Below are positions 1 to 64,000 of a stretch of DNA of 64,000 nucleotides, piece after piece (within the stretch, counting starts at the first letter, position 1; the number at the start of each line of letters is the position of its first letter). The stretch is from a virus. The DNA is taken from positions 1-64,000 of the IMG/VR virus record IMGVR_UViG_3300025508_000006; one strand, written 5' to 3'. The translations under genes were made by a program, and so were the position numbers. The notes under the pieces are model-generated. The model did not search any database. It was not told the DNA's origin and was given only the letters and a program-made list of their open reading frames with translations.

Positions 1-2
1 AC

Positions 3-140
3 CACACTATCGAGTATGCTACTCCGATTAAGTTCACTGAGAAGACCGACATTGATGTTCGTGCTATTGGTGCCTCTAACGGTGTTATATCGGTGTCGTT
101 TGATTTAGTCCATGTTGAAAATAGTGTACTTAACTCATAA
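3..140 (+). CDS. 3' end of a hypothetical protein (truncated by window start)
   Basis: Open frame HTIEYATPIKFTEKTDIDVRAIG...VENSVLNS ends at TAA 138-140. Confidence 0.7.
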   Translation, partial: HTIEYATPIKFTEKTDIDVRAIGASNGVISVSFDLVHVENSVLNS

Positions 141-147
141 TAAAAGG

Positions 148-175
148 TTGACAACCAGCACCAGTATGTTATAAT
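148..175 (+). promoter_or_regulatory. sigma70-type early promoter
   Basis: TTGACA-16 nt-TATAAT with extended -10 TG, intergenic. Confidence 0.75.
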
Positions 176-207
176 AGCATATTACTTACTAGAACTAAGA
201 GAGAAAT

Positions 208-504
208 ATGAAGTCATTTAAGACACATCTCGAAGAATCCGCCAAAGTAAAGTGGATTAAAGTTGCTGACGGATACGCGAATAAAAAGATGGTGTACAAA
301 CACGTAACTTCTGATCGTATGTATGAAATACGTTTATCTGGTGCTGATTCTATGAAATTTAATAAAGATGGCAGTCAGAAAGTGTTGCCTACAGTCTTTG
401 ATAAGCATCCAGCAACATATAGTCCAAGATATCCTGTTACCGGATATAAGAATGTTGCTACAGCGAAAGCAGAAGTTGAGAGATGGATTGCCGATCATGA
501 ATAA
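208..504 (+). CDS. hypothetical protein with capsid-targeting-like N-terminus
   Basis: Starts MKSFKTHLEE, resembling T4 internal-protein signals (MKTYQEFIAE / MKTFKEF). Confidence 0.7.
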   Translation: MKSFKTHLEESAKVKWIKVADGYANKKMVYKHVTSDRMYEIRLSGADSMKFNKDGSQKVLPTVFDKHPATYSPRYPVTGYKNVATAKAEVERWIADHE

Positions 505-1726
505 TTTTAACGAGTTCATTACAGAAGCGGCACAAAAGAACACCCATATGACTCACATCGAAGATAAGGTGATCTACGGTGGTGCTGATGGAACTCGTCA
601 AGCAATCAATGCTCTTCGTGAGTTAAGAGATATGCTTGGCGGTAAGAAAGAAGGTTCTGTATCAGTCAAGTGGGACGGTGCACCAGCAGTATTTGCCGGT
701 ACTGATCCCTCTGACGGTAAGTTCTTTGTTGCTAAGAAAGGCATCTTCAATAAGAATCCAAAGATATACAAGACTGATGCTGACATCGATGACGATACGT
801 CTGGCGATCTCAATGACAAACTAAAACTTGCATTGAAGTATTTACCTGAACTTGGTATTAAAGGAGTCATTCAAGGTGACTTTCTATACAAGCGTTCTGA
901 ATTAAAGAAGAAGAAGATCGGCACAGAATCGTATCTCACCTTTCACCCTAACACAATCGTGTATGCAGTACCCGTAAAACAATCTAAAGAACTACTTGCT
1001 TCTAAAATCGGCATTGTATGGCACACTACATATACAGGTAGTTCTTTTGAAACTATGAGCGCATCATACGGTGTTGATGTAAACAAACTGAAGAAGTCAA
1101 CTAATGTCTGGTCACAGGACGCTATCTTGCGTGATGTGTCTAATGCAACGATGACTAAAAAAGAAACGGATGAAGTAAATGAAACTCTATCACAAATTGG
1201 CAAACTTTTTAACCAAATCTCTGGAAGCACTCTTCGCGTATTATCCGCCAACCCAGGACTTGCAGGTACTATCGAAACCTTTAATAACACCTACGTTAGA
1301 CGAGGAGAAGTCATCGGAGACTCCAAAAAGCACGCCGAAAAACTCATCGCCTACATCAACCAAAAGTACCAAAAAGAAATCGACAAGCGTAGCACCGAAA
1401 AAGGCAAAGGCGCCCAAAAAGCGAAGCGCGACGAAATCCTCAAGTTCTTCAGCAAAGAAAACAAAATAAGTCTCATTAAGATGTTTGAATTGCAGAAATT
1501 GATTGTTTTAGTTAAATTAAAACTTATAAATAACCTTAATAGATTAAGTAATATTGGTGCGTTTGTTAAAACTAAGAACGGATACAAGACTACTGGTCAA
1601 GAAGGTTATGTTGCAATAGACACACTTGGTGGTGATGCGGTGAAACTAGTTGATCGTATGGAGTTTTCATACAACAACTTTTCACCTGATATATTAAAAG
1701 GATGGGATAAACCAAAGGGTAAATAA
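497..1726 (+). CDS. putative ligase-fold (RNA ligase-like) nucleotidyltransferase, DUF6267-like, with capsid-targeting-like N-terminus
   Basis: Likely start ATG 497 (MNNFNEFITE). Motifs SVKWDG (KxDG), IQGDF, EGYV and AVKLV occur in ligase order. Confidence 0.6.
   Translation: MNNFNEFITEAAQKNTHMTHIEDKVIYGGADGTRQAINALRELRDMLGGKKEGSVSVKWDGAPAVFAGTDPSDGKFFVAKKGIFNKNPKIYKTDADIDDDTSGDLNDKLKLALKYLPELGIKGVIQGDFLYKRSELKKKKIGTESYLTFHPNTIVYAVPVKQSKELLASKIGIVWHTTYTGSSFETMSASYGVDVNKLKKSTNVWSQDAILRDVSNATMTKKETDEVNETLSQIGKLFNQISGSTLRVLSANPGLAGTIETFNNTYVRRGEVIGDSKKHAEKLIAYINQKYQKEIDKRSTEKGKGAQKAKRDEILKFFSKENKISLIKMFELQKLIVLVKLKLINNLNRLSNIGAFVKTKNGYKTTGQEGYVAIDTLGGDAVKLVDRMEFSYNNFSPDILKGWDKPKGK
1179..1469 (+). 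CDS. candidate overprinted Lys/Ser/Pro/Thr-rich basic protein (+1 frame inside 497..1726)
   Basis: 96-codon ORF coinciding with a strong shift of the host gene's third positions to C/A that reverts at its stop. Confidence 0.5.
   Translation: MKLYHKLANFLTKSLEALFAYYPPTQDLQVLSKPLITPTLDEEKSSETPKSTPKNSSPTSTKSTKKKSTSVAPKKAKAPKKRSATKSSSSSAKKTK
1525..1532 (+). promoter_or_regulatory. T4-type late promoter
   Basis: TATAAATA about 200 nt upstream of ORF 1728. Confidence 0.55.
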
Positions 1727-1727
1727 G

Positions 1728-2192
1728 ATGGCAGATAAACCATTATCGTTTAAAGATTTCTTATCGGTCGACTACACTCAGACGGGTGACGGTCAATTGG
1801 CGAAGAATGCAAAGAAACGCAAAACAGATGACGTTACCGGAAACACCGGTGAAGGCACTGACGAAGCACTCGACTTTCAACAGAGACGTGCTCGTGGTCG
1901 CTCAATGAAAAAGAACAAAGCAAAGATAGCGATGGGTCGTAGACGTGCCGCTAAGAAAACTGCTAGTCAAGACGTTCTTAAAAAACGTGCCCGCAAAGGC
2001 GCGATAAGTCAACTATTCAAAAAATTCTCTAAGGGTGTATCGAAATCGGACATCCCTGCTTCACGCCGTCAAGAGATCGAGAAGCGTATCGAGAAAATGA
2101 AATCAAAAGTAGATATGATTGCTCGAAAGAACTTACCTGCTATTCGTAAATTAGAGAAAGATCGACGGTCTGGTGGTAATAAAACAAAATGA
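1728..2192 (+). CDS. highly basic hypothetical protein, possible internal head/DNA-binding protein
   Basis: Lys/Arg-rich; N-terminal LSFKDFL resembles the targeting peptide. Confidence 0.65.
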   Translation: MADKPLSFKDFLSVDYTQTGDGQLAKNAKKRKTDDVTGNTGEGTDEALDFQQRRARGRSMKKNKAKIAMGRRRAAKKTASQDVLKKRARKGAISQLFKKFSKGVSKSDIPASRRQEIEKRIEKMKSKVDMIARKNLPAIRKLEKDRRSGGNKTK

Positions 2193-3436
2193 TTCCTTCA
2201 TTTAAACAGTATCTCGTAGAAGAGAACCGTGAAGTGTTCTTCACATTCGGTCGTATGAATCCTCCTACGATCGGACACGGCAAACTACTGTCAGTACTAT
2301 CTACTAAAGCAGGCAAGAATCCCTGGTTCGCTTATGTCTCACAATCACAAAACGCAAAGAAAGATCCCTTAACCTACGATCAGAAAGTGAAGCACGTTCG
2401 CAAGATGTTTCCTAAGTTTGGTCGTAATGTAATGCTTGATAAGAAAGTACGTACAGTGTTTGATATTGCAGTGATACTATTCGATCAAGGATTCAATCGC
2501 ATTACAATGGTTGTTGGTTCTGACCGTGTAACAGAATTTAAGACTCTCCTTGACAAGTACAATGGTGAGAAAGCACGACACGGTTTCTATAACTTCGAAA
2601 AGATCATGGTTGTATCTGCGGGTGAACGTGATCCTGATGCCGAAGGTGTTGAAGGTATGTCTGCATCTAAGCAACGCGAGAATGCCAAGAACAATGATTT
2701 CACATCATTCTCTCAAGGCGTTCCTAAGACAATGAACACACGAGATGCAAAGCGTCTGTTCAATGATGTACGTGGTGGGATGGGACTCAAAGAAACAACT
2801 ACATTTAGAAACCACATTGAACTTGAATCAGTCTCAGAGACACGAGAGAAATTTGTTCAAGGCGAGTTGTTCAATCTTACTGACAAAGTTATTATCAGCG
2901 AGTCTGGTAAGACAGGATACATTCAAACTATTGGTACTAACTATGTTATCGTAGCATTAGATGAAGGTGGTATTACTCGCCAATGGATCGAATCAGTCGA
3001 GTTAGCAGAAGTTCCTACTACTCAGATGATTGACAAGATTAAATCATCTACTGTATCTAAGAAGCGATATCAGGCAGCACTCAAAATACTAAAAGATGTT
3101 GTCGCTCGTAAGAAGAAAGAAGCGAGTGGTAAACCCATGCGTCACGGTATCGAATACTACGCTGGACAAATCGCTAAACAGTATGATATCAATCCTCGAG
3201 TTCTTGCTACTATGCACGAGACTAATGTTCCTGGATGGGGAACACCAGAAGCAACTAAGAAAGCGAAGAAGTATGTCCCTGGTCAGAATGAAGCGAAGGG
3301 TGACGAAGTTGCCATAGCAAGAGATGTTATCGACCAAGAACTTCAGACAGACAAGATTAAACATGACCGTATTCTTGATCGTGCGAGACTAAACCGCGCT
3401 AGACGCAAGAATAAACTAACAAATCCAAAAGTATAA
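2189..3436 (+). CDS. HIGH-superfamily (cytidylyltransferase-like) nucleotidyltransferase with C-terminal extensions
   Basis: FTFGRMNPPTIGH, VVGSDR and SAGERDPD..GMSASK motifs; N-terminus MIPSFKQYLVEE. Confidence 0.8.
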   Translation: MIPSFKQYLVEENREVFFTFGRMNPPTIGHGKLLSVLSTKAGKNPWFAYVSQSQNAKKDPLTYDQKVKHVRKMFPKFGRNVMLDKKVRTVFDIAVILFDQGFNRITMVVGSDRVTEFKTLLDKYNGEKARHGFYNFEKIMVVSAGERDPDAEGVEGMSASKQRENAKNNDFTSFSQGVPKTMNTRDAKRLFNDVRGGMGLKETTTFRNHIELESVSETREKFVQGELFNLTDKVIISESGKTGYIQTIGTNYVIVALDEGGITRQWIESVELAEVPTTQMIDKIKSSTVSKKRYQAALKILKDVVARKKKEASGKPMRHGIEYYAGQIAKQYDINPRVLATMHETNVPGWGTPEATKKAKKYVPGQNEAKGDEVAIARDVIDQELQTDKIKHDRILDRARLNRARRKNKLTNPKV

Positions 3437-3439
3437 ATA
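3432..3439 (+). promoter_or_regulatory. T4-type late promoter
   Basis: TATAAATA immediately before ATG 3446. Confidence 0.8.
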
Positions 3440-3445
3440 GATTCT

Positions 3446-5587
3446 ATGAAAACATTTAATGCGCTATCAGAAGAAGTAACTCAAAAGCAACTCAATGATG
3501 TTGAGAAGTTTGCGGATCGTATTCTCGCCAAGTTTAATGTAGACATTGAATTTACTCGCCACTTCGCGGATCGTATGAATGATGATCGAAACAAACCCGC
3601 AGTTAGTGTTGCAGAGTTACAGCAGATATTTAAGAAGATTGCAAGAAAGAAAGCGAAGGATATAAAACAGAATCCAGACAGTGAAGCGGTCATAAAGGAT
3701 ATTCAAAAAGACTTGAACTTGCCTGTGGTTATACGTTATAATAGAAACAAAGAAGAGTTTGAGGTTACTACAAAGACTATCATGCGCAAAAAAGATTTTA
3801 AGACTAGCAGTAAAGTAATCACTACAGAGAAAACTTTGACACCTGCTGAGATAAAGAAGCGAGAAGAAATCGCTAAAGCGATCGAGAAGGATTCACCTGG
3901 TATGTCCATGGCAAAGAAGATGGCAATCGCGACCGCGACCGCGAAGCGTGTTGCTGAAGCAAAAAAGATGAAAGACGACCCTTGTTGGAAAGATCACGAG
4001 ATGGTTGGAACTAAAACAAAAAATGGTAAGACAGTACCTAACTGTGTGCCCAAAGAAGATAAAGGAATTGATATGCCCTCGGAGTCAACAAAGGAATACG
4101 GTAAGTCTCAGGCAGCGATTGCTCGTAAGCGTCAACAGGCAGCAATGCGTCCTGGTGAGATGGACAAGTTAAAGCGTCTCAAAGATATGCTCAGGAATGC
4201 TAATAATAAAGTTGGTGTTGTTAAAAAAGAATCTGTTGATGAAGCATTATCTCCATCATACAAAAACAAGTATATCGGTAAAGACAAAGCGTCCTTACAG
4301 AAGACTCGTAACTCTTTCTTGTCTCAGATTGACGATCTCATTAAGTTCAAGAAGAAGACTACCAAGGATTCCGAAGTAGTTAAACTTCAAGATTTGCTCA
4401 AGCAAGTTGACCATGCACTTAAAGGTGTTAAAGAAAGCAAGAAACCAGTATCACAGATGACTCCTGCCGAGAAGAAAGCAGATGCAGAGAGACGTAAAGA
4501 ATACAAGGCGTATCAAAAGTCAAAGCGTGAGTCAATTGAAGAAGCGGTTGAAGATTGGACAGTCACCGTTACAAAACCTGTCAACAAATTAAAGAAAGGT
4601 GCGGCACAAAAAGTTAAAGCACGTTCTGCATTTGAAGCAATTAACAAAGCAGTGAAACTATGGGGCGATCCTGCTCTTAAAGCGGCACCAATGAATTCGT
4701 TTAGTGTTACTAAAGAGTCGGTTGAACTTGAAGAGAAGATGAAAGATAAACCATACGAAAAACAAATCGGTATGGGTGATTCTCGTAGCGAAAAAGAAAT
4801 TCGTGATCAGATTAGTGGTTTGAGCGATGGCACATTAAAGAAATGGGCAAGTAAACCAGCAGGACGTTTTGGTTCTAAGATTGCTAAATTACAAGATAAA
4901 GTGATCGCTGCCGAGATGAAAAAGCGTGGTCTTAAAGAATCTGTCGAAGAAGCGAAAGAACCTTCACTAAAAAGCACAGATTATCCCAAAGGCACTTCTC
5001 AGTCTGCACAGGCATTCAAAGATAGATTCGCCAAAAAGAAGAAAGTACCTGCTCTGAAAAGCACAGATTATCCCAAAGGCACTTCAATGTCTGCAACTGC
5101 TTGGAAGAAAAAGAATGAATTTGTCGAAGCGATTATGGCCAAAGATGCTGTCGAAGAAGCAAGACAAATGAAAGACCCTAAGAAAGACTCTATGGTCACT
5201 AAGAGTGGTAAGACTATCGTAATCGACAAGTCTAAGGAATCAGAGTACCTCAAGAAAGGTTGGACTCTTGCTGAGAATGAGACTGTCGAAGAGTCTAAGA
5301 ACTTCTTTAAGTTTCGCGAGTCGTTGAACGAGAAGTATCAACACTATCATACTACATTCTCTAATGCTGTACAAACTGCTGAGAAGCAAGCAGAGAAGCA
5401 AGGTTATGAAGTCGATCAAGATGATTGGTTCAACAAGATTGCAACTGGTCCTAAGAAACCTTCTGAGGGTAAGACTAATAGTTATATCATTAAGTTGTTG
5501 AAGAATGGTAAACCTACGAAGAAGACATTAGCAATACAAGTCTTCAATATGGGTAAGAAGTACGAACTTAATATGTACATCTCATAA
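3446..5587 (+). CDS. modular Lys-rich putative internal head polyprotein
   Basis: MKTFNALSEE start; short modules separated by ESVDE/ESIEE/ESVELEE/ESVEE/ETVEE/ESLNE linkers. Confidence 0.65.
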   Translation: MKTFNALSEEVTQKQLNDVEKFADRILAKFNVDIEFTRHFADRMNDDRNKPAVSVAELQQIFKKIARKKAKDIKQNPDSEAVIKDIQKDLNLPVVIRYNRNKEEFEVTTKTIMRKKDFKTSSKVITTEKTLTPAEIKKREEIAKAIEKDSPGMSMAKKMAIATATAKRVAEAKKMKDDPCWKDHEMVGTKTKNGKTVPNCVPKEDKGIDMPSESTKEYGKSQAAIARKRQQAAMRPGEMDKLKRLKDMLRNANNKVGVVKKESVDEALSPSYKNKYIGKDKASLQKTRNSFLSQIDDLIKFKKKTTKDSEVVKLQDLLKQVDHALKGVKESKKPVSQMTPAEKKADAERRKEYKAYQKSKRESIEEAVEDWTVTVTKPVNKLKKGAAQKVKARSAFEAINKAVKLWGDPALKAAPMNSFSVTKESVELEEKMKDKPYEKQIGMGDSRSEKEIRDQISGLSDGTLKKWASKPAGRFGSKIAKLQDKVIAAEMKKRGLKESVEEAKEPSLKSTDYPKGTSQSAQAFKDRFAKKKKVPALKSTDYPKGTSMSATAWKKKNEFVEAIMAKDAVEEARQMKDPKKDSMVTKSGKTIVIDKSKESEYLKKGWTLAENETVEESKNFFKFRESLNEKYQHYHTTFSNAVQTAEKQAEKQGYEVDQDDWFNKIATGPKKPSEGKTNSYIIKLLKNGKPTKKTLAIQVFNMGKKYELNMYIS
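4969..5085 (+). repeat. intragenic direct repeat (LKSTDYPKGTS x2)
   Basis: aaaagcacagattatcccaaaggcacttc occurs twice, 87 nt apart. Confidence 0.9.
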
Positions 5588-5919
5588 TGAAAAAGTTTCG
5601 TGATTTCATAAACGAAGATTGCACCTGTGAAGAACTAGAAATCACAGAGGCGGAATATCAGGGTAAATCAGTTACACTAAATAACCCTTTTAGACTGCCT
5701 TCTGGTAATAAGAAGAAGTTTGGCGTATACGTTACCAATAAGAAAGGTAATATAGTTAAAGTTACGTTTGGTGATCCTAACATGGAGATCAAACGAGACG
5801 ACCCCGAGAGACGCAAGTCTTTCAGAGCGCGGCACAATTGTGCTGATAAAAAGGACAAAACCACTCCGGGTTACTGGAGTTGCTACCAATGGAGAGCGTC
5901 TGCGAAAGTAGATAACTAA
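5587..5919 (+). CDS. hypothetical protein with capsid-targeting-like N-terminus
   Basis: MKKFRDFINE; VTFGDP...RKSFRARHNC...GYWSC motif. Confidence 0.75.
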   Translation: MKKFRDFINEDCTCEELEITEAEYQGKSVTLNNPFRLPSGNKKKFGVYVTNKKGNIVKVTFGDPNMEIKRDDPERRKSFRARHNCADKKDKTTPGYWSCYQWRASAKVDN

Positions 5920-5924
5920 ATTGT

Positions 5925-6224
5925 ATGGGAAATTTGACTAACGCAGATCGTCTGGGTCGTATAGAAGATAAAATAGATCAGATGTCAGAAGCAATTATCG
6001 CGCTCGCAAGGGTGCAAGAAAAGGTGTCGGATCTGGAAAATCGAAGACAAGAATCGCATGAGCGTATGAATCAGCATTCAAAAAAATTAGACGACATCGA
6101 CACAAAAGTAACAAGGTTGATGGAGAAAGTAAATAATATTCAGATAGTCGGTTTAGCGGCGGGCGGTCTGATAACAACAATAATTTTAGCACTACTAACT
6201 GGGCAGATAGTAATCGGCCAATAA
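5925..6224 (+). CDS. coiled-coil protein with C-terminal transmembrane helix
   Basis: Heptad-like N-terminus followed by IVGLAAGGLITTIILALL. Confidence 0.7.
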   Translation: MGNLTNADRLGRIEDKIDQMSEAIIALARVQEKVSDLENRRQESHERMNQHSKKLDDIDTKVTRLMEKVNNIQIVGLAAGGLITTIILALLTGQIVIGQ

Positions 6225-6243
6225 GATAAACCTGGAGAACAAC

Positions 6244-7272
6244 ATGAACCCCGAGTACATTAAAAGCATCGCCCAACTATGGCAACAAGTGCAAGAAGGC
6301 GAAAAGAAGAAATTAGATCCCGTAGATGATAAAGAGAACGATAAGAAGTTCAAGGATCGCAAAGACAAAGACATTGACAACGATGGCGATGTTGATTCAT
6401 CTGATGAGTTTTTGCACAAGAGACGTAAAGCAATCGATGATAAGATTGATGGCGGTAAGAAACCTGCTAAGGAATCTTGCGGCGATGACGATAAGAAGGT
6501 GAAGAAAGAGTCGGACGAAGATATGACTCCTTGTCCTGATTGCGAAGGTTCTACTGATAATCACAGTCCTGAATGTCCTAAAGCAGACAAAGGTAAAAAA
6601 GAAGTAGAAGAGGGCAAAGTGAAAGATCAAATGGTTGCAGATTCCGAGAAGATGTCTAAGAAAGACTTCATTAAGAAGTACGGAAAAGAAATGGCAGATG
6701 ATCTTTATGAAGCAAAGGAATATTCCTACACTGTTGTTCATGCTAAGAAAGGTAAGGTAGTAGTTACTGCCCCTACTTCATATGATGCGGCACAGAAAGC
6801 GGCAAAGCAATGGAAACTGAAGTCTACTGGTGGTGTTGATGCGTATCTTATGAAAGAATCTAATACTGTTACTCATGCTGACCACGGTTATGGTGAAATT
6901 CTGCAACGTACTGATGAAGGCGTAGATGTTATGTTTGAACATGGCGTTGAAATGGGTATGAGCGAAGCAACTCTGACATTCCTAGAGACTGTTGGCGCTA
7001 CTACACTAGCAAAGAAAGCAACTCAAGTTGCTGGCGGTGGAGAGAAGCATGGCGAAACTCAGTCTAAGGGCGAGAAAGACTTTGCTGATAAGCATGACAA
7101 AGATGATCCTAAGTTAGCGGCAGATGATTCTGCTGGACACGAAGATGCTACTAAAGCAGGACGTGCAGTTAAGTCACAGTCTGGTACTCGCGGCAACGAA
7201 CCTCGTATCGGTGACAAGACTATTGTAAATCCTGTTAAGGGTGCTGTAACTAAAACTACTGGTAAGGAATAA
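6244..7272 (+). CDS. modular charged protein with EF-hand-like loop, possible internal head polyprotein
   Basis: DIDNDGDVDSSDE, CPDC and VEE/LYE/LxE linkers; GGAG SD upstream. Confidence 0.7.
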   Translation: MNPEYIKSIAQLWQQVQEGEKKKLDPVDDKENDKKFKDRKDKDIDNDGDVDSSDEFLHKRRKAIDDKIDGGKKPAKESCGDDDKKVKKESDEDMTPCPDCEGSTDNHSPECPKADKGKKEVEEGKVKDQMVADSEKMSKKDFIKKYGKEMADDLYEAKEYSYTVVHAKKGKVVVTAPTSYDAAQKAAKQWKLKSTGGVDAYLMKESNTVTHADHGYGEILQRTDEGVDVMFEHGVEMGMSEATLTFLETVGATTLAKKATQVAGGGEKHGETQSKGEKDFADKHDKDDPKLAADDSAGHEDATKAGRAVKSQSGTRGNEPRIGDKTIVNPVKGAVTKTTGKE

Positions 7273-7276
7273 GATT

Positions 7277-7540
7277 ATGCCTATTAGAGGTCCTAAGAAT
7301 GCTACTCCAACTCCAATCGGTTGGGTTTCACCAAAAGGTGAATTGCTAAAGAGTCAACGTATTACTCCTCAGCAGATCGCAGAGTTTCATGGTGATGTTC
7401 CATCAACTGCAACTCAGTTAAACGAAGCACCTGTTCACCAGACTTCATTGAATTCCATGACTGATGTGGAACTAGAAGTAACTTCACTGCATTATGATAT
7501 TGATTTGTCTTCGGGTCTTACTGAAGAGTTGGAAGATTAA
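7277..7540 (+). CDS. hypothetical protein
   Basis: Tightly packed ORF with AAGGA SD. Confidence 0.7.
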   Translation: MPIRGPKNATPTPIGWVSPKGELLKSQRITPQQIAEFHGDVPSTATQLNEAPVHQTSLNSMTDVELEVTSLHYDIDLSSGLTEELED

Positions 7541-7541
7541 T

Positions 7542-7859
7542 ATGTCAGAAGAAGATAAACTACTACATCATCCTGCTGATACTAACGGCGACGGTAAAGT
7601 ATCAAAAGAAGAAGAAGCGATGTACTTAGAGTTTAAACGTAAAGAACTCGACGATGCTGATGCAATGCGAGATGCGCAACGTAAGATGGCGTGGTTCGCA
7701 TTGTTCGGTATGTTGCTATATCCCTTTGCTGTTGTACTTGCTTCTATATTGGGTATGGATCAAGCAGGCAAGACTTTAGGTGATATGGCGCCTACTTACT
7801 TTGTATCTGTATCATTAATTGTTGGTGCGTTCTTTGGTACTCAAGCAATGAAGAAATAG
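7542..7859 (+). CDS. membrane protein with EF-hand-like loop and two TM helices (holin-like candidate)
   Basis: Likely start ATG 7542; DTNGDGKVSKEE then two hydrophobic segments. Confidence 0.6.
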   Translation: MSEEDKLLHHPADTNGDGKVSKEEEAMYLEFKRKELDDADAMRDAQRKMAWFALFGMLLYPFAVVLASILGMDQAGKTLGDMAPTYFVSVSLIVGAFFGTQAMKK

Positions 7860-7888
7860 AAGTCTATATACTATACAACCTATAGAAT

Positions 7889-8266
7889 ATGAACACTATG
7901 AAACTTTTTGAGACATTAGATGAAACGTCTTTCATGCTCTTCGCGGCAAAGAATTACTACAATCCTACTTGCATCGATGCCGAGGAGTTCTACCAGGACA
8001 TAAAAAGATTTAAGTATATCAAGCGTCTACTGAATAGACATCTTGATAACGACAAACTTTCAGTAAATCTGATATTAAATCATCTCATTGTTGTATTCAA
8101 TGTATTTGGAAATGAAGCAGGTTTAAAGATGTTGGAATACAAGTTAGATGATCGTCATTGGTCTGCAATCAAACCCTTTCTTGTATATCTAAGAGTAATA
8201 ACAAATGAAACATATACGGGCATTGAAATGGATGTGCGTGTTATCGAAGAGTTGAGAAAGATATGA
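7889..8266 (+). CDS. hypothetical protein typical of T4-like phages
   Basis: FAAKNYYNP..EEFY.DIKRFKYIKRL..LILNHLIV.FNVFG. Confidence 0.75.
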   Translation: MNTMKLFETLDETSFMLFAAKNYYNPTCIDAEEFYQDIKRFKYIKRLLNRHLDNDKLSVNLILNHLIVVFNVFGNEAGLKMLEYKLDDRHWSAIKPFLVYLRVITNETYTGIEMDVRVIEELRKI

Positions 8267-8850
8267 GTTTAGCAAGTAAAGCAGGCGATCTGCTCTATAC
8301 CTTTCGATTCTTGAAGATGCTGACAACACCTTGGGATGAGACTGATGCATTTAAGTTAGGTCTTATTGATGAGAACGGTAAGCGAATCAAGAGCGAGAAA
8401 GTAGATTCCTCTGAAAAGAAAGTGGCGTTAGGTCCTTTCGTTCGTCTAGTGTTTAATGTCAAAAGAGCATTGGGCAAGTTGCCGGGTGGTAAGACTACTG
8501 TTGGTTCTTATGCGGCAGCACTCTTTCTACTCAAAGAACATTACAGTGTAGGTGAAAAGAATCTAACAAGAATATGTGTCGAAGCGGGTATTGATCCACT
8601 TGATATGATAGCAGAAGACCATGCTTGGTACGTACTTGAGAACAACCAATTATCACCAGGAATATATCGCGTAAAAGGTGATAAACTTCTTGGCGAAGGA
8701 CTCGAAGATGCAGTTCGTGCTAAAGACCAAATTCGTATACTTGACGAATCATTTCCAGTCGGTGATGTGTTCGGCATGAACGTGTATGAAGCAGTGCACC
8801 TAACTACTAACAAAATGGTGTATATCACACTAGGAGAAATCTACAAATGA
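8263..8850 (+). CDS. hypothetical protein typical of T4-like phages
   Basis: YTFRFLKMLTTPW..AFKLGLIDENG; ATGA overlap with upstream gene. Confidence 0.75.
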   Translation: MSLASKAGDLLYTFRFLKMLTTPWDETDAFKLGLIDENGKRIKSEKVDSSEKKVALGPFVRLVFNVKRALGKLPGGKTTVGSYAAALFLLKEHYSVGEKNLTRICVEAGIDPLDMIAEDHAWYVLENNQLSPGIYRVKGDKLLGEGLEDAVRAKDQIRILDESFPVGDVFGMNVYEAVHLTTNKMVYITLGEIYK

Positions 8851-9023
8851 AATCGTTCAAAGAATTTATGGTAGAAGAACCTACAGTCTCCACCGGTCCC
8901 GGTATCGCAGGCACAAGTCCTGGCGATCCTGCTGACTGGACATACGGAAAGAAGAAAAAGCGTAAACCCCTAACTCGTTCTTTTATAGAGATCATGGGCA
9001 AGCGTAAAAAACTTATCAAATAA
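8847..9023 (+). CDS. 58-aa basic protein with capsid-targeting-like N-terminus (not in ORF track)
   Basis: MKSFKEFMVEEPTVSTGPGIAG...KRKKLIK; AGGAG SD; ATGA overlap. Confidence 0.8.
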   Translation: MKSFKEFMVEEPTVSTGPGIAGTSPGDPADWTYGKKKKRKPLTRSFIEIMGKRKKLIK

Positions 9024-9036
9024 GTCTCAAAATAGA

Positions 9037-9065
9037 TTGACCTTTCTGTGAATGTGGTGTATAAT
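9037..9065 (+). promoter_or_regulatory. sigma70-type promoter for nrdAB
   Basis: TTGACC-17-TATAAT. Confidence 0.75.
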
Positions 9066-9118
9066 AGCACTATATAATTCACTAGACCCAAAAATAAAAT
9101 AACAGATGAGCAGAATAA

Positions 9119-11107
9119 ATGCCAGTAAAAATTGACAAGAAGCGTGACGCATTACTAAAGGATTACGCAGTAGGTATGTTGAAAGACTTCTACTTAAATG
9201 ATGATGAAAATTCTCCGCAAGAAGCATTCTCTAGGGCAGCAACTGCTTGGTCAAAATACGAAGGACAATTAGACGAAGAACTGGCACAACGTCTCTATGA
9301 TTTCGTATCAAAGAAGTGGTTCATGTTTGCTAGTCCTGTACTATCTAATGCTCCTACTGAGAAGAAGAAAGATAAAGGTATGCCTATCTCATGCTTTCTC
9401 ACTTATGTTCCAGATACATTAGAAGGACTAATCGGTCATACTTCAGAGTTGAGATGGTTATCAGTCTATGGTGGTGGAGTTGGTGGTCATTGGAGTGATG
9501 TGCGTACGGTATCTGATGTAGCACCTGGTCCTATGCCATTCTTACATACTGTCGATGCTGACATGATTGCATATAAGCAAGGTAAGACTCGCAAGGGTTC
9601 TTATGCCGCATATATGGATGTAAGTCACCCTGACATTATAGAGTTTTTGAATATGCGGGTGCCTACTGGTGACGTACAACGCAAAGCATTGAACTTGCAT
9701 AATGCTATTAACATTGACGACGATTTTATGGTTGCCGTTAAAAACAATCTCTCTTATGATCTACGTGATCCAAAAGACGATGCTGTCAAAGAGAGTATCA
9801 ACGCCCGTAAGTTGTGGGAACGTATTCTCGAAACCCGTTTCAGAACTGGTGAACCTTACTTAAACTTTATTGACACTGCAAACAACGATTTACCTCAACC
9901 ATTAAAAGATTTAGGATTGAAGATTAACGGTTCTAATCTATGCAATGAGATTCATCTTCCAACTAGCGCAGAACGTACCGCTGTTTGTTGTCTATCTTCA
10001 TTAAATCTGGAATACTACGATGATTGGAAAGATACGACTATTGTTCGTGACCTTATCCGTATGCTTGATAACGTCTTGCAGTACTTTATCGACGAAGCAC
10101 CTAACACAATTGAACGTGCAAAGTACAGTGCCGCACGAGAAAGATCGCTCGGACTTGGAGCGATGGGATTCCACAGTCTTTTGCAACGACATGGTGTTGC
10201 ATGGGAATCACAGGCAGCGCGGGAAATTAACGATGCTGTGTTTAGACACATTAATACCGAGGCGATTCTGGAAACTGAACTCTTGGCACAAGAACGTGGT
10301 GAATATCTCGATGGTAAGGGAAGTGGAAGGAGAAACAGTCATCTCATGGCAGTGGCACCCAATGCTTCGAGTGGAGTAATACTGAGTACTAGTCCTTCTA
10401 TTGAACCGACCAAAGCAAACGCATACACACACCGAACTAGAGCAGGATCGTTTCTTGTTAAAAATCCGTACTTGATTCAACTATTACAAGAGAAGGGTGA
10501 AGATAACGAGTCTAACTGGACAAGCATTATCACTAACAAAGGTTCTGTTCAGCACTTGCCGTTTCTTACAGAAGGCGAAAAGTCTATATACAAGACTGCT
10601 CAAGAACTAGATCAGAACTGGGTAGTTCAACACGCTGGTGAACGTCAGAAGTATATTTGTCAGGGTCAAAGTGTTAACCTATTCTTTCCTGCAGGCGCTC
10701 CTAAGTCGTATGTAAACAAAGTTCATATCAATGCATGGAAACTAGGACTGAAGGGACTGTACTATCTTCGTACAGAGGCAAAGTCTCGTGCAGAGAATGT
10801 ATCAGAGAAAGTAGAAAGAGTAGCACTAGAAGGTGATAAGCGAAGCGTAGTATATTCTAAACCAGATTGTCCATTCTGTCAACTGGCAAAAGAAGAAATG
10901 AGACTGCGTGGTATTCCATATGATGAAGTTAATCTAACTGAGGTAGGTAAGACAGCGGCAGAAGTGACTGGTCGTAAAGATGTTAAAACAGTTCCACAGA
11001 TTTATATCGGTGGTGAATATATTGGTGGGTATGAAGCACTTATGTCATACCTAGATAAAGAAGTTGAAAACGATGGCGATGACGAATGTCTCGCTTGTTC
11101 AGGATAA
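9119..11107 (+). CDS. nrdA: class I ribonucleotide reductase alpha subunit with fused glutaredoxin domain
   Basis: ISCF, SNLCNEI, VAPNASS, KGLYYLR, C-terminal CLAC; CPFC..TVPQIYIGG before the tail. Confidence 0.95.
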   Translation: MPVKIDKKRDALLKDYAVGMLKDFYLNDDENSPQEAFSRAATAWSKYEGQLDEELAQRLYDFVSKKWFMFASPVLSNAPTEKKKDKGMPISCFLTYVPDTLEGLIGHTSELRWLSVYGGGVGGHWSDVRTVSDVAPGPMPFLHTVDADMIAYKQGKTRKGSYAAYMDVSHPDIIEFLNMRVPTGDVQRKALNLHNAINIDDDFMVAVKNNLSYDLRDPKDDAVKESINARKLWERILETRFRTGEPYLNFIDTANNDLPQPLKDLGLKINGSNLCNEIHLPTSAERTAVCCLSSLNLEYYDDWKDTTIVRDLIRMLDNVLQYFIDEAPNTIERAKYSAARERSLGLGAMGFHSLLQRHGVAWESQAAREINDAVFRHINTEAILETELLAQERGEYLDGKGSGRRNSHLMAVAPNASSGVILSTSPSIEPTKANAYTHRTRAGSFLVKNPYLIQLLQEKGEDNESNWTSIITNKGSVQHLPFLTEGEKSIYKTAQELDQNWVVQHAGERQKYICQGQSVNLFFPAGAPKSYVNKVHINAWKLGLKGLYYLRTEAKSRAENVSEKVERVALEGDKRSVVYSKPDCPFCQLAKEEMRLRGIPYDEVNLTEVGKTAAEVTGRKDVKTVPQIYIGGEYIGGYEALMSYLDKEVENDGDDECLACSG

Positions 11108-11119
11108 GAGAGTAGATTA

Positions 11120-12157
11120 ATGGCATTATTAGAATTCAGTAAAAGTTACAAACCATTCGCCTACCCATGGGCAGTGGACTTAGTGAAGAAGCACGAAGAA
11201 ATTCACTGGGTGGAAGATGAAGCGGAGTTAAGCGAAGACGTACAAGATTGGAAAACAAAGTTAAGTGAAGAAGAGAAGGAGTTTGTTACACAGATTCTAC
11301 GTCTCTTTACACAGTCAGATGTTCAAGTAGGCGAGAACTACCATGAGTTGTTGATCCCTAAGTTTAAGAACAACGAGATCCGCAATATGCTATCGTCCTT
11401 TGCTAATCGCGAAGGTGTGCATCAACGTGCATATGCTCTATTGAACGATACACTTGGATTGCCAGACGAAGACTTCCACAAGTTTCTTGAATACAAAGCG
11501 ATGGCAGAGAAACTTGACTTCATGAAAGAAGGCAGCATCAATACACATACAGGTCTTGCATTAGTATTGGCACAGTCAGTATTCAACGAAGGTATGAGTC
11601 TGTTCTCTTCGTTCGTTATGCTATTGAACTTCCAGCGTTTTGGTAAGATGAAAGGCATGGGTACTATTGTTGAGTGGTCTATCCGCGATGAAACTCTACA
11701 CGTACAAGGCAACGCTAAGTTGTTCCGTGAGTTCTGCGAAGAGCATCCGCGTATTGTCAATGATGAATTGAAGTCGAAGATTTATCAGATGGCAAAGAAT
11801 GCTGTTAAGTTAGAAGATAAGTTCATTGACTTGGCATACAACAATCACGAGATCGAAGGTCTAGCAAAAGAAGATGTTAAGCAATACATACGACATATTG
11901 CTGATCGACGTTTGTTACAACTAGGCATGAAACCTAATTTCAAAGTTAAAGAGAATCCATTACCTTGGTTAGACTGGGTATTGAATGGTGCTTCACACGA
12001 CAACTTCTTCGAGAAGCGCGTTACAGAATACTCGGTGAATGGCATGGATGGTGATTGGGGATGGGATGAAGATGAAGAACCTATCGTTTGTGGATTAGAT
12101 GGAACGTTTCATCAATCCATCACGTGTGGATTAGATGGAACAGGACGTCCTGCATGA
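11120..12157 (+). CDS. nrdB: class I ribonucleotide reductase beta subunit
   Basis: FTQSD, EGVHQRAY, EG..LF.SF, RDETLH, NFFEKRV. Confidence 0.95.
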   Translation: MALLEFSKSYKPFAYPWAVDLVKKHEEIHWVEDEAELSEDVQDWKTKLSEEEKEFVTQILRLFTQSDVQVGENYHELLIPKFKNNEIRNMLSSFANREGVHQRAYALLNDTLGLPDEDFHKFLEYKAMAEKLDFMKEGSINTHTGLALVLAQSVFNEGMSLFSSFVMLLNFQRFGKMKGMGTIVEWSIRDETLHVQGNAKLFREFCEEHPRIVNDELKSKIYQMAKNAVKLEDKFIDLAYNNHEIEGLAKEDVKQYIRHIADRRLLQLGMKPNFKVKENPLPWLDWVLNGASHDNFFEKRVTEYSVNGMDGDWGWDEDEEPIVCGLDGTFHQSITCGLDGTGRPA

Positions 12158-12303
12158 TAGAAGATACTCGTAGATTTATGACTGAATGTCCTGTGTGTGA
12201 TAGTAACTGTTTTGTCGATGTGTTAAACGTCGATGAGGCAGTGATCTACTGTCCCATGTGTGGTACTGAAGCAGAAGTGGAAGAGGTTTTCATAGAAGAC
12301 TAA
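12154..12303 (+). CDS. small zinc-ribbon protein
   Basis: CPVC...CPMC; ATGA overlap with nrdB stop; AGGA SD. Confidence 0.7.
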   Translation: MIEDTRRFMTECPVCDSNCFVDVLNVDEAVIYCPMCGTEAEVEEVFIED

Positions 12304-12333
12304 ATAGTGTTATCTTCAATCAAGGTAACACTA
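12299..12333 (+). promoter_or_regulatory. late-promoter variant plus RBS-sequestering hairpin
   Basis: ACTAAATA followed by tagtgttatctt-caatc-aaggtaacacta, ending 1 nt before ATG 12335. Confidence 0.55.
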
Positions 12334-12334
12334 A

Positions 12335-13954
12335 ATGAAACCCACTATAGCATTGTATGAGGGTCATGATACTAATCTAACAGTACATGATCCTAATACC
12401 GACTCGTTCTACATATATGAATTTGAACGTGTTTCTGGTATTAAACATCATAACACAAAACTTCGTGATGAAGCATCTACTTCAGATAATGTTCTTTATC
12501 TCAAAAAAATTCTGAATCATCTTGAAGAAGTTCATGGTATAAAAAATGACTTCAAAACATTAATCTTCAAACCCATTTGGTTTGATGTTTCGTTCATTGA
12601 TCGCACTTGCATCAATGCAGACGAAGAAGTTCAACAATCCAAGGTTCCCGATCACCACGACTATCATGCGTGGAGCGCATATGGTCAGGCACCAGAATCC
12701 TTCGAGAACACCGCGTGTTTAACGTATGATGGTTGGGGTGATAACACTTCATTCAAGTACTCATGTTTCGAAGGTATCAATCGTCACTCAGTTCAATCCA
12801 TGAGACACAACTTCTCGATGGTCTATACTGCTGTCGCACACTCACTCAAAATACTACACGGCACTCTGGACCTTGATCTTCCGGGTAAACTGATGGGATT
12901 ATCCGCATATGGAGAATTGAATGATGAATGGGTAGATATAATGAAAGACGCCATTTCATCTAATTGGTGGAGTGAAGATGTAAGGGACCGTCATTGGAAC
13001 GACGAAAATAATCCATTGCTTATAATGAGAAATCGTATTGGTACTTGCATTCAAACTAATAATTATAAATTAAAACTGAAGAATAATAAAGCGTTCTCTC
13101 TTGCTAGGTCTGCGCAGGTTGCGTTCGAAGAGGGTATCGTAAAAACTATTAGAGAAGAGTTTCTTGACAAGATCGAAGCACACGATAACAATCTATTAAT
13201 ATCTGGTGGTAGTGCATTAAACGTTCTTGCTAACGAAGCAATCAAACGTGCGTTTCCTCACATTAATATATTCATCCCACCAAACTGTCATGACGGTGGT
13301 CTAAGTTTTGGTATGCTATACGAACATCTAAAGACATCTAAGAAGTACAATGTCACACAATCTGGTCCAAGAATATTCGACTACAAATATGTCGATCCAA
13401 TGATTAAACTGTATGGCGCAAAGAAAGTGGATACTAATGATATTGCTACCCTACTTAAAGAGCAGAAAATAGTAGGAATGGTGATTGGTAACATGGAAGT
13501 GGGACCTAGAGCGTTAGGCAATCGTTCTATACTATGTGATGCATCTAATCCTAAGATGAAAGACACACTCAATGCTAGAGTGAAGTTTCGAGAGTGGTTC
13601 AGACCGTTCGCTCCTATATGCAGAAAGGAAGATGCACCTAAGTATTTTTACTCTCCTAACTTCGATAACATGGAATGTATGCAATTCGTCGCAGATGTGT
13701 TGCCAGAGTATCAAACTAAACTGTTCTCTATAACACACTATGATGACACTGCCAGACTACAGGTGGTGACGGAGGAGAGCAATGCCGCAATCTATGACAT
13801 ACTGACAGCGTTCGATGGAGTACTAATAAACACTTCCTTTAATGTTCAAGGTAAACCTATTCTAAATACAATTGATGAAGCATTTCATGTTTTACAAAAT
13901 ACTGGATTAGATCATATAGTGGTAGAGTATGAAAATGAATATTGGTTATTTTAG
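12335..13954 (+). CDS. O-carbamoyltransferase (NodU/CmcH/TobZ family)
   Basis: GHD, HHDYHA, DGWGD, GKLMGLSAYG, SGGSALN, EVGPRALGNRS, RPFAP, NTSFN. Confidence 0.92.
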   Translation: MKPTIALYEGHDTNLTVHDPNTDSFYIYEFERVSGIKHHNTKLRDEASTSDNVLYLKKILNHLEEVHGIKNDFKTLIFKPIWFDVSFIDRTCINADEEVQQSKVPDHHDYHAWSAYGQAPESFENTACLTYDGWGDNTSFKYSCFEGINRHSVQSMRHNFSMVYTAVAHSLKILHGTLDLDLPGKLMGLSAYGELNDEWVDIMKDAISSNWWSEDVRDRHWNDENNPLLIMRNRIGTCIQTNNYKLKLKNNKAFSLARSAQVAFEEGIVKTIREEFLDKIEAHDNNLLISGGSALNVLANEAIKRAFPHINIFIPPNCHDGGLSFGMLYEHLKTSKKYNVTQSGPRIFDYKYVDPMIKLYGAKKVDTNDIATLLKEQKIVGMVIGNMEVGPRALGNRSILCDASNPKMKDTLNARVKFREWFRPFAPICRKEDAPKYFYSPNFDNMECMQFVADVLPEYQTKLFSITHYDDTARLQVVTEESNAAIYDILTAFDGVLINTSFNVQGKPILNTIDEAFHVLQNTGLDHIVVEYENEYWLF

Positions 13955-13967
13955 GGAATTATAACAA

Positions 13968-14423
13968 ATGTGGAATATGAACGAAAGTGTATTCGAACCT
14001 GACGAAGAATTCCTTAAAGATTATGTAGGATTTGTGTATCGTATCACTGAGATAGATACCGGTAAGATGTATATAGGAAAGAAGTTCTTCTGGAAACCTA
14101 AGACACTGCCTAAGAACTCTGTACGTAAAAGAAAGATAAAAATGAAAGTTCCTTCGGACTGGCAGAAGTATTACGGTTCGAGTGAACATTTACTTGAGTC
14201 GATCAAGAGAACTGGTGTTGATAACTATCACCGCGAAGTTCTAAAGTTATGTAGAACAAAAGGCGAATGCTCCTACTATGAGGCGAAGTTACAATTTGAA
14301 TACGATGTTCTGCTGGACGAACAATACTATAATGCCTTCATCGGTTGCAAAATACACGCAAAGCACTTACCCAAACCTGAGGTGTCTATGCGTCCCGCAG
14401 AACCTTGGCACAATAGACCTTAA
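13968..14423 (+). CDS. GIY-YIG nuclease
   Basis: GFVYRIT...KMYIGKK, YYGSS, conserved E and YYN. Confidence 0.85.
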   Translation: MWNMNESVFEPDEEFLKDYVGFVYRITEIDTGKMYIGKKFFWKPKTLPKNSVRKRKIKMKVPSDWQKYYGSSEHLLESIKRTGVDNYHREVLKLCRTKGECSYYEAKLQFEYDVLLDEQYYNAFIGCKIHAKHLPKPEVSMRPAEPWHNRP

Positions 14424-14426
14424 ACT

Positions 14427-16175
14427 ATGAGAAATCTAATCGCCGCCAATTGGGGTCATGACGCCGCACTATGTTTCTGGAATGATGTTACAAAAACATT
14501 TCATACTATTGAGATAGAAAAATTAGAAGGTATAAAACACTATAGAGGTCACTATCGTAAGGACGAGGAACTAGAAATTCTCAAACGGTGTGCTAAGATA
14601 GCAGAAGAAGAGTTTGGCATACCTAATGATTATCATTGCATTATTCGTGGCAATGTATTAAATGATATTAAGATGCATCAAATAGAGACGAGCACTGGTC
14701 GTATCACAGACAATATTATTATGAATGATATGATGCTCGACCCTGATAATATTAATGCAGTATTTAATACTAAGCATATTGATGTCACATACCGTCATCA
14801 CGAAGCACATGCTTGGAATGGGTTTGCTCCTTCGGGATTTGACAAAGCAATCATACTTACTATGGATGGTGGTGGCAACGATGGGTTTACTCATTTGTTC
14901 ACTGCTGAGAATCCTGATAGACCTCTGACAAGTCGCACTAAACTACACGGAGTTCGAGCACATGGAAGGGACTATACACAAGCATGCCTATGGTCATTAT
15001 GGAGCATAATGCAAAGTACTGATTGTGGATTAGATGTTGCGGGCAAAGCAATGGGTGCATCATCATACGGTAATACAGAAAGTGATGCCTTTTCAACTGC
15101 CCAAAAACTTTATCTACGAAGTACAGAGACTTGGAAAAACTTTAGTCCAGGTAGAATGTTATACGAAAGGCATTACAATCAAACATTGAAAGACGGGACT
15201 AATAGTAAGACTAATTTTATTAGAGCGTTCAGTCCTTCGCCCGAACTATATAATCCTTATAAACTATTCGTGGACGAGACTGATTGGCAAACAGAATGTG
15301 ATTTGGCAAGAGGCATTCAAGATGCATTCGTTAAAGATGCGCTGGCATGGTTTGTAGGTATACTGAACCAACAAAAGATAAACCTAGATGACTATGACAG
15401 AAATGTGGTGTTCTCTGGTGGGTCTGCTTTAAATGTATTATTCAATGACGTGTTGCAGAAAAAGTTAAATATAAATCTATTCGTCCCACCTAATCCGGCA
15501 GACCAAGGTATACCTTACGGTATGCTTGTGCAATGGATGGTTGCGAATGAAATGAAATACTCTCGTGAAGAAACAACATACTCGGGTCAAAAGATACAAG
15601 ATTTAGATGAACTGCCGCACTATATAGATTTATATGCTGGTGAGGGAGCAACAGTCTCAGAGATAGCAAGTATTCTGAAAGACGATAAGATCATTGGATT
15701 CGTACAAGGTGGCATGGAAGTAGGTGCGAGAGCATTAGGCAATCGTTCTATACTTGCTGATCCCAAGGGCGAAGATAAGAAAGACAAAGTTAATGTAGTG
15801 AAGAGACGCGAAGCATATCGTCCGTTCGCACCAGTATGTAGACTAGAAGATGCTGAGACTTACTTCGATTCGATTCGTTATGACAATCTATCTTATATGA
15901 ATTTTGCGATAAAGACTCGTGAAGAACATATAGATAAGTTAAGAGCAGTTACTCATGTTGACGGTACAGCAAGAGTACAAACGGTCACGCGAGAACAGAA
16001 CGAAATATTATACGACTTATTAACAGAATTTGATGGTGTATTATTGAACACTTCTTTCAATGTGAAAGGATCTCCAATACTAAATACACTTAAAGAAGCA
16101 TTCTATATGCTGGACGAAACCACACTCGATCATCTGGTAGTTGTAGATGACAATCAATTAATATGGATTTTTTAA
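14427..16175 (+). CDS. second O-carbamoyltransferase (NodU/CmcH family)
   Basis: GHD, HHEAHA, DGGGND, GKAMG, GARALGNRS, RPFAP, HVDGTARVQ, NTSFN. Confidence 0.92.
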   Translation: MRNLIAANWGHDAALCFWNDVTKTFHTIEIEKLEGIKHYRGHYRKDEELEILKRCAKIAEEEFGIPNDYHCIIRGNVLNDIKMHQIETSTGRITDNIIMNDMMLDPDNINAVFNTKHIDVTYRHHEAHAWNGFAPSGFDKAIILTMDGGGNDGFTHLFTAENPDRPLTSRTKLHGVRAHGRDYTQACLWSLWSIMQSTDCGLDVAGKAMGASSYGNTESDAFSTAQKLYLRSTETWKNFSPGRMLYERHYNQTLKDGTNSKTNFIRAFSPSPELYNPYKLFVDETDWQTECDLARGIQDAFVKDALAWFVGILNQQKINLDDYDRNVVFSGGSALNVLFNDVLQKKLNINLFVPPNPADQGIPYGMLVQWMVANEMKYSREETTYSGQKIQDLDELPHYIDLYAGEGATVSEIASILKDDKIIGFVQGGMEVGARALGNRSILADPKGEDKKDKVNVVKRREAYRPFAPVCRLEDAETYFDSIRYDNLSYMNFAIKTREEHIDKLRAVTHVDGTARVQTVTREQNEILYDLLTEFDGVLLNTSFNVKGSPILNTLKEAFYMLDETTLDHLVVVDDNQLIWIF

Positions 16176-16879
16176 TGTTAAAATTTAAACAGTACATCAA
16201 TGAACAAGCAGAACTAGACCTAATCAACGAAGGCGTAAATGATCCTGCAATCTTTAAAGCAGTGTTTCTTGCTGGTGGTCCTGGTAGTGGAAAGTCATTC
16301 ATCGTTGGTAAAACTGGACTGGGTAGTTTTGGATTTCGTGTAGTCAACTCTGATGATGCATTTGAAAACGCTATGAAGAAAGCAGGCATGGAGATGAATC
16401 CAGATAACATCTTCTCTGTTAAAGGTCAAGAACTCCGTGGTAAAGCAACTAAGTTGACTGCCGCTAAACAAGAGATGTATCTTAAAGGTCGTCTCGGTAT
16501 TGTTATTGATGGTACTGGTAAAGATTCTGATAAGATTAAACAGCAACGTGCGAAACTAGAAAAGATGGGATACGATACTGCAATCATTGTAGTGAACACA
16601 AACTTAGAAACCGCTGTTGATCGTGACGCACAACGCCAACGCTCTATTGGTAAGAAGATGCTAACCCCGATGTGGCAGGCAGTGCAAGATAATATCGGAA
16701 CATACCAACAGATGTTTGGTCAAGAGAATACATTCATTGTTGATAACAGTGAAGGCAAAGACTTCAAGAAAGAAACTATGGCAGCATACAAGGGAATTGG
16801 TGCATGGTCTAAGAAACCAGTTAAAGATTCTCGTGCTAAGAAGTGGATTAAATCTGAGTTAAAAAATAAGACTAGATAA
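16175..16879 (+). CDS. P-loop kinase (zeta-toxin/polynucleotide-kinase-like) with capsid-targeting-like N-terminus
   Basis: Likely start ATG 16175 (MLKFKQYINE); GGPGSGKS, VNSDD, IVIDGT, R..R lid. Confidence 0.8.
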   Translation: MLKFKQYINEQAELDLINEGVNDPAIFKAVFLAGGPGSGKSFIVGKTGLGSFGFRVVNSDDAFENAMKKAGMEMNPDNIFSVKGQELRGKATKLTAAKQEMYLKGRLGIVIDGTGKDSDKIKQQRAKLEKMGYDTAIIVVNTNLETAVDRDAQRQRSIGKKMLTPMWQAVQDNIGTYQQMFGQENTFIVDNSEGKDFKKETMAAYKGIGAWSKKPVKDSRAKKWIKSELKNKTR

Positions 16880-16893
16880 TAGTAAGAAATAGG

Positions 16894-16922
16894 TTGACAG
16901 GCGTTTGCTGTTCGTGTATAAT
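16894..16922 (+). promoter_or_regulatory. sigma70-type promoter
   Basis: TTGACA-17-TATAAT. Confidence 0.85.
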
Positions 16923-16971
16923 GCACTTAGAACGTTTTATAAATGAATAAGATGAAGGTTGATTAACGAAG

Positions 16972-17403
16972 ATGAATCATAGTAAAAGATTAGAAGTATT
17001 TGAGATATTAGAAAAAGTAGCATCACAGAAAACTCGTCAAGACAAGATTAAGGTTTTGCGAGAGAATAATATTATGCCTTTACGTGATGTACTTCAAGGT
17101 ACTTTCGATCCTGCAATAAAATTTAAGTTGCCTGTTGGCACTCCTCCGTTCACCGAGAACGAAATTAATACAGCACCATCATCCCTACTAAGACACCACA
17201 GATTCTTTAAATATTTTGTTGAGGGTGTACAAGAGTGTGAACGCCTCAGCACAGTCAAGAGAGAGAAAATGTTCATCGACACTCTCGAAGCAATACATCC
17301 AGAAGATGCTAAAATTGTAATCTCAATGGTTGCAAAGAAGACCCCCGTGAAAGGATTGACTAAGAAATTAGTACAGGAGGCATTGCCTGACTTGATCCGA
17401 TAA
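16972..17403 (+). CDS. hypothetical protein typical of T4-like phages
   Basis: FDP.I.F.LP.G.PPF..KRE.MFI..LE.IHPEDA. Confidence 0.75.
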   Translation: MNHSKRLEVFEILEKVASQKTRQDKIKVLRENNIMPLRDVLQGTFDPAIKFKLPVGTPPFTENEINTAPSSLLRHHRFFKYFVEGVQECERLSTVKREKMFIDTLEAIHPEDAKIVISMVAKKTPVKGLTKKLVQEALPDLIR

Positions 17404-17441
17404 ATCATGTTCATTAACTAAACCCCTAATGGAGTACGCCT

Positions 17442-17612
17442 ATGGTAGAAACAAATCAGATAGCAAGGTTAAGAAAAGATTCGAAAGAATTAGGACACTA
17501 TATCCACAAGTTAAGAAAGAAAGGTAATCCGGACAAAGCGTATAAAATCGCAAAACGACAAACTTTTCTCAATCAGGTAATAGAGTCATTCGAGACTTCA
17601 ATAACACAATAG
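17442..17612 (+). CDS. 56-aa basic hypothetical protein (not in ORF track)
   Basis: GGAG SD; MVETNQIARLRKDSKELGHYIHKLRKKG... Confidence 0.7.
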   Translation: MVETNQIARLRKDSKELGHYIHKLRKKGNPDKAYKIAKRQTFLNQVIESFETSITQ

Positions 17613-17703
17613 GGGGTGATCCCGTATCTAGGATAGAGTCTCAGGGACGAGACATATTCTCGCTATACATAACTTACATAATCGAAACAACGAGAAACAC
17701 ATA

Positions 17704-17940
17704 ATGCCCATTTACACAATGAAAAATATTAAGACTGGTGAGACAGAAGATATGTTTATGTCTATATCAGGTATGCAAGAATTCATTGCAGAAGGCACTC
17801 ATACTCAAGTTATTGGTGCTCCTAATTTTGTAACTCATACAGGTAATGTAGTGAACAAGACTTCGGACGACTGGAAAGAACATCTTCGTCGCACCAAAAA
17901 AGCAGCGGGCAATCACGTTCCTAATTCGATAAAGATATAA
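17704..17940 (+). CDS. FmdB-like small protein lacking the Cys ligands
   Basis: MPIYTM.N.KTGE..; located upstream of phoH. Confidence 0.6.
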   Translation: MPIYTMKNIKTGETEDMFMSISGMQEFIAEGTHTQVIGAPNFVTHTGNVVNKTSDDWKEHLRRTKKAAGNHVPNSIKI

Positions 17941-17941
17941 T

Positions 17942-18661
17942 ATGACACAAAAAATTACAAAGACGATTGCCGCTACAGGTGGTAGAAGTATGAAGATCCG
18001 CATCGATGATTTAATCACTGTTCAACCTATTACGGAGACACAGCGAAAAGCATTCGAAGCATATAAAAGTGGTGATCATCTTGCACTAGTAGGAACAGCA
18101 GGAACAGGTAAGACTTTTCTTGCACTATATCTTGCACTTGAGCAAGTAATGGATAAGGGTACATCATACGAGTCAGTTAGGATCATACGCTCGGTTGTAC
18201 CCACAAGAGACGTTGGTTTCTTGCCAGGAACACTCGAAGAGAAACTAGATGCGTTCACAGGACCATATCGTGCCGCATGTTCTGAGTTGTTCGAAGATAG
18301 CAAAGCATATGATAAACTTATTGAGAATCACTATCTCACATTTGAATCAACATCATTCATCCGTGGCGTGACATATGACAACTCTATTGTCATTGTTGAT
18401 GAGATGCAGAACTTAAACTTTCACGAGTTGGACTCTGTTATCACACGTATTGGTCAAGGTAGTAAAATTATTTTCGCGGGTGATTATCTGCAATCAGATT
18501 TCAAGAATAAGAGCGAAAAAGAAGGTGTTAATAAGTTCATAAGTATACTTGAGAACATGAAACATTTTAGCATAGTAACATTTAACTGGGAAGACATTGT
18601 AAGGTCAGACTTCGTTCGAGACTATATAATGACTAAAGAACACATGGGAATAGCATCATGA
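17942..18661 (+). CDS. phoH: PhoH-like ATPase
   Basis: GTAGTGKT, GFLPG, RGVT, IVDEMQN, GD..Q.D, DIVRS. Confidence 0.95.
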   Translation: MTQKITKTIAATGGRSMKIRIDDLITVQPITETQRKAFEAYKSGDHLALVGTAGTGKTFLALYLALEQVMDKGTSYESVRIIRSVVPTRDVGFLPGTLEEKLDAFTGPYRAACSELFEDSKAYDKLIENHYLTFESTSFIRGVTYDNSIVIVDEMQNLNFHELDSVITRIGQGSKIIFAGDYLQSDFKNKSEKEGVNKFISILENMKHFSIVTFNWEDIVRSDFVRDYIMTKEHMGIAS

Positions 18662-19104
18662 ACAAAACACGATTATTTGAACAATTAAAAATTGACGAAG
18701 GCGTCAAGTACGAAATATATAAAGATCACCTTGGTTATCCTACATTTGGTGTGGGACACTTGATCTTGAAATCAGACCCCGAATACGGTCAAGAGGATGG
18801 AACACCAGTCTCTGAAGAACGTGTTAACGAGGCATTCAAATACGATTCTGATTTAGCAGAGTCAGAGTGTGTCGCACTGTTCGGCAATGGATTTATGATG
18901 TGGGAATCGGAAGTCCAAGAAATCTTAGTTAATATGATGTTCAACTTGGGACGTACTCGATTGAGTAAGTTCAATAACTTCAAGGCAGCACTTAAAGATA
19001 AAGACTATGCACGTGCCGCAGTAGAAGGTCGCGATAGTCTATGGTACAGACAGGTCGGTAATCGTGCCGAGCGTCTGATGTTACGACTAGAGGCATTAGG
19101 TTGA
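18658..19104 (+). CDS. T4-lysozyme-like endolysin (GH24)
   Basis: DEG...YKDHLGYPTFGVGH, NMMFNLG, SLWYRQV..RA. Confidence 0.9.
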   Translation: MNKTRLFEQLKIDEGVKYEIYKDHLGYPTFGVGHLILKSDPEYGQEDGTPVSEERVNEAFKYDSDLAESECVALFGNGFMMWESEVQEILVNMMFNLGRTRLSKFNNFKAALKDKDYARAAVEGRDSLWYRQVGNRAERLMLRLEALG

Positions 19105-19105
19105 G

Positions 19106-19237
19106 ATGGCAAAGCAAGTTTCTACATCAACATTAATTCCTACAATCAAGGGCACGTCTATTGGTCGTCGCCCTAACACATCATCAATGAACAAATCAAA
19201 GAAGCGTTCATTCAAGAAGTATCGTGGTCAAGGTTAA
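19106..19237 (+). CDS. 43-aa basic protein ending KKYRGQG (not in ORF track)
   Basis: MAKQVSTSTLIPTIKGTSIGRRPNTSSMNKSKKRSFKKYRGQG. Confidence 0.75.
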   Translation: MAKQVSTSTLIPTIKGTSIGRRPNTSSMNKSKKRSFKKYRGQG

Positions 19238-19242
19238 TTACA

Positions 19243-19398
19243 ATGGCAAAGTATAGTCGTTTCGATCCTCGTAATAAAAAGAAAGAGCAGAAGTCTGGCA
19301 AGAAAGTTAGAACAGAACAGGATGCTAGGAATTTTATTAACTCATTAGACAAGAGATCCTTCTCTGAAACTACTTTAGATCCACGCGAACAGAAGTAA
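19243..19398 (+). CDS. 51-aa basic hypothetical protein (not in ORF track)
   Basis: MAKYSRFDPRNKKK...; stop overlaps the next ATG. Confidence 0.7.
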   Translation: MAKYSRFDPRNKKKEQKSGKKVRTEQDARNFINSLDKRSFSETTLDPREQK

Positions 19399-20285
19399 TG
19401 CCATTACAAGAATATGTCGATCCATGGAAAGGTTTACCATTTCTTTTTACAGATAGTAATACTGTAGATTGGAAGGGCACCATTGGTGTCGGCGACATAC
19501 TCTTTGGTCTTAATACTGTTCATATGCTCACACATCTAGCGCGAAAGTCTGGACGCGATGTGCCATTCACTACAATGAATGTACATTGGTACCACGGCGA
19601 AGATCACCTACATCACTTCGAAGATCCCGAAACAATCATTGAGCGAACCGATTATATTCATTCGTTCTATCATGATAAAGAATCCGTAAAGATTAATCAC
19701 ATCTTTAATTCCACCGATAACGAGGTTTCACGTCTACGACATAGAGGACTACAACGTAAGTCTGGTGCGAGAGATGTGCTAGATGGTATCCCGTCATGGA
19801 TGTTCAGACGTGATTGCTGGCACGATTCAAGTGAAAGTAAGAAGGTTGTATTCTGGAGACCGTTTGTTCTTAATGCCGAGATCCCACGTGGGTGGAAGCG
19901 AACCTTTCAACCTGAAGACTGGGAAAGAATACTAGACATATTACGTGATAAAGGTTACGAACTTATTGAGTTGTCATATCGTACACCCGTAAGAGAGGCA
20001 TTCTATCACATCAACACATGTCGATTTGGTATATTCTACGATGGTATGTGGCAGTATATTGCAAAGAATCTATGTAAACCAGTTGTTGCATTAGGCGATA
20101 ACGGCATCATTCATATTCACAATCCGCAGGGCGTCAACTTCAAGTTACCAAAAGCAGATGGAGGTGGCGGTACAGTGTTCTCCTATCTTGAAGGTTTAGA
20201 TAGAGGAAATCAAGATCACATGGATCGTCGTGCAGAAAAATATCGTAAATTTATTTTAAATGAGTTGCAAGTTGAAGACATTTAG
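19398..20285 (+). CDS. putative glycosyltransferase (GT9/GT-B-like)
   Basis: IGVGDIL near N-terminus; YDGMWQYIAKNLCKPVVAL resembles the GT9 D.G..H.A.A...P.V.L motif. Confidence 0.5.
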   Translation: MPLQEYVDPWKGLPFLFTDSNTVDWKGTIGVGDILFGLNTVHMLTHLARKSGRDVPFTTMNVHWYHGEDHLHHFEDPETIIERTDYIHSFYHDKESVKINHIFNSTDNEVSRLRHRGLQRKSGARDVLDGIPSWMFRRDCWHDSSESKKVVFWRPFVLNAEIPRGWKRTFQPEDWERILDILRDKGYELIELSYRTPVREAFYHINTCRFGIFYDGMWQYIAKNLCKPVVALGDNGIIHIHNPQGVNFKLPKADGGGGTVFSYLEGLDRGNQDHMDRRAEKYRKFILNELQVEDI

Positions 20286-20293
20286 TGTATACT
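20265..20293 (+). promoter_or_regulatory. possible sigma70-type promoter
   Basis: TTGCAA-17-TATACT. Confidence 0.5.
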
Positions 20294-20330
20294 ATACATA
20301 GTAGTCTATAACGTAATAAAGTGAATTAAT

Positions 20331-21299
20331 ATGAAAATCGATAGAGCAGTAATTGAAATCGAAGGTGCATGTAACTTCTCATGTACCATGTGTCCACAAG
20401 ACAAGCGCAACGAACAGGGCGGGCGACACAAAGACTTTCTTCGTAAGATGAATCTGTTAGAGTTCGAGGACTATGTAAGAGATTGCGCACAACATGGATT
20501 GCGTGTAGTTAATCTTGACGGTTCGGGCGAAGCAACAATTCTACGAACACTTCCCGAATACATTAAGATCGTTAAGCGATATAATGCCGAGTGTGTTATA
20601 TTCTCTAACGGTTTTAAGATGCATGGTCAGTTCATGCGAGACTGTGTAGACGCAGGACTAGACTTCTTCAGGTTCTCGTTCATCGGATCTAATCCAGCAA
20701 AGTACGATGAGTGGATGTATAACACTCGTGGGTCTAACTACGAGTTTATCAAAAAGAATATCCGCGAGATGCGAGATTATGTTAAGTCATCTAATTCTAC
20801 ATGTACCGTAGCAACGTATCATCTTATCACTGACAACGACAACTACGAGAATGAACTTGCTGAGTACAAAGCAATCGTTGAAGAGTTAGATGTTAAGACA
20901 GAAATATGGAAAATGCATAACTGGTCAGGCGTTTATGAGTTAGATGTTAATGCTCGAAAGGGTGAAGTTAAAACATGTGGTCGTCCATTCTCTCCTGATG
21001 TTGTGATTCGTGCTGGTGGTTTAGATGGCAAAAGAGGCGCAGTTGCACCTTGCTGTCAAGTATTAGGACGTGACGAAGAAGCAGTTCTCGGCCATTGTTC
21101 AGAGAATACTATCGAAGAGATTTGGGATGGACCTGCATACACCGAGTTAAGAGATAATCATACTACGGGTGACTATCCAGATTATTGTAAGTCGTGTGAT
21201 TTTTTACTTGACGATCCCGAAGTTTTGGTGTATAGTAATCATGATAGAGACCTACATAAAATGTATGGTACTGAATTTGATTTGGATGACTATCGATGA
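20331..21299 (+). CDS. radical SAM enzyme with SPASM/twitch domain
   Basis: CNFSCTMC; C-terminal CGRPF..PCC..LG..IEEIW..CKSC. Confidence 0.9.
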   Translation: MKIDRAVIEIEGACNFSCTMCPQDKRNEQGGRHKDFLRKMNLLEFEDYVRDCAQHGLRVVNLDGSGEATILRTLPEYIKIVKRYNAECVIFSNGFKMHGQFMRDCVDAGLDFFRFSFIGSNPAKYDEWMYNTRGSNYEFIKKNIREMRDYVKSSNSTCTVATYHLITDNDNYENELAEYKAIVEELDVKTEIWKMHNWSGVYELDVNARKGEVKTCGRPFSPDVVIRAGGLDGKRGAVAPCCQVLGRDEEAVLGHCSENTIEEIWDGPAYTELRDNHTTGDYPDYCKSCDFLLDDPEVLVYSNHDRDLHKMYGTEFDLDDYR

Positions 21300-21877
21300 A
21301 ACCACATGTACATATGATTACTATTACTGGTAATGCTATATCAGAACACTATCGTGATCTTGTCACACCATCATGGGAAGATGCTGGTTGGAAAGTTTTG
21401 AACTTCGAAGCGTTAGTTCCTGAAGACTGTGTGGATGTAACTATCTTACCTTTAGGCGATAAGCGTCGAGGTGCTAAGGTAGTTGGATTTACTGAAACAG
21501 AAATAGCAGTTTGGTACAGTCATTATTATGCTTGGATGTTGTGTCGTAAGTTAGATAAACCTATCATTGTAGCAGAGCATGATATTCTATTAGAGCAAGA
21601 CATTGATCCTGATGTATTCAATCATGACATTGCCTGTCTATCTCATGTAACACGTAGAAATGGCGATCATGCTAAACTAGCGGGTGGTGCATACTATATC
21701 ACTCCTGCAGGCGCAAAGAGATTATGTGCAATCAAAGACCATAAGAAAGAATCTGTTGATTACAACTCTGATGCTTGGATACATCGTATTTGTGATACAT
21801 ACGGTAAGTGGTTTATGATGACGACTATACAAGTACAAGATAAAGCAGTCGGTGTTACAGTAGAGCATAGAAAATGA
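21296..21877 (+). CDS. GT25-like glycosyltransferase
   Basis: EIAVWYSH..AW, IIVAEHD, GGAYYITP.GA. Confidence 0.7.
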   Translation: MKPHVHMITITGNAISEHYRDLVTPSWEDAGWKVLNFEALVPEDCVDVTILPLGDKRRGAKVVGFTETEIAVWYSHYYAWMLCRKLDKPIIVAEHDILLEQDIDPDVFNHDIACLSHVTRRNGDHAKLAGGAYYITPAGAKRLCAIKDHKKESVDYNSDAWIHRICDTYGKWFMMTTIQVQDKAVGVTVEHRK

Positions 21878-22659
21878 AAAGATTAATATATCAAGTGAGT
21901 GTAGGTAAACCTTCTAAGTTGTATGAAGCATGTATTAAGACTGTTCGAAAATATTGTGAACGTCATAGCATCGATCATATTATACAGACAACTCCTAAAC
22001 TTAGAATCAAACCAGATATCTTCTCTACTAATCGAAGTACCGAATCATATAGTAAGCATGGTGGTTTTCTACCTATCTACGAGAAAGAGAATGCTTTTGA
22101 TCTGCTTGGTGAATACGACCAGATCGCGATAGTCGATGCTGACATATTCATTCGTGAAGATGCTCCTAATGTATTCGATGATTTCGGAACAGAACATGCG
22201 TTCGGAGCAGTTATTGAGCGAGAGATGCCTATCAGTAGAGAGTATCAGAACAAGATACAGAACTACTCGGCGATGCAGTACGGAGGTATCCATAGTCCTA
22301 TGGTAAACTTTAAACCTAATAAATTGGGATTTGAGTTTGCTAACATGGGTTTAATTGTTCTTAATAGCGAGTTGTTTTTACCATATCTTAAAGGACAGAC
22401 TGCACGTCAATTCCTTGATCGTGGAGAGTTTAAGCGATTCATTGATGGTCAGGGTGCTTGGAAATGGTCTACGGATCAAACATTATTAAACTATTTTATA
22501 AAGAAAGAGAAAATTTCTTTTAAATCACTTGACTTTAAGTGGAATGGTCTGTATACTGCTAATACAAAGATAACTGAATGCCACTTCGTTCACTTCTTCT
22601 TGAAAGATAAACTGCCCAATGGTGGTGAGAACGTAGACGAGTTGATGAGGAATATATGA
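21874..22659 (+). CDS. GT8-like glycosyltransferase
   Basis: IVDADIF (DxD), ANMG, DQTLLN, WN, VHF. Confidence 0.75.
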   Translation: MKRLIYQVSVGKPSKLYEACIKTVRKYCERHSIDHIIQTTPKLRIKPDIFSTNRSTESYSKHGGFLPIYEKENAFDLLGEYDQIAIVDADIFIREDAPNVFDDFGTEHAFGAVIEREMPISREYQNKIQNYSAMQYGGIHSPMVNFKPNKLGFEFANMGLIVLNSELFLPYLKGQTARQFLDRGEFKRFIDGQGAWKWSTDQTLLNYFIKKEKISFKSLDFKWNGLYTANTKITECHFVHFFLKDKLPNGGENVDELMRNI

Positions 22660-23759
22660 AATCATACGAAGACAAGACACAGAAGTATAGTACGTGGGGA
22701 GACAAACTTCTTCAACATGCTGATCTTCTGGCGTCTATACAGATAGAAGATAAGTTTAAACCAGTTACGGTTCAATTGTCTCTATGCGAAATGTGTGATA
22801 GTGACTGTCCGTTCTGCTCTGTTGCGGCACGACCTCTGAAGAGTTTTATTCCGTGGGATCAACTGACCGCTATGCTCGAAGACTTCAAAGAGTTGGGTGC
22901 TAAGAGTATTGAGATTACGGGTGGTGGTAATCCAATGTTATATCGTGATAAGGCGGCAGGAAGAAATATTAATGATGTGATTAAGTATGCTCACTTATGT
23001 GGATTTGATATTGGTATTATCACTAACACAGAGAAACTTGAACGACATCTTAATCCAGAAGTATATCCATACATTAATTGGATTCGCATCTCTCTGATCA
23101 AATTAGACGAGCGAACACCTCCAGAGAAGTATGATTTCGGATCATTCCCACACGAGAAGTTAGGATTCAGTTATATCATATATGATGGCACTGATGGTAT
23201 TCCTGACGAGTTGTCGCGCACAAACAAACCATATGTCGGAACTACTGTCGAAAGTATCGAACGTATTGCTAAACTTATTGAGTTGAATCCTGATGTTAAG
23301 TTCTGTCGTATTGCTGGTAACTGTTTGCTGTCGCATCACAATACAGAGATACGTGGAAAGTTTGGTAGCATCATTGAAGCACTAGACAAGTACGATAAGT
23401 TCTTTATCAAAGAGATATGGGATCAAGATAAAGCATTTTCTGATGGTTGTTATGTGGGTCTTGTTCGACCTTACATTGCACCTCATCCCGAAGGTGGCGA
23501 TTATCAAGTTTATATCTGCACGAGTCATGTGTTAGAGAATCGTGTTTACGACATGGACTATTCACTTGGTAATATTAAAGATGTTAAAGCAATATGGAAT
23601 AATGCGAATCTAAATTACGCGAAGACGGGTAACCCATACGAGATAAGAGGCAATTGCGGAGACGACTGGGACAAGTCGTGTGTCAAGTGTTTCTACTATA
23701 ACAATAACAAACTACTACATACAGTAGCGCAACCAATGGAAGATCCAAACTTTCCGTGA
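22656..23759 (+). CDS. radical SAM enzyme
   Basis: CDSDCPFC, ITGGGNP, C-terminal Cys cluster (CY..IC..CVKC). Confidence 0.88.
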   Translation: MKSYEDKTQKYSTWGDKLLQHADLLASIQIEDKFKPVTVQLSLCEMCDSDCPFCSVAARPLKSFIPWDQLTAMLEDFKELGAKSIEITGGGNPMLYRDKAAGRNINDVIKYAHLCGFDIGIITNTEKLERHLNPEVYPYINWIRISLIKLDERTPPEKYDFGSFPHEKLGFSYIIYDGTDGIPDELSRTNKPYVGTTVESIERIAKLIELNPDVKFCRIAGNCLLSHHNTEIRGKFGSIIEALDKYDKFFIKEIWDQDKAFSDGCYVGLVRPYIAPHPEGGDYQVYICTSHVLENRVYDMDYSLGNIKDVKAIWNNANLNYAKTGNPYEIRGNCGDDWDKSCVKCFYYNNNKLLHTVAQPMEDPNFP

Positions 23760-23899
23760 AACGTAAAACTGGATTGTTTATTCTTCGAGTGATGTTGATT
23801 GTCTGGTTATCGATAAGTGTTGATAACGATGATGATCTTTATGGAGTTCTTTCTTCTATAAGAAGACTTAACGAGTGTAAGAAACTAGTAACTATATAA
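23756..23899 (+). CDS. 47-aa protein with hydrophobic N-terminus (not in ORF track)
   Basis: GTG start overlapping upstream stop; KRKTGLFILRVMLIVWLSISV. Confidence 0.5.
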   Translation: MKRKTGLFILRVMLIVWLSISVDNDDDLYGVLSSIRRLNECKKLVTI

Positions 23900-23910
23900 T
23901 AGGTGATGAT

Positions 23911-24495
23911 GTGTCATTTGATAAAACATACTACGAAACGAACAACTATACGAACTATCTCGAAAGAGGTGATCGTTACCAACAAACTGCCGCAGAGTTG
24001 CTGGCACACTTAAAGACAATGAATTTAGATCATGGACCCTTTCTCGACTTCGGTTGTGCTGTAGGATTCTTACTTCAAGGTCTAAAGAATCTTTCTCCTA
24101 ACACTTCAATGTACGGTGTTGACATCTCTGAATATGCTCGTGAAGTATGTAAAGAGAAAGGACTTACTGCATTATCAGAAGTAGAATGGAACAAGAATCA
24201 CGGTGTTGTATTTGCTATGGATGTATTTGAGCATATGCCTGTTGATGAACTCGATCTATTCTTCAATCTTATTGAAGCAGAAACAATCATATTCCGTATG
24301 CCTGTACCTGCCGAAACTGGCGAAGATTACTATCTTGACGTATCTCGTGCTGATCCTACACATCTTATTAAGTGGACTAAGGACGAGTGGAGAGAATTCT
24401 TTGTAGAGAATAACTATATTCCTCTTGACTTAAACCTCTCGACGGTGTATAATAGTACTGGAGTCTACACTGGATTAGCAATTCGAGTTGAGTAA
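23911..24495 (+). CDS. class I SAM-dependent methyltransferase
   Basis: LDFGCAVGF, GVDISEYA, DVFEH. Confidence 0.88.
   Translation: MSFDKTYYETNNYTNYLERGDRYQQTAAELLAHLKTMNLDHGPFLDFGCAVGFLLQGLKNLSPNTSMYGVDISEYAREVCKEKGLTALSEVEWNKNHGVVFAMDVFEHMPVDELDLFFNLIEAETIIFRMPVPAETGEDYYLDVSRADPTHLIKWTKDEWREFFVENNYIPLDLNLSTVYNSTGVYTGLAIRVE
24425..24453 (+). promoter_or_regulatory. internal sigma70-type promoter
   Basis: TTGACT-17-TATAAT inside the 3' end of the methyltransferase gene. Confidence 0.6.
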
Positions 24496-25037
24496 TGTAC
24501 AACGCATTTAAGATAGAGAAAATCTTCGATCAAGACGAGATAGAGAATCTAAAATCTCTATTCGAATCTTGTTCAGAGAACCTAGCACATCAAGATTACA
24601 ATCTCTATGATGTTGATAAACGTATTATTCCAAACTCTGCTACACATCCTGTACTACAAAAATTAAATCATTATGTCGATCTTACTCCTATGTCTCACTA
24701 CTTTGTTAAGTATGATGTCGAAGGTTTCACCAGTCTTCACACAGACGATGATGGTGTAGTAAAGTTGACTGTTGTTACTTTACTTGACGATGTTGATCTT
24801 ATAGGTGGTGAGACTCTTGTACTTGATCGCTATGTGAAGAATGCAAGACCAGCATATAAGTATGCAAAACGCGGTAAGATGGGCGAAGCACCAATTGGCA
24901 GTTCTCGTATTCCTGTTATCGCTAGAATGAAACCCGGGGACTCTATCAGTTATGACAATGCAGTAAAGCATGGAGTATGTCAAGTTGAGCAGGGTCATAG
25001 AATAGTGTTAGTTAGTTGGTATAAAGAACATGATTAA
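24495..25037 (+). CDS. 2OG-Fe(II) dioxygenase
   Basis: LHTDD (HxD), GGET, KHGV, R.VLVSW. Confidence 0.85.
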   Translation: MYNAFKIEKIFDQDEIENLKSLFESCSENLAHQDYNLYDVDKRIIPNSATHPVLQKLNHYVDLTPMSHYFVKYDVEGFTSLHTDDDGVVKLTVVTLLDDVDLIGGETLVLDRYVKNARPAYKYAKRGKMGEAPIGSSRIPVIARMKPGDSISYDNAVKHGVCQVEQGHRIVLVSWYKEHD

Positions 25038-25509
25038 GATATCGCATCGCGGCAATGTCAGTGGACCTAATCCTGATCGCGAGAACACATCGAAGTATGT
25101 TGATGCGGCAATTGCACAAGGTTATATGGTCGAAGTAGATATATGGAAAAACGGTGATAGATTTTATATGACTCACAAATGCTCATTGTCAGATAGAACT
25201 GAAATTAATATCGAGTGGTTGAAAGCAAGAATTGATGAGTTGATCATTCACTGTAAAGATGTTGTTGCACTTCAATGGTTTGCTAGTCAACTTGACGATT
25301 GGCATTACTTTTGGCACCAAAAAGATGATTATACTTTGACTAGTGCGCAATGGATATGGGGAGGTCTTGGTTCTCCAATGCACTCACCTATAACTAAAGA
25401 TATATACGACTATGTAGAATGTACTTCTATATGCGTTATGCCAGAATATTCAGAACAAAATATAAGTAAGTTTACTGGTATTTGTTCCGATTACATTGAG
25501 AAATATTAA
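25030..25509 (+). CDS. glycerophosphodiester phosphodiesterase-like protein
   Basis: ISHRGN, EN, VEVDIW, HCK, GICSD. Confidence 0.75.
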   Translation: MIKISHRGNVSGPNPDRENTSKYVDAAIAQGYMVEVDIWKNGDRFYMTHKCSLSDRTEINIEWLKARIDELIIHCKDVVALQWFASQLDDWHYFWHQKDDYTLTSAQWIWGGLGSPMHSPITKDIYDYVECTSICVMPEYSEQNISKFTGICSDYIEKY

Positions 25510-26213
25510 TGAACGTTTATTGCATATATACGGAACAAGATCCCGAATCAAAGAAGGGATTACAAAGATGTAAAGATTCTGCTAAGAAACATGGCATCGA
25601 ACTTATAGCATACCCAGGTATTCACTTCTCTGTACTCGAATCATTTTGGAAAGAGCATAGTATCAAAGCAAAGTATAAACCAATATCAGGTGGACAGACT
25701 TACTTTCCTGAGAAGTTAGCACCAAAAACTAGAGTCGCAAATGGCACTACGCATTATATGTTGTATAAGAAGTGTGTCGAATTGAATGAACCTATTGCTA
25801 TACTAGAGCACGATTCGTTTTTTGTCGCTCCTCTGCCCACAGAATTACCTACCAATATAGACGAATCGATCATTCAAATATCATCTCATTCAGCAACACA
25901 ACTTACACCTGCTATGCTAAAGGGTTGTGGTCGTGCTAATAAGATGAGAAAGTTCGGTACGACACAGAAACCATATCGCGACTGGACTGGAGAGCGTGGT
26001 GTCATTTCTCATCCTCTATCAGGCACGAACGGCACTAGTGGTTACATAATAGGTCCCGTGGCAGCACAGCGAATGATTGACTATATAAATGTAGAAGGTA
26101 TAGGATTTGCTGATAGATTGCGCGAAGATCATATCGGCGAAGGAAACATACACCTAGAAGTTCCGCAGAGCGTACTCTGCCCAAACGATATTAAATCAGC
26201 GAGATTATTATAA
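25509..26213 (+). CDS. GT25-like glycosyltransferase
   Basis: THYMLYKKC, ILEHD, GTSGYIIGP.AA. Confidence 0.7.
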   Translation: MNVYCIYTEQDPESKKGLQRCKDSAKKHGIELIAYPGIHFSVLESFWKEHSIKAKYKPISGGQTYFPEKLAPKTRVANGTTHYMLYKKCVELNEPIAILEHDSFFVAPLPTELPTNIDESIIQISSHSATQLTPAMLKGCGRANKMRKFGTTQKPYRDWTGERGVISHPLSGTNGTSGYIIGPVAAQRMIDYINVEGIGFADRLREDHIGEGNIHLEVPQSVLCPNDIKSARLL

Positions 26214-26214
26214 C

Positions 26215-26841
26215 ATGAACATGAAAGACATCTTTTTATCGAACGGTAGTGATAAGGGCGTTACCGGTAAATACCCACACCACTATCATACAGTATACGA
26301 ATCAGTATTTGAGTCTCGAAGAAACGAACCTATAAAAATATTAGAAGTGGGAATCTGGAAAGGAACTAGTCATCAGTCTTGGTTAGATTACTTTCCCAAT
26401 GCAGAAGTCTATGGCATTGACATATTTACTCGTGTACCACCCGAAGACGTTCCTGCACTACAAGATGAGCGGTGTCACTACATCAAAGCGGATAGTACGA
26501 ACGCTTCTGTACAGACTCTAGTAGAGGAGGCATGGGGCGAAGATATCAAGTTCGACTTTATTATTGACGATGGTTTACATACACCTACAGCAAATAGAAA
26601 GACTTTCGAAAATCTATGGAAGTATGTCGCAGAAGGTGGTAGTTTTTTAATCGAAGATATTTGGCCAATCAACAAACTAACTTTCGATGAATCAAGGCAT
26701 TCTTGGATACAGAAACCTGCATATAGTAGTCACTTCTACGATATGTTCCTCGAAGCATTGCCCGAAGGATATATCGAATATGATTGTCGAAAGGCGAGTG
26801 GTGTTCCAGATAGTTATATTATAGAGATAAAGAATGATTGA
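26215..26841 (+). CDS. SAM-dependent (sugar O-)methyltransferase
   Basis: SDKG, LEVGIWKG, YGIDI, IIDDGLH, GG.FLIEDI. Confidence 0.85.
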   Translation: MNMKDIFLSNGSDKGVTGKYPHHYHTVYESVFESRRNEPIKILEVGIWKGTSHQSWLDYFPNAEVYGIDIFTRVPPEDVPALQDERCHYIKADSTNASVQTLVEEAWGEDIKFDFIIDDGLHTPTANRKTFENLWKYVAEGGSFLIEDIWPINKLTFDESRHSWIQKPAYSSHFYDMFLEALPEGYIEYDCRKASGVPDSYIIEIKND

Positions 26842-27532
26842 CGGATATGTTATAACACTAAGTGATAATCCACTTTCTTGGCATTCGAGCGATAGACTCA
26901 TTGCTAGTTCAGAGAAAGTGAAGAACGAGTTTAAGATTCATAAGACACAGGCAATCACACCGGATCGTGTAACAACATTGATGAAACAGCATAGAGTTAA
27001 GTGGAACTATCCTTGGGAAGGATCGCAACTTGATTTGCAGTCTGGTCTTACGAAGTCTGCTTATCAAACTGTTGATCCTGATAAGAGAATCGCTTGCTTT
27101 CTGTCACACTATCTACTATGGAAAAAGTGTGTGCGTGAGAAGAAAGATATAATGATATTTGAACATGACGCATATTTCACAGAAAAGTTAGATTATAGTT
27201 TGCTATTTCAATCGCCTTATGATATAATAGGACTTAATGATCCGATGGGAGCAACTCGACGCGCCCAACTATATCATGAAAGTGTAAGCAAGAGGCGTGG
27301 AGTTAATCCAGCGCCTAAGATAGATGACAACGAAGTACCTCAGGGCATAGCAGGTAACTCTGCATACTTTATTAAACCCGAAGGTGCTCAGAAATTAATA
27401 AACTTAGTGCGTGAATATGGTGCATGGCCAAACGATGCAATCATGTGCAAGCAATTGATACCTCGCAAACTGGGACAACTGTTTCCATATGTGACCAAAG
27501 TACAAGGAATACAGTCAACAACTTCATTATGA
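26834..27532 (+). CDS. GT25-like glycosyltransferase
   Basis: YVITL, IACFLSHYLLW, IFEHDA, GNSAYFIKP.GA. Confidence 0.78.
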   Translation: MIDGYVITLSDNPLSWHSSDRLIASSEKVKNEFKIHKTQAITPDRVTTLMKQHRVKWNYPWEGSQLDLQSGLTKSAYQTVDPDKRIACFLSHYLLWKKCVREKKDIMIFEHDAYFTEKLDYSLLFQSPYDIIGLNDPMGATRRAQLYHESVSKRRGVNPAPKIDDNEVPQGIAGNSAYFIKPEGAQKLINLVREYGAWPNDAIMCKQLIPRKLGQLFPYVTKVQGIQSTTSL

Positions 27533-28188
27533 AATCATATGTCATTACACTAAAGGACTTACCCAAGTCAGTTGAAGTAGCAAAGCGCATGATAGCATCA
27601 GCACCTGAGTATGATGTTCAGATGTTCGACGCGATTACGCCTAAAGATGATCCTTATAAACTATTTGATAAGCATCAGTTACCTCTTAACTTTTTCAAAG
27701 AAGAAGGTTCACACAGAGCGAATTGCATGTCTGCTTTTTTATCACACTTCACATTGTGGCAGATGTGTGTGCGTGATAACGTCGAGTATCAAATCTTTGA
27801 GCATGATGCAGTTGCTGTCCAACCCATACCAAGATTTATAAACTATACTGGTTGTATCAATTTAGGTGCACCTAGTTATGGCAAGCAAGTTCAATGTGCG
27901 CAGTTGGGTGTTAATCCTCTAACTACTAAGACATACTTTCCTGGTGCTCATGCTTATCGTATTAAACCAGAGGGAGCAAAGGCGTTCATTTCTCTTGCTA
28001 TGGAGTATGCAAGACCGACTGATATCTTTATTCATATTGAGTTGTTTCCTTGGTTACAGGAATACTATCCACATCCTGTTGTAGCAAGAGATACGTTCAC
28101 AACTATTCAGAAAGAAGGTGGTTGTGTAGCAAAGCATAGTTACAACGTTAACCCAAACAATTATGAGATAATTGCTAATGTCAATTAA
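27529..28188 (+). CDS. GT25-like glycosyltransferase
   Basis: Likely start ATG 27529 (MKSYVITL); FLSHFTLW, IFEHDA, GAHAYRIKP.GA. Confidence 0.78.
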   Translation: MKSYVITLKDLPKSVEVAKRMIASAPEYDVQMFDAITPKDDPYKLFDKHQLPLNFFKEEGSHRANCMSAFLSHFTLWQMCVRDNVEYQIFEHDAVAVQPIPRFINYTGCINLGAPSYGKQVQCAQLGVNPLTTKTYFPGAHAYRIKPEGAKAFISLAMEYARPTDIFIHIELFPWLQEYYPHPVVARDTFTTIQKEGGCVAKHSYNVNPNNYEIIANVN

Positions 28189-28831
28189 TAGATGTTTTAT
28201 AACGGGTTGCGATTCTAATACAGAATGGATGCTTCCTTGGTTTGCGAAACACTATGCGAAACATAACAAGACTCCTATTGTCTTTATGGACTTTGGTGTA
28301 TCACATGAAGTACGTGCGTGGGTTCAGAATGCGAGTATATTCTCGGACTACATTGCAATGGAGAAACAAAAGGTTGGTGGTTGGTTCTATAAACCACAAG
28401 CACTGCTTGCATCACCCGGAGACGAGACTTGCTGGATCGACACTGACATTCATGTGTTGGGCGATCTATCGGGCATCTGGGATCATGTCGAAGATAATAA
28501 ACTAGGCATGGTAGAAGACAAACCTTGGAGCGCACGAAGAGGTGAAGTATGGCACAACTCTGGGGTTGTTGCAATGAAAGGAAAACCTGCTATACTTCGT
28601 AAGTGGGCAGATGAATGTCGAAAGAACCCTAAAGTAGGAGATCAAGAAGTACTCCATGCAATGATGCTCACTCCTATCTCACGTATGACACACATCAATA
28701 GTGTGCCTAATATATACAACTGGTTACGTATACAATTGCTTGATGGTCAAGACAATCCTAACAAACTTGCTATGCACTGGACAGGTGCAAAGGGCAAAGA
28801 ACAAATTAAGAAGATAATGTATAATGAGTAA
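28178..28831 (+). CDS. GT-A fold nucleotide-diphospho-sugar transferase
   Basis: ITGCD, KP.AL, WIDTD, NSGV, GDQEVL, HWTG. Confidence 0.75.
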   Translation: MSINRCFITGCDSNTEWMLPWFAKHYAKHNKTPIVFMDFGVSHEVRAWVQNASIFSDYIAMEKQKVGGWFYKPQALLASPGDETCWIDTDIHVLGDLSGIWDHVEDNKLGMVEDKPWSARRGEVWHNSGVVAMKGKPAILRKWADECRKNPKVGDQEVLHAMMLTPISRMTHINSVPNIYNWLRIQLLDGQDNPNKLAMHWTGAKGKEQIKKIMYNE

Positions 28832-29579
28832 AGTATTTCATATTATTGGTAACGGTGATCAGGCGAAGCACTATCTGAAAGAACCACGAAAGGGAACAAA
28901 ACTTCTCTGTAATATGCCTCCGTTCGAGGTACCTAAAGAAGATGTTTTCGGAACGTGTATGGTCGACTTTAAGATGATGATGGCATTGACCGAAGGTTCA
29001 GTTAAACTCGATCAGTACATGTGGATTCTCGGTCAACGTCCTCGCGCATGGATGTATGAACGACACGCATTCTATCTAAAGTATGCTCCTAACATCAAAG
29101 AGTTCTATACTGATGTTCCCGCATATGCTGGTAATGCAACTAACTTTAACTGCGGTCACATGGCAGTTCATTATGCGGCAGCACGACACAAAGCAGATGA
29201 GATTCATATGTATGGGTTCGATACGCTGTTCGACTTCAATATGCGTAGTGTGACGGATCTCGTGTTGTCTAGTGATAGAACCCAAGTCAACAATTATAGA
29301 CTATTGAACAACTGGCGCCCTGTTTGGCGTGACATTATGCGCGAGTTTCCTGACACTAAGTTCGTATTGCACCACAACCACGATCAACTGAAGATACCTA
29401 AACTGCCTAATGTTGAAGTGGTAGTATATCCAGACGCATTGACCGGTCCACAAAAGAAGGAAGATGAGAGTGATATTAGTGATGGTCGTGGAATGGATCA
29501 GCAGGTTGTTGTCCCACAGACAAGAGCAGAGCGACGACGATTAGAAAAGGAATTGAAAAAGAATAAGAAACTGTCTTGA
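28824..29579 (+). CDS. putative sialyltransferase/Maf-like (GT29/DUF115-type) protein
   Basis: HIIGNG...LCN, GHMAV, EIHMYGFD. Confidence 0.5.
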   Translation: MSKVFHIIGNGDQAKHYLKEPRKGTKLLCNMPPFEVPKEDVFGTCMVDFKMMMALTEGSVKLDQYMWILGQRPRAWMYERHAFYLKYAPNIKEFYTDVPAYAGNATNFNCGHMAVHYAAARHKADEIHMYGFDTLFDFNMRSVTDLVLSSDRTQVNNYRLLNNWRPVWRDIMREFPDTKFVLHHNHDQLKIPKLPNVEVVVYPDALTGPQKKEDESDISDGRGMDQQVVVPQTRAERRRLEKELKKNKKLS

Positions 29580-29604
29580 TATGCGCAAATAGTCTAAAAA
29601 GGTG

Positions 29605-29633
29605 TTGCATTGGTTGGATACCTGTGATATAAT
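29605..29633 (+). promoter_or_regulatory. sigma70-type promoter
   Basis: TTGCAT-17-TATAAT, intergenic. Confidence 0.75.
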
Positions 29634-29665
29634 ACTACCTGTATTCAATTGAAGAGACTTATATT

Positions 29666-30349
29666 ATGTTCGAACACCTTAATTATGACCTGGGTTACGC
29701 TGACTTAGAATCAGAAACCCTTGAAACTGGTCGTCATTATCAAACGCCTGATGGCAAAAAGTATCCTTCTATCACAACCTGTCTGTCTATTCTATCTGAG
29801 AAAGGCATCGCCGCTTGGCGCAAACGTGTTGGTGATGTAGAAGCAGACAAGATATCTTTCCGCGCGTCTACACGCGGTACTGCTGTTCACGAAATCATCG
29901 AAGATTACATCAACAATGTGCCTGACTATACTAAGAAGTATATGCCTAACATCGTCGCTAACTTTCTTGACGTTAAAGAAATCCTAGATACTCGTATAGG
30001 TAAAGTCTATGCACAAGAAGTTCCTTTGTACTCACATCATCTAGGTGTTGCGGGTCGTGTGGATTGTGTTGCTGAGTTTGATGGCAAGTTATCAATCATC
30101 GATTTCAAGACTGCTAAGAAAGCAAAACTTCGTAAGTATGTCGAAGCGTATTTTATGCAAGAGTCATTCTATGCTATAGCATGGGAAGAGATCACTCAAT
30201 TACCTATTACACAACTAGTTACCATTATTGCAGTTGACAACGATGAACCACAAGTGTTTATCGAACACCGTGATAATTGGTCTGGACCATTACAGGACAC
30301 AATCAAGAAATATAAGGATCGCAAAAATGCCGAACAATACAGTTTCTGA
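29666..30349 (+). CDS. PD-(D/E)XK exonuclease (Cas4/RecB-like)
   Basis: YPSITT, RGTAVH, GRVDC, IDFKT, Q...Y. Confidence 0.88.
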   Translation: MFEHLNYDLGYADLESETLETGRHYQTPDGKKYPSITTCLSILSEKGIAAWRKRVGDVEADKISFRASTRGTAVHEIIEDYINNVPDYTKKYMPNIVANFLDVKEILDTRIGKVYAQEVPLYSHHLGVAGRVDCVAEFDGKLSIIDFKTAKKAKLRKYVEAYFMQESFYAIAWEEITQLPITQLVTIIAVDNDEPQVFIEHRDNWSGPLQDTIKKYKDRKNAEQYSF

Positions 30350-30665
30350 ATCAGCAGAGTATGAGAACTTTGTTGGTGAAAGAGTAGAAGTAGATACGGA
30401 TGCACCAGCATCACTCGCAGAGTTTATCGGTATGGAAGATAAAACTGTAGAGTGGAAGAAAGAATGGGTTGGTATGCCCGAGTATAAACAGGAAGATAAT
30501 CCTACTTACAAGACTATCTCTATGCACTTTAGAAATAAAGAAGATTATGAAGAGTTTGCTAAACTGATTGGACAACCATTAACTAAGAAGACTAAGAGCA
30601 CTTGGTTCCCACGTTTAGATAGAACCGCTAATAGTTTAATGAGATGGGTACAAGATGACGCCTAA
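30327..30665 (+). CDS. small protein upstream of the TAGT-like glycosyltransferase
   Basis: Likely start ATG 30327; EWVGMPEY.QED..HF....Y..FA..IGQ.LT.KTKS.WFP. Confidence 0.7.
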   Translation: MPNNTVSESAEYENFVGERVEVDTDAPASLAEFIGMEDKTVEWKKEWVGMPEYKQEDNPTYKTISMHFRNKEDYEEFAKLIGQPLTKKTKSTWFPRLDRTANSLMRWVQDDA

Positions 30666-31596
30666 GTATCCTGTATACATTATATCGAAAGGGCGACAAG
30701 ACTCTATGGTGACTTCACAGTCGCTTGCAAGAATGAAAGTTTCTCACTATATCAGTATTGAACCTCAAGACTGGGACGCTTATGATAAAGCATTAGATAC
30801 TTTTGGTATTAGAGATTACGTCACTCTTTTATTGTTGCCCTTTAGCAATCACGGTGATGGTCCTGGACGTGCTAGAAACTGGTGTTGGGATCATTCTATT
30901 ACACTTGGCGCTAAACGCCATTGGGTTCTTGATGACAATATTGCTGATTTCTATCGCCTTCATAATAATAAGCGCATTCGTGTAGAGAGTGGTGCATTCT
31001 TTGCTCCTATGGAAGACTTCGTTGATCGCTACACTAATGTTATGATAGCAGGACCTCAGTATCGTTTCTTCTGCGCACCTAATCAAGCATACCCCGCATT
31101 CGTAAAGAACACTAGAATCTATTCTTGCCTCTTAATTGACAATGAATGTAAGCATAGATGGCGTGGTCGCTACAATGAAGACACCGACATTTGTTTGCGT
31201 GTTCTCAAAGACGGCGACTGTACTATTCAGTTCAATGCATTTCTTCAGGGTAAGATGGCAACACAGACGCTCAAGGGTGGTAACACAGAAGAGTTCTATC
31301 ATAAAGAGTTGGGCATTGATGAGAATGGTGTTGCTATTCAAGCAGATGAAACGCTAGATGTAAAGGAAAGATATAACGTAGAGGGTACAATCGCTAAGTC
31401 GCAGATGCTTGTTGATATGCATCCTGACGTAGCAACGATGGTATGGAGATATGGTAGATGGCATCACCATGTAAACTACGATTCGTTCAAGAAGAATCCA
31501 CTAGATAAAGATCCTACTGTTGTGATACAGAAAGGTGTTAATAACTACGGTATGAAATTAATTAATAATTATGGTGTAAACACGAATGGATATTAG
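30655..31596 (+). CDS. TET/JBP-associated (TAGT/GREB1-like) glycosyltransferase
   Basis: YPVYIISKGR, ARNW, WVLDDNI, YSCLL, RYNEDTD, GGNT. Confidence 0.72.
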   Translation: MTPKYPVYIISKGRQDSMVTSQSLARMKVSHYISIEPQDWDAYDKALDTFGIRDYVTLLLLPFSNHGDGPGRARNWCWDHSITLGAKRHWVLDDNIADFYRLHNNKRIRVESGAFFAPMEDFVDRYTNVMIAGPQYRFFCAPNQAYPAFVKNTRIYSCLLIDNECKHRWRGRYNEDTDICLRVLKDGDCTIQFNAFLQGKMATQTLKGGNTEEFYHKELGIDENGVAIQADETLDVKERYNVEGTIAKSQMLVDMHPDVATMVWRYGRWHHHVNYDSFKKNPLDKDPTVVIQKGVNNYGMKLINNYGVNTNGY

Positions 31597-32137
31597 AGTA
31601 GCAACAATTGCCTTACATAATGTAGTAGAGTCGACACCCTTTGCTATCCGAATGATTAATGGTACTTTGTCTAAGAAGGACTACGTTCGCTATCTCAATG
31701 CCCAGTATGTAATCTTCAATGCTATGGAGCAGTACGGTGAATATATACTGCCTCATGCATCATTGCCTAGAAAGCAAGCAATCATTGACGACCTTGCTAG
31801 TTTAGGTGAGGAAGCAGATGGTTATAATATGCCTAAGTCTTCTTTCAACTATGCAGATTATATTCTTGGAGCATATGAAGTTGAGAAAACACTCCGCAAT
31901 TCACACATCTACTTGAACTACATGGGTATGATGTTCGGCGGTGGTATCGTAGCAAAGAATGGTTATTCTGATGGTAACTTATATAAGTTCGAAGGTGGTC
32001 GATCAGAAATCATTGCGGCGATTCGTGGACTAGAGTTGGATGTTGATGAAGTCAATCAAGGGTTTCGTTATCACATAGAGATATTCAAAGAGTTAGAAAA
32101 GATGGGTAAAGATGATAGGATGGGTAAAGATGATTAG
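31586..32137 (+). CDS. heme oxygenase (HemO/Ho1-like)
   Basis: T..LH..VE, Y..YL, R..AI..DL, HIYL.YMG.MFGG. Confidence 0.82.
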   Translation: MDIRVATIALHNVVESTPFAIRMINGTLSKKDYVRYLNAQYVIFNAMEQYGEYILPHASLPRKQAIIDDLASLGEEADGYNMPKSSFNYADYILGAYEVEKTLRNSHIYLNYMGMMFGGGIVAKNGYSDGNLYKFEGGRSEIIAAIRGLELDVDEVNQGFRYHIEIFKELEKMGKDDRMGKDD

Positions 32138-32768
32138 TTTAGAAGATCGTCTAACCGAACTAACTGGTGAAATGCAAGAAATCATTGAAGCATCTGCTGG
32201 TGTTAAAGCATTAGAGACAGAGGAGTTTGGATGGGAGAACTATCGATACGAATCACCTAAGTTTAGACTAGCACACATAGAGCGATACTATGTTGATGGA
32301 CTGGTTGTTGCTCATGTTGTTGTGATACCACGTGAGACTATCGGTGCACCTATCTTTGGATTCGATGTTGTCGGTAGTGCTAAGACAGGTAGAATTACTG
32401 GTGCATTCGTTGATTGGTCACCCATAATGTGGGAAGGCAAGTGGCACAACACAGAGTGGAACAATGATCGAAAACTACCAGTCTGGGCAGAATGTTTTAG
32501 TAACCAGTTTGTTGCTATCAGACCAGACGAAGATGAGACAGATAAACTATTTGAGTTTGCTATAGATACTTTCACCGAGTATATGATGATGCTCCAAGAA
32601 TGTAAAGGCAGTAATAGTAAAGGTTGGGTAGATACAATCAAGATAGCACAGAATAAGTACTGTACACACCAAGCATCAAACCCACGCACACGTGCCGCAT
32701 TGAATAAGAAGATCGGCAAAGAACGTGCAGAGTATTTCATGACTGAGATACTTTTCCCCAAGATTTAG
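32130..32768 (+). CDS. ferredoxin-dependent bilin reductase (PcyX/PcyA-like)
   Basis: FRLAHIE, H..IP...PIFGFDVVG, DWSP, R.LP.W..CFS, Q..YC..Q..NPRT; follows heme oxygenase. Confidence 0.82.
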   Translation: MISLEDRLTELTGEMQEIIEASAGVKALETEEFGWENYRYESPKFRLAHIERYYVDGLVVAHVVVIPRETIGAPIFGFDVVGSAKTGRITGAFVDWSPIMWEGKWHNTEWNNDRKLPVWAECFSNQFVAIRPDEDETDKLFEFAIDTFTEYMMMLQECKGSNSKGWVDTIKIAQNKYCTHQASNPRTRAALNKKIGKERAEYFMTEILFPKI

Positions 32769-32810
32769 TCCCACTACCTTGGGACCGACCTGAGTATGTC
32801 ACGAAACTGC

Positions 32811-32839
32811 TTGACTTCTACACATTTATTTGTTATAAT
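32811..32839 (+). promoter_or_regulatory. sigma70-type promoter for thyX
   Basis: TTGACT-17-TATAAT with extended -10 TG. Confidence 0.8.
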
Positions 32840-32932
32840 GGACTCATGAAGTATACTTCTTTTCGTAAATTGGTAACGATTCCAAAGTGAGAAGATTACT
32901 TCTAATATAGATAATTACTATTTGGAATTAAT

Positions 32933-33601
32933 ATGGAACAAAATAAAGTAAGTTTGATTGCCCTGAGTTCGCCTAGTGCATACTCTGATTGTAATACCGC
33001 AGAGCAACTGGTAGCATATGCGGCACGAGTTAGTAATCCTGCTAATCAGAATAATACCAAGACTGCTGGTAAGTTAGTTCGATATCTGATTAAAGAGAAT
33101 CATTGGTCGCCTCTTGAGATGGTTCATATGACTATGGAGATTGTGACGACTCGTGATATTAGTCGCCAGATTCTACGTCATCGCTCATTCTCATTTCAAG
33201 AATTCTCTCAGAGATATGCAGTGAGTGAGAATCTTGACGTGGTGCGCGAGACACGAATACAGGATGAGAAGAATCGCCAGAACTCTATTGTGACGGATGA
33301 CAAACATATTACGAGTGAATGGGGTCTCGCACAATCAAGAGTACGTAACTTCGTTAAGAAGGAATATACTGCCGCTCTTGATATGGGTATTGCGAAAGAA
33401 CAGGCACGTGCATTGTTGCCCGAGGGTTTAACAGAGACGACATTGTACATGGCAGGTAGTCTGCGTTCATGGATTCACTATTGCGATTTACGCATGGCGA
33501 ATGGTACGCAAAAAGAGCATATGGACGTAGCAGAAAAATGTTGGGAAATAATTAAGCAACACTTCCCTGATGTAGTTAAAGCGGTCGAGGAGACTGAATG
33601 A
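32933..33601 (+). CDS. thyX: flavin-dependent thymidylate synthase
   Basis: ARVS, HWSPLE, QILRHRSFSFQEFSQRY, EQARALLP, TQKEH. Confidence 0.96.
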   Translation: MEQNKVSLIALSSPSAYSDCNTAEQLVAYAARVSNPANQNNTKTAGKLVRYLIKENHWSPLEMVHMTMEIVTTRDISRQILRHRSFSFQEFSQRYAVSENLDVVRETRIQDEKNRQNSIVTDDKHITSEWGLAQSRVRNFVKKEYTAALDMGIAKEQARALLPEGLTETTLYMAGSLRSWIHYCDLRMANGTQKEHMDVAEKCWEIIKQHFPDVVKAVEETE

Positions 33602-33879
33602 TGAGTGATTTTAAAAAAGGTGATGTAGTAAGTGTAGTAACTCTCTCAGGAGAGTATATGGGTAAGTACAATCAGAATCATGCGGATGGTGGTCTTACAC
33701 TAGATGATCCTCGTATGCTGATTGCTGGTGATGATGGTATTGGTTTTGCTCGTGGTATTTGTATGACAGGTGTTGAGAATGTCAATACTGTTCGTTTCAA
33801 AGATTACGTTTATTTTACACCAACCAACGCTGAGTTTGAGAAAGCATACCGTACAGCAGTAAGCGGCATCATTCTGTGA
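33598..33879 (+). CDS. hypothetical protein (small beta-barrel/Sm-like)
   Basis: GDVVSV..LSGEYMG...Y...VSGIIL; GAGGAG SD. Confidence 0.65.
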   Translation: MMSDFKKGDVVSVVTLSGEYMGKYNQNHADGGLTLDDPRMLIAGDDGIGFARGICMTGVENVNTVRFKDYVYFTPTNAEFEKAYRTAVSGIIL

Positions 33880-34022
33880 ATTCGAAGAAAGCAAAGTTGT
33901 TTCGTAAAGTAGGAAAGGTTGACAAACGGTCAAAGTCCTTGTATAATAGTCTCACTAGCAAAGAAAAAGAATTGTTAGGCGAGATTTATAAAGTGGCGAA
34001 ACAACAAAAGTCGGAGAAATAA
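33876..34022 (+). CDS. 48-aa basic protein (not in ORF track)
   Basis: GTGA overlap; NSKKAKLFRK... Confidence 0.55.
   Translation: MNSKKAKLFRKVGKVDKRSKSLYNSLTSKEKELLGEIYKVAKQQKSEK
33919..33947 (+). promoter_or_regulatory. sigma70-type promoter
   Basis: TTGACA-17-TATAAT. Confidence 0.8.
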
Positions 34023-34023
34023 C

Positions 34024-34575
34024 ATTAATATATTCTATTTACATCAAGATCCTGTAATATGTGCTGAACAGCACAACGACAAGCACGTGGTAAAGATGTG
34101 TGTAGAGTATGCACAACTGTTATCGACTGCGCAAAGATGCATTGATGGCGAGTTCTGGACTGGAAGAACAACTAACGGTCGTAAGATTGCTAGATACTTT
34201 CACCCAGACTCTGCCATGAATCATACGCTATACAAAGCAACACACATCAATCATCCATCTTCTATCTGGTGCAGAAAGTCTGTACAGAATTATCAGTGGT
34301 TGTATGATATGTGGATTGCATTATGTTTTGAGTTTGAGAAACGATACGGCAAGAAGCATATGTCGTTTGTTAAGTTAGAGTACTATCTCTTAATGCCTCC
34401 TGCGCTAATACCTACAGATGGGTTTACACAACCTACTCCTGCTATGGGTTCACATCCGCACTGCATCGTAGAAGGTGATTCGTTAACATCTTATCGCAAC
34501 TACTATAGAGAAGCGAAGCGTGATTTTGCAGTGTGGTCAAAGAGAGATATCCCGCATTGGTGGAGAGAGCAATAA
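34024..34575 (+). CDS. pyrimidine-dimer DNA glycosylase (DenV/PDG family), probable ATT start
   Basis: (I/M)NIFYLHQDP..CA.QH.DKHVVKM..EYAQLLSTA, THINHP..W, Y..YY. Confidence 0.8.
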   Translation: MNIFYLHQDPVICAEQHNDKHVVKMCVEYAQLLSTAQRCIDGEFWTGRTTNGRKIARYFHPDSAMNHTLYKATHINHPSSIWCRKSVQNYQWLYDMWIALCFEFEKRYGKKHMSFVKLEYYLLMPPALIPTDGFTQPTPAMGSHPHCIVEGDSLTSYRNYYREAKRDFAVWSKRDIPHWWREQ

Positions 34576-35330
34576 TGGCAAAGAGAATTAAGAAAGCAAA
34601 GTTCACCCCTAAACCCAAGAAGACTCTTGTGCCTGCACCTAACTGGGAGAAACTTGAGAAGGCGAATACAGAAGAGAAGCGCATGGCAGCGTGGACTGAA
34701 TGTGAACAGTTTGTTCATGCTGAAGTGACCGATAAAGAATATCTTCACTCTATGAAGAAGTGGGTGCGTAGTACTGACTGGAATATGGCAGAGCAAAGTT
34801 CTTTATTGCCTGACACGTTCATGTTACCATTTGCTAAACATGGTTGGAAAGCAATTCGATTAGGGTTTATGCCCGAGACTGTTGAGCGTTCATTAAAGAA
34901 GAATCTTCTACCCTTACTTGAGAAAGCACAAACTCTGAAGGATAGAGTTGCAAGTGATCCGGCAGTTCATCCAACAGTACTTGAGAAAGATGAAGATCAT
35001 GCAGTATACTACCCTAAAGTAAAGGAATGGATAGTAGAAACAAAAGCGTTTCTGAAAGCGAGTAAGAACTATCAAGAGTCACCGGATTCTTCATTACGTA
35101 CTCAGTATCGCACTATGGAAACTTATCTTTACAATCTTAATGCATATGTCAAAACAGGTGTTTGGTTAGATTCACACTATGGTGAAAAACGTGAGTACAG
35201 ACAAATCTCTGCATGTATTGCTCCTGCATATGATGCAGACGGAATGCAAAAACGAACTATTGGAATATATTACGCAGACGTTGGTGGTATATGGACTAAA
35301 GAACTAATGAGTAATTATAACGATGATTAA
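34575..35330 (+). CDS. hypothetical protein
   Basis: Likely start ATG 34575 after GGAG; C-terminal Y...GVWLD.HYG. Confidence 0.7.
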   Translation: MAKRIKKAKFTPKPKKTLVPAPNWEKLEKANTEEKRMAAWTECEQFVHAEVTDKEYLHSMKKWVRSTDWNMAEQSSLLPDTFMLPFAKHGWKAIRLGFMPETVERSLKKNLLPLLEKAQTLKDRVASDPAVHPTVLEKDEDHAVYYPKVKEWIVETKAFLKASKNYQESPDSSLRTQYRTMETYLYNLNAYVKTGVWLDSHYGEKREYRQISACIAPAYDADGMQKRTIGIYYADVGGIWTKELMSNYNDD

Positions 35331-35559
35331 ACTTGAAGGCAGTATGATGATGACAAAAAGTCGTTTCACTAATATGGTTGAAGATTGGGTACGTGAGAAG
35401 AGACAACCCTATATGGATGCTGTAGTAGCGATTTGTGAGAACAATAATATGGATGTAGAAGATTGTAAGAAGTTTATCTCGCCCGTCATCAAGAACAAAA
35501 TTGAGGCAGAAGCAATGTCTCTAAACTTCCTACCTAGGCAGAATACTCTGCCTTTATGA
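35323..35559 (+). CDS. gp33: late-transcription coactivator gp33
   Basis: F..MVE...YMDAV..IC......E...KFIS..IK.KIEAEA..LNFLP. Confidence 0.88.
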   Translation: MIKLEGSMMMTKSRFTNMVEDWVREKRQPYMDAVVAICENNNMDVEDCKKFISPVIKNKIEAEAMSLNFLPRQNTLPL

Positions 35560-35927
35560 GCGATGATAGTACAATAGCAACGTCGAACGCGCTCCTGCCG
35601 TATGGTACTTCGTCCAGTGCACCTGCTATTGTACTACCTGACACTGATCTGTTTAGATCAGAACGTGGATCATTAACACGAAACTATTTTGAGAATGCAG
35701 TTGATCTAATTAATCGTGAGTATGAAGCGATAAAAAGACTTGCAATGTTGAATGAATTAGTGTATAATGCATCTTATAACTTCGTACCAAGAGTCGGTCA
35801 AATGTATCATCTATATCGAAAGAAAGATGATTCGTATATGTTGAGCATGATTGAGAATTGGACGAAGTACGAGTTTGTAGTATCAATTGAATATACTGCT
35901 GACTCAGTTTGGAAAGAAAAAGGTTGA
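35556..35927 (+). CDS. DUF2452-like hypothetical protein
   Basis: LLPYGT..SAPAI, VYNA.YNF.P.VG..YHLY, DSVW. Confidence 0.65.
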   Translation: MSDDSTIATSNALLPYGTSSSAPAIVLPDTDLFRSERGSLTRNYFENAVDLINREYEAIKRLAMLNELVYNASYNFVPRVGQMYHLYRKKDDSYMLSMIENWTKYEFVVSIEYTADSVWKEKG

Positions 35928-35952
35928 CTTCTGTAAGTTATTATGTTACTAT
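35924..35952 (+). promoter_or_regulatory. sigma70-type promoter for gp32
   Basis: TTGACT-17-TACTAT. Confidence 0.65.
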
Positions 35953-36040
35953 ATACTAGTTACATTATGAGAAACAAAGTGGACACAAAAAGCAACACAT
36001 ACTAGAAACTATACTCTGTAAATATAAAAGGTAAATATAT

Positions 36041-36937
36041 ATGTCATTCGCAAATCTAAAACGCAACCGTAACTCTATCTCCGATCTCGTCAGTGCCGCT
36101 GGTGCTGGTTCAGGCGGCGGTGGTTCTGAAAAGAAATCCTATAAAGATGAACGTCAGTGGAAACCAACTGTTGATAAAGCAGGCAATGGTTATGCTGTAC
36201 TTCGTTTTCTTCCTGCTCCTGAAACGTGCGAGACTCCTTGGGTTCGCTATTGGGATCACGGGTTTAAGGGTCCAACTGGTCAATGGTTCATCGAGAAGTC
36301 TTTGACTTCAATCGGTCAACAAGATCCAGTATCAGAAGCAAACAGTGTTCTATGGAACACAGGTACTGATGATAATAAAGCAATTGTACGTGATCGTAAG
36401 CGTCGATTGCACTATGTATCAAACGTACTGGTGGTTAGTGATCCATCTAATCCTGCCAATGAAGGCAAAGTATTCATGTACACTTATGGTAAGAAAATCT
36501 TCGATAAGATCATGGATGTTATGCAACCACAGTTCGCTGATGAGAAACCAGTTAACCCATTTGACTTCTGGGAAGGTGCCGACTTTAAACTGAAGATTCG
36601 TCAAGTTGAAGGATATCGTAACTATGATAAGTCTGAGTTCTCTTCGCCAGCACCTCTAATGGGTGGTGATGATGATCAACTTGAGCAGTTATATGAAACT
36701 GTTTATGACTTAGGCGAGTTCGCAGATCCTGCTGCCTACAAGACATACGAAGAGTTATCTGCTCGTCTTGCTCTTGTTCTTGGTGAGCAAGCACCTCGTA
36801 CGGTTGCGCAGACTGTAGCATTAGATACTAAAGAAGCACCAGCGCCTGTACGTGAAGCACCTGCTCCTGTCATGCCTAGTGCTGCCGAAGATGAAGATGA
36901 CACTATGTCATACTTCGCTAAACTAGCGGCAGAATAA
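36041..36937 (+). CDS. gp32: single-stranded DNA-binding protein gp32
   Basis: DER.WKP.VDK.GNGYAV.RFLP, HGFKGPTG.W, NPFDFWEGADFKLK, acidic tail SYFAKLA. Confidence 0.96.
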   Translation: MSFANLKRNRNSISDLVSAAGAGSGGGGSEKKSYKDERQWKPTVDKAGNGYAVLRFLPAPETCETPWVRYWDHGFKGPTGQWFIEKSLTSIGQQDPVSEANSVLWNTGTDDNKAIVRDRKRRLHYVSNVLVVSDPSNPANEGKVFMYTYGKKIFDKIMDVMQPQFADEKPVNPFDFWEGADFKLKIRQVEGYRNYDKSEFSSPAPLMGGDDDQLEQLYETVYDLGEFADPAAYKTYEELSARLALVLGEQAPRTVAQTVALDTKEAPAPVREAPAPVMPSAAEDEDDTMSYFAKLAAE

Positions 36938-36992
36938 ACGTCAATTTCATAAGACGGTAAAGGATTGCGAGTTCGCGGTCGAAGATGAAACT

Positions 36993-37019
36993 AAGGGGAC
37001 GCGAAAGCGTCCCTTTTTT
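36993..37019. terminator. intrinsic terminator between convergent genes
   Basis: gggacgc-gaaa-gcgtccc followed by T6. Confidence 0.9.
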
Positions 37020-37020
37020 A

Positions 37021-38391
37021 TTACCAGGAATACTGTGAAGAGCGTATTCCAAAACTATTTGTAGGGTTCAATATATAATTACCAGCACCGCTACTAGAAG
37101 ATACATTATTCTGAGTTGTTGTCGGAGCATTAACATTACTCACATTAGTAATATTCACTGTAGCACCTTCACCTGCCGAAATTGATGATCTAGCAATTGC
37201 GCCACTCAGTTCTTCTCGATCTGTTGATTTACTTAATCTATCAGCAGTAATTTTCTTGTTGGCACTTACAATAGAATCTGATAGAGTTTCAGGAGTCAAC
37301 TCGGCAACAGTAGTTCTACTACCAGCACCTCTTGATTTTACTCTACTTCTACTTGAACTTACACTTGTCAAAACTTCTTCTTCGGAAGCAGACTCTACTT
37401 TAGGCGCACTACCTGATCCACCACTCATTACGTGATTCCACTCTTTCATGAATGCACTTGCAGGTGATTCACCACCGGGCATAATAGCACCTATAGCGGC
37501 AACTGCACCACGTGCGAATCCTTCGAGTACATTGAATATTGTATCTACAACAACTCCGAACGTATCAGAGAAAGAAAACGAGTCAAGCAACTTAGAGAAG
37601 TTTTCGAGTCCCATCTTTTTCATCAACCATGATACACCATCTTTAAGTAAGTCAAGAGGAATCAGAACTATGTTTGCAAGACCTTTCTGTATTCCCTTTG
37701 CTAGTCCTAGAAATTTATCAAATATATCAGCACCCTCACCAAGACTGGTCATCTCTTTAAAGACTGCCATTCCCACTTCGATTGCCGCAGTGAGTGGAAG
37801 AAATACTCTACCGAGTAATCTGAAGAACCCGAAGAACTTAGCGAATGTTGCACCGAATCCTTTAACGAATGTAACTATAGGTTGGAAGAATTTACCGATT
37901 GAAGAGAAGACTTTGCCTATAACACCTCCTTTACCAAAGAATGAACCGATGCGTCCAAAGAAATCTGTCATTGGTTTAAAGAATGTGCCTACTTTTGCTA
38001 CTGCTCTACCAATCGCGCCGTCGGCAGAGAAGATTGCTTTTAACTTATTACTCCATTTAAGAAACTTTGCGCCAATATCTAGTCTAAACATTTTCAGAAT
38101 TTTGTTTAAGGTTTCACCGAAACCAGTAACGAATCCTACAACTGCACCAGTAAGACCAGCAACAATGGCAGCAAACCCGAAGTTTAGTCCTTTAACATTT
38201 TCTTCTGGTTTTGATCCTTCGGCAGGCACAGCAGGAGCAGATTCGCCAATACGTTCGCGCATCATTTCCATCTCGTCCATCTTATTACTAAACCAAAGTG
38301 TAATAAAATTATCGAGTCTACGGTCAACACGACTAAGTGTTTCATTAGTCTGCATCTGTTCTAGTACTACGTCATCCAGTGTTAGCGCCAT
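37021..38391 (-). CDS. putative tail tape-measure/gp29-like protein
   Basis: Gly/Phe/Ala amphipathic repeats, Asn/Ser/Thr-rich C-terminus; downstream of gp26/gp51. Confidence 0.6.
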   Translation of the reverse strand: MALTLDDVVLEQMQTNETLSRVDRRLDNFITLWFSNKMDEMEMMRERIGESAPAVPAEGSKPEENVKGLNFGFAAIVAGLTGAVVGFVTGFGETLNKILKMFRLDIGAKFLKWSNKLKAIFSADGAIGRAVAKVGTFFKPMTDFFGRIGSFFGKGGVIGKVFSSIGKFFQPIVTFVKGFGATFAKFFGFFRLLGRVFLPLTAAIEVGMAVFKEMTSLGEGADIFDKFLGLAKGIQKGLANIVLIPLDLLKDGVSWLMKKMGLENFSKLLDSFSFSDTFGVVVDTIFNVLEGFARGAVAAIGAIMPGGESPASAFMKEWNHVMSGGSGSAPKVESASEEEVLTSVSSSRSRVKSRGAGSRTTVAELTPETLSDSIVSANKKITADRLSKSTDREELSGAIARSSISAGEGATVNITNVSNVNAPTTTQNNVSSSSGAGNYILNPTNSFGIRSSQYSW

Positions 38392-38566
38392 TATTCTCTC
38401 TCTCTTGCTTCTCTTCTTCTAAAGTTTGCATTAACAGTATCATGTGTACCTCTCTCTCCCATGGCATCATAACCTCTAACTCTGTTAATGAATACTTATG
38501 ATACCTGGATAGCAAAAAATTAGTCTTAAAATGATTTGCTAGATTGTCGTGAGACAGGCATACTAG
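38372..38566 (-). CDS. gp51: gp51-like tail-assembly-chaperone C-terminal domain, probably reached by -1 frameshift from gp26
   Basis: SHDNL.NHFKTNF.L..YHKYSLTELE.MMPWERE; no ATG at its 5' end. Confidence 0.75.
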   Translation of the reverse strand, partial: LVCLSHDNLANHFKTNFLLSRYHKYSLTELEVMMPWEREVHMILLMQTLEEEKQERENNGANTG

Positions 38567-39258
38567 AAAAAACTCTGCATTCCCTCCAGTACAACATTAT
38601 TATGTGTACCACATTTTTCGCAGTCAAACTTAACTTCATGTTTAACTGACGGCATATCTTTCAAATAAGTCGATATCTTTTCGAACTGCTGTTGAGTCAT
38701 CGTATCGATAAATCCATCGATACTATCCTTCGATTCATCTGCCATTACAATTCTTTCTTCTTGAGTAATAACAGTCTTCATACACTTACCAAGAACACTA
38801 AACCCTGCTTCTGCTTCATCTTCGGTGAAGTCAACCATAGCATAACTCGGATACATCATCTCTACTGAGATACTATCACTTAATTTTATGATGTTATTCT
38901 TCTTACCTACTTTACATTCAATCTCGCCAATATCAACTAACTGCTCATTGTCGTGATCACACTCTTCGCAAGCGATGTTTAATGTAACAACTTCGCCTAC
39001 AGACTTTGCTCTGATCTGAAGAAACATATATTCAATATCAAATGTTGTCAATTCATTTCGTTTGATAGCATTGCCGTCAAGACATGCCATGACTGTATCA
39101 AGTACTGCATTCATTATCTGACCTATGTCTTTCGATTCAGATGCTATCAGTAAAATCTTCTCTTCTTTAACTAAGTAAGGTCTAAACTTAACTTTCTTCT
39201 TCAACGATGGAACTGTCAACTCATATTTGGGTGTATCATTTAACGATGGTAATGCCAT
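38563..39258 (-). CDS. gp26: baseplate hub assembly chaperone gp26
   Basis: MALP...PKYEL.VPS..KVKFRPYLVKEEKILL, FDIEYMFLQIRAKSVGE, two CxxC, EGMQSFF. Confidence 0.92.
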   Translation of the reverse strand: MALPSLNDTPKYELTVPSLKKKVKFRPYLVKEEKILLIASESKDIGQIMNAVLDTVMACLDGNAIKRNELTTFDIEYMFLQIRAKSVGEVVTLNIACEECDHDNEQLVDIGEIECKVGKKNNIIKLSDSISVEMMYPSYAMVDFTEDEAEAGFSVLGKCMKTVITQEERIVMADESKDSIDGFIDTMTQQQFEKISTYLKDMPSVKHEVKFDCEKCGTHNNVVLEGMQSFF

Positions 39259-39278
39259 TATTTAATTTCCTCAATAAT

Positions 39279-40010
39279 TTAATTTAGTGCTTTGAATATC
39301 TTGTTTGTTACTTTACTTGCCGCATTTGTTGATGCCGCTCCAGTTCCTGTTATTCCTACCTTTCCTTTATCTGCCGGTTCTAAGTACTCACCCTGCCATG
39401 ATTTGTATGAAAACTCTACTGTGAACTGACTAATCTCATTCTGCGATGCATCTGTAAACGTCTCATACTGAATTGACTTGGGAAATGCACGATCAAGTAA
39501 CCAATGATAGTTTGCAAATCCACTTGTTCCTGCATCAACATCTATATCAAGATTAAGAGAAATAGGACCAAGATTAATATCTTTACTAACATTAAATAGT
39601 GGTGTAGTAAATCCCTTTTCTAGTTGATAGATGTGAACTTTCTGACAGTATGTATCTGCATAACCAGCAACGTATCTTCCTTCGCCCGCATCACCAACAC
39701 GTTTAATAATACTATCCATCCAACTCTCGAAGTATCGTCGTGTTCCCTGATCATTCATCACTCTGAATGTCATACTGACTTCTGGATTGTTAAACCCATA
39801 TGCTACTTGCTGTATATCAGCACCAATCTCTCGTGCAACTGTACTAATTTGTCTCGACGGAAGTGTAACACTTGTACACATGAAGGACATATCTCTTGGT
39901 GATTGATCTCCTATACGTGGTAAAAGAACGTGATACAGGTTGGGTCTTGCCGCACCTCCTTTACTGCCAAATACGCTTTTAAATTCGTCTACGCTACCAG
40001 GTCTAAACAT
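39279..40010 (-). CDS. tail-tube-fold protein (gp54/gp19-like)
   Basis: GGAARPNLY.V, C..V.LPSR, FE.W, AFPKS, FTVEFSY. Confidence 0.75.
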   Translation of the reverse strand: MFRPGSVDEFKSVFGSKGGAARPNLYHVLLPRIGDQSPRDMSFMCTSVTLPSRQISTVAREIGADIQQVAYGFNNPEVSMTFRVMNDQGTRRYFESWMDSIIKRVGDAGEGRYVAGYADTYCQKVHIYQLEKGFTTPLFNVSKDINLGPISLNLDIDVDAGTSGFANYHWLLDRAFPKSIQYETFTDASQNEISQFTVEFSYKSWQGEYLEPADKGKVGITGTGAASTNAASKVTNKIFKALN

Positions 40011-40609
40011 TAGATCATGCTCCGTGAATCTTTATAAACTTGCCCTTTGTTACCCTGGAATTGTGCAGTTGGTAAGAAAGTAGCGATTTCCCATTCTGGA
40101 GGTGGCACATATGCCATACGCCCTTCAATCTGAGATGTTAAGTAGTGCTTGAGACAAGGTTTAAAGAATCGCATCTTCGCACTTCTCTGAAGCATAGAAT
40201 ATCTGGTCTGAAACTTTGTGGTTTCGTCGAATGCTTTATTATTAGTAACCTTCATTAACTCATCAAGAAATCTTGCACGTAATGCGATAGGCAAGTAATG
40301 AAGATTCAACCCATAGAAACCACCCTTTGCAGGACCAACAATGATAACTAGAGGAAATGCATCCCAGTAAGGAAGTGTTTTTCTACCTTTAGCATCATAG
40401 AAATACATGTACATGTCACCGATGCCAGTCTTTTGTTTCGCCTGATTAGCACCACGCAATTCTAATTCTTCTTCGCGCATTAATGCACGTCGATTAAGAC
40501 CACGCATATTCTGCACTTTACGTCTGAACCAAGACTGCGATTCTTTAGTGCGAGGTGTAATACCTGCACGAAACGCTTCTGCTTCTACTTTTTTAAATAT
40601 TTCGCTCAT
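40010..40609 (-). CDS. gp2: DNA end protector gp2
   Basis: GDMYMYFYDAK...LPYWD.FPL, GLNLHYLP, KHYL. Confidence 0.92.
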   Translation of the reverse strand: MSEIFKKVEAEAFRAGITPRTKESQSWFRRKVQNMRGLNRRALMREEELELRGANQAKQKTGIGDMYMYFYDAKGRKTLPYWDAFPLVIIVGPAKGGFYGLNLHYLPIALRARFLDELMKVTNNKAFDETTKFQTRYSMLQRSAKMRFFKPCLKHYLTSQIEGRMAYVPPPEWEIATFLPTAQFQGNKGQVYKDSRSMI

Positions 40610-40613
40610 AGTT

Positions 40614-41132
40614 CTATTTAGTCTTTTTCCTAGAGTATGGTTTCATTTTCTTTAAAGGTTTAATACTTTTCTTTGGTTTTGCTTTCTGAGTTGACTTAGG
40701 CATAATACCCATTGCAGTCAATTCATTCTCAGTCCATATCTCAAAACCCCAACCATTATCCTTAGCATATGCTGCCGCCGCTTTCCATTTGTTCTGATTC
40801 TTAATGTAAGTCAAACCTTCGTTGATATATCTTTTAGTTTTACGTGAACCTGTGGGCGGTGATAGTTCTTTGTGAGGTTTGATTTCAATCAGCACAGTCT
40901 TGCCTGTACTCTTGTATGTCAACTTCAAGTCCATGAAGTAACGATGATATCTCATATCAACTTCATAGAGATACGGTATTACGGTCTCTTCGCTTGACCA
41001 GTACTTAATGTCAGAGTTATCGTCTGCCCACATAAAGGCATATTTTTCCCATAGAGAGCGATAAACGACCTTATTATAATCCCCTTTGTACTTTTCAGGG
41101 TTTTTAACTTTATATCTTCCAGAATACGCCAT
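40614..41132 (-). CDS. gp4: head completion nuclease gp4
   Basis: Start ATG 41132 (MAYSGRY); NPEKY.GD, YRS.WE, WSSE, HRYF.D, EIKP, N..KW.AA. Confidence 0.92.
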   Translation of the reverse strand: MAYSGRYKVKNPEKYKGDYNKVVYRSLWEKYAFMWADDNSDIKYWSSEETVIPYLYEVDMRYHRYFMDLKLTYKSTGKTVLIEIKPHKELSPPTGSRKTKRYINEGLTYIKNQNKWKAAAAYAKDNGWGFEIWTENELTAMGIMPKSTQKAKPKKSIKPLKKMKPYSRKKTK

Positions 41133-41141
41133 AAATATACT

Positions 41142-41172
41142 TATAAATAACCTTACAGAAACTCTATTTAGT
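41142..41172. promoter_or_regulatory. opposed late promoters serving divergent genes
   Basis: TATAAATA (+, 41142-41149) for gp48; CTAAATA variant on the minus strand near 41165-41171 for gp4. Confidence 0.65.
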
Positions 41173-41182
41173 AGGAAATAAA

Positions 41183-42436
41183 ATGGCATCTCGCGGACAA
41201 CAAAAACGTGCAAGACAACAGGCGGAACGAGCGGCGGTTCAAGAACAAGCAGAAGAGATTGCAAAGTCGAATAATACGGATACTGGGTTTAGATTCTATA
41301 ATGAAAAATCGCAAGCGCCTGATACTGCGGCAAAGACTAAGGTTATTCATGAAGAGAATATCGAAGAACCAACGCGTGCAGAAAATCCTTCACTGTTTGA
41401 GCAAAATAAGACGCGCAATTTTAGATATCCATTGTCAATGCCCGCATCAGGAAAAGGTTATCCCGGAACGATTACGTTCGAAGCATATAACGTAAAAGGT
41501 GTTGATATAGGCAAGTCGATGAAAGATATATATGATCGACTTATTAGAAAGAAGGAAGTGGTTGAAGATGCAAGCACGGAAGATGAAAAGAAAAGGGCGG
41601 ATGATGCTAAAGAGAAGAATAGCAGAAACCAAGCAGAACTAGATAAAAGTATTTCTAAATTGGGCAAAACTGCTTCTCAGTCTTATGAAAATGTTAATGC
41701 GGGCGAATCAGTTGGTAGTGTTATATTACCATTGCAACGTGATCTACGATTCTCTGACAACGTAGTATACGAGAGTCCTCCTATAGGAATGTTAGGTGCC
41801 GGACTAGAAGGCGCGATCGGCGGTAAGAATCCGTTCGAGGGTGCTACTAACGGTGACGGTACATTTAGTACTGCCGCTTCTGCACTTGCGGCACAAGCAG
41901 TCGCAAAAGCATCAGGCGCTGGAGTCGGTGCATTAGTTGGTAAAATAGCAGGTGGTGCTTTAGGTGGTGCTGTACTTGGTTCTGGAGCAACAGAGAGTTT
42001 GGGTGATGCTGTCAAGAGTGCTACACGAATTGCATCTGCTCCTAATCAAAGAACATTATTTAAAGAAGTACAGATTCGACAGTTTGCATTTACGTTCAAG
42101 TTGATCGCTAATAGTAAGCGTGAGGCAGAAGAGATTAAGTCTATCATCAAGTTCTTCAGACAGGAATTATATCCTGAAATGATGACTGTGGGTGATAATA
42201 AAGTTCCTATCGCATACAAGTTTCCCAATGTATTTTCGATTAATGTTAAGAATCAGTTCGGTGGCAATGCTGCCTCGAAGATACAAAGATGTTATTTACG
42301 AGATGTTCAGACATCATACAATGCCACCGGTAACGGTCTACTAGAAGACGGTAGTTTTATCGAAGTAGATATATCGTTATCGTTTCAAGAAGTTAAAGCA
42401 CTTGATAAACAAATGGTTGCACTAGAGGATTATTAA
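41183..42436 (+). CDS. gp48: baseplate tail-tube cap gp48
   Basis: RYP, LF..V..RQF.F.FKL...S..EA..I..IIKFFR, KFP..F, C.L..V..Y, LSFQE. Confidence 0.82.
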   Translation: MASRGQQKRARQQAERAAVQEQAEEIAKSNNTDTGFRFYNEKSQAPDTAAKTKVIHEENIEEPTRAENPSLFEQNKTRNFRYPLSMPASGKGYPGTITFEAYNVKGVDIGKSMKDIYDRLIRKKEVVEDASTEDEKKRADDAKEKNSRNQAELDKSISKLGKTASQSYENVNAGESVGSVILPLQRDLRFSDNVVYESPPIGMLGAGLEGAIGGKNPFEGATNGDGTFSTAASALAAQAVAKASGAGVGALVGKIAGGALGGAVLGSGATESLGDAVKSATRIASAPNQRTLFKEVQIRQFAFTFKLIANSKREAEEIKSIIKFFRQELYPEMMTVGDNKVPIAYKFPNVFSINVKNQFGGNAASKIQRCYLRDVQTSYNATGNGLLEDGSFIEVDISLSFQEVKALDKQMVALEDY

Positions 42437-43233
42437 TGTCAAACTATTTCGAAAACTTTCCAAGTAATCTCTACAGTTTTGGTGACGGTGAGAATCCCGT
42501 TTACTTTCAACGATTGAGTAGGTATGTTGATTTAATCGACCAAGTAAAAGATGATATTGGAGGATATATAGAATACGAGATTCTTGAAGGAGATCGTCCT
42601 GACACATTAGCATATCGTCTTTATGGTACTAGCGAGTATGAGTGGACATTCTTTTCAATGAATGAGCGTCTGCGTGAGACTGGTTGGCCAATGAAACTTC
42701 AAGATGTGTATGACTACGCACAGACCAAAGCATACAAGAATTACACTTGTAATATCAATCTTGAAGTTGATTCTGACGCACTTATTCTTTATGGTGATTC
42801 TGCATCAGGACAACAGATGTTACTTTCAGGTCTTGCACCACTTTACGATATTGGTCAAGCAGTAATACTTGGTGAGCAACAAGGTGTAGTTACTGCTAAG
42901 AATTTAGCGGTTGGCGAGATAACAGTTAGAATTGATAGTGCTATAGCGAATCCTATTACTCCTTTGAATCAAACTTACTTGTCGTATGATGATGGAGTAT
43001 CAAATGTATTATCATTGACCTCCTCTAAGTATGAGTACGAAGGAACACATCACTTCGTCGATTCTGCAGGAGATGAGATAGATTATTTTTACAGCAATGC
43101 TGTGGGTAAAATACCGGTAACTAATCTGGAATATTTGATTGCCCAGAATCAAGAGTCTAAAAGAATACGTGTTATCAAGAAACAATTCATCGACAAGATT
43201 GTGGGTGAACACAAGCGTCTGACATCGAGATAA
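42436..43233 (+). CDS. gp53: baseplate wedge gp53
   Basis: YF.NFP, EGDRPD.LA.RLYG...W, WP, TN.EY....N..KR.I. Confidence 0.88.
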   Translation: MSNYFENFPSNLYSFGDGENPVYFQRLSRYVDLIDQVKDDIGGYIEYEILEGDRPDTLAYRLYGTSEYEWTFFSMNERLRETGWPMKLQDVYDYAQTKAYKNYTCNINLEVDSDALILYGDSASGQQMLLSGLAPLYDIGQAVILGEQQGVVTAKNLAVGEITVRIDSAIANPITPLNQTYLSYDDGVSNVLSLTSSKYEYEGTHHFVDSAGDEIDYFYSNAVGKIPVTNLEYLIAQNQESKRIRVIKKQFIDKIVGEHKRLTSR

Positions 43234-43236
43234 TTT

Positions 43237-44592
43237 ATGGCAGGAAATAACTCCCAGTATAGTATTCTTGAGGCAGCGGTAATCTCTTCATCGGCAACTG
43301 GTGAAGACAATACTGTTGACATCAAGAGCAACGTAATAGAACTTCAATTCTTCGAGCATCTAGGCAAACCCTACATTGATGCTAGAATTGTTTTCATCGA
43401 CGATATGGGTTTAAAGGCAGCATTAGGCATACAGGGTACAGAACGTATTCGTATTGTTGTGGGTGATGCAGAGCATCCCGAAGAACCAAAAATCATTAAA
43501 TACTTCTACTTTGCTAGAATAGCGGAGACGAAACGAACGAATGAAAGAAGTGAAATTATATCTGCTGAACTTGTTGAAGAGCACGTATATGTGGACGCAG
43601 TTAAACAATTTAGTAGATCATACACCGCTAATCTCGAAGACATCATAGAGAATATATGCAACCGTGATCTAGGCAAAAGTGTTGATAGATTTTTATTCAC
43701 GGGATCAGTACAGGGTGAACGAAAGATTATTGTCCCATATATGAGTCCTATTGCCGCGATACAATGGTTAAAAAATAGAGCAACTACAAAGATTGGTGCA
43801 CCTATCTATCTCTACTCAAGTCTATATCAAGATGATTTGTGCATGTCTGACTTAGACAATCTGTTGGGCGAAACGGTTATTAACAGTAGACTGCCTTTCA
43901 GATATTCTAAAGCACTTCAAGCAAGCGATGATCCTAGACGCAACTTATATGAAATCATTGATTTTAAAGAGGTTGGGGGTGACAATTCTCTCTCATTGTA
44001 CGAAGATGGTGCTATCGGTTCACTCTATTCTAATCTGGATGCTGGTACAGGCAACTCAGTTGATGATCATGTAACAGTACGTGACATCATTGATGAGTTC
44101 TATACGAATGGACTTCTATCAACAGAGTCGATACAATCAGTTTATGATCCTACTTTAGTTATTGATGGTAAATTGTCGGACGAATATAATTCTCTACACA
44201 TACATCAAGTAACATCATCAGGAACTTACAATCAGTTTCCTAGTTATCACGATGAGGCGACTTTACTTGATGGTAATAGTGATATAGTCGAATCAAGATT
44301 AAAAGTGAAGAATAAGATTATACGATCAATTATGAGAAAGAATATGATTGATATAGGTATGAACGGTACATTCTTTTTCAGTGGATCGGTTACTGTTGGC
44401 AATAAAGTTCGACTTCTTTTTCTAAGCAGTAATGTTGAAAGTGACGATAAAGATTTCGTAGAACAGATAGATACGAGAAAGTCTGGTGATTATTTAATTG
44501 TGGCAATAAATCACAAATTAACAAGTGAGAAAAATATCACACAACTAAGACTATCTAAACTTGGCGAACTACCGGACGACTTTGAGTTATGA
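43237..44592 (+). CDS. putative baseplate hub (gp27-like)
   Basis: Lies between gp53 and gp5; G.E.I, SGDYLI.AINH. Confidence 0.6.
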   Translation: MAGNNSQYSILEAAVISSSATGEDNTVDIKSNVIELQFFEHLGKPYIDARIVFIDDMGLKAALGIQGTERIRIVVGDAEHPEEPKIIKYFYFARIAETKRTNERSEIISAELVEEHVYVDAVKQFSRSYTANLEDIIENICNRDLGKSVDRFLFTGSVQGERKIIVPYMSPIAAIQWLKNRATTKIGAPIYLYSSLYQDDLCMSDLDNLLGETVINSRLPFRYSKALQASDDPRRNLYEIIDFKEVGGDNSLSLYEDGAIGSLYSNLDAGTGNSVDDHVTVRDIIDEFYTNGLLSTESIQSVYDPTLVIDGKLSDEYNSLHIHQVTSSGTYNQFPSYHDEATLLDGNSDIVESRLKVKNKIIRSIMRKNMIDIGMNGTFFFSGSVTVGNKVRLLFLSSNVESDDKDFVEQIDTRKSGDYLIVAINHKLTSEKNITQLRLSKLGELPDDFEL

Positions 44593-45470
44593 ACATTTTA
44601 ACACCCATACAGAAAGAGTTTTATGGTGATGACAATCGCTGGTTCTTCGGTACTGTTGTCAATGCACATCCGCCGACAGGTCTTGAAGGCAGAGTTAAAG
44701 TTCGTATCAATGGTGTTCATAGTCCTAGCACTGGTGATATTCCTGAGAAAGATTTACCTTGGGCACAAATACTATTACCAACTACTGAGGGCGGTGCATC
44801 TGGTGTCGGTCGCATTCCTCAGATCGTTCAAGGAGCATTCGTCTTTGGGATGTTCATGGACGGCACTACTTCTCAGTTGCCACTTATCATGGGCACATTA
44901 CCTCGTACAGAATATCCCTCTGCTGTACAGACAGGACGAAGAAACCCTGACGAGAATGCTGTTGACTACACTAAGCGAAGATTACAAAATGTAGTGACAC
45001 AGAAGTTTAAAGATGATACAGTAGAGAAAGCACGAATACCTTTACGTAGACAACAGAGCATGAAGTTCTTTATTGACAATGGTTATGATTTAATTCATGC
45101 TGCCGCAATTACTGGTGCACTTCAAGGTGAATCACAGTTTGAAATATACGACGAAGATTTCTTGAACTTCTTCGGCACTCCTAAGTTAGGCATTGCAGGT
45201 TGGAAAAAAGTCAGAACATTAGGCAGTCGATACAACAATCTACTGAAGTTTGCGGCACAGTTCTCACCTAACTCAGATTGGAAGTCTTTCTCTCTGCAAC
45301 TTCAGTTCGTTTTATATGAGTTGAGAACACAATTCGGACAAGAGAACAGTCGATTGATAGCAACAGTAAATATTAAGGATGCGAGTGAAGTGGTGAACAG
45401 ATATTACCTCAAGAATACTAATGTAACTAATAGACTTGCACAACAAGCATACGATGAGGTAATGGTTTAA
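44589..45470 (+). CDS. gp5 N-terminal OB-fold fused to a tail-lysozyme-like domain
   Basis: WFFG.V, GRVKVRI.GVH, LPWA, VFGMF.DG; then AAAITGALQGES..GIAGW...QLQFV.YEL. Confidence 0.78.
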   Translation: MNILTPIQKEFYGDDNRWFFGTVVNAHPPTGLEGRVKVRINGVHSPSTGDIPEKDLPWAQILLPTTEGGASGVGRIPQIVQGAFVFGMFMDGTTSQLPLIMGTLPRTEYPSAVQTGRRNPDENAVDYTKRRLQNVVTQKFKDDTVEKARIPLRRQQSMKFFIDNGYDLIHAAAITGALQGESQFEIYDEDFLNFFGTPKLGIAGWKKVRTLGSRYNNLLKFAAQFSPNSDWKSFSLQLQFVLYELRTQFGQENSRLIATVNIKDASEVVNRYYLKNTNVTNRLAQQAYDEVMV

Positions 45471-47377
45471 TGTCAAATAGTGAAGTTCTCAAGGATAAGG
45501 TTGCGAATGCACAAAGTGCGGTCGATACGACACCAATTACCAATGCTGCCAATGATGCAGTAAACAACTTAAAGAATCAAGTAGAAACAACTACAGGACA
45601 GATAGCAGGTCAAGTAGAAGGTGGTATACAATCACTGACATCTAAGGTTGATAAGTTTCAGGACAAGTTAAACACTACAACTGTCGAGGGTCTGGTCGAT
45701 GACGGTATAGAAAGTCTCGAAGGAATGGCAACTGATGCTGTTGCCAAATTAGCAACCGATTTCATAGGAAAGTTTGGTTCATCTGTTAAAGTAACATTCA
45801 CTGAACCAGATTCAGCGGGTATGGTATATCCTTTGTCCGCTTCTCTTGTTCCACAAGGTGGAATAAATCCTACTGTTGCATCTATAATACAAGCGATCAC
45901 TGGTCTTGGACTCGACGCGGGTAGTCTACAGAAAGCAGTAGTTGAGGGCAGTCCTCAAGGTCTTATGGACGCAAGCAAAGACTTAGTGGGTCAGATCGGT
46001 GCTTTCAGTGGTGCTGAAGCGATTGCTAGTCTTACAGAAACTGCTGTCAACTCAGTAACCGATGTACTCAAAGACGCGACAACTGGCGCATTAAGTCAAA
46101 TCGTAGATGCTGGTGATAATGTTCTTAATAGTATCAACAAGAACTTATCGTTTCCGAGTGGTTGGGATTCTAATGGTGAAGCAACTGCGTACACTGCTAT
46201 TACAGGAGCAATGGAAAATAACGACAGTGCATTCAATCAATCCATGGCACAGTTATCGGGTTCGATAACAGACTTGAGAGCAACAGTAACTAGCGCACAA
46301 GAGATTAAAGCAAACAAAGCAGGCGAAGTATCCGATCTAGCAAATCTATCAGGCGGTAAAGACGGAAAGACTGTTCAGGCAGATGTTGATAGAGGTGCTG
46401 AATATCGATCACTGTACGACAAGAAAGGTAGTGAGTATCGCACTCTTGTCAATACGAAGATTGCTAATAACTCGAAACGTGGTATCATTCAAGGACTAAA
46501 TCAAGATACTCTAAAGAATATTAATAAAGAGTTCTATGAATTCACCTTTCCTAGAACACTCTCAGTTGAACAGATTACAGACATTGTTGACTTATGTCAA
46601 GGCGATGCTGCCGAGTTCTCTGAAGCAGTTCGAAAGATGTCTGATATAACAAAGAAAGAACATGCAGAGATTAAAACTTTTCTGAGGACTATCGACACAA
46701 CTATCTTTAGTGCAACAGCACCTATATTATCAGATAAAGTATTTGGTACTCCTTATGTTATAGGATCATTCAGAGAGTCTTGGAAACAGGGAGCAGGTGA
46801 TCCTTCATTCCCTTACATATCATCTCGTGAAGAACTTCAAGCAGATTTGAAAAACCTTAGTCGAGAAGTCACTGAGGTTGTTACTCACTGGACAGAGACA
46901 CACACGAACAAGAATATCGGGTCTGAAGAGATTAATAAATACCACATTGCCGCTGGACTAGATGGTATCGGTTATCATTATGTTATCAGAAGAGATGGTT
47001 CATTGCAAAGAGGACGTCCACTTAATATTGAAGGACAACATTCTCCTAATAACAATCATGATAAGCGAAGCATAGGAATAGTATTTGTTGGTGGTATTAA
47101 CGTACCGAGTGAAACACCCAACAGTGAAAACTTTTTATCTGCGCAGTCGTTGACAAGAAGTCAAATCAATACATTCGATCACTTCTGTCGTGCAACATAT
47201 AATATATTACCAGGTGCACAGATCGTGGGACACAGTAACATCGACGAAGACGAGTTTGATCCAGGGTTTGATGTTATCAGTTATGTTAGATCAAACTTTG
47301 GTAAGAAGAGTAAGTTCACAACTCCGCTCACTCAAGTACCCTTTACAATAGATGAGTTATTAACAAATGACAAATAA
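45470..47377 (+). CDS. virion protein with C-terminal T7-type N-acetylmuramoyl-L-alanine amidase domain
   Basis: VTHWTE, IGYHYVIRRDG..QRGRP, SIGIVFVGG, IVGH, PGFDV. Confidence 0.8.
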   Translation: MSNSEVLKDKVANAQSAVDTTPITNAANDAVNNLKNQVETTTGQIAGQVEGGIQSLTSKVDKFQDKLNTTTVEGLVDDGIESLEGMATDAVAKLATDFIGKFGSSVKVTFTEPDSAGMVYPLSASLVPQGGINPTVASIIQAITGLGLDAGSLQKAVVEGSPQGLMDASKDLVGQIGAFSGAEAIASLTETAVNSVTDVLKDATTGALSQIVDAGDNVLNSINKNLSFPSGWDSNGEATAYTAITGAMENNDSAFNQSMAQLSGSITDLRATVTSAQEIKANKAGEVSDLANLSGGKDGKTVQADVDRGAEYRSLYDKKGSEYRTLVNTKIANNSKRGIIQGLNQDTLKNINKEFYEFTFPRTLSVEQITDIVDLCQGDAAEFSEAVRKMSDITKKEHAEIKTFLRTIDTTIFSATAPILSDKVFGTPYVIGSFRESWKQGAGDPSFPYISSREELQADLKNLSREVTEVVTHWTETHTNKNIGSEEINKYHIAAGLDGIGYHYVIRRDGSLQRGRPLNIEGQHSPNNNHDKRSIGIVFVGGINVPSETPNSENFLSAQSLTRSQINTFDHFCRATYNILPGAQIVGHSNIDEDEFDPGFDVISYVRSNFGKKSKFTTPLTQVPFTIDELLTNDK

Positions 47378-48821
47378 ACTAGACAATCTTGACGCACGAA
47401 CAAAGTTTGTTGGTGAAGGTCAGGAAGCAAGTGTGGGTGTTCCGAAAGACGGGTTTGCTGATGCGTCTGGTGAGTTTCCTAATCGCGAATACTTCTTTGG
47501 TAGTAGTATAAACAAGGCAGCAAAAGGCGAAAAGATAAACAATCTTGATTTGGGCGGTGGTGACTTCGGAGTATCAATTGATATTCCATCACAGAAACCA
47601 TCTCAGTTTCCTTATAATCAAGTACAAGAAACCCAGTCTGGTCATTCTATAGAAGTAGACGACACTCCTGGCGGTGAACGTATTCTTCTCAAGCACAGAA
47701 CCGGTGCTGGTGTAGAGTTACGTGCTGACGGTACTGTTCTAATAGTCTCGAAGAATCAAAAGATCGAAGTGACTGGTGGTGATCATACAACGATTATTGA
47801 AGGTGAAGGTAATCTTGTCTATAAAGGTAACCTTAATCTTACTGTATCGGGTGATTATAATGTTGATGTTGAGGGTAATTATAATCTCAATATTGCAGGA
47901 GATAAAAAGGAAGATATTAAAGGTAGACACACCAAAACAGTAAACAAAGATCAAAACTATACTATTCGCGGTTCACGCGGTAGTCAAGTAGTTGGCATGA
48001 ATACAGAAACTATGCTCGGTGATAATAATGTTATTGTCGCAGGAAAACAACAGAACTTAGTACAAGGCAATATAGAGATACTAACAGGCGCCTCACTAAT
48101 TACGACTGCTGTTAATGAGTGGGTTGCGGCGGCATCGACTGCTAATGTAACAGCACGACACGTTAGTATAATTGGTCACAAAGGAACTATCGGTGGACCA
48201 CTTGTCGATTACTACGGTAAAACATATGGCGGTATGCCTGGCGGTCTGACTAATCTATCAACATTCTATGGGACATTAGTGGGTAAAGCATCCGAATCGA
48301 TTCATGCTGACTATGCTATACTGTCGTCTATATCACAGTTTGCAGAAGGTGCGGCAACTGCAATCATTGCTAAGAAAGAAGCGCCATGTATAGTAAAACC
48401 TCCATCACCAAAACCAGGCATTATGCCCTTCATACCAGTCCCTCCTACTGCGCCTCTGCCAAACCCAGCAATCATTGAGACTCAGTTAGCAACAAGTAAT
48501 TATGGTATCAGAAACGTTGTGGTCGATTCAAAACTAGCAGATAAGATAAGCAAGTCAGACGACTATAAAGGACTCTTCAACTTTGATCCTACTATTCATG
48601 AGATTCGTTCTAAGTTACGTGATCCCGCTAACTTTGATAATGGTGGGTTCACAAGTTATCTAGTGAGTGAAGGCAAACTAAACAAAGACTTTAAGAAGAA
48701 CATTCCCCGAAACATTGGACGATCTGCATCTAAGAAAGGAACTATTAGATTTGGCATCAACACTCTCGGCAACAACCCTGCTGACACCAGAAGCAAGCGA
48801 TTTAAGGTAAATACGAAATGA
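47367..48821 (+). CDS. gp5 C-terminal beta-helix spike portion
   Basis: FPYN.V.ET.SGH..EVDDTPGGERI...H.TG, VxG repeats. Confidence 0.85.
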   Translation: MTNKLDNLDARTKFVGEGQEASVGVPKDGFADASGEFPNREYFFGSSINKAAKGEKINNLDLGGGDFGVSIDIPSQKPSQFPYNQVQETQSGHSIEVDDTPGGERILLKHRTGAGVELRADGTVLIVSKNQKIEVTGGDHTTIIEGEGNLVYKGNLNLTVSGDYNVDVEGNYNLNIAGDKKEDIKGRHTKTVNKDQNYTIRGSRGSQVVGMNTETMLGDNNVIVAGKQQNLVQGNIEILTGASLITTAVNEWVAAASTANVTARHVSIIGHKGTIGGPLVDYYGKTYGGMPGGLTNLSTFYGTLVGKASESIHADYAILSSISQFAEGAATAIIAKKEAPCIVKPPSPKPGIMPFIPVPPTAPLPNPAIIETQLATSNYGIRNVVVDSKLADKISKSDDYKGLFNFDPTIHEIRSKLRDPANFDNGGFTSYLVSEGKLNKDFKKNIPRNIGRSASKKGTIRFGINTLGNNPADTRSKRFKVNTK

Positions 48822-49585
48822 AGTTATTGGTAGATCCACAATATAATCCAGAGTTTGAAGCGTCTATCACATCAGCAACTAAACTTGGTCCAGGCATATC
48901 GCTTGCTAAGTTTCTGGGTGCTAGAGGATCACGTACACAATTAGAGAAACTATATGCTGACGGTTTCTTTGGTGCACCTGATACAGCACAGATTGCTAGA
49001 AACTTAGTTCTTCATGCGCAGGCAATACAAACTGTAACCGGCAATTCATTCTTTTCTAAACATAGACTAGTAGTGAGTGAAGGTATATATGAACCTAATC
49101 CTAAGTTTGTTATACAAGAGACTAAAGTAAACGACGAAGCGGCAGCAAAGAAACTAGCAGAGAACAATAAAGGTTCTTACGGTAAAGGTCCTGACGGATG
49201 GTTAGCAAGAATACCAGTATACACTGGCGAGAAACCAACGTCAAATAGTATCAACGATTTGCGTAGAACTGGACGCACAGTAGTATATCAACTGATCGAT
49301 CAACAAGGTAAGACTGATCCTAGATTGTCATTTGATCTTGCGGTGTTCTGGAAAGATTATGTGAACTATGATAAGTTGACACTAGACTACGACACTTTTG
49401 ATCCGAACGGTGATCTCACCTGTTCTATTATATTAGAGATGCCGAAGGTTGGTACTGATTGGGATGTAAGTTATAAGTTCAATCTCGAAACAACTTACAA
49501 TGGTGAACTTCAATCAAAAGATGAGTTGTTAGAGATACTTCCTGAAGAAGATGATGAATCTAGCATATTTGATTTTTTCTCTTAG
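48818..49585 (+). CDS. hypothetical baseplate-region protein
   Basis: ATGA overlap; lies between gp5C and gp25. Confidence 0.7.
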   Translation: MKLLVDPQYNPEFEASITSATKLGPGISLAKFLGARGSRTQLEKLYADGFFGAPDTAQIARNLVLHAQAIQTVTGNSFFSKHRLVVSEGIYEPNPKFVIQETKVNDEAAAKKLAENNKGSYGKGPDGWLARIPVYTGEKPTSNSINDLRRTGRTVVYQLIDQQGKTDPRLSFDLAVFWKDYVNYDKLTLDYDTFDPNGDLTCSIILEMPKVGTDWDVSYKFNLETTYNGELQSKDELLEILPEEDDESSIFDFFS

Positions 49586-49593
49586 AAATAACA

Positions 49594-49601
49594 TATAAAT
49601 A
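49594..49601 (+). promoter_or_regulatory. T4-type late promoter
   Basis: TATAAATA upstream of gp25. Confidence 0.8.
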
Positions 49602-49622
49602 AAAGAAAAAGGTTTTAGTAGC

Positions 49623-50297
49623 ATGGCGAAGATTTTTTCAGCAGAAGATGGTAATCTCAGCACGAGTGTTAGAGTTGTGCGCGAACGTCTGTACTCTGAT
49701 TTTGATCTCACGTTTGAGGCAAATACTACTAGTGGCGGTGATTTATATAAAAAGACAGATGCCGCTTCAGTAAAACAAGCAATCAAAACACTTCTACTAA
49801 CGAGCAGATTCGAGAAACCTTACAAACCACAGTTTGGTGCCGACTTAAACTCTTTACTTTTTGATCTTGCGGATGCTGATACAGGCGAAGAAATATCGTC
49901 TGCTATCAAGACTGCAATAGAAAGATACGAACCACGAGTAGCAGTAACACGACTTCAAGTCTCAGCAACACCAGATTATAATAGTGTTGATGTTGTTGTT
50001 GAATTTCGTGTAATGAATACAGACCAAGTTGACACACTAAGATTATCAGTTGGTGGTCAGACAGCAGGTCCTGCAATATCTATCGAGTTGCCAGTTACAC
50101 CTGATCAGATTGTTGATCGAGTTATACTATCAGAAAGAGAAGGTGTAGTTACTCTAAGAACATTGACCGAAGCGGGTGCATTCTTAATTAGAGACATCGG
50201 TAAGACTGTTGACGGTGCAATATTAACACAAGACGGTGATGAGATAGCGTTATCTGGTGATTCAGGTGACGTACTAATCAAAACCGTAGGATTATAA
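49623..50297 (+). CDS. gp25: baseplate wedge gp25 with C-terminal extension
   Basis: YSDFDL.F, VKQAIK.LLLT...EKP..P.FG, I.RYEPRV. Confidence 0.88.
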   Translation: MAKIFSAEDGNLSTSVRVVRERLYSDFDLTFEANTTSGGDLYKKTDAASVKQAIKTLLLTSRFEKPYKPQFGADLNSLLFDLADADTGEEISSAIKTAIERYEPRVAVTRLQVSATPDYNSVDVVVEFRVMNTDQVDTLRLSVGGQTAGPAISIELPVTPDQIVDRVILSEREGVVTLRTLTEAGAFLIRDIGKTVDGAILTQDGDEIALSGDSGDVLIKTVGL

Positions 50298-50314
50298 TAA
50301 GAGGATAACCAGTA

Positions 50315-52105
50315 ATGGCAACAACTATTAAATCTACGGATTTAGATTTTGATGCAATCAAGAATAGTCTTAAAACACATTTGATACAATCAGGTGAATT
50401 CAATGACTATAACTTCGAGGGATCGGCACTGTCTAGTCTGCTAGATGTGTTGGCATATAATACACATCAAAATTCACTAGTCGCTAACTATGCTCTAAAC
50501 GAATCATTTTTGAGTACTGCGCAAATGCGCTCCTCACTTGTAGGTCTAGCGGGTGGTTTGGGTTATACTGTCAACTCAAGAACTGCGGCATATGCTGTCG
50601 TGAATCTTTGGATTGAGGATAACGATAATCCATCTAGTGTTACGATGCCCGCAGGTTTTAAGTTTACTACTACCGTTGACAATCTAACGTACACCTTTCA
50701 GACTCGCGACACATTAACCGCAACAAACAATGGTAGTAATCTATATTACTTTACAGCGAATGCTAACATCAATGTTCCTATCTACGAAGGCACATCTAAG
50801 AGCAAGAACTTTATTGCGGGTGAAACGTCTTCTTCAGATTCATATGTTATTCCTGTAACTAATATTGATATCGCAACTATTAAAGTTACTGTATACGAAG
50901 ATCCTTCGCATGTTGTAGGAACGGTTTACACTAACATTTCTAACGCGACAACTATTGACGTGAACTCCGCTATTTTTGTCGCGAAAGAAACACCGAACGG
51001 TTTCTATGAAATATCGTTTGGTAACGGTGTTAGATTCACAAACACTACTCCTAAAGCGGGCAACAGAATACTAGTTGAATATACTACAGTAGCAGGTCCT
51101 TTAGCAAACGGTGCTAGAACATTTACTGCTGAAAGCACTGTCGGTAATGGTAAAACATTAAACATTACTAGCGGAACTTCTGGTGGCGGCAACGAGAAAG
51201 AAGGTATCGAATCTATTCGTAAGAATGCTCCTTATCTTTATGCTTCACAAAACAGAATGGTTACTGCCGAAGACTATGCGGCACTAACACTACGCAATTT
51301 CAAGACTGTTATCAGCGACATCAAAGCATGGGGTGGACAAGACAATGTTCCTCCTAGATATGGTTCTGTATTTCTGTCAGTCGATTTCACTACAGAAGAT
51401 GCTACAGTTATTCTGACCACTAAAGAAGCGATTAAGAGACTTGCAAAAGATTTGTCTGTTGCTTCATTCGACATTCAGTTCTCAGATCCAGTTAATACTT
51501 TCTTAGAAGTGACAACATTCTTCCAGTTTAATCCAAGATTAACATCACTGGGTCAGTCTGCGGTTGAGGCATTGGTACAAAGTGCTACTTCAGATTATTT
51601 TGATGAGAATCTAGGGAAGTTCAATCAATCGTTCCGTCGTTCTAATTTGCTATCCGATATTGATACAGTTGACGGTTCTGTATTGTCTAGTCGATCATCA
51701 ATTAAAATGCAATCAAGATTTGATCCTATCGACGGTGCTGTTGATTACATCATCGACTATCCTGCTCCTATTGCACAACCAGACGATGTTGAGTATGTCA
51801 TACAAAGTGAGAACTTCTTCTTGAACGGTAAGACGTGTTTCTTACGTAATAGAATCAGCACAAGCGTAATTGAGGCAATTAATGTTGCTGACGGTCTTGT
51901 TGAAGTAGATGTAATTGGATCATACGATGCACCTCTAGGCACACTTACTCTTAATGCTTTCGCGGGTTCTTTGATCTCGGGTGACTTCATGAAGATTGTT
52001 GCGACACCTGCCAATCAGTCGGTAATTAATCCAACAAGAAACAATATCCTGAGATTCGACAACGAAGCGTCTATCGCTAGAGCAGTGCTTACAGACACCT
52101 TATAA
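50315..52105 (+). CDS. gp6: baseplate wedge gp6
   Basis: LDFD.IK..L, DYNFEGS.LS.LLDVLAYNT, NESFL.TA, E.IESIR.NAP, QNRMVTAEDY. Confidence 0.93.
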   Translation: MATTIKSTDLDFDAIKNSLKTHLIQSGEFNDYNFEGSALSSLLDVLAYNTHQNSLVANYALNESFLSTAQMRSSLVGLAGGLGYTVNSRTAAYAVVNLWIEDNDNPSSVTMPAGFKFTTTVDNLTYTFQTRDTLTATNNGSNLYYFTANANINVPIYEGTSKSKNFIAGETSSSDSYVIPVTNIDIATIKVTVYEDPSHVVGTVYTNISNATTIDVNSAIFVAKETPNGFYEISFGNGVRFTNTTPKAGNRILVEYTTVAGPLANGARTFTAESTVGNGKTLNITSGTSGGGNEKEGIESIRKNAPYLYASQNRMVTAEDYAALTLRNFKTVISDIKAWGGQDNVPPRYGSVFLSVDFTTEDATVILTTKEAIKRLAKDLSVASFDIQFSDPVNTFLEVTTFFQFNPRLTSLGQSAVEALVQSATSDYFDENLGKFNQSFRRSNLLSDIDTVDGSVLSSRSSIKMQSRFDPIDGAVDYIIDYPAPIAQPDDVEYVIQSENFFLNGKTCFLRNRISTSVIEAINVADGLVEVDVIGSYDAPLGTLTLNAFAGSLISGDFMKIVATPANQSVINPTRNNILRFDNEASIARAVLTDTL

Positions 52106-52108
52106 ATA
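52101..52108 (+). promoter_or_regulatory. T4-type late promoter
   Basis: TATAAATA upstream of gp8. Confidence 0.8.
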
Positions 52109-52135
52109 GACTCATATTACTAAAGAGAAAAATAA

Positions 52136-53530
52136 ATGACATCTGCAATTACTAATACGTTTAGGAGTCTTCTTTTAGATCAACTTAAAGAAGACATCGA
52201 CGGCACGAGCGAGAACTATTATATTGGTCTTGCGAGGGCGGACTTGATTACCAATCCTACGATTGAAAACTCGATCTATGCGCAGAATCAAGTTAGACAT
52301 TCTCTTCAGGCAGTTAAAGCACTGAATAACGCCTCTCATGTTATTAAGAACGTTACTTGGTCATCTGGTTTTGCTTACGAATCCTATAACGATGCTCTAC
52401 CTGCTCAAGAGAATTTCTATGTTATTAATTCATCAAGAGAAGTGTTTATCTGTATAGAGCAAGGTAAAAATGCTGAAGGTATTGTTCAGCAGTCAGTAAA
52501 TCAACCATTCGCATCGCATGAACGATCTGTTGTGAATGGAGGTGGTTTAGCATCTAATGGTAAAACCTTTATTCTCGAAGACCTATATAAGTGGCGTTAC
52601 CTGTTCACACTATCAAACCTTGCATATGCTACATACAAAACAAACGAATGGATTCCAGTAAAGAAAGCATTATCTACTGCAACTATTGCAGAAGAGATAG
52701 AACAGTACACACTACAACAAGCATCAACTGACGGTGAAATTCTCAGTGTTGAAATTGTTGATGGAGGTTCAGGTTATACTGCAACTCCTGATCTCACGAT
52801 AGATGGTGATGGTATTTTAGCAGACTTTGAAGTCACTATCAATAATGGTAGTGTTGTAAAAGTAGAAGTATCGCAAAGTGAACTTGACGCATCGTATCAA
52901 CACGGAACAGGTTATCGGTGTGCAATAGCAACATTATCTGCTGGTAATGCAGTACTGCGACCAATCATATCACCTCCGAAGGGCACACACGACGATCCAA
53001 CTAAGATTCTAAAGTCGGTTGCACTAATGTTACAAGCAGATTTTAAATCGGACGAAGACGCGAAGATTCGAACAGAGAATGATTTTTATCAAACTTGTTT
53101 ATTGAGAAATCTAAAGAAGTATGGTGACAGTGATGGAGAACAAGGTTATGTTGGTACAGATTCTGACTTTGATTTGAATGTTGGCAGCGCATTAAAAATT
53201 CTACAAATTAATAAAACAAATGGCGTGTTTGGTCCAGATGATGTATTCTCTAATGCTGAAAACACCATACAAGGTAAAGTGTATCACTATGATTCTGACG
53301 GTGCACAAAAGTTATATTATTATCAAGACGAGACTACAGGATTCGGTAAGTTTAATACCGGAGGTTCTCTTGTCAATAGAACCGTAACAGGCACAGGCAA
53401 CATTCTTAGATTATTTAATCCTGACGTTGACGCCACAACCGGTGATATTTTACACATAAATAATGTTGGACAGATAACACGCGGTTCTAATCAAACCGAA
53501 GACATTCGCATCGTAATTCAGTTAGGATAA
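52136..53530 (+). CDS. gp8: baseplate wedge gp8
   Basis: W.SG..Y, FYVINS..VF.C, YKW.YLF, EWIPV, GDIL..N...I.R..NQTEDIRIVIQ. Confidence 0.85.
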   Translation: MTSAITNTFRSLLLDQLKEDIDGTSENYYIGLARADLITNPTIENSIYAQNQVRHSLQAVKALNNASHVIKNVTWSSGFAYESYNDALPAQENFYVINSSREVFICIEQGKNAEGIVQQSVNQPFASHERSVVNGGGLASNGKTFILEDLYKWRYLFTLSNLAYATYKTNEWIPVKKALSTATIAEEIEQYTLQQASTDGEILSVEIVDGGSGYTATPDLTIDGDGILADFEVTINNGSVVKVEVSQSELDASYQHGTGYRCAIATLSAGNAVLRPIISPPKGTHDDPTKILKSVALMLQADFKSDEDAKIRTENDFYQTCLLRNLKKYGDSDGEQGYVGTDSDFDLNVGSALKILQINKTNGVFGPDDVFSNAENTIQGKVYHYDSDGAQKLYYYQDETTGFGKFNTGGSLVNRTVTGTGNILRLFNPDVDATTGDILHINNVGQITRGSNQTEDIRIVIQLG

Positions 53531-53542
53531 GAGACTAAAAAC

Positions 53543-56500
53543 ATGGCAAATATATTCACATCTAATACGTTATCTGGAAGTTATGCAGACGATTATAACG
53601 CTAATGACAACTATCATCAGATATTGTTTAACAGCGGTCGCGCACTTCAGTCACGAGAACTTACACAGATGCAGACTCTTATCTATGAAGAGATGGGTCG
53701 CATGGGTTCGAACATATTTAAAGACGGTGCAGTAGTAAATGGTGGTGGTGTTAGCATGAACAATGCTTATCACTTCGTCAAGATTGCATCTACTAATCAG
53801 GGTGGCGAGTTCGGTGCTATACCAAACGGCACTATCATAAAGAATCCTAACACAAATGTTTCTGCTCAGGTTATTCAAGCGATACCTGCTAACGGTACTC
53901 AGTTATTTGATACACTGTTCGTTGAGTACATTAATAGTGGTAATGCACTAGCGACAAATTCACCAACTACATTTGGTGATAACGAAACCCTAGTTGAGCA
54001 ATTTGCTACAAGCAGTGCTTATGAGTTAGTGACAGAGACTCCTGATGCGACAGGTTACGGTGCTAAGTTTACTGTTGCAGAAGGCGACTTCTTCATTCTA
54101 GGTCGTTTTGTTCATACCGAAGAACAGTCGATTATTCTTTCATCTTATACTGGTGACAACATTAATGCTGAGGTAGGTTTCAAAGTCATTCAGCAAGTAG
54201 TAACTGTTACAGATACCGATTCTCTCTATGACAATGCTTCGGGTATTGTTAATACTGCTTCACCTGGTGCTGATCGACTTCGCATCAGATTAGAACTTAC
54301 TACTAGAGATTTGATTGGAGTAAACGATACGTTCGTATTCCTTGCAGAGGTTGAAAACTCAGCAATCAGTGAACAACTACAATCTATTGACGCATATAGT
54401 AAAATCGAAGAACTTCTTGCGCTACGTACTAAGGAAGAGTCTGGTGATTATGTTGTCGAACCTTTCATTGTTAATGTCAGTGAAAACGACAATGGCATAG
54501 ATGCTAATCTCGAACTTAATGTAAGTGAAGGTACTGCATATGTAAATGGTTATCGTGCAGAGAATCAATCACCAATTACTTTAAGTCTTCCACGACCAAC
54601 AGAAACCGAGACAGTAGAGAACGATGTTATCGGTGTGAACTACGGCAACTACTTTGTATGTACTGCAAACAGAGGTCTTCCTAATCTTGATCTTGCAAGA
54701 GTTGACTTGTGGAGCGCAACAGGTTATGGCGGTGGTGGTACTGATTACGGTACTTGTCGTATTCGTGCAGTAGAACCTTTCGGAACTAAGTTTAAAGTTT
54801 ATGTATTTGACATGAGAGTGTTTACTACAGAAGACCTCGGTAATGTAAAAAGTATTGGTTCCTCAACTACTGATTACTTCGATATCGATTTACAGGGTGG
54901 TAAAGCAGTACTACACGAAACTACTAATAATAATACAGCATTATTTGCAGCGGCATATCCTCGTATAGAGTCTCTTGCAGATATTGTGTTATCAAAACAA
55001 GTACGTCAACAAAAGACTGCATCCACTAATGCTGTCACTCTTGATCAGTTACCCGTGGGTTCTTCATATGTAGATTCATCTTTATGGATTGTAAGTTTAA
55101 GCAGTGCAGTGATCGAAGCACCTAGCACCTACACTGTTGCTATCACTAACGGTGGTAGAGATGCTACTATAACAAGTCTTGCTAGTGCTTCTGGTACGTA
55201 TGAAATTCTTGCTTATGTTCAGAAGACTGCAACAGTTCGTCCAAAGACTCTCACAACCGCAACTGCAACTATCAACAGTACTACTGACTCTGCTGGTCGT
55301 ACATTGTTTGATATTGGTGTTCCTGACATCTACTCTATTGATTCAGTGCGTCAAAGTAACAGTGTAGGTTTTGATCTCTCGTCCGCAGTAGTACTTGACG
55401 ATGGACAACGTGACAACTATTATGCTGACGGTAGTCTTTTACTCAAAGAAGGTCATGCAGATCCTTCTGCGATCTACATTTCATATAAGCACTTTGCACG
55501 AGGCAGTGGTGATTTCTACGCTCCTTCTTCTTACAACGTTCCTTATAAAGATATTCCTTTACATACATCAGTCACTGGTGATACAATTGATCTACGTGAT
55601 GTTGTTGACTTCAGAGGAGATAGAAATGGTTTCGAAGGAACTTTCTCTAATGTCAATGCTCTACCTAGAGTAGGTACTAATATTACTGCTGATATCGACT
55701 ATTATCTACCTCGTGCAGATAAAGTGATTATTACACCAGAAGGTGAAGTACAAGTATTAATGGGTCAGCAAGCGCGTGAACCTCAGTTCAAAGAAACGCC
55801 TATGCACTCTATGGAACTATACAAGATTATTCTCAACGGTAATACTATCAGCGAAAATGATTTGACTGTACTTCCAACAGCACAGCAACGCGGTTACACG
55901 ATGAAAGATATTGGTGATATTGATCGCAAATTAGATGCTCTTGAAGAATCCACATCATTAAGCATTGCAGAACTTGAAGCGAGATTGGACAATGTTCTTG
56001 ATAGTGCTGGTGTTATTCGTATCATTAGTGGTATGCAAGTAGACGAGCATGGCGATCAAGGCAATAGTGAAGTCGAATCACCCGATTATAAGGCAGCAAT
56101 TGATCCTGAGAATCGTTTAGTACGTCCTTCTTTTGAAGAAGGTAATATGCGTCTAATCTTCGACTCGGCGGCATCTTCGGGTGTTGTTAAGAAAGGTGAT
56201 AATGTTTATCTTGCTCACACCGAAGCATCTTGGGTAAACCAAAGTATTGCATCACGGTCAGTTAAGATCAATCCGTTCGGTCTTATTGATAATGTAGGAA
56301 CGATGAAACTATCACCATCAACTGATGAGTGGAAAGAATCTATTCAAAATGCCGCCAAGTCTCTTGCGGGTTCGGGTCGTCTATTCGGTAATCAGGCATT
56401 CTTATGGAATAACTGGATGTGGAACTGGCAGGGACGTACTGCGAAAGAGAATGCTGAAATTTCTAAGTTGGCAGGAGTAGTTCGTACTGGTTCTGGCAGA

Positions 56501-58921
56501 GCGAAAGCATTTGCTTTAAGAACATTACATAATAAATATGGACTATCACAATCCGCCACTATCAAACGTATTATCTCTGGTAATACTCTACGTAACGTAG
56601 TAGGTGACAGAACTATTGATGTTGCATTTGTACCATGGATTAGATCACGTAAGATTTACTTCAAGGCACAAGGACTAACGCCCAACACTAAGTTTACACC
56701 ATTCTTTGATGGTACTGATGTTTCAGTTTGGTGTCGCGAAGAATCATCGTTTGTTCAGTGGTCTGATAGAACAGATGAGATTGGTAACAAGTTTACTCAC
56801 TCAGCGATAGTCGGTCATCCAGACGGCACAAGCGATCTGATTGCTGATGCTAACGGCGAAGTTATTGGATCATTCTTCATTCCTAATATCAGTCCTAAGT
56901 TAGAAGTTGCTCACACTAAGTATCGCGGACGATACAACAAATATTATCTACGATTCAGATCAGGCGCACGAGAGTTCAAACTTCTCGATATTAATGTCAA
57001 TGATTGGGCAAGTGCAAACAGTAAAGCATTCACTCACTATACTGTTAAAGGTCTGTTGCCTTGGACTTGGTACAATCCTTTAACTTATACACGTGGTCAT
57101 CGTTATCTTTATCCTTACAACTATCGACATAAGTTGTATTCAGCAAAAGAAATGAAAAAGGTTCTTGATAGTATACCAGCGAGTCAGGTGAATATTATTG
57201 ATCCAAGATTATCTGGACTATATGGTCCTGACGGTGTATCTCTGAATGCGGCAGCACTACAGACGCTTGCTAATAATCAAGATATGTCTAAGGTTCTGTC
57301 TGACTACATTAACGTGAATCAGGCACAGTTCGCTTCTATTCTTGGTGTAAGAGCAATTCCTACTCCTATGAATCCATTGGCACAGTCCTTTAAAGTCAAC
57401 AACGAGTTTGGCGTAACACTAACTAAAATCGAGTTGTTCTTTAAGTCGAAACCAACTAATGTATCTCTGCCTGTTTCTGTACATGTTCGTCCTGTAGAGA
57501 ATGGTAAACCTTCGATGAGTAGCATAGTACCAGACTCGCATGTTTATGTCAATAGTGCAAATGTTATTGTTTCTAGCACAGGTGCTCAGTTAGCAACTAT
57601 TCAAGGTAATGGAACGTCATTCGTATTCGACGAACCTATTTACTTGGCACCAGGACAAGACTATGCTATTGTAGTTACTTCACAGTCAACTGAATATGAA
57701 TTGTTCAGTGCTAGAACTAGAGAGTCGGTTATCAACTCAACTGGTAGATACAACACTACACAAACTCCGGGTTATCTCTTCTTACCACAAAATGGTAAGA
57801 ACTGGGAGAAATCACAGAACGAAGACTTAATGTTTAAAGTTACTCGTGCAGTGTTCGGTTCAGGCGGCGGTGCTAACGGTAGTGTGATATTGAAAAATGC
57901 TTCTGTTCCTGCTAAACTTCTTGAAGAGAATCCGATTCAAACTACGTTCAGCGACGAAAAGATTTATGTACGTCACATCAATCACGGTTTACGTCCAGGT
58001 GATGGTTGTAATGTTGATAGTGCTACAGAAACGGGTGGTTTCTCTGCCGCACAGTTGAGCGGTTCGCATCAAGTTATTGATGTTGATATGTACGGTTACA
58101 GATTTGAAATTGATCCTTCTAATCCTGTTGTTGCTACATCAACAGCAACTGGTGGTGGTGAGAGAGTATTGTCACAAGGAAATATAAACTTCTCAGTAGT
58201 TAATCCAATTATCGAGTCGATTATTCCTAACTCTACTTCGATTGATGTATCAGGTAAGTTTACTTCTGGGCGATCAATCTCTGGTTCAGAAACTCGATTT
58301 ACACAGGACGCTAATTTTAACAGAATTACTCCTAAGACTAATACTGATCTTGCCTCAACGTTCACTCTGTATAACGACTTCGAAGTTGATTCATCTACCA
58401 TGAGCGGAATCAATTCTTCTACTTTGTTTAAAGTTGACATGAAGAGTGCTAATGATTATGTTTCACCAATCATTGACTTACAAAGATCATCTTTGGTCAC
58501 AGTAAACAATCTAGTTGATGATCCATCGGTTACTCCTCACATCTATAGTGTTGGAGCAACGGCAGCATCAGGAGCGTCTTCAAGTACTGCTCACATTATG
58601 AAACCAGTTGTTCTTGATCAACCTGCTATCGGTATTGAGATTACAGCGGAGTTAGCGATACACTATACAAGTAATGTTAAAGTATACTATAGAGTAGGCG
58701 CCGCAGATGAGAATCTTAATGATCTTGTATGGATACTTCAACCAGAATTTAGCACTATCGTTAAAGATGCACAAATGCGTAAAGTTAAGTTTCTTGCTGG
58801 TGGTCAGGGCGGTACACTGAAACCATTTAATCAAGCACAGACTAAGTTGATTATTGAAGGAACTGATCCTGCAAATACAGCAAAAATAGGTGATATAGTT
58901 GTTAAGTGGTTAGCAAGTTAA
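53543..58921 (+). CDS. large virion structural protein (DUF4815/VrlC-like)
   Basis: Y.DD, ILF..GR.LQ.RELTQ.Q, PGADR, RT.EESGDY.V.PF, G.AYV.GY, PLAQSF, EDL.F...RA.F, SPIID. Confidence 0.82.
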   Translation: MANIFTSNTLSGSYADDYNANDNYHQILFNSGRALQSRELTQMQTLIYEEMGRMGSNIFKDGAVVNGGGVSMNNAYHFVKIASTNQGGEFGAIPNGTIIKNPNTNVSAQVIQAIPANGTQLFDTLFVEYINSGNALATNSPTTFGDNETLVEQFATSSAYELVTETPDATGYGAKFTVAEGDFFILGRFVHTEEQSIILSSYTGDNINAEVGFKVIQQVVTVTDTDSLYDNASGIVNTASPGADRLRIRLELTTRDLIGVNDTFVFLAEVENSAISEQLQSIDAYSKIEELLALRTKEESGDYVVEPFIVNVSENDNGIDANLELNVSEGTAYVNGYRAENQSPITLSLPRPTETETVENDVIGVNYGNYFVCTANRGLPNLDLARVDLWSATGYGGGGTDYGTCRIRAVEPFGTKFKVYVFDMRVFTTEDLGNVKSIGSSTTDYFDIDLQGGKAVLHETTNNNTALFAAAYPRIESLADIVLSKQVRQQKTASTNAVTLDQLPVGSSYVDSSLWIVSLSSAVIEAPSTYTVAITNGGRDATITSLASASGTYEILAYVQKTATVRPKTLTTATATINSTTDSAGRTLFDIGVPDIYSIDSVRQSNSVGFDLSSAVVLDDGQRDNYYADGSLLLKEGHADPSAIYISYKHFARGSGDFYAPSSYNVPYKDIPLHTSVTGDTIDLRDVVDFRGDRNGFEGTFSNVNALPRVGTNITADIDYYLPRADKVIITPEGEVQVLMGQQAREPQFKETPMHSMELYKIILNGNTISENDLTVLPTAQQRGYTMKDIGDIDRKLDALEESTSLSIAELEARLDNVLDSAGVIRIISGMQVDEHGDQGNSEVESPDYKAAIDPENRLVRPSFEEGNMRLIFDSAASSGVVKKGDNVYLAHTEASWVNQSIASRSVKINPFGLIDNVGTMKLSPSTDEWKESIQNAAKSLAGSGRLFGNQAFLWNNWMWNWQGRTAKENAEISKLAGVVRTGSGRAKAFALRTLHNKYGLSQSATIKRIISGNTLRNVVGDRTIDVAFVPWIRSRKIYFKAQGLTPNTKFTPFFDGTDVSVWCREESSFVQWSDRTDEIGNKFTHSAIVGHPDGTSDLIADANGEVIGSFFIPNISPKLEVAHTKYRGRYNKYYLRFRSGAREFKLLDINVNDWASANSKAFTHYTVKGLLPWTWYNPLTYTRGHRYLYPYNYRHKLYSAKEMKKVLDSIPASQVNIIDPRLSGLYGPDGVSLNAAALQTLANNQDMSKVLSDYINVNQAQFASILGVRAIPTPMNPLAQSFKVNNEFGVTLTKIELFFKSKPTNVSLPVSVHVRPVENGKPSMSSIVPDSHVYVNSANVIVSSTGAQLATIQGNGTSFVFDEPIYLAPGQDYAIVVTSQSTEYELFSARTRESVINSTGRYNTTQTPGYLFLPQNGKNWEKSQNEDLMFKVTRAVFGSGGGANGSVILKNASVPAKLLEENPIQTTFSDEKIYVRHINHGLRPGDGCNVDSATETGGFSAAQLSGSHQVIDVDMYGYRFEIDPSNPVVATSTATGGGERVLSQGNINFSVVNPIIESIIPNSTSIDVSGKFTSGRSISGSETRFTQDANFNRITPKTNTDLASTFTLYNDFEVDSSTMSGINSSTLFKVDMKSANDYVSPIIDLQRSSLVTVNNLVDDPSVTPHIYSVGATAASGASSSTAHIMKPVVLDQPAIGIEITAELAIHYTSNVKVYYRVGAADENLNDLVWILQPEFSTIVKDAQMRKVKFLAGGQGGTLKPFNQAQTKLIIEGTDPANTAKIGDIVVKWLAS

Positions 58922-58922
58922 A

Positions 58923-59153
58923 ATGTCGCGCTACGTTAAAGTAGATGGTGTTCCTGGGTTAGTTCGAGATATGGAGTCTAATGCGTTAATAAACGTAAAT
59001 TCTCATGAGATCGAACTTGCCCAGAAACAAAAGAGAATAAGAGAGAAGTCTAAAATAAATCGTCAAAACTTAGAGGATACAGTAGAAGTACTTCAGAAAG
59101 ATATGTGTGAAATAAAGGAAGCATTAGCAATATTGCTTTCCAGAAGCATATAA
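58923..59153 (+). CDS. small coiled-coil hypothetical protein
   Basis: KV.G..GLVRD..SNA.IN...EIK..L..L. Confidence 0.78.
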   Translation: MSRYVKVDGVPGLVRDMESNALINVNSHEIELAQKQKRIREKSKINRQNLEDTVEVLQKDMCEIKEALAILLSRSI

Positions 59154-59156
59154 ATA
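59149..59156 (+). promoter_or_regulatory. T4-type late promoter
   Basis: TATAAATA upstream of ATG 59189. Confidence 0.8.
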
Positions 59157-59188
59157 AATGAAACAACTGACTCTAAGATGATAGATTT

Positions 59189-62100
59189 ATGTCCTTACCG
59201 CTAAAACATCTCGGCACTGGTGCTCTTCAAGAACTCGCTACGCTTGATATTGATTATCTTGCGTATCAAGCGGGTATTCATCTTGGTAAAATGAGTAACG
59301 AAGATGTCTCTGCTATCTCCACAAATGGTAGCGGAGCAACAGTTGTCGGATCTTTTACAGATACTCTGTATGAGACAACAGTCGGTTCTACTCCAGGAAC
59401 AACTTACACCGTAAACTTTACTGTTGAACATCGTTCTAATCCTGGAACTGGTACACATACTGCAATATTCACAGCACAGAATGAAATGCCATCTCCTTTA
59501 TATGTCGGAGATACAGTTTATGTTATCGTGAACGGTGATGCTATAACTGGATTCGAAGAGATCGGACACGAACTTGCTGTATCTGGTGATGCACTATTTG
59601 TTACCGAAGGTGTTAACACAACACCTACAGCAAATTCAGTTGATGGAACAAGAGTCGAGTGGGAAGACTTTCAGAATGTCGCAGGTCTCTCGGGATCATA
59701 TCAGTCTGCCTTTGAAATTAAAGTGACTCAAGTAGGTCTCTTAAACTTTACTTTAACTGCTAACTCTACTGACGTAGATAACACAATCAAACAAACTGCT
59801 AATACTAGTATTATATTTCCTACTGTTGAAGTTGAAGAGACTTTACCACCGGAGTCTATAGGCGTACAGACTGATCTTTATCAAAAGACTACTGCTTCAC
59901 AACCTATTAATACGACCAGTGCTTTAAAGAAAAATCCAATATACTGGAACAGAGCATTAACGCCTAATGGTGTTAAGGAGATGAATGACGCAGAACTTGA
60001 CGCATTTTGCGAAGAGTTAGTCATACGTATTATGCGGGACGAGTTGCCTGGTACTTATCGTCTATCCTCTAACAGTCCTGGTGCTAATTGGGTTCAGTTT
60101 ATTCCTAGCGTATTCGAAGATACTCGTGCTGACGGAACTACAGTACCGTATTCAATATGGATAAGACAAGCGGGTATTAAACCTACTGTAATCAGACCAG
60201 TTTATGTTGCACGTAATGTAGAGAATGGTTGGGCAGGACTAAAAGAACATACAGATGCCGAAGTAGAATTTACTTTCGGCGAACGCGTAAAGAAAGCAAT
60301 TGAAACTACAGGAATTGGTAAGTATCAGTTGCGCTCTTCAACACAAGGTGCACCCACTGATGCAGGTACATGGGTTGCACGTGGTAGTGCAATAGATACA
60401 AGACTTGAATACTTCTATGATACTGGTTATCAGGCACTAGAAACCTACACGTCACAATATACAGAAGATTATCTTGGTGAGTATGAAGCAACTTATGCGG
60501 GTAACTATGAACCCACTTACACAGGCGAGTTCACAGGCGATTACCTAGGCACTTACGATGGTGACTTCATTGGCAACTACACTCCAACATATGACGGTGA
60601 TTATCTAGGCGATTACTCGCAGAACTATCTTGGTGACTACAACACAGAATATACTCAGAACTATCTAGGTGACTATGTAAATCAATACACACCTACATAT
60701 GATGGTGCCGATTACATTAGTGATTATGAAAATACATATGATGCTGATGCTGTCATTGAGCAATATGCCAGCGACTACGAATCTGTCGATTACGTTGGCA
60801 ACTATATTTCTGATTATAACACAGACTATATTTCCGATTATACCAATACATATCTTTCAGACTATTCTGGTACAGAGTATGTCGGCAATTATATTTCTGA
60901 TTATCTAGGTGGATTCCAGACCGATTATCTCGGAAACTATATTTCAAATTATATTGATGATGTTTATGTAGGCAACTACATCACTGATTACACCAGCGAT
61001 TATATTAGTAACTATCTTGGATCTTATGATGGTGATTATCTAGGTGATTATGGCGCAAGTTATGAAGGTGCTTATGATAACTCATACGAAGGAGACTTCC
61101 AAGCAACTTATGCTGGTGACTTCACTGCTGATTATCTCGGAACATATCTGACAGATTACGATTCGCAATACGAAGGGCAGTTCTCTGAAAACTACGATGG
61201 TGATTACATCAGCGACTATCTCGGAACATATTCTAGTGGATATGAGTCTGAATATGAGACAGGTTATATAACCCAATACGAAGGCGCGTATGATGAATCA
61301 GAATATGTGGGCAACTTTGTTGCTAGTTATGATAACTCATACGAAGGAGACTTCCAAGCAACTTACGCTGGTGATTACATCAGCGACTATCTCGGAACAT
61401 ACCTAAATGATTATGATTCACAATATGAAGGTCAATTCGCAGATAACTACGCCGGCGATTACATCAGCGACTACCTTGGAACATACGCTAGTGGATATGA
61501 GTCTGATTACTCCACTGACTACCTTACACAATACGAAGGTGCGTATGATGAATCAGTATATGTGGGCAACTTTGTTGCTAGTTATGATAACTCATACGAG
61601 GGTGACTTTCAAGCAACTTATGCTGGTGACTTCACTGCTGATTATCTTGGAACATACCTAAATGATTATGATTCACAATATGAGGGTCAGTTCGCAGATA
61701 ACTACGATGGTGATTACATCAGCGACTATCTCGGAACGTACACTAGCGGATATGTGTCTGATTACTCTACTGACTATCTTACACAATACGAAGGTGCGTA
61801 TGATGAAGCGAATTATCTAGGAAACTTTGTTGCTGATTATGTGTCTGACTTCGAAGGTGCTTACACCAATTTGTATGCTGGTGATTATATCAGCGACTAT
61901 CTTGGAACATATGCTGGTGAATATGAAAGTGCTTATGCTACAAACTTCGATGGTATTTACGTTGGTGGATTCGATACAGATTATACAGCAACTTTTGATG
62001 GAGAATACGAGAACACCTATATCGGCAACTATGTTTCAGACTATCTTAATGAGTTTGAAACCACATACACAGGCGACTATGGTGGTGAATACACCTCTAC

Positions 62101-64000
62101 TTACGCCGGTAATTATAGTGGCAACTATATTTCAGATTATACGAATGAGTTTGAAACCACATACATCGGTGACTATGGCGGTGAATATGTTTCTACTTAC
62201 GCTGGTAATTATAGTGGCAACTATGTTTCAGACTATCTTAATGAGTTTGAAACCACATACGCAGGTGATTATGGTGGACAATATACTTCTACTTACGCTG
62301 GTAATTATAGTGGCAACTATGTTTCTGACTATCTTAATGAGTTTGAAACACCATACGTAGGAAATTATAGCGGTGAATATGTTTCTACTTACGCTGGTAA
62401 CTACCAAACACAATACGCCAATGACTATACTAATGAGTTTGAAACAACTTATACTGGTGATTATCTAGGTAACTATGAAACTGATTATGCAGGCAATTAT
62501 ATTACTCAATACTCTGCCGAATATCAAGTACCTTACACTGGTGTTTACACAGGCGATTACATCTCTGACTATATTGGTGATTACATCTCACCTTATGATG
62601 GCGCTCTGTACACTTCAGATTATATCTCTACTTACGAAAGTGCATATGGTGGTCAATTTGAATCATCATACACTGGAGTATTTGACGGAACAACATACTC
62701 AGGAAACTATGCTAGTCAATACGTAGGCAACTACATTGGCCTATACAACAAGAACTACGCGACAGCATATGAAGGCACTGATTACATATCCACATACGAA
62801 GAAACTTACACTGGAGATTATTCTGGACAATATTCTTCTGCTTATGTAAGCGTTTATGATGCTCAAGCATATGCTACAGCATACGAAGAGAATTATATTG
62901 GAGATTATTCTGGTACATTCGGTGCTACGTTCTTAGGAACTTATGATAGTTCAAACTATACTTCAACATACGTAGAGACTTATGTTGGTGATTATCTTGG
63001 TAATTATGCTTCTGCTTATGTAAGCGTTTATGATGCTCAAGCATATACTGCATCGTTTGACACAACCTATTCTGGTGAGTACTCGGGCGTATTTAACGCA
63101 TCTTTTGCAGGCGAATATGATAGTACACAATATACTTCATCATTTGAAACTACATATGTTGGTGATTATATTGGTCAATTTAGTCAGAACTTTGCTGCCA
63201 GTTTCGACGGAATACCTTATGTAGGATCATTCGAGACAAACTATGTCGGCAACTATCTCGGACTGTTCACAGGTCAGTTCTCAGCATCATTTGCGGGTTC
63301 TGATTACATCTCAATATTTACTGCTCAGTATACTTCGCAATATACTGGACAGTTTAGTGCTACTTTCAATGCTTCTTATGATGCTACAACATATGTAGGA
63401 GATTATGTATCTGGATACGCAACAGCATATAGCGGTGCGTTTGGTGCAACCTTTATTGGCGAATATGATAGACAAGCATATGATACACAGTTTTCAGCAA
63501 CTTATACCGGAAACTATATTGGTCTATTCTCTGCTACATTCTTAGGAACGTATGATAGAACAGGTTATGCTTCTAATTTTACTGCTGACTATACAGGTAA
63601 TTATACTGGTGCCTTCGGTGCTACATTCTTAGGAACGTATGATCGTCTGCAATACACAAATGAATTTGAAAGTGCATATCTCGGCAACTATATCGGACTG
63701 TTCACACAAACGTATATTGGTTCTTATCAAAGAATCAACTATCTTACACAGTACGAAGGCATATACACAGGTGATTATAGTGGTGCCTTCAGTGCTACAT
63801 TCTTAGGAACGTATGATCGTGCTGCCTATGCACGAGAGTATGACAGAGTTTATACAGGTAATTATACTGGCCAGTTCACAGCAAACTATGCCGCGACATA
63901 TGATCGAATTGACTACACTTCTCAATACACGGGCGGTTATACTGGCGGTCCCGCTGAAACTTTCGGTGCTACATTCTTAGGAACGTATGATCGTGCTGGA
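59189..64000 (+). CDS. giant virion-type protein with Tyr/Phe every fourth residue (at least 1604 aa, runs off window; absent from ORF track)
   Basis: ATG 59189 MSLPLKHLGTG...; same frame reads FGATFLGTYDRAG at the window end; repeat region from about 60410. Confidence 0.88.
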   Translation, partial: MSLPLKHLGTGALQELATLDIDYLAYQAGIHLGKMSNEDVSAISTNGSGATVVGSFTDTLYETTVGSTPGTTYTVNFTVEHRSNPGTGTHTAIFTAQNEMPSPLYVGDTVYVIVNGDAITGFEEIGHELAVSGDALFVTEGVNTTPTANSVDGTRVEWEDFQNVAGLSGSYQSAFEIKVTQVGLLNFTLTANSTDVDNTIKQTANTSIIFPTVEVEETLPPESIGVQTDLYQKTTASQPINTTSALKKNPIYWNRALTPNGVKEMNDAELDAFCEELVIRIMRDELPGTYRLSSNSPGANWVQFIPSVFEDTRADGTTVPYSIWIRQAGIKPTVIRPVYVARNVENGWAGLKEHTDAEVEFTFGERVKKAIETTGIGKYQLRSSTQGAPTDAGTWVARGSAIDTRLEYFYDTGYQALETYTSQYTEDYLGEYEATYAGNYEPTYTGEFTGDYLGTYDGDFIGNYTPTYDGDYLGDYSQNYLGDYNTEYTQNYLGDYVNQYTPTYDGADYISDYENTYDADAVIEQYASDYESVDYVGNYISDYNTDYISDYTNTYLSDYSGTEYVGNYISDYLGGFQTDYLGNYISNYIDDVYVGNYITDYTSDYISNYLGSYDGDYLGDYGASYEGAYDNSYEGDFQATYAGDFTADYLGTYLTDYDSQYEGQFSENYDGDYISDYLGTYSSGYESEYETGYITQYEGAYDESEYVGNFVASYDNSYEGDFQATYAGDYISDYLGTYLNDYDSQYEGQFADNYAGDYISDYLGTYASGYESDYSTDYLTQYEGAYDESVYVGNFVASYDNSYEGDFQATYAGDFTADYLGTYLNDYDSQYEGQFADNYDGDYISDYLGTYTSGYVSDYSTDYLTQYEGAYDEANYLGNFVADYVSDFEGAYTNLYAGDYISDYLGTYAGEYESAYATNFDGIYVGGFDTDYTATFDGEYENTYIGNYVSDYLNEFETTYTGDYGGEYTSTYAGNYSGNYISDYTNEFETTYIGDYGGEYVSTYAGNYSGNYVSDYLNEFETTYAGDYGGQYTSTYAGNYSGNYVSDYLNEFETPYVGNYSGEYVSTYAGNYQTQYANDYTNEFETTYTGDYLGNYETDYAGNYITQYSAEYQVPYTGVYTGDYISDYIGDYISPYDGALYTSDYISTYESAYGGQFESSYTGVFDGTTYSGNYASQYVGNYIGLYNKNYATAYEGTDYISTYEETYTGDYSGQYSSAYVSVYDAQAYATAYEENYIGDYSGTFGATFLGTYDSSNYTSTYVETYVGDYLGNYASAYVSVYDAQAYTASFDTTYSGEYSGVFNASFAGEYDSTQYTSSFETTYVGDYIGQFSQNFAASFDGIPYVGSFETNYVGNYLGLFTGQFSASFAGSDYISIFTAQYTSQYTGQFSATFNASYDATTYVGDYVSGYATAYSGAFGATFIGEYDRQAYDTQFSATYTGNYIGLFSATFLGTYDRTGYASNFTADYTGNYTGAFGATFLGTYDRLQYTNEFESAYLGNYIGLFTQTYIGSYQRINYLTQYEGIYTGDYSGAFSATFLGTYDRAAYAREYDRVYTGNYTGQFTANYAATYDRIDYTSQYTGGYTGGPAETFGATFLGTYDRAG
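60410..64000 (+). repeat. nested coding repeats: 12-nt period with 255-, 96- and 87-nt higher-order units
   Basis: gataactcatacga at 61076/61331/61586; gagtttgaaac at 62051/62147/62243/62339/62435; gctacattcttaggaacgtatgat at 63533/63620/63794/63968. Confidence 0.9.

What the first reader, a model, noticed from the sequence alone, without database searches (positions are those of the whole stretch)
59189..64000. Giant acidic protein with an aromatic residue every fourth position for about 1200 residues
Seen: after a roughly 400-aa N-terminal region with internal duplication (GTYRLSSNSPG..W..DTR / GKYQLRSS..G.W..DTR), the chain becomes (Y/F)-x-(G/S/x)-(D/N/E/T/Q) tetrads, for example YLGD YSQN YLGD YNTE YTQN. 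There is almost no Lys, Arg or Cys for hundreds of residues, and occasional 5-residue steps occur. Higher-order units of 85 aa (20 tetrads plus one pentad, about 3 copies), 32 aa (5 copies) and 29 aa (6 tetrads plus one pentad) show successive expansions. It follows a late promoter next to baseplate genes and is missing from the ORF track because it has no stop in the window. I recognise no fibre family with this pattern. Inference: a new fibrous fold (Tyr-ladder beta-ribbon or helix) forming a long polyanionic appendage. It might bind Ca/Fe or particles, be cross-linked through Tyr, or carry the glycans.
Basis: partly seen in the sequence, partly recalled or inferred. Interest (0 to 1): 0.8.

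Follow-up and report, generated by a model that had tools for sequence, protein, structure and literature searches.

The report
Giant fold-back tyrosine-repeat phage fibre
An uncultured freshwater T4-like phage encodes a 3,509-residue fibre-like protein with an aromatic residue at every fourth position, whose chain most likely runs out to a tip domain and back to its own anchor domain as one enormous hairpin, a design that no characterised fibre family has.

Summary
The ORF starts at 59189 and runs to 69718 of the same 116-kb virus record (3,509 aa). It has two tracts of about 1,450 aa with Tyr or Phe every fourth residue. In arm 1, 87% of aromatic spacings equal 4, against 11% in shuffles. 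The tracts hold almost no Lys or Arg and carry net charges of -193 and -208. A 165-aa non-repeat domain sits exactly between them.

It matches no Pfam, PHROG or PDB sequence. It belongs to a large phage-only family (590 clusters at 50% identity, 397 to 3,756 aa). All members share an N-terminal anchor domain and the last residues ..ETYTLYVR(V/T/I)A.

Five lines of evidence indicate an out-and-back hairpin:
- AlphaFold2 docks the C-terminal strand onto the anchor domain.
- The anchor's internal duplication shows that the repeat region replaces a 5-residue hairpin turn.
- The non-repeat domain sits at the midpoint in most members.
- Tandem arrays of equal period lie at mirror-image distances in both arms.
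- Close relatives differ by equal-length indels at mirror positions (24/24, 28/28, 14/14, 12/12, 176/176).

The gene is the first one after the VrlC-like baseplate gene, so it is most likely a host-recognition fibre. The local fold, the oligomer state and the function are inferred. The acidity is specific to this clade. Earlier notes of this scan found the same family on other DNA.

The parts
59149..59156 (+). TATAAATA, a T4 late-promoter-like motif 33 nt upstream of the start codon
   Evidence: There are 6 copies in the window, all on the + strand, and 4 lie just before structural ORFs. The count itself is not above chance.
59189..64000 (+). The part of the giant gene that lies in the window. 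The whole gene is 59189-69718 on the same record (window = record 1-64000) and encodes 3,509 aa. These parts lie beyond the window end, in record coordinates:
- rest of arm 1, to 64828;
- central tip domain, aa 1881-2045, at 64829-65323;
- arm 2, aa 2046-3480, at 65324-69628;
- arm 2 array of 96 bp x3.4 at 67697-68018;
- arm 2 array of 258 bp x3.0 at 68208-68990;
- conserved C-terminal strand ..I-E-T-Y-T-L-Y-V-R-V-A plus stop at 69674-69718.
   Evidence: - Whole gene and its composition.
- Arrays.
- Tip domain: it lies at relative position 0.50-0.515 of the repeat region. It has no known relative except in L012.
- C-terminal strand: it is invariant in 110 complete members. It is modelled inside the anchor domain at pLDDT 83-96.
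59189..60403 (+). N-terminal anchor domain (aa 1-405): three helix-plus-hairpin modules, conserved across the family
   Evidence: Alignment A3. AF2 models of two relatives give pLDDT 70-97. The best structural matches are MABP-type beta-prism domains at Z 5.0-5.9.
59417..59863 (+). Clade-specific insertion of about 150 aa (aa ~77-225) at the hairpin tip of module 1
   Evidence: Alignment A3: present only in this protein and its nearest relatives (L012, L022, L024).
60047..60178 (+). Module 2 hairpin (aa 287-330): G-T-Y-R-L-S-S..W..D-T-R, a 5-residue turn, then the return strand Y-S-I-W-I-R
   Evidence: Internal-duplication alignment. This is the closed, short version of the hairpin that module 3 expands.
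60314..60403 (+). Module 3 outgoing strand (aa 376-405): G-K-Y-Q-L-R-S-S..G-T-W..D-T-R, the base of the giant hairpin
   Evidence: In the AF2 model of P0027 the equivalent residues form a 27-residue strand at pLDDT 80-96.
60404..64000 (+). Arm 1, the outgoing tetrad tract (aa 406-1880). It is clipped here at the window end and continues to record position 64828.
61072..61841 (+). Arm 1 tandem array, 255 bp x3.0 (85 aa), 996-1252 aa from the tip domain
   Evidence: It mirrors the 258-bp x3.0 array in arm 2 (961-1221 aa from the tip domain).
62024..62464 (+). Arm 1 tandem array, 96 bp x4.6 (32 aa), 788-934 aa from the tip domain
   Evidence: It mirrors the 96-bp x3.4 array in arm 2 (791-897 aa from the tip domain). 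One 4,373-nt contig of an independent run bridges that arm 2 array.
62594..64000 (+). Run of eighteen consecutive 29-aa units (six tetrads plus one pentad), aa 1136-1629. It is clipped at the window end and continues to record position 64075.

Best explanation
The gene encodes a virion fibre of a previously undescribed architecture, in an uncultured freshwater T4-like myovirus.

The N-terminal 405 residues form an anchor domain of three helix-plus-hairpin modules. The hairpin of the third module is not closed by a short turn. Instead the chain leaves the domain and runs about 1,470 residues outward as arm 1. It then forms a 165-residue tip domain and returns about 1,435 residues as arm 2. Its last ten residues (E-T-Y-T-L-Y-V-R-V-A) insert back into the anchor domain as the return strand.

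Both arms are beta-type repeats of (Y/F)-x-(G/S/A/T)-(D/N/T/Q). One face alternates aromatic and small residues. The other face alternates beta-branched or aliphatic residues with polar or acidic ones. The two arms pair with each other in antiparallel, so fibre length can change only through matching insertions or deletions in both arms.

The gene is the first one after the VrlC-like baseplate gene, at the start of the host recognition cluster. The most likely role is therefore a baseplate-attached host-recognition fibre that carries a variable receptor-binding domain at its far end.

Shown here: the repeat statistics, the family, the conserved ends, the central position of the tip domain, the mirrored arrays and the paired indels.

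Inferred: virion attachment, the receptor-binding role of the tip, and the oligomeric state (probably a trimer, as for other phage fibres, giving six strands). It is also unresolved whether the arms are a fully extended ribbon (at most about 480 nm) or a coiled form with one turn per 28-29 residues.
For: (1) Family with conserved ends. A profile of the N-domain finds 590 clusters at 50% identity, 248 of them at E<=1e-30. Of the proteins held, 110 are complete and all end in ..ETYTLYVR... Their repeat region varies continuously from 138 to 3,342 aa.

(2) AF2 of the 404-aa member P0027. Mean pLDDT is 73.5. The anchor domain scores above 90. A long strand at 242-268 and a long strand at 374-402 (pLDDT 95-96 at the C-terminus) flank a low-confidence middle. 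AF2 of the 764-aa member from L078 gives pLDDT 64-83 for the last strand, while the 490 residues before it score about 25. Structure alignments treat N-domain residues and the C-terminal residues as one domain (model ranges 40..404, 219..404 and 232..764).

(3) Internal duplication. Module 2 (..D-T-R, a 5-residue turn, Y-S-I-W-I-R) aligns colinearly with module 3 plus the C-terminus (..D-T-R, then 3,093 aa, then Y-T-L-Y-V-R). In 95 members both return strands follow Y-(N/S/T)-(I/L)-(Y/W)-x-(R/K).

(4) Central tip domain. Among 48 non-redundant members, the largest non-repeat insert has a median relative position of 0.517, and 40% lie within 0.45-0.55 against 10% expected. Among members with a single insert, 15 of 27 lie in that band by my count of the rows printed. 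Aromatic counts per arm are 349/346 here, 292/299 in L057 and 215/212 in P0003.

(5) Mirrored tandem arrays.
- This gene: 85-aa x3.0 at 996-1252 aa from the centre in arm 1, against 86-aa x3.0 at 961-1221 in arm 2.
- This gene: 32-aa x4.6 at 788-934 in arm 1, against 32-aa x3.4 at 791-897 in arm 2. The unit sequences differ between the arms.
- The same pattern recurs independently in L018 (116/112 aa and 58/56 aa), L057 (60/60 aa) and L023 (28/28 aa).
- Ten loop-bearing 28/29-mers lie on each side of the tip domain, and Y-D-A-D-A-V lies at 1363 and 1343 aa from it.

(6) Paired indels between close relatives.
- L039/L038: 24 and 24 aa at relative positions 0.426 and 0.546.
- L039/L046: 28/28, 14/14 and 12/12.
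- L037/L023: 120+56 = 176 aa in arm 1 and 176 aa in arm 2.

(7) Context. Upstream lie gp5-like, gp25, gp6, a wedge subunit and a DUF4815 (VrlC-like) protein; tail fibre genes lie downstream. PMC7029224 defines the host recognition cluster as starting after VrlC and says the genes just downstream are the tail fibres in most genomes.

(8) The gene is real. Contigs at >=99% identity occur in four runs from four freshwater studies, one of them an RNA library.
Against: - No experiment and no cultured phage exist. The only named record with the family is Phage C48C1.
- AF2 gives pLDDT of about 25-30 for the arms themselves, so their pairing is not modelled.
- Some members have clearly unequal arms or an off-centre largest insert (relative position 0.15-0.82). 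One paralog group sits at about 0.62.
- One indel between two otherwise identical relatives is unpaired (24 aa, L033/L035).
- A crude search for a residue-by-residue pairing rule between the arms of this protein found only a shared 7-rung phase.
- Mirror similarity of composition is positive in the acidic members but often negative in the basic ones.
- The 255-bp and 258-bp arrays are not bridged by short-read contigs, so their copy numbers rest on one assembly.
- Virion association is inferred from gene position only.
Confidence: 0.72

Rival explanations
1. The topology is fold-back, but each arm is a beta-solenoid rather than an extended ribbon. Each coil has 28-29 residues and seven stacked aromatic ladders, which is the first reader's 'Tyr-ladder helix'. 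The two arms lie side by side or interleave. The appendage would then be a rod of tens of nanometres and not a filament of hundreds.
For: - There is a strict 28/29-residue super-period: 18 consecutive 29-mers, and 10 loop-bearing units on each side of the tip.
- The seven tetrads of a unit have distinct identities, and longer loops always insert at the same place in the unit (read together).
- Both arms share a 7-rung phase of Phe against Tyr.
- Arm 1 uses multiples of 29 and arm 2 multiples of 28, both here and in L018.
Against: - The super-period is not constant in the family. The best lags are 12 (27 proteins), 24 (16) and 28 (14), plus 48 and 60. Twelve residues is too short for a coil.
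- AF2 extends the base of the hairpin as two straight 27-29-residue strands.
- A 28-29-residue period could equally be the helical repeat of a twisted ribbon. That is my inference and was not computed.
Confidence: 0.25
2. It is a conventional linear, parallel trimeric fibre. The N-terminus sits on the baseplate and a knob sits in mid-fibre. The conserved C-terminus is a docking site for another protein (a distal fibre, a chaperone or the small downstream protein). The chain does not fold back.
For: - Most characterised phage fibres are parallel trimers (established knowledge).
- Low AF2 confidence for the arms of a monomer is typical of such fibres.
- A conserved small ORF always follows the gene.
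Against: - It does not explain why the knob stays at the midpoint while length varies more than sixfold.
- It does not explain equal-period arrays at mirror distances or equal-length paired indels.
- It does not explain why the C-terminal strand matches the return strand of the duplicated module or why AF2 places it confidently inside the anchor domain.
Confidence: 0.08
3. It is not a virion fibre. It would be a secreted or cell-surface-directed repeat protein, for example a polyanionic decoy, a matrix component or an adhesin made during infection, that merely lies in the structural region.
For: - There is no proteomic or microscopic evidence of virion association.
- The host recognition cluster of related phages also holds non-structural genes such as glycosyltransferases (PMC7029224).
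Against: - Synteny between baseplate wedge genes and tail fibre genes is conserved in about 80 loci.
- A late-promoter-like motif precedes the gene.
- The family occurs in phage records only: one hit among 185,579 species genomes, on a 142-kb contig that I judge from its size to be a phage contig.
- The anchor domain shows weak similarity to T4 gp11, a baseplate protein.
Confidence: 0.05

Closest known systems
Needle domain of the T4 long tail fibre tip, gp37 (Bartual et al. [quoted passage not shown]
   Same: It is a phage fibre segment in which the chain runs out to the receptor-binding end and comes back. Three chains therefore give six antiparallel strands, and the receptor-binding part sits at the turn.
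   Different: The gp37 needle is short, within a C-terminal fragment of about 200 residues. It is held by His-coordinated iron ions, and it is the end piece of a long parallel trimer. Here the arms have no His at all, the whole fibre is the hairpin (138 to 3,342 residues), it is built of aromatic tetrads, and it emerges from a loop of its own anchor domain. There is no sequence similarity.
T4 gp11, baseplate wedge/tail pin protein (PDB 1EL6; Pfam PF08677)
   Same: - It occupies a comparable place in the gene order: after the wedge genes and before the fibre genes.
- Both have two W-containing hairpin modules, the second at the very C-terminus. gp11 has G-(Y)-G-x-W-x-x-L-G..T..(12-16 residue hairpin)..(Y/F)-x-(Y/F)-x-R-(T/V/I)-(A/S) at its end. 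The family has G-T-W-x-x-x-G..D-T-R..[arms]..Y-T-L-Y-V-R-(T/V/I)-(A/S) at its end.
- gp11 and a Klebsiella phage gp11-like chain recur in both structure searches, with 22-31% identity over 45-49 aligned residues.
   Different: The structure scores are weak (Z 2.6-4.0). Profile-profile comparison is not significant (hhalign E 0.11 and 0.36). No member hits PF08677. gp11 is 219 aa and has no fibre; it binds the separate short tail fibre gp12.
MABP-type beta-prism domains (MVB12B MABP domain 3TOW; C-terminal domains of Plu-MACPF 2QP2 and Mpf2Ba1 8B6V; perforin-2 P2 domain 6SB1)
   Same: These are the best structural matches to the anchor domain: Z 5.0-5.9, rmsd 3.4-5.8 Å, 114-122 aligned residues, spanning model residues 40-404 and so including the C-terminal strand. 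Both have a three-module pseudo-symmetric beta arrangement.
   Different: Sequence identity is 7-9% and Z is below 8, which the tool marks as possibly only a common arrangement. The functions are unrelated. None of them carries an expanded repeat hairpin of hundreds to thousands of residues.
Tail fibre genes of the 'host recognition cluster' of pelagimyophages and cyanomyophages (Zaragoza-Solas et al. 2020, PMC7029224)
   Same: The genomic position is the same: directly downstream of the VrlC-like gene. The region is hypervariable and mixes fibre genes with glycosyltransferases, and the paper names GT8 as the most represented family.
   Different: In the passages I read by term search, that paper does not describe this protein family, its tetrad repeats or its topology. 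It states that tail fibre proteins could not be identified reliably. The cultured relatives HTVC008M, Melnitz and the cyanophages give no tblastn hit with the anchor domain.
Pentapeptide-repeat and other beta-solenoid repeat proteins (recalled from general knowledge)
   Same: Both are very regular short repeats with one hydrophobic or aromatic position per unit, and both allow stacked ladders.
   Different: The period is 4, not 5. There is no Pfam repeat family match. The two-arm mirror organisation has no counterpart.

Membership tests
T4 gp11 (PF08677, baseplate wedge/tail pin) | Sequence match to the family profile | tested here: not met
   hmmscan of the whole protein at E<=1 and of 18 short members at E<=10 gave no PF08677 hit. 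hhalign of the family against T4 gp11 gave E 0.11, and against eight gp11 sequences E 0.36. The own-genome search found nothing, but its control genomes did not ring either.
T4 gp11 (PF08677, baseplate wedge/tail pin) | Fold of the finger and head domains | tested here: inconclusive
   1EL6_A: Z 4.0 with 49 residues aligned at 31% identity, and Z 2.9 with 49 aligned at 29% identity. 9F4B_FD: Z 3.6 and 2.6. The hits are recurrent but weak.
T4 gp11 (PF08677, baseplate wedge/tail pin) | C-terminal W-hairpin ending in (Y/F)-x-(Y/F)-x-R-(T/V/I)-(A/S/G) | tested here: met
   Six of the eight gp11 sequences fetched end in this pattern, which the family shares. The other two end ..L-Q-Y-F-K-R-V-S and ..Y-Y-Y-R-R-K-A. 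The comparison is at motif level and post hoc.
T4 gp11 (PF08677, baseplate wedge/tail pin) | Homotrimer that binds gp10 and gp12 in the baseplate | not testable with these tools
   Only single-chain prediction is offered. No gp10 or gp12 homologue was identified next to the gene.
T4 gp37-type needle domain | Chain reversal at the receptor-binding end, giving antiparallel strands | tested here: met
   The topology is inferred. It has not been seen in a solved structure.
T4 gp37-type needle domain | His-x-His motifs coordinating iron along the core | tested here: not met
   The arms contain no His at all.
T4 gp37-type needle domain | Sequence similarity to gp37 or lambda Stf tips | tested here: not met
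   There is no PDB sequence hit for arm 1 or the tip domain, and no Pfam hit.
MABP beta-prism fold | Three-sheet pseudo-threefold prism | tested here: inconclusive
   The top four structural matches are all of this fold, at Z 5.0-5.9 with 114-122 aligned residues. Three helix-plus-hairpin modules appear in the AF2 secondary structure. Z below 8 is not decisive.
Known phage fibre repeat families in Pfam and PHROGs (collagen-like, Phage_fiber_2, tail collar and others) | Profile match | tested here: not met
   There are 0 Pfam and 0 PHROG families for the whole protein and none of substance for 18 short members.
Pentapeptide repeat proteins | Five-residue period | tested here: not met
   87-89% of aromatic spacings equal 4, and pentads are occasional single steps.

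The most novel reading that the evidence does not exclude
This family would be a new class of fibrous protein, a protein 'stem-loop'. One chain, or three in a bundle, zips back on itself over up to about 1,500 residues per arm. Its length evolves by compensatory paired indels, as in an RNA helix. In this phage the fibre could reach several hundred nanometres, about 480 nm if fully extended, and carries its receptor-binding domain at the turn. That would make it among the longest phage fibres, and the design would be modular and tunable in length.
Probability: 0.5. Interest if true: 0.85.

Novelty: new variant of a known kind. Interest (0 to 1): 0.75.

Why it matters
If the reading is right, a widespread group of aquatic T4-like phages (at least 590 protein clusters) recognises hosts with a fibre built on a principle not described for any characterised fibre. 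The whole shaft is one hairpin that grows out of a loop of its own anchor domain. Its two halves must lengthen and shorten together.

This would matter in four ways:
- It would give a name and an architecture to the first gene of the host recognition cluster of uncultured freshwater and marine myoviruses, which current pipelines annotate as hypothetical.
- It would give structural biology a simple, highly regular (Y/F)-x-small-polar beta repeat whose pairing can be tested on members of about 400 residues.
- It would offer a natural scaffold of adjustable length.
- It would make a question testable: why do related phages keep strongly acidic or strongly basic versions of the same fibre?

Tried and rejected
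Sequence and profile searches with no useful result:
- Pfam and PHROG scans of the whole protein, the tip domain and 18 short members found nothing of substance.
- PDB sequence searches with the anchor profile, arm 1 and the tip domain returned only chance-level rows.
- The ESM Atlas gave no usable hit for the tip domain.
- tblastn against 50,697 phage records found only Phage C48C1 for the anchor domain and the arms, and nothing for the tip domain.

Structure searches:
- Foldseek of the 404-aa model against the PDB gave no match at E<=0.001.
- Foldseek of the 764-aa model against BFVD gave only meaningless low-TM rows.
- AF2 did not model the arms (pLDDT about 25-30), so the local fold stays open.

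gp11 homology:
- Profile-profile comparison with T4 gp11 was not significant, even with eight gp11 sequences and a concatenated anchor-plus-C-terminus construct. I do not file the protein as a gp11 member.

Tests of arm pairing that were inconclusive:
- The mirror-composition test across the family is enriched at the midpoint (39.5% against 20%) but is negative in many basic members.
- A residue-level pairing rule between the arms, a lead from earlier notes of this scan, was not detected here with a rung-offset correlation.

Assembly support:
- Short-read contigs break at the 255-bp and 258-bp arrays, so copy number there could not be checked.
- The weak alternative joints (for example 5105 to 5418 of L008, with a 21-letter side) look like repeat artefacts.

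Considered and rejected:
- Assembly artefact as an explanation of the whole gene. It is found at >=99% identity in four independent freshwater studies.
- A cellular origin. There is one hit in 185,579 species genomes, on a 142-kb contig that I judge from its size to be a phage contig.

Full report
**What is there.** The window is the first 64 kb of a 116,030-bp IMG/VR virus record that CheckV rates 67% complete. The ORF at 59189 has no stop in the window. On the whole record it ends at 69718 and encodes 3,509 residues. Its parts are:
- an N-terminal domain (aa 1-405);
- tetrad tract 1 (aa 406-1880);
- a Trp-rich non-repeat domain (aa 1881-2045);
- tetrad tract 2 (aa 2046-3480);
- a short C-terminus ending I-E-T-Y-T-L-Y-V-R-V-A.

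**Repeat statistics.** In tract 1, 289 of 333 spacings between successive aromatic residues equal 4 and 29 equal 5. The observed fraction is 0.868, against a mean of 0.106 and a maximum of 0.156 in 500 shuffles. In tract 2, 304 of 341 spacings equal 4. Lys plus Arg is at most 0.8% in both tracts. Cys, His, Met and Trp are absent. Net charges are -193 and -208. The tetrad is (Y 80% / F 20%), then a mixed position (T, I, V, L, A, E), then a small residue (G 45%, S 20%, T 11%, A 10%), then a polar one (D 24%, T, N, Q). It is the same in both tracts. Family-wide autocorrelation of the non-aromatic, non-Gly positions also shows periods of 2 and 4, as expected for beta strands.

**Context.** The upstream genes are T4-type baseplate genes: a gp5-like hub/lysozyme, gp25, gp6, a wedge subunit, and a 1,792-aa protein with DUF4815. 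A 76-aa ORF whose PHROG match is annotated 'virion structural protein' lies between that protein and the giant gene. Downstream lie three small conserved ORFs, a fibre-assembly-like ORF, a 775-aa tail fibre protein and gp15. gp6 is closest to Phage C48C1 (Kyanoviridae, 39%), then to the Methylophilales phage Melnitz, pelagiphage HTVC008M and cyanophages. Zaragoza-Solas et al. (PMC7029224) define a hypervariable 'host recognition cluster' that begins after the VrlC gene in pelagimyophages and cyanomyophages. They state that the genes just downstream of VrlC are the tail fibres in most genomes. This gene occupies that place. TATAAATA lies 33 nt before the start codon. The gene occurs at >=99% identity in contigs of four runs from four freshwater metagenome studies, one of them an RNA library. 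The index lists 20 holders in 15 studies. The gene is therefore not an assembly artefact, and the phage is a freshwater one.

**The family.** There is no Pfam, PHROG or PDB sequence match. The syntenic 3,347-aa ORF of C48C1 has the same N-terminal domain, aromatic tetrads and the same last nine residues. It is Arg-rich, and several globular inserts interrupt its arms. Scanning IMG/VR with an alignment of five members found 201 relatives. A profile of the N-domain finds 590 clusters at 50% identity in 1.84 billion representatives, 248 of them at E<=1e-30. All 110 complete proteins held end in ..E-T-Y-T-L-Y-V-R-(V/T/I)-(A/S). The region between the N-domain and that motif varies continuously from 138 to 3,342 residues. 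Members fall into acidic (net -80 to -500) and basic (net +50 to +200) classes, and many phages carry two tandem paralogs. Synteny is conserved: the VrlC-like gene, one or two family members, then ORFs of about 155, 250 and 235 aa. Among 185,579 species genomes the family appears once, on a 142-kb contig binned with a Sphingobacteriales genome. I take that contig to be a phage contig because of its size.

**Topology.** Conserved ends with a hypervariable middle are the reverse of an ordinary fibre, where the distal end varies. Five independent lines indicate that the chain goes out and comes back.

1. *Structure prediction.* AF2 of the 404-aa member P0027, with an alignment of 18 short members, gives an anchor domain at pLDDT above 90. 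It has a 27-residue strand at 242-268 and a 29-residue strand at 374-402. Confidence is 95-96 at the C-terminus and below 50 between the two strands. AF2 of a 764-aa member gives 64-83 for the last strand, after 490 residues at about 25. Structure alignments treat N-domain and C-terminal residues as one domain.

2. *Internal duplication.* The anchor domain has three helix-plus-hairpin modules. Module 2 reads G-T-Y-R-L-S-S..W..D-T-R, then a five-residue turn, then Y-S-I-W-I-R. Module 3 reads G-K-Y-Q-L-R-S-S..G-T-W..D-T-R, then 3,093 residues, then Y-T-L-Y-V-R. In 95 members both return strands follow Y-(N/S/T)-(I/L)-(Y/W)-x-(R/K). The repeat region therefore stands where a hairpin turn should be.

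3. *Midpoint of the tip domain.* The largest non-repeat insert lies at the midpoint. The median relative position is 0.517 in 48 members, and 40% fall within 0.45-0.55 against 10% expected. Among members with one insert, 15 of 27 fall there by my count of the rows printed. Aromatic counts per arm are nearly equal: 349/346 here, 292/299 in L057 and 215/212 in P0003.

4. *Mirrored tandem arrays.* Arm 1 carries 255 bp x3.0 and then 96 bp x4.6. Arm 2 carries 96 bp x3.4 and then 258 bp x3.0. The 85/86-mers lie 996-1252 and 961-1221 residues from the central domain. The 32-mers lie 788-934 and 791-897 residues from it. Copy divergence is similar (85-87%), but the unit sequences differ between the arms, so this is not gene conversion. 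The same pattern recurs independently in L018 (116/112 and 58/56 aa), L057 (60/60) and L023 (28/28). There are also ten loop-bearing 28/29-mers on each side of the centre, and Y-D-A-D-A-V lies at 1363 and 1343 residues from it.

5. *Paired indels.* Close relatives differ by equal-length indels at mirror positions: 24/24 (L039 against L038), 28/28, 14/14 and 12/12 (L039 against L046), and 120+56 against 176 (L037 against L023). This is the protein equivalent of compensatory change in an RNA stem. It is the strongest argument that the arms are in physical contact.

**Exceptions.**
- One paralog group has its globular domain at about 0.62 of the repeat region.
- A few members have off-centre inserts.
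- C48C1 has several inserted domains.
- One 24-aa indel between otherwise identical sequences is unpaired.

**What stays open.**
- *Local fold.* AF2 does not model the arms, so the local fold is inferred. If the strands are extended, the aromatic and small residues share one face. With a two-residue offset each ring would lie over a Gly of the partner strand, the 'aromatic rescue of glycine' effect, which I recall from the literature and did not test here. Three such ribbons could bury this face in a six-stranded core like the gp37 needle.
- *Length.* The upper bound is about 480 nm.
- *Super-period.* The strict 28/29-residue super-period, with fixed loop-insertion sites, argues for some regular coiling. 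Arm 1 uses multiples of 29 and arm 2 multiples of 28, both here and in L018. A solenoid with one coil per 28-29 residues is a serious rival. However, other subfamilies have super-periods of 12, 24, 48 or 60.
- *Pairing code.* I could not detect a residue-level pairing code in this protein.
- *Tip domain.* The central domain matches nothing known and is shared only with the closest relative. That fits a fast-evolving receptor-binding tip but does not prove it.

**Comparison with known systems.**
- The nearest working analogue is the needle of the T4 long tail fibre tip, where chains reverse at the receptor-binding end (PMC7291167). That needle is short and iron-stapled, and it is only an end piece.
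- The anchor domain's best structural matches are MABP-type beta-prisms at Z 5.0-5.9.
- T4 gp11 recurs at Z 2.6-4.0 with 22-31% identity over 45-49 residues. It shares a C-terminal W-hairpin ending in ..R-(T/V/I)-(A/S). Profile comparisons are not significant, so gp11 ancestry is a lead at roughly even odds and not a finding.

**Verdict.** Copy numbers of the two longest arrays rest on one short-read assembly. A close relative (L012) has an arm 1 about 290 residues shorter, which shows natural copy-number variation. Earlier notes of this scan describe the same family on other genomes and reach similar readings. They gave me the hairpin lead early, and I tested it here with my own analyses.

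Noticed in passing
G000 record 69718-71800 (L009:719-2611), just beyond the gene: Three tightly packed ORFs (157, 254 and 224 aa) follow the giant gene. ORFs of the same sizes and offsets follow the last family member in the loci with enough downstream DNA, apart from four where another family ORF comes next. 36 of 47 carry a W-(L/M)-x-N-A-F-W motif in the first ORF. None has a Pfam or PHROG hit here. Earlier notes of this scan call them a helical protein, a GT8-like transferase and an oxygenase-like protein.
   Followed up: partly
window 59417-59863: This protein and its closest clade carry an insertion of about 150 aa at the hairpin tip of the first module of the anchor domain. Most family members lack it. 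I guess it is an extra beta-rich domain at the fibre base; it was not folded.
   Followed up: no
L031, L078, L027, L050, L047, L064, L069, L071 (loci): Many related phages carry two tandem paralogs of the hairpin gene, each with its own anchor domain and C-terminal motif. The first paralog often has its globular domain off-centre, at about 0.62 of the repeat region.
   Followed up: partly
window 53543-58921: A 1,792-aa ORF with DUF4815 (E 2e-55), the VrlC-like protein that marks the start of the host recognition cluster in pelagimyophages and cyanomyophages. A 76-aa ORF follows it at 58923-59153; its PHROG match (phrog_473) is annotated 'virion structural protein'.
   Followed up: partly
L007:14734-24777 (Phage C48C1, OQ984149): The homologous 3,347-aa ORF contains a 225-bp unit repeated 2.0 times at 100% identity (aa 2025-2173). 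This is either a very recent duplication or an assembly artefact. Its arms are Arg-rich, and several globular domains interrupt them.
   Followed up: no
L100 (JAAXIF010000028.1, 142-kb contig of a Sphingobacteriales MAG): This is the only hit of the family in 185,579 species genomes. I take it to be a phage contig binned with a bacterium, because of its size. It is at best a weak hint at a Bacteroidota host for one relative.
   Followed up: no
window 1525, 3432, 41142, 49594, 52101, 59149: All six TATAAATA motifs in the window are on the + strand, and four lie just upstream of structural ORFs. The total count is not above chance (6 against 5.3 expected).
   Followed up: partly
L008:5105-5418 (record 64293-64606): Contigs of four independent runs show a weak alternative joint that skips 312 nt in the loop-bearing 28/29-mer region of arm 1, with only 21 letters on the shorter side. 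It could be a repeat artefact or a shorter natural variant.
   Followed up: no
L008 arrays, and L018 (IMGVR_UViG_3300022198_004556): Arm 1 repeats come in multiples of 29 residues (29, 58, 116) and arm 2 repeats in multiples of 28 (28, 56, 112), in two lineages only 36% identical. This suggests the two arms follow slightly different path lengths per turn.
   Followed up: partly
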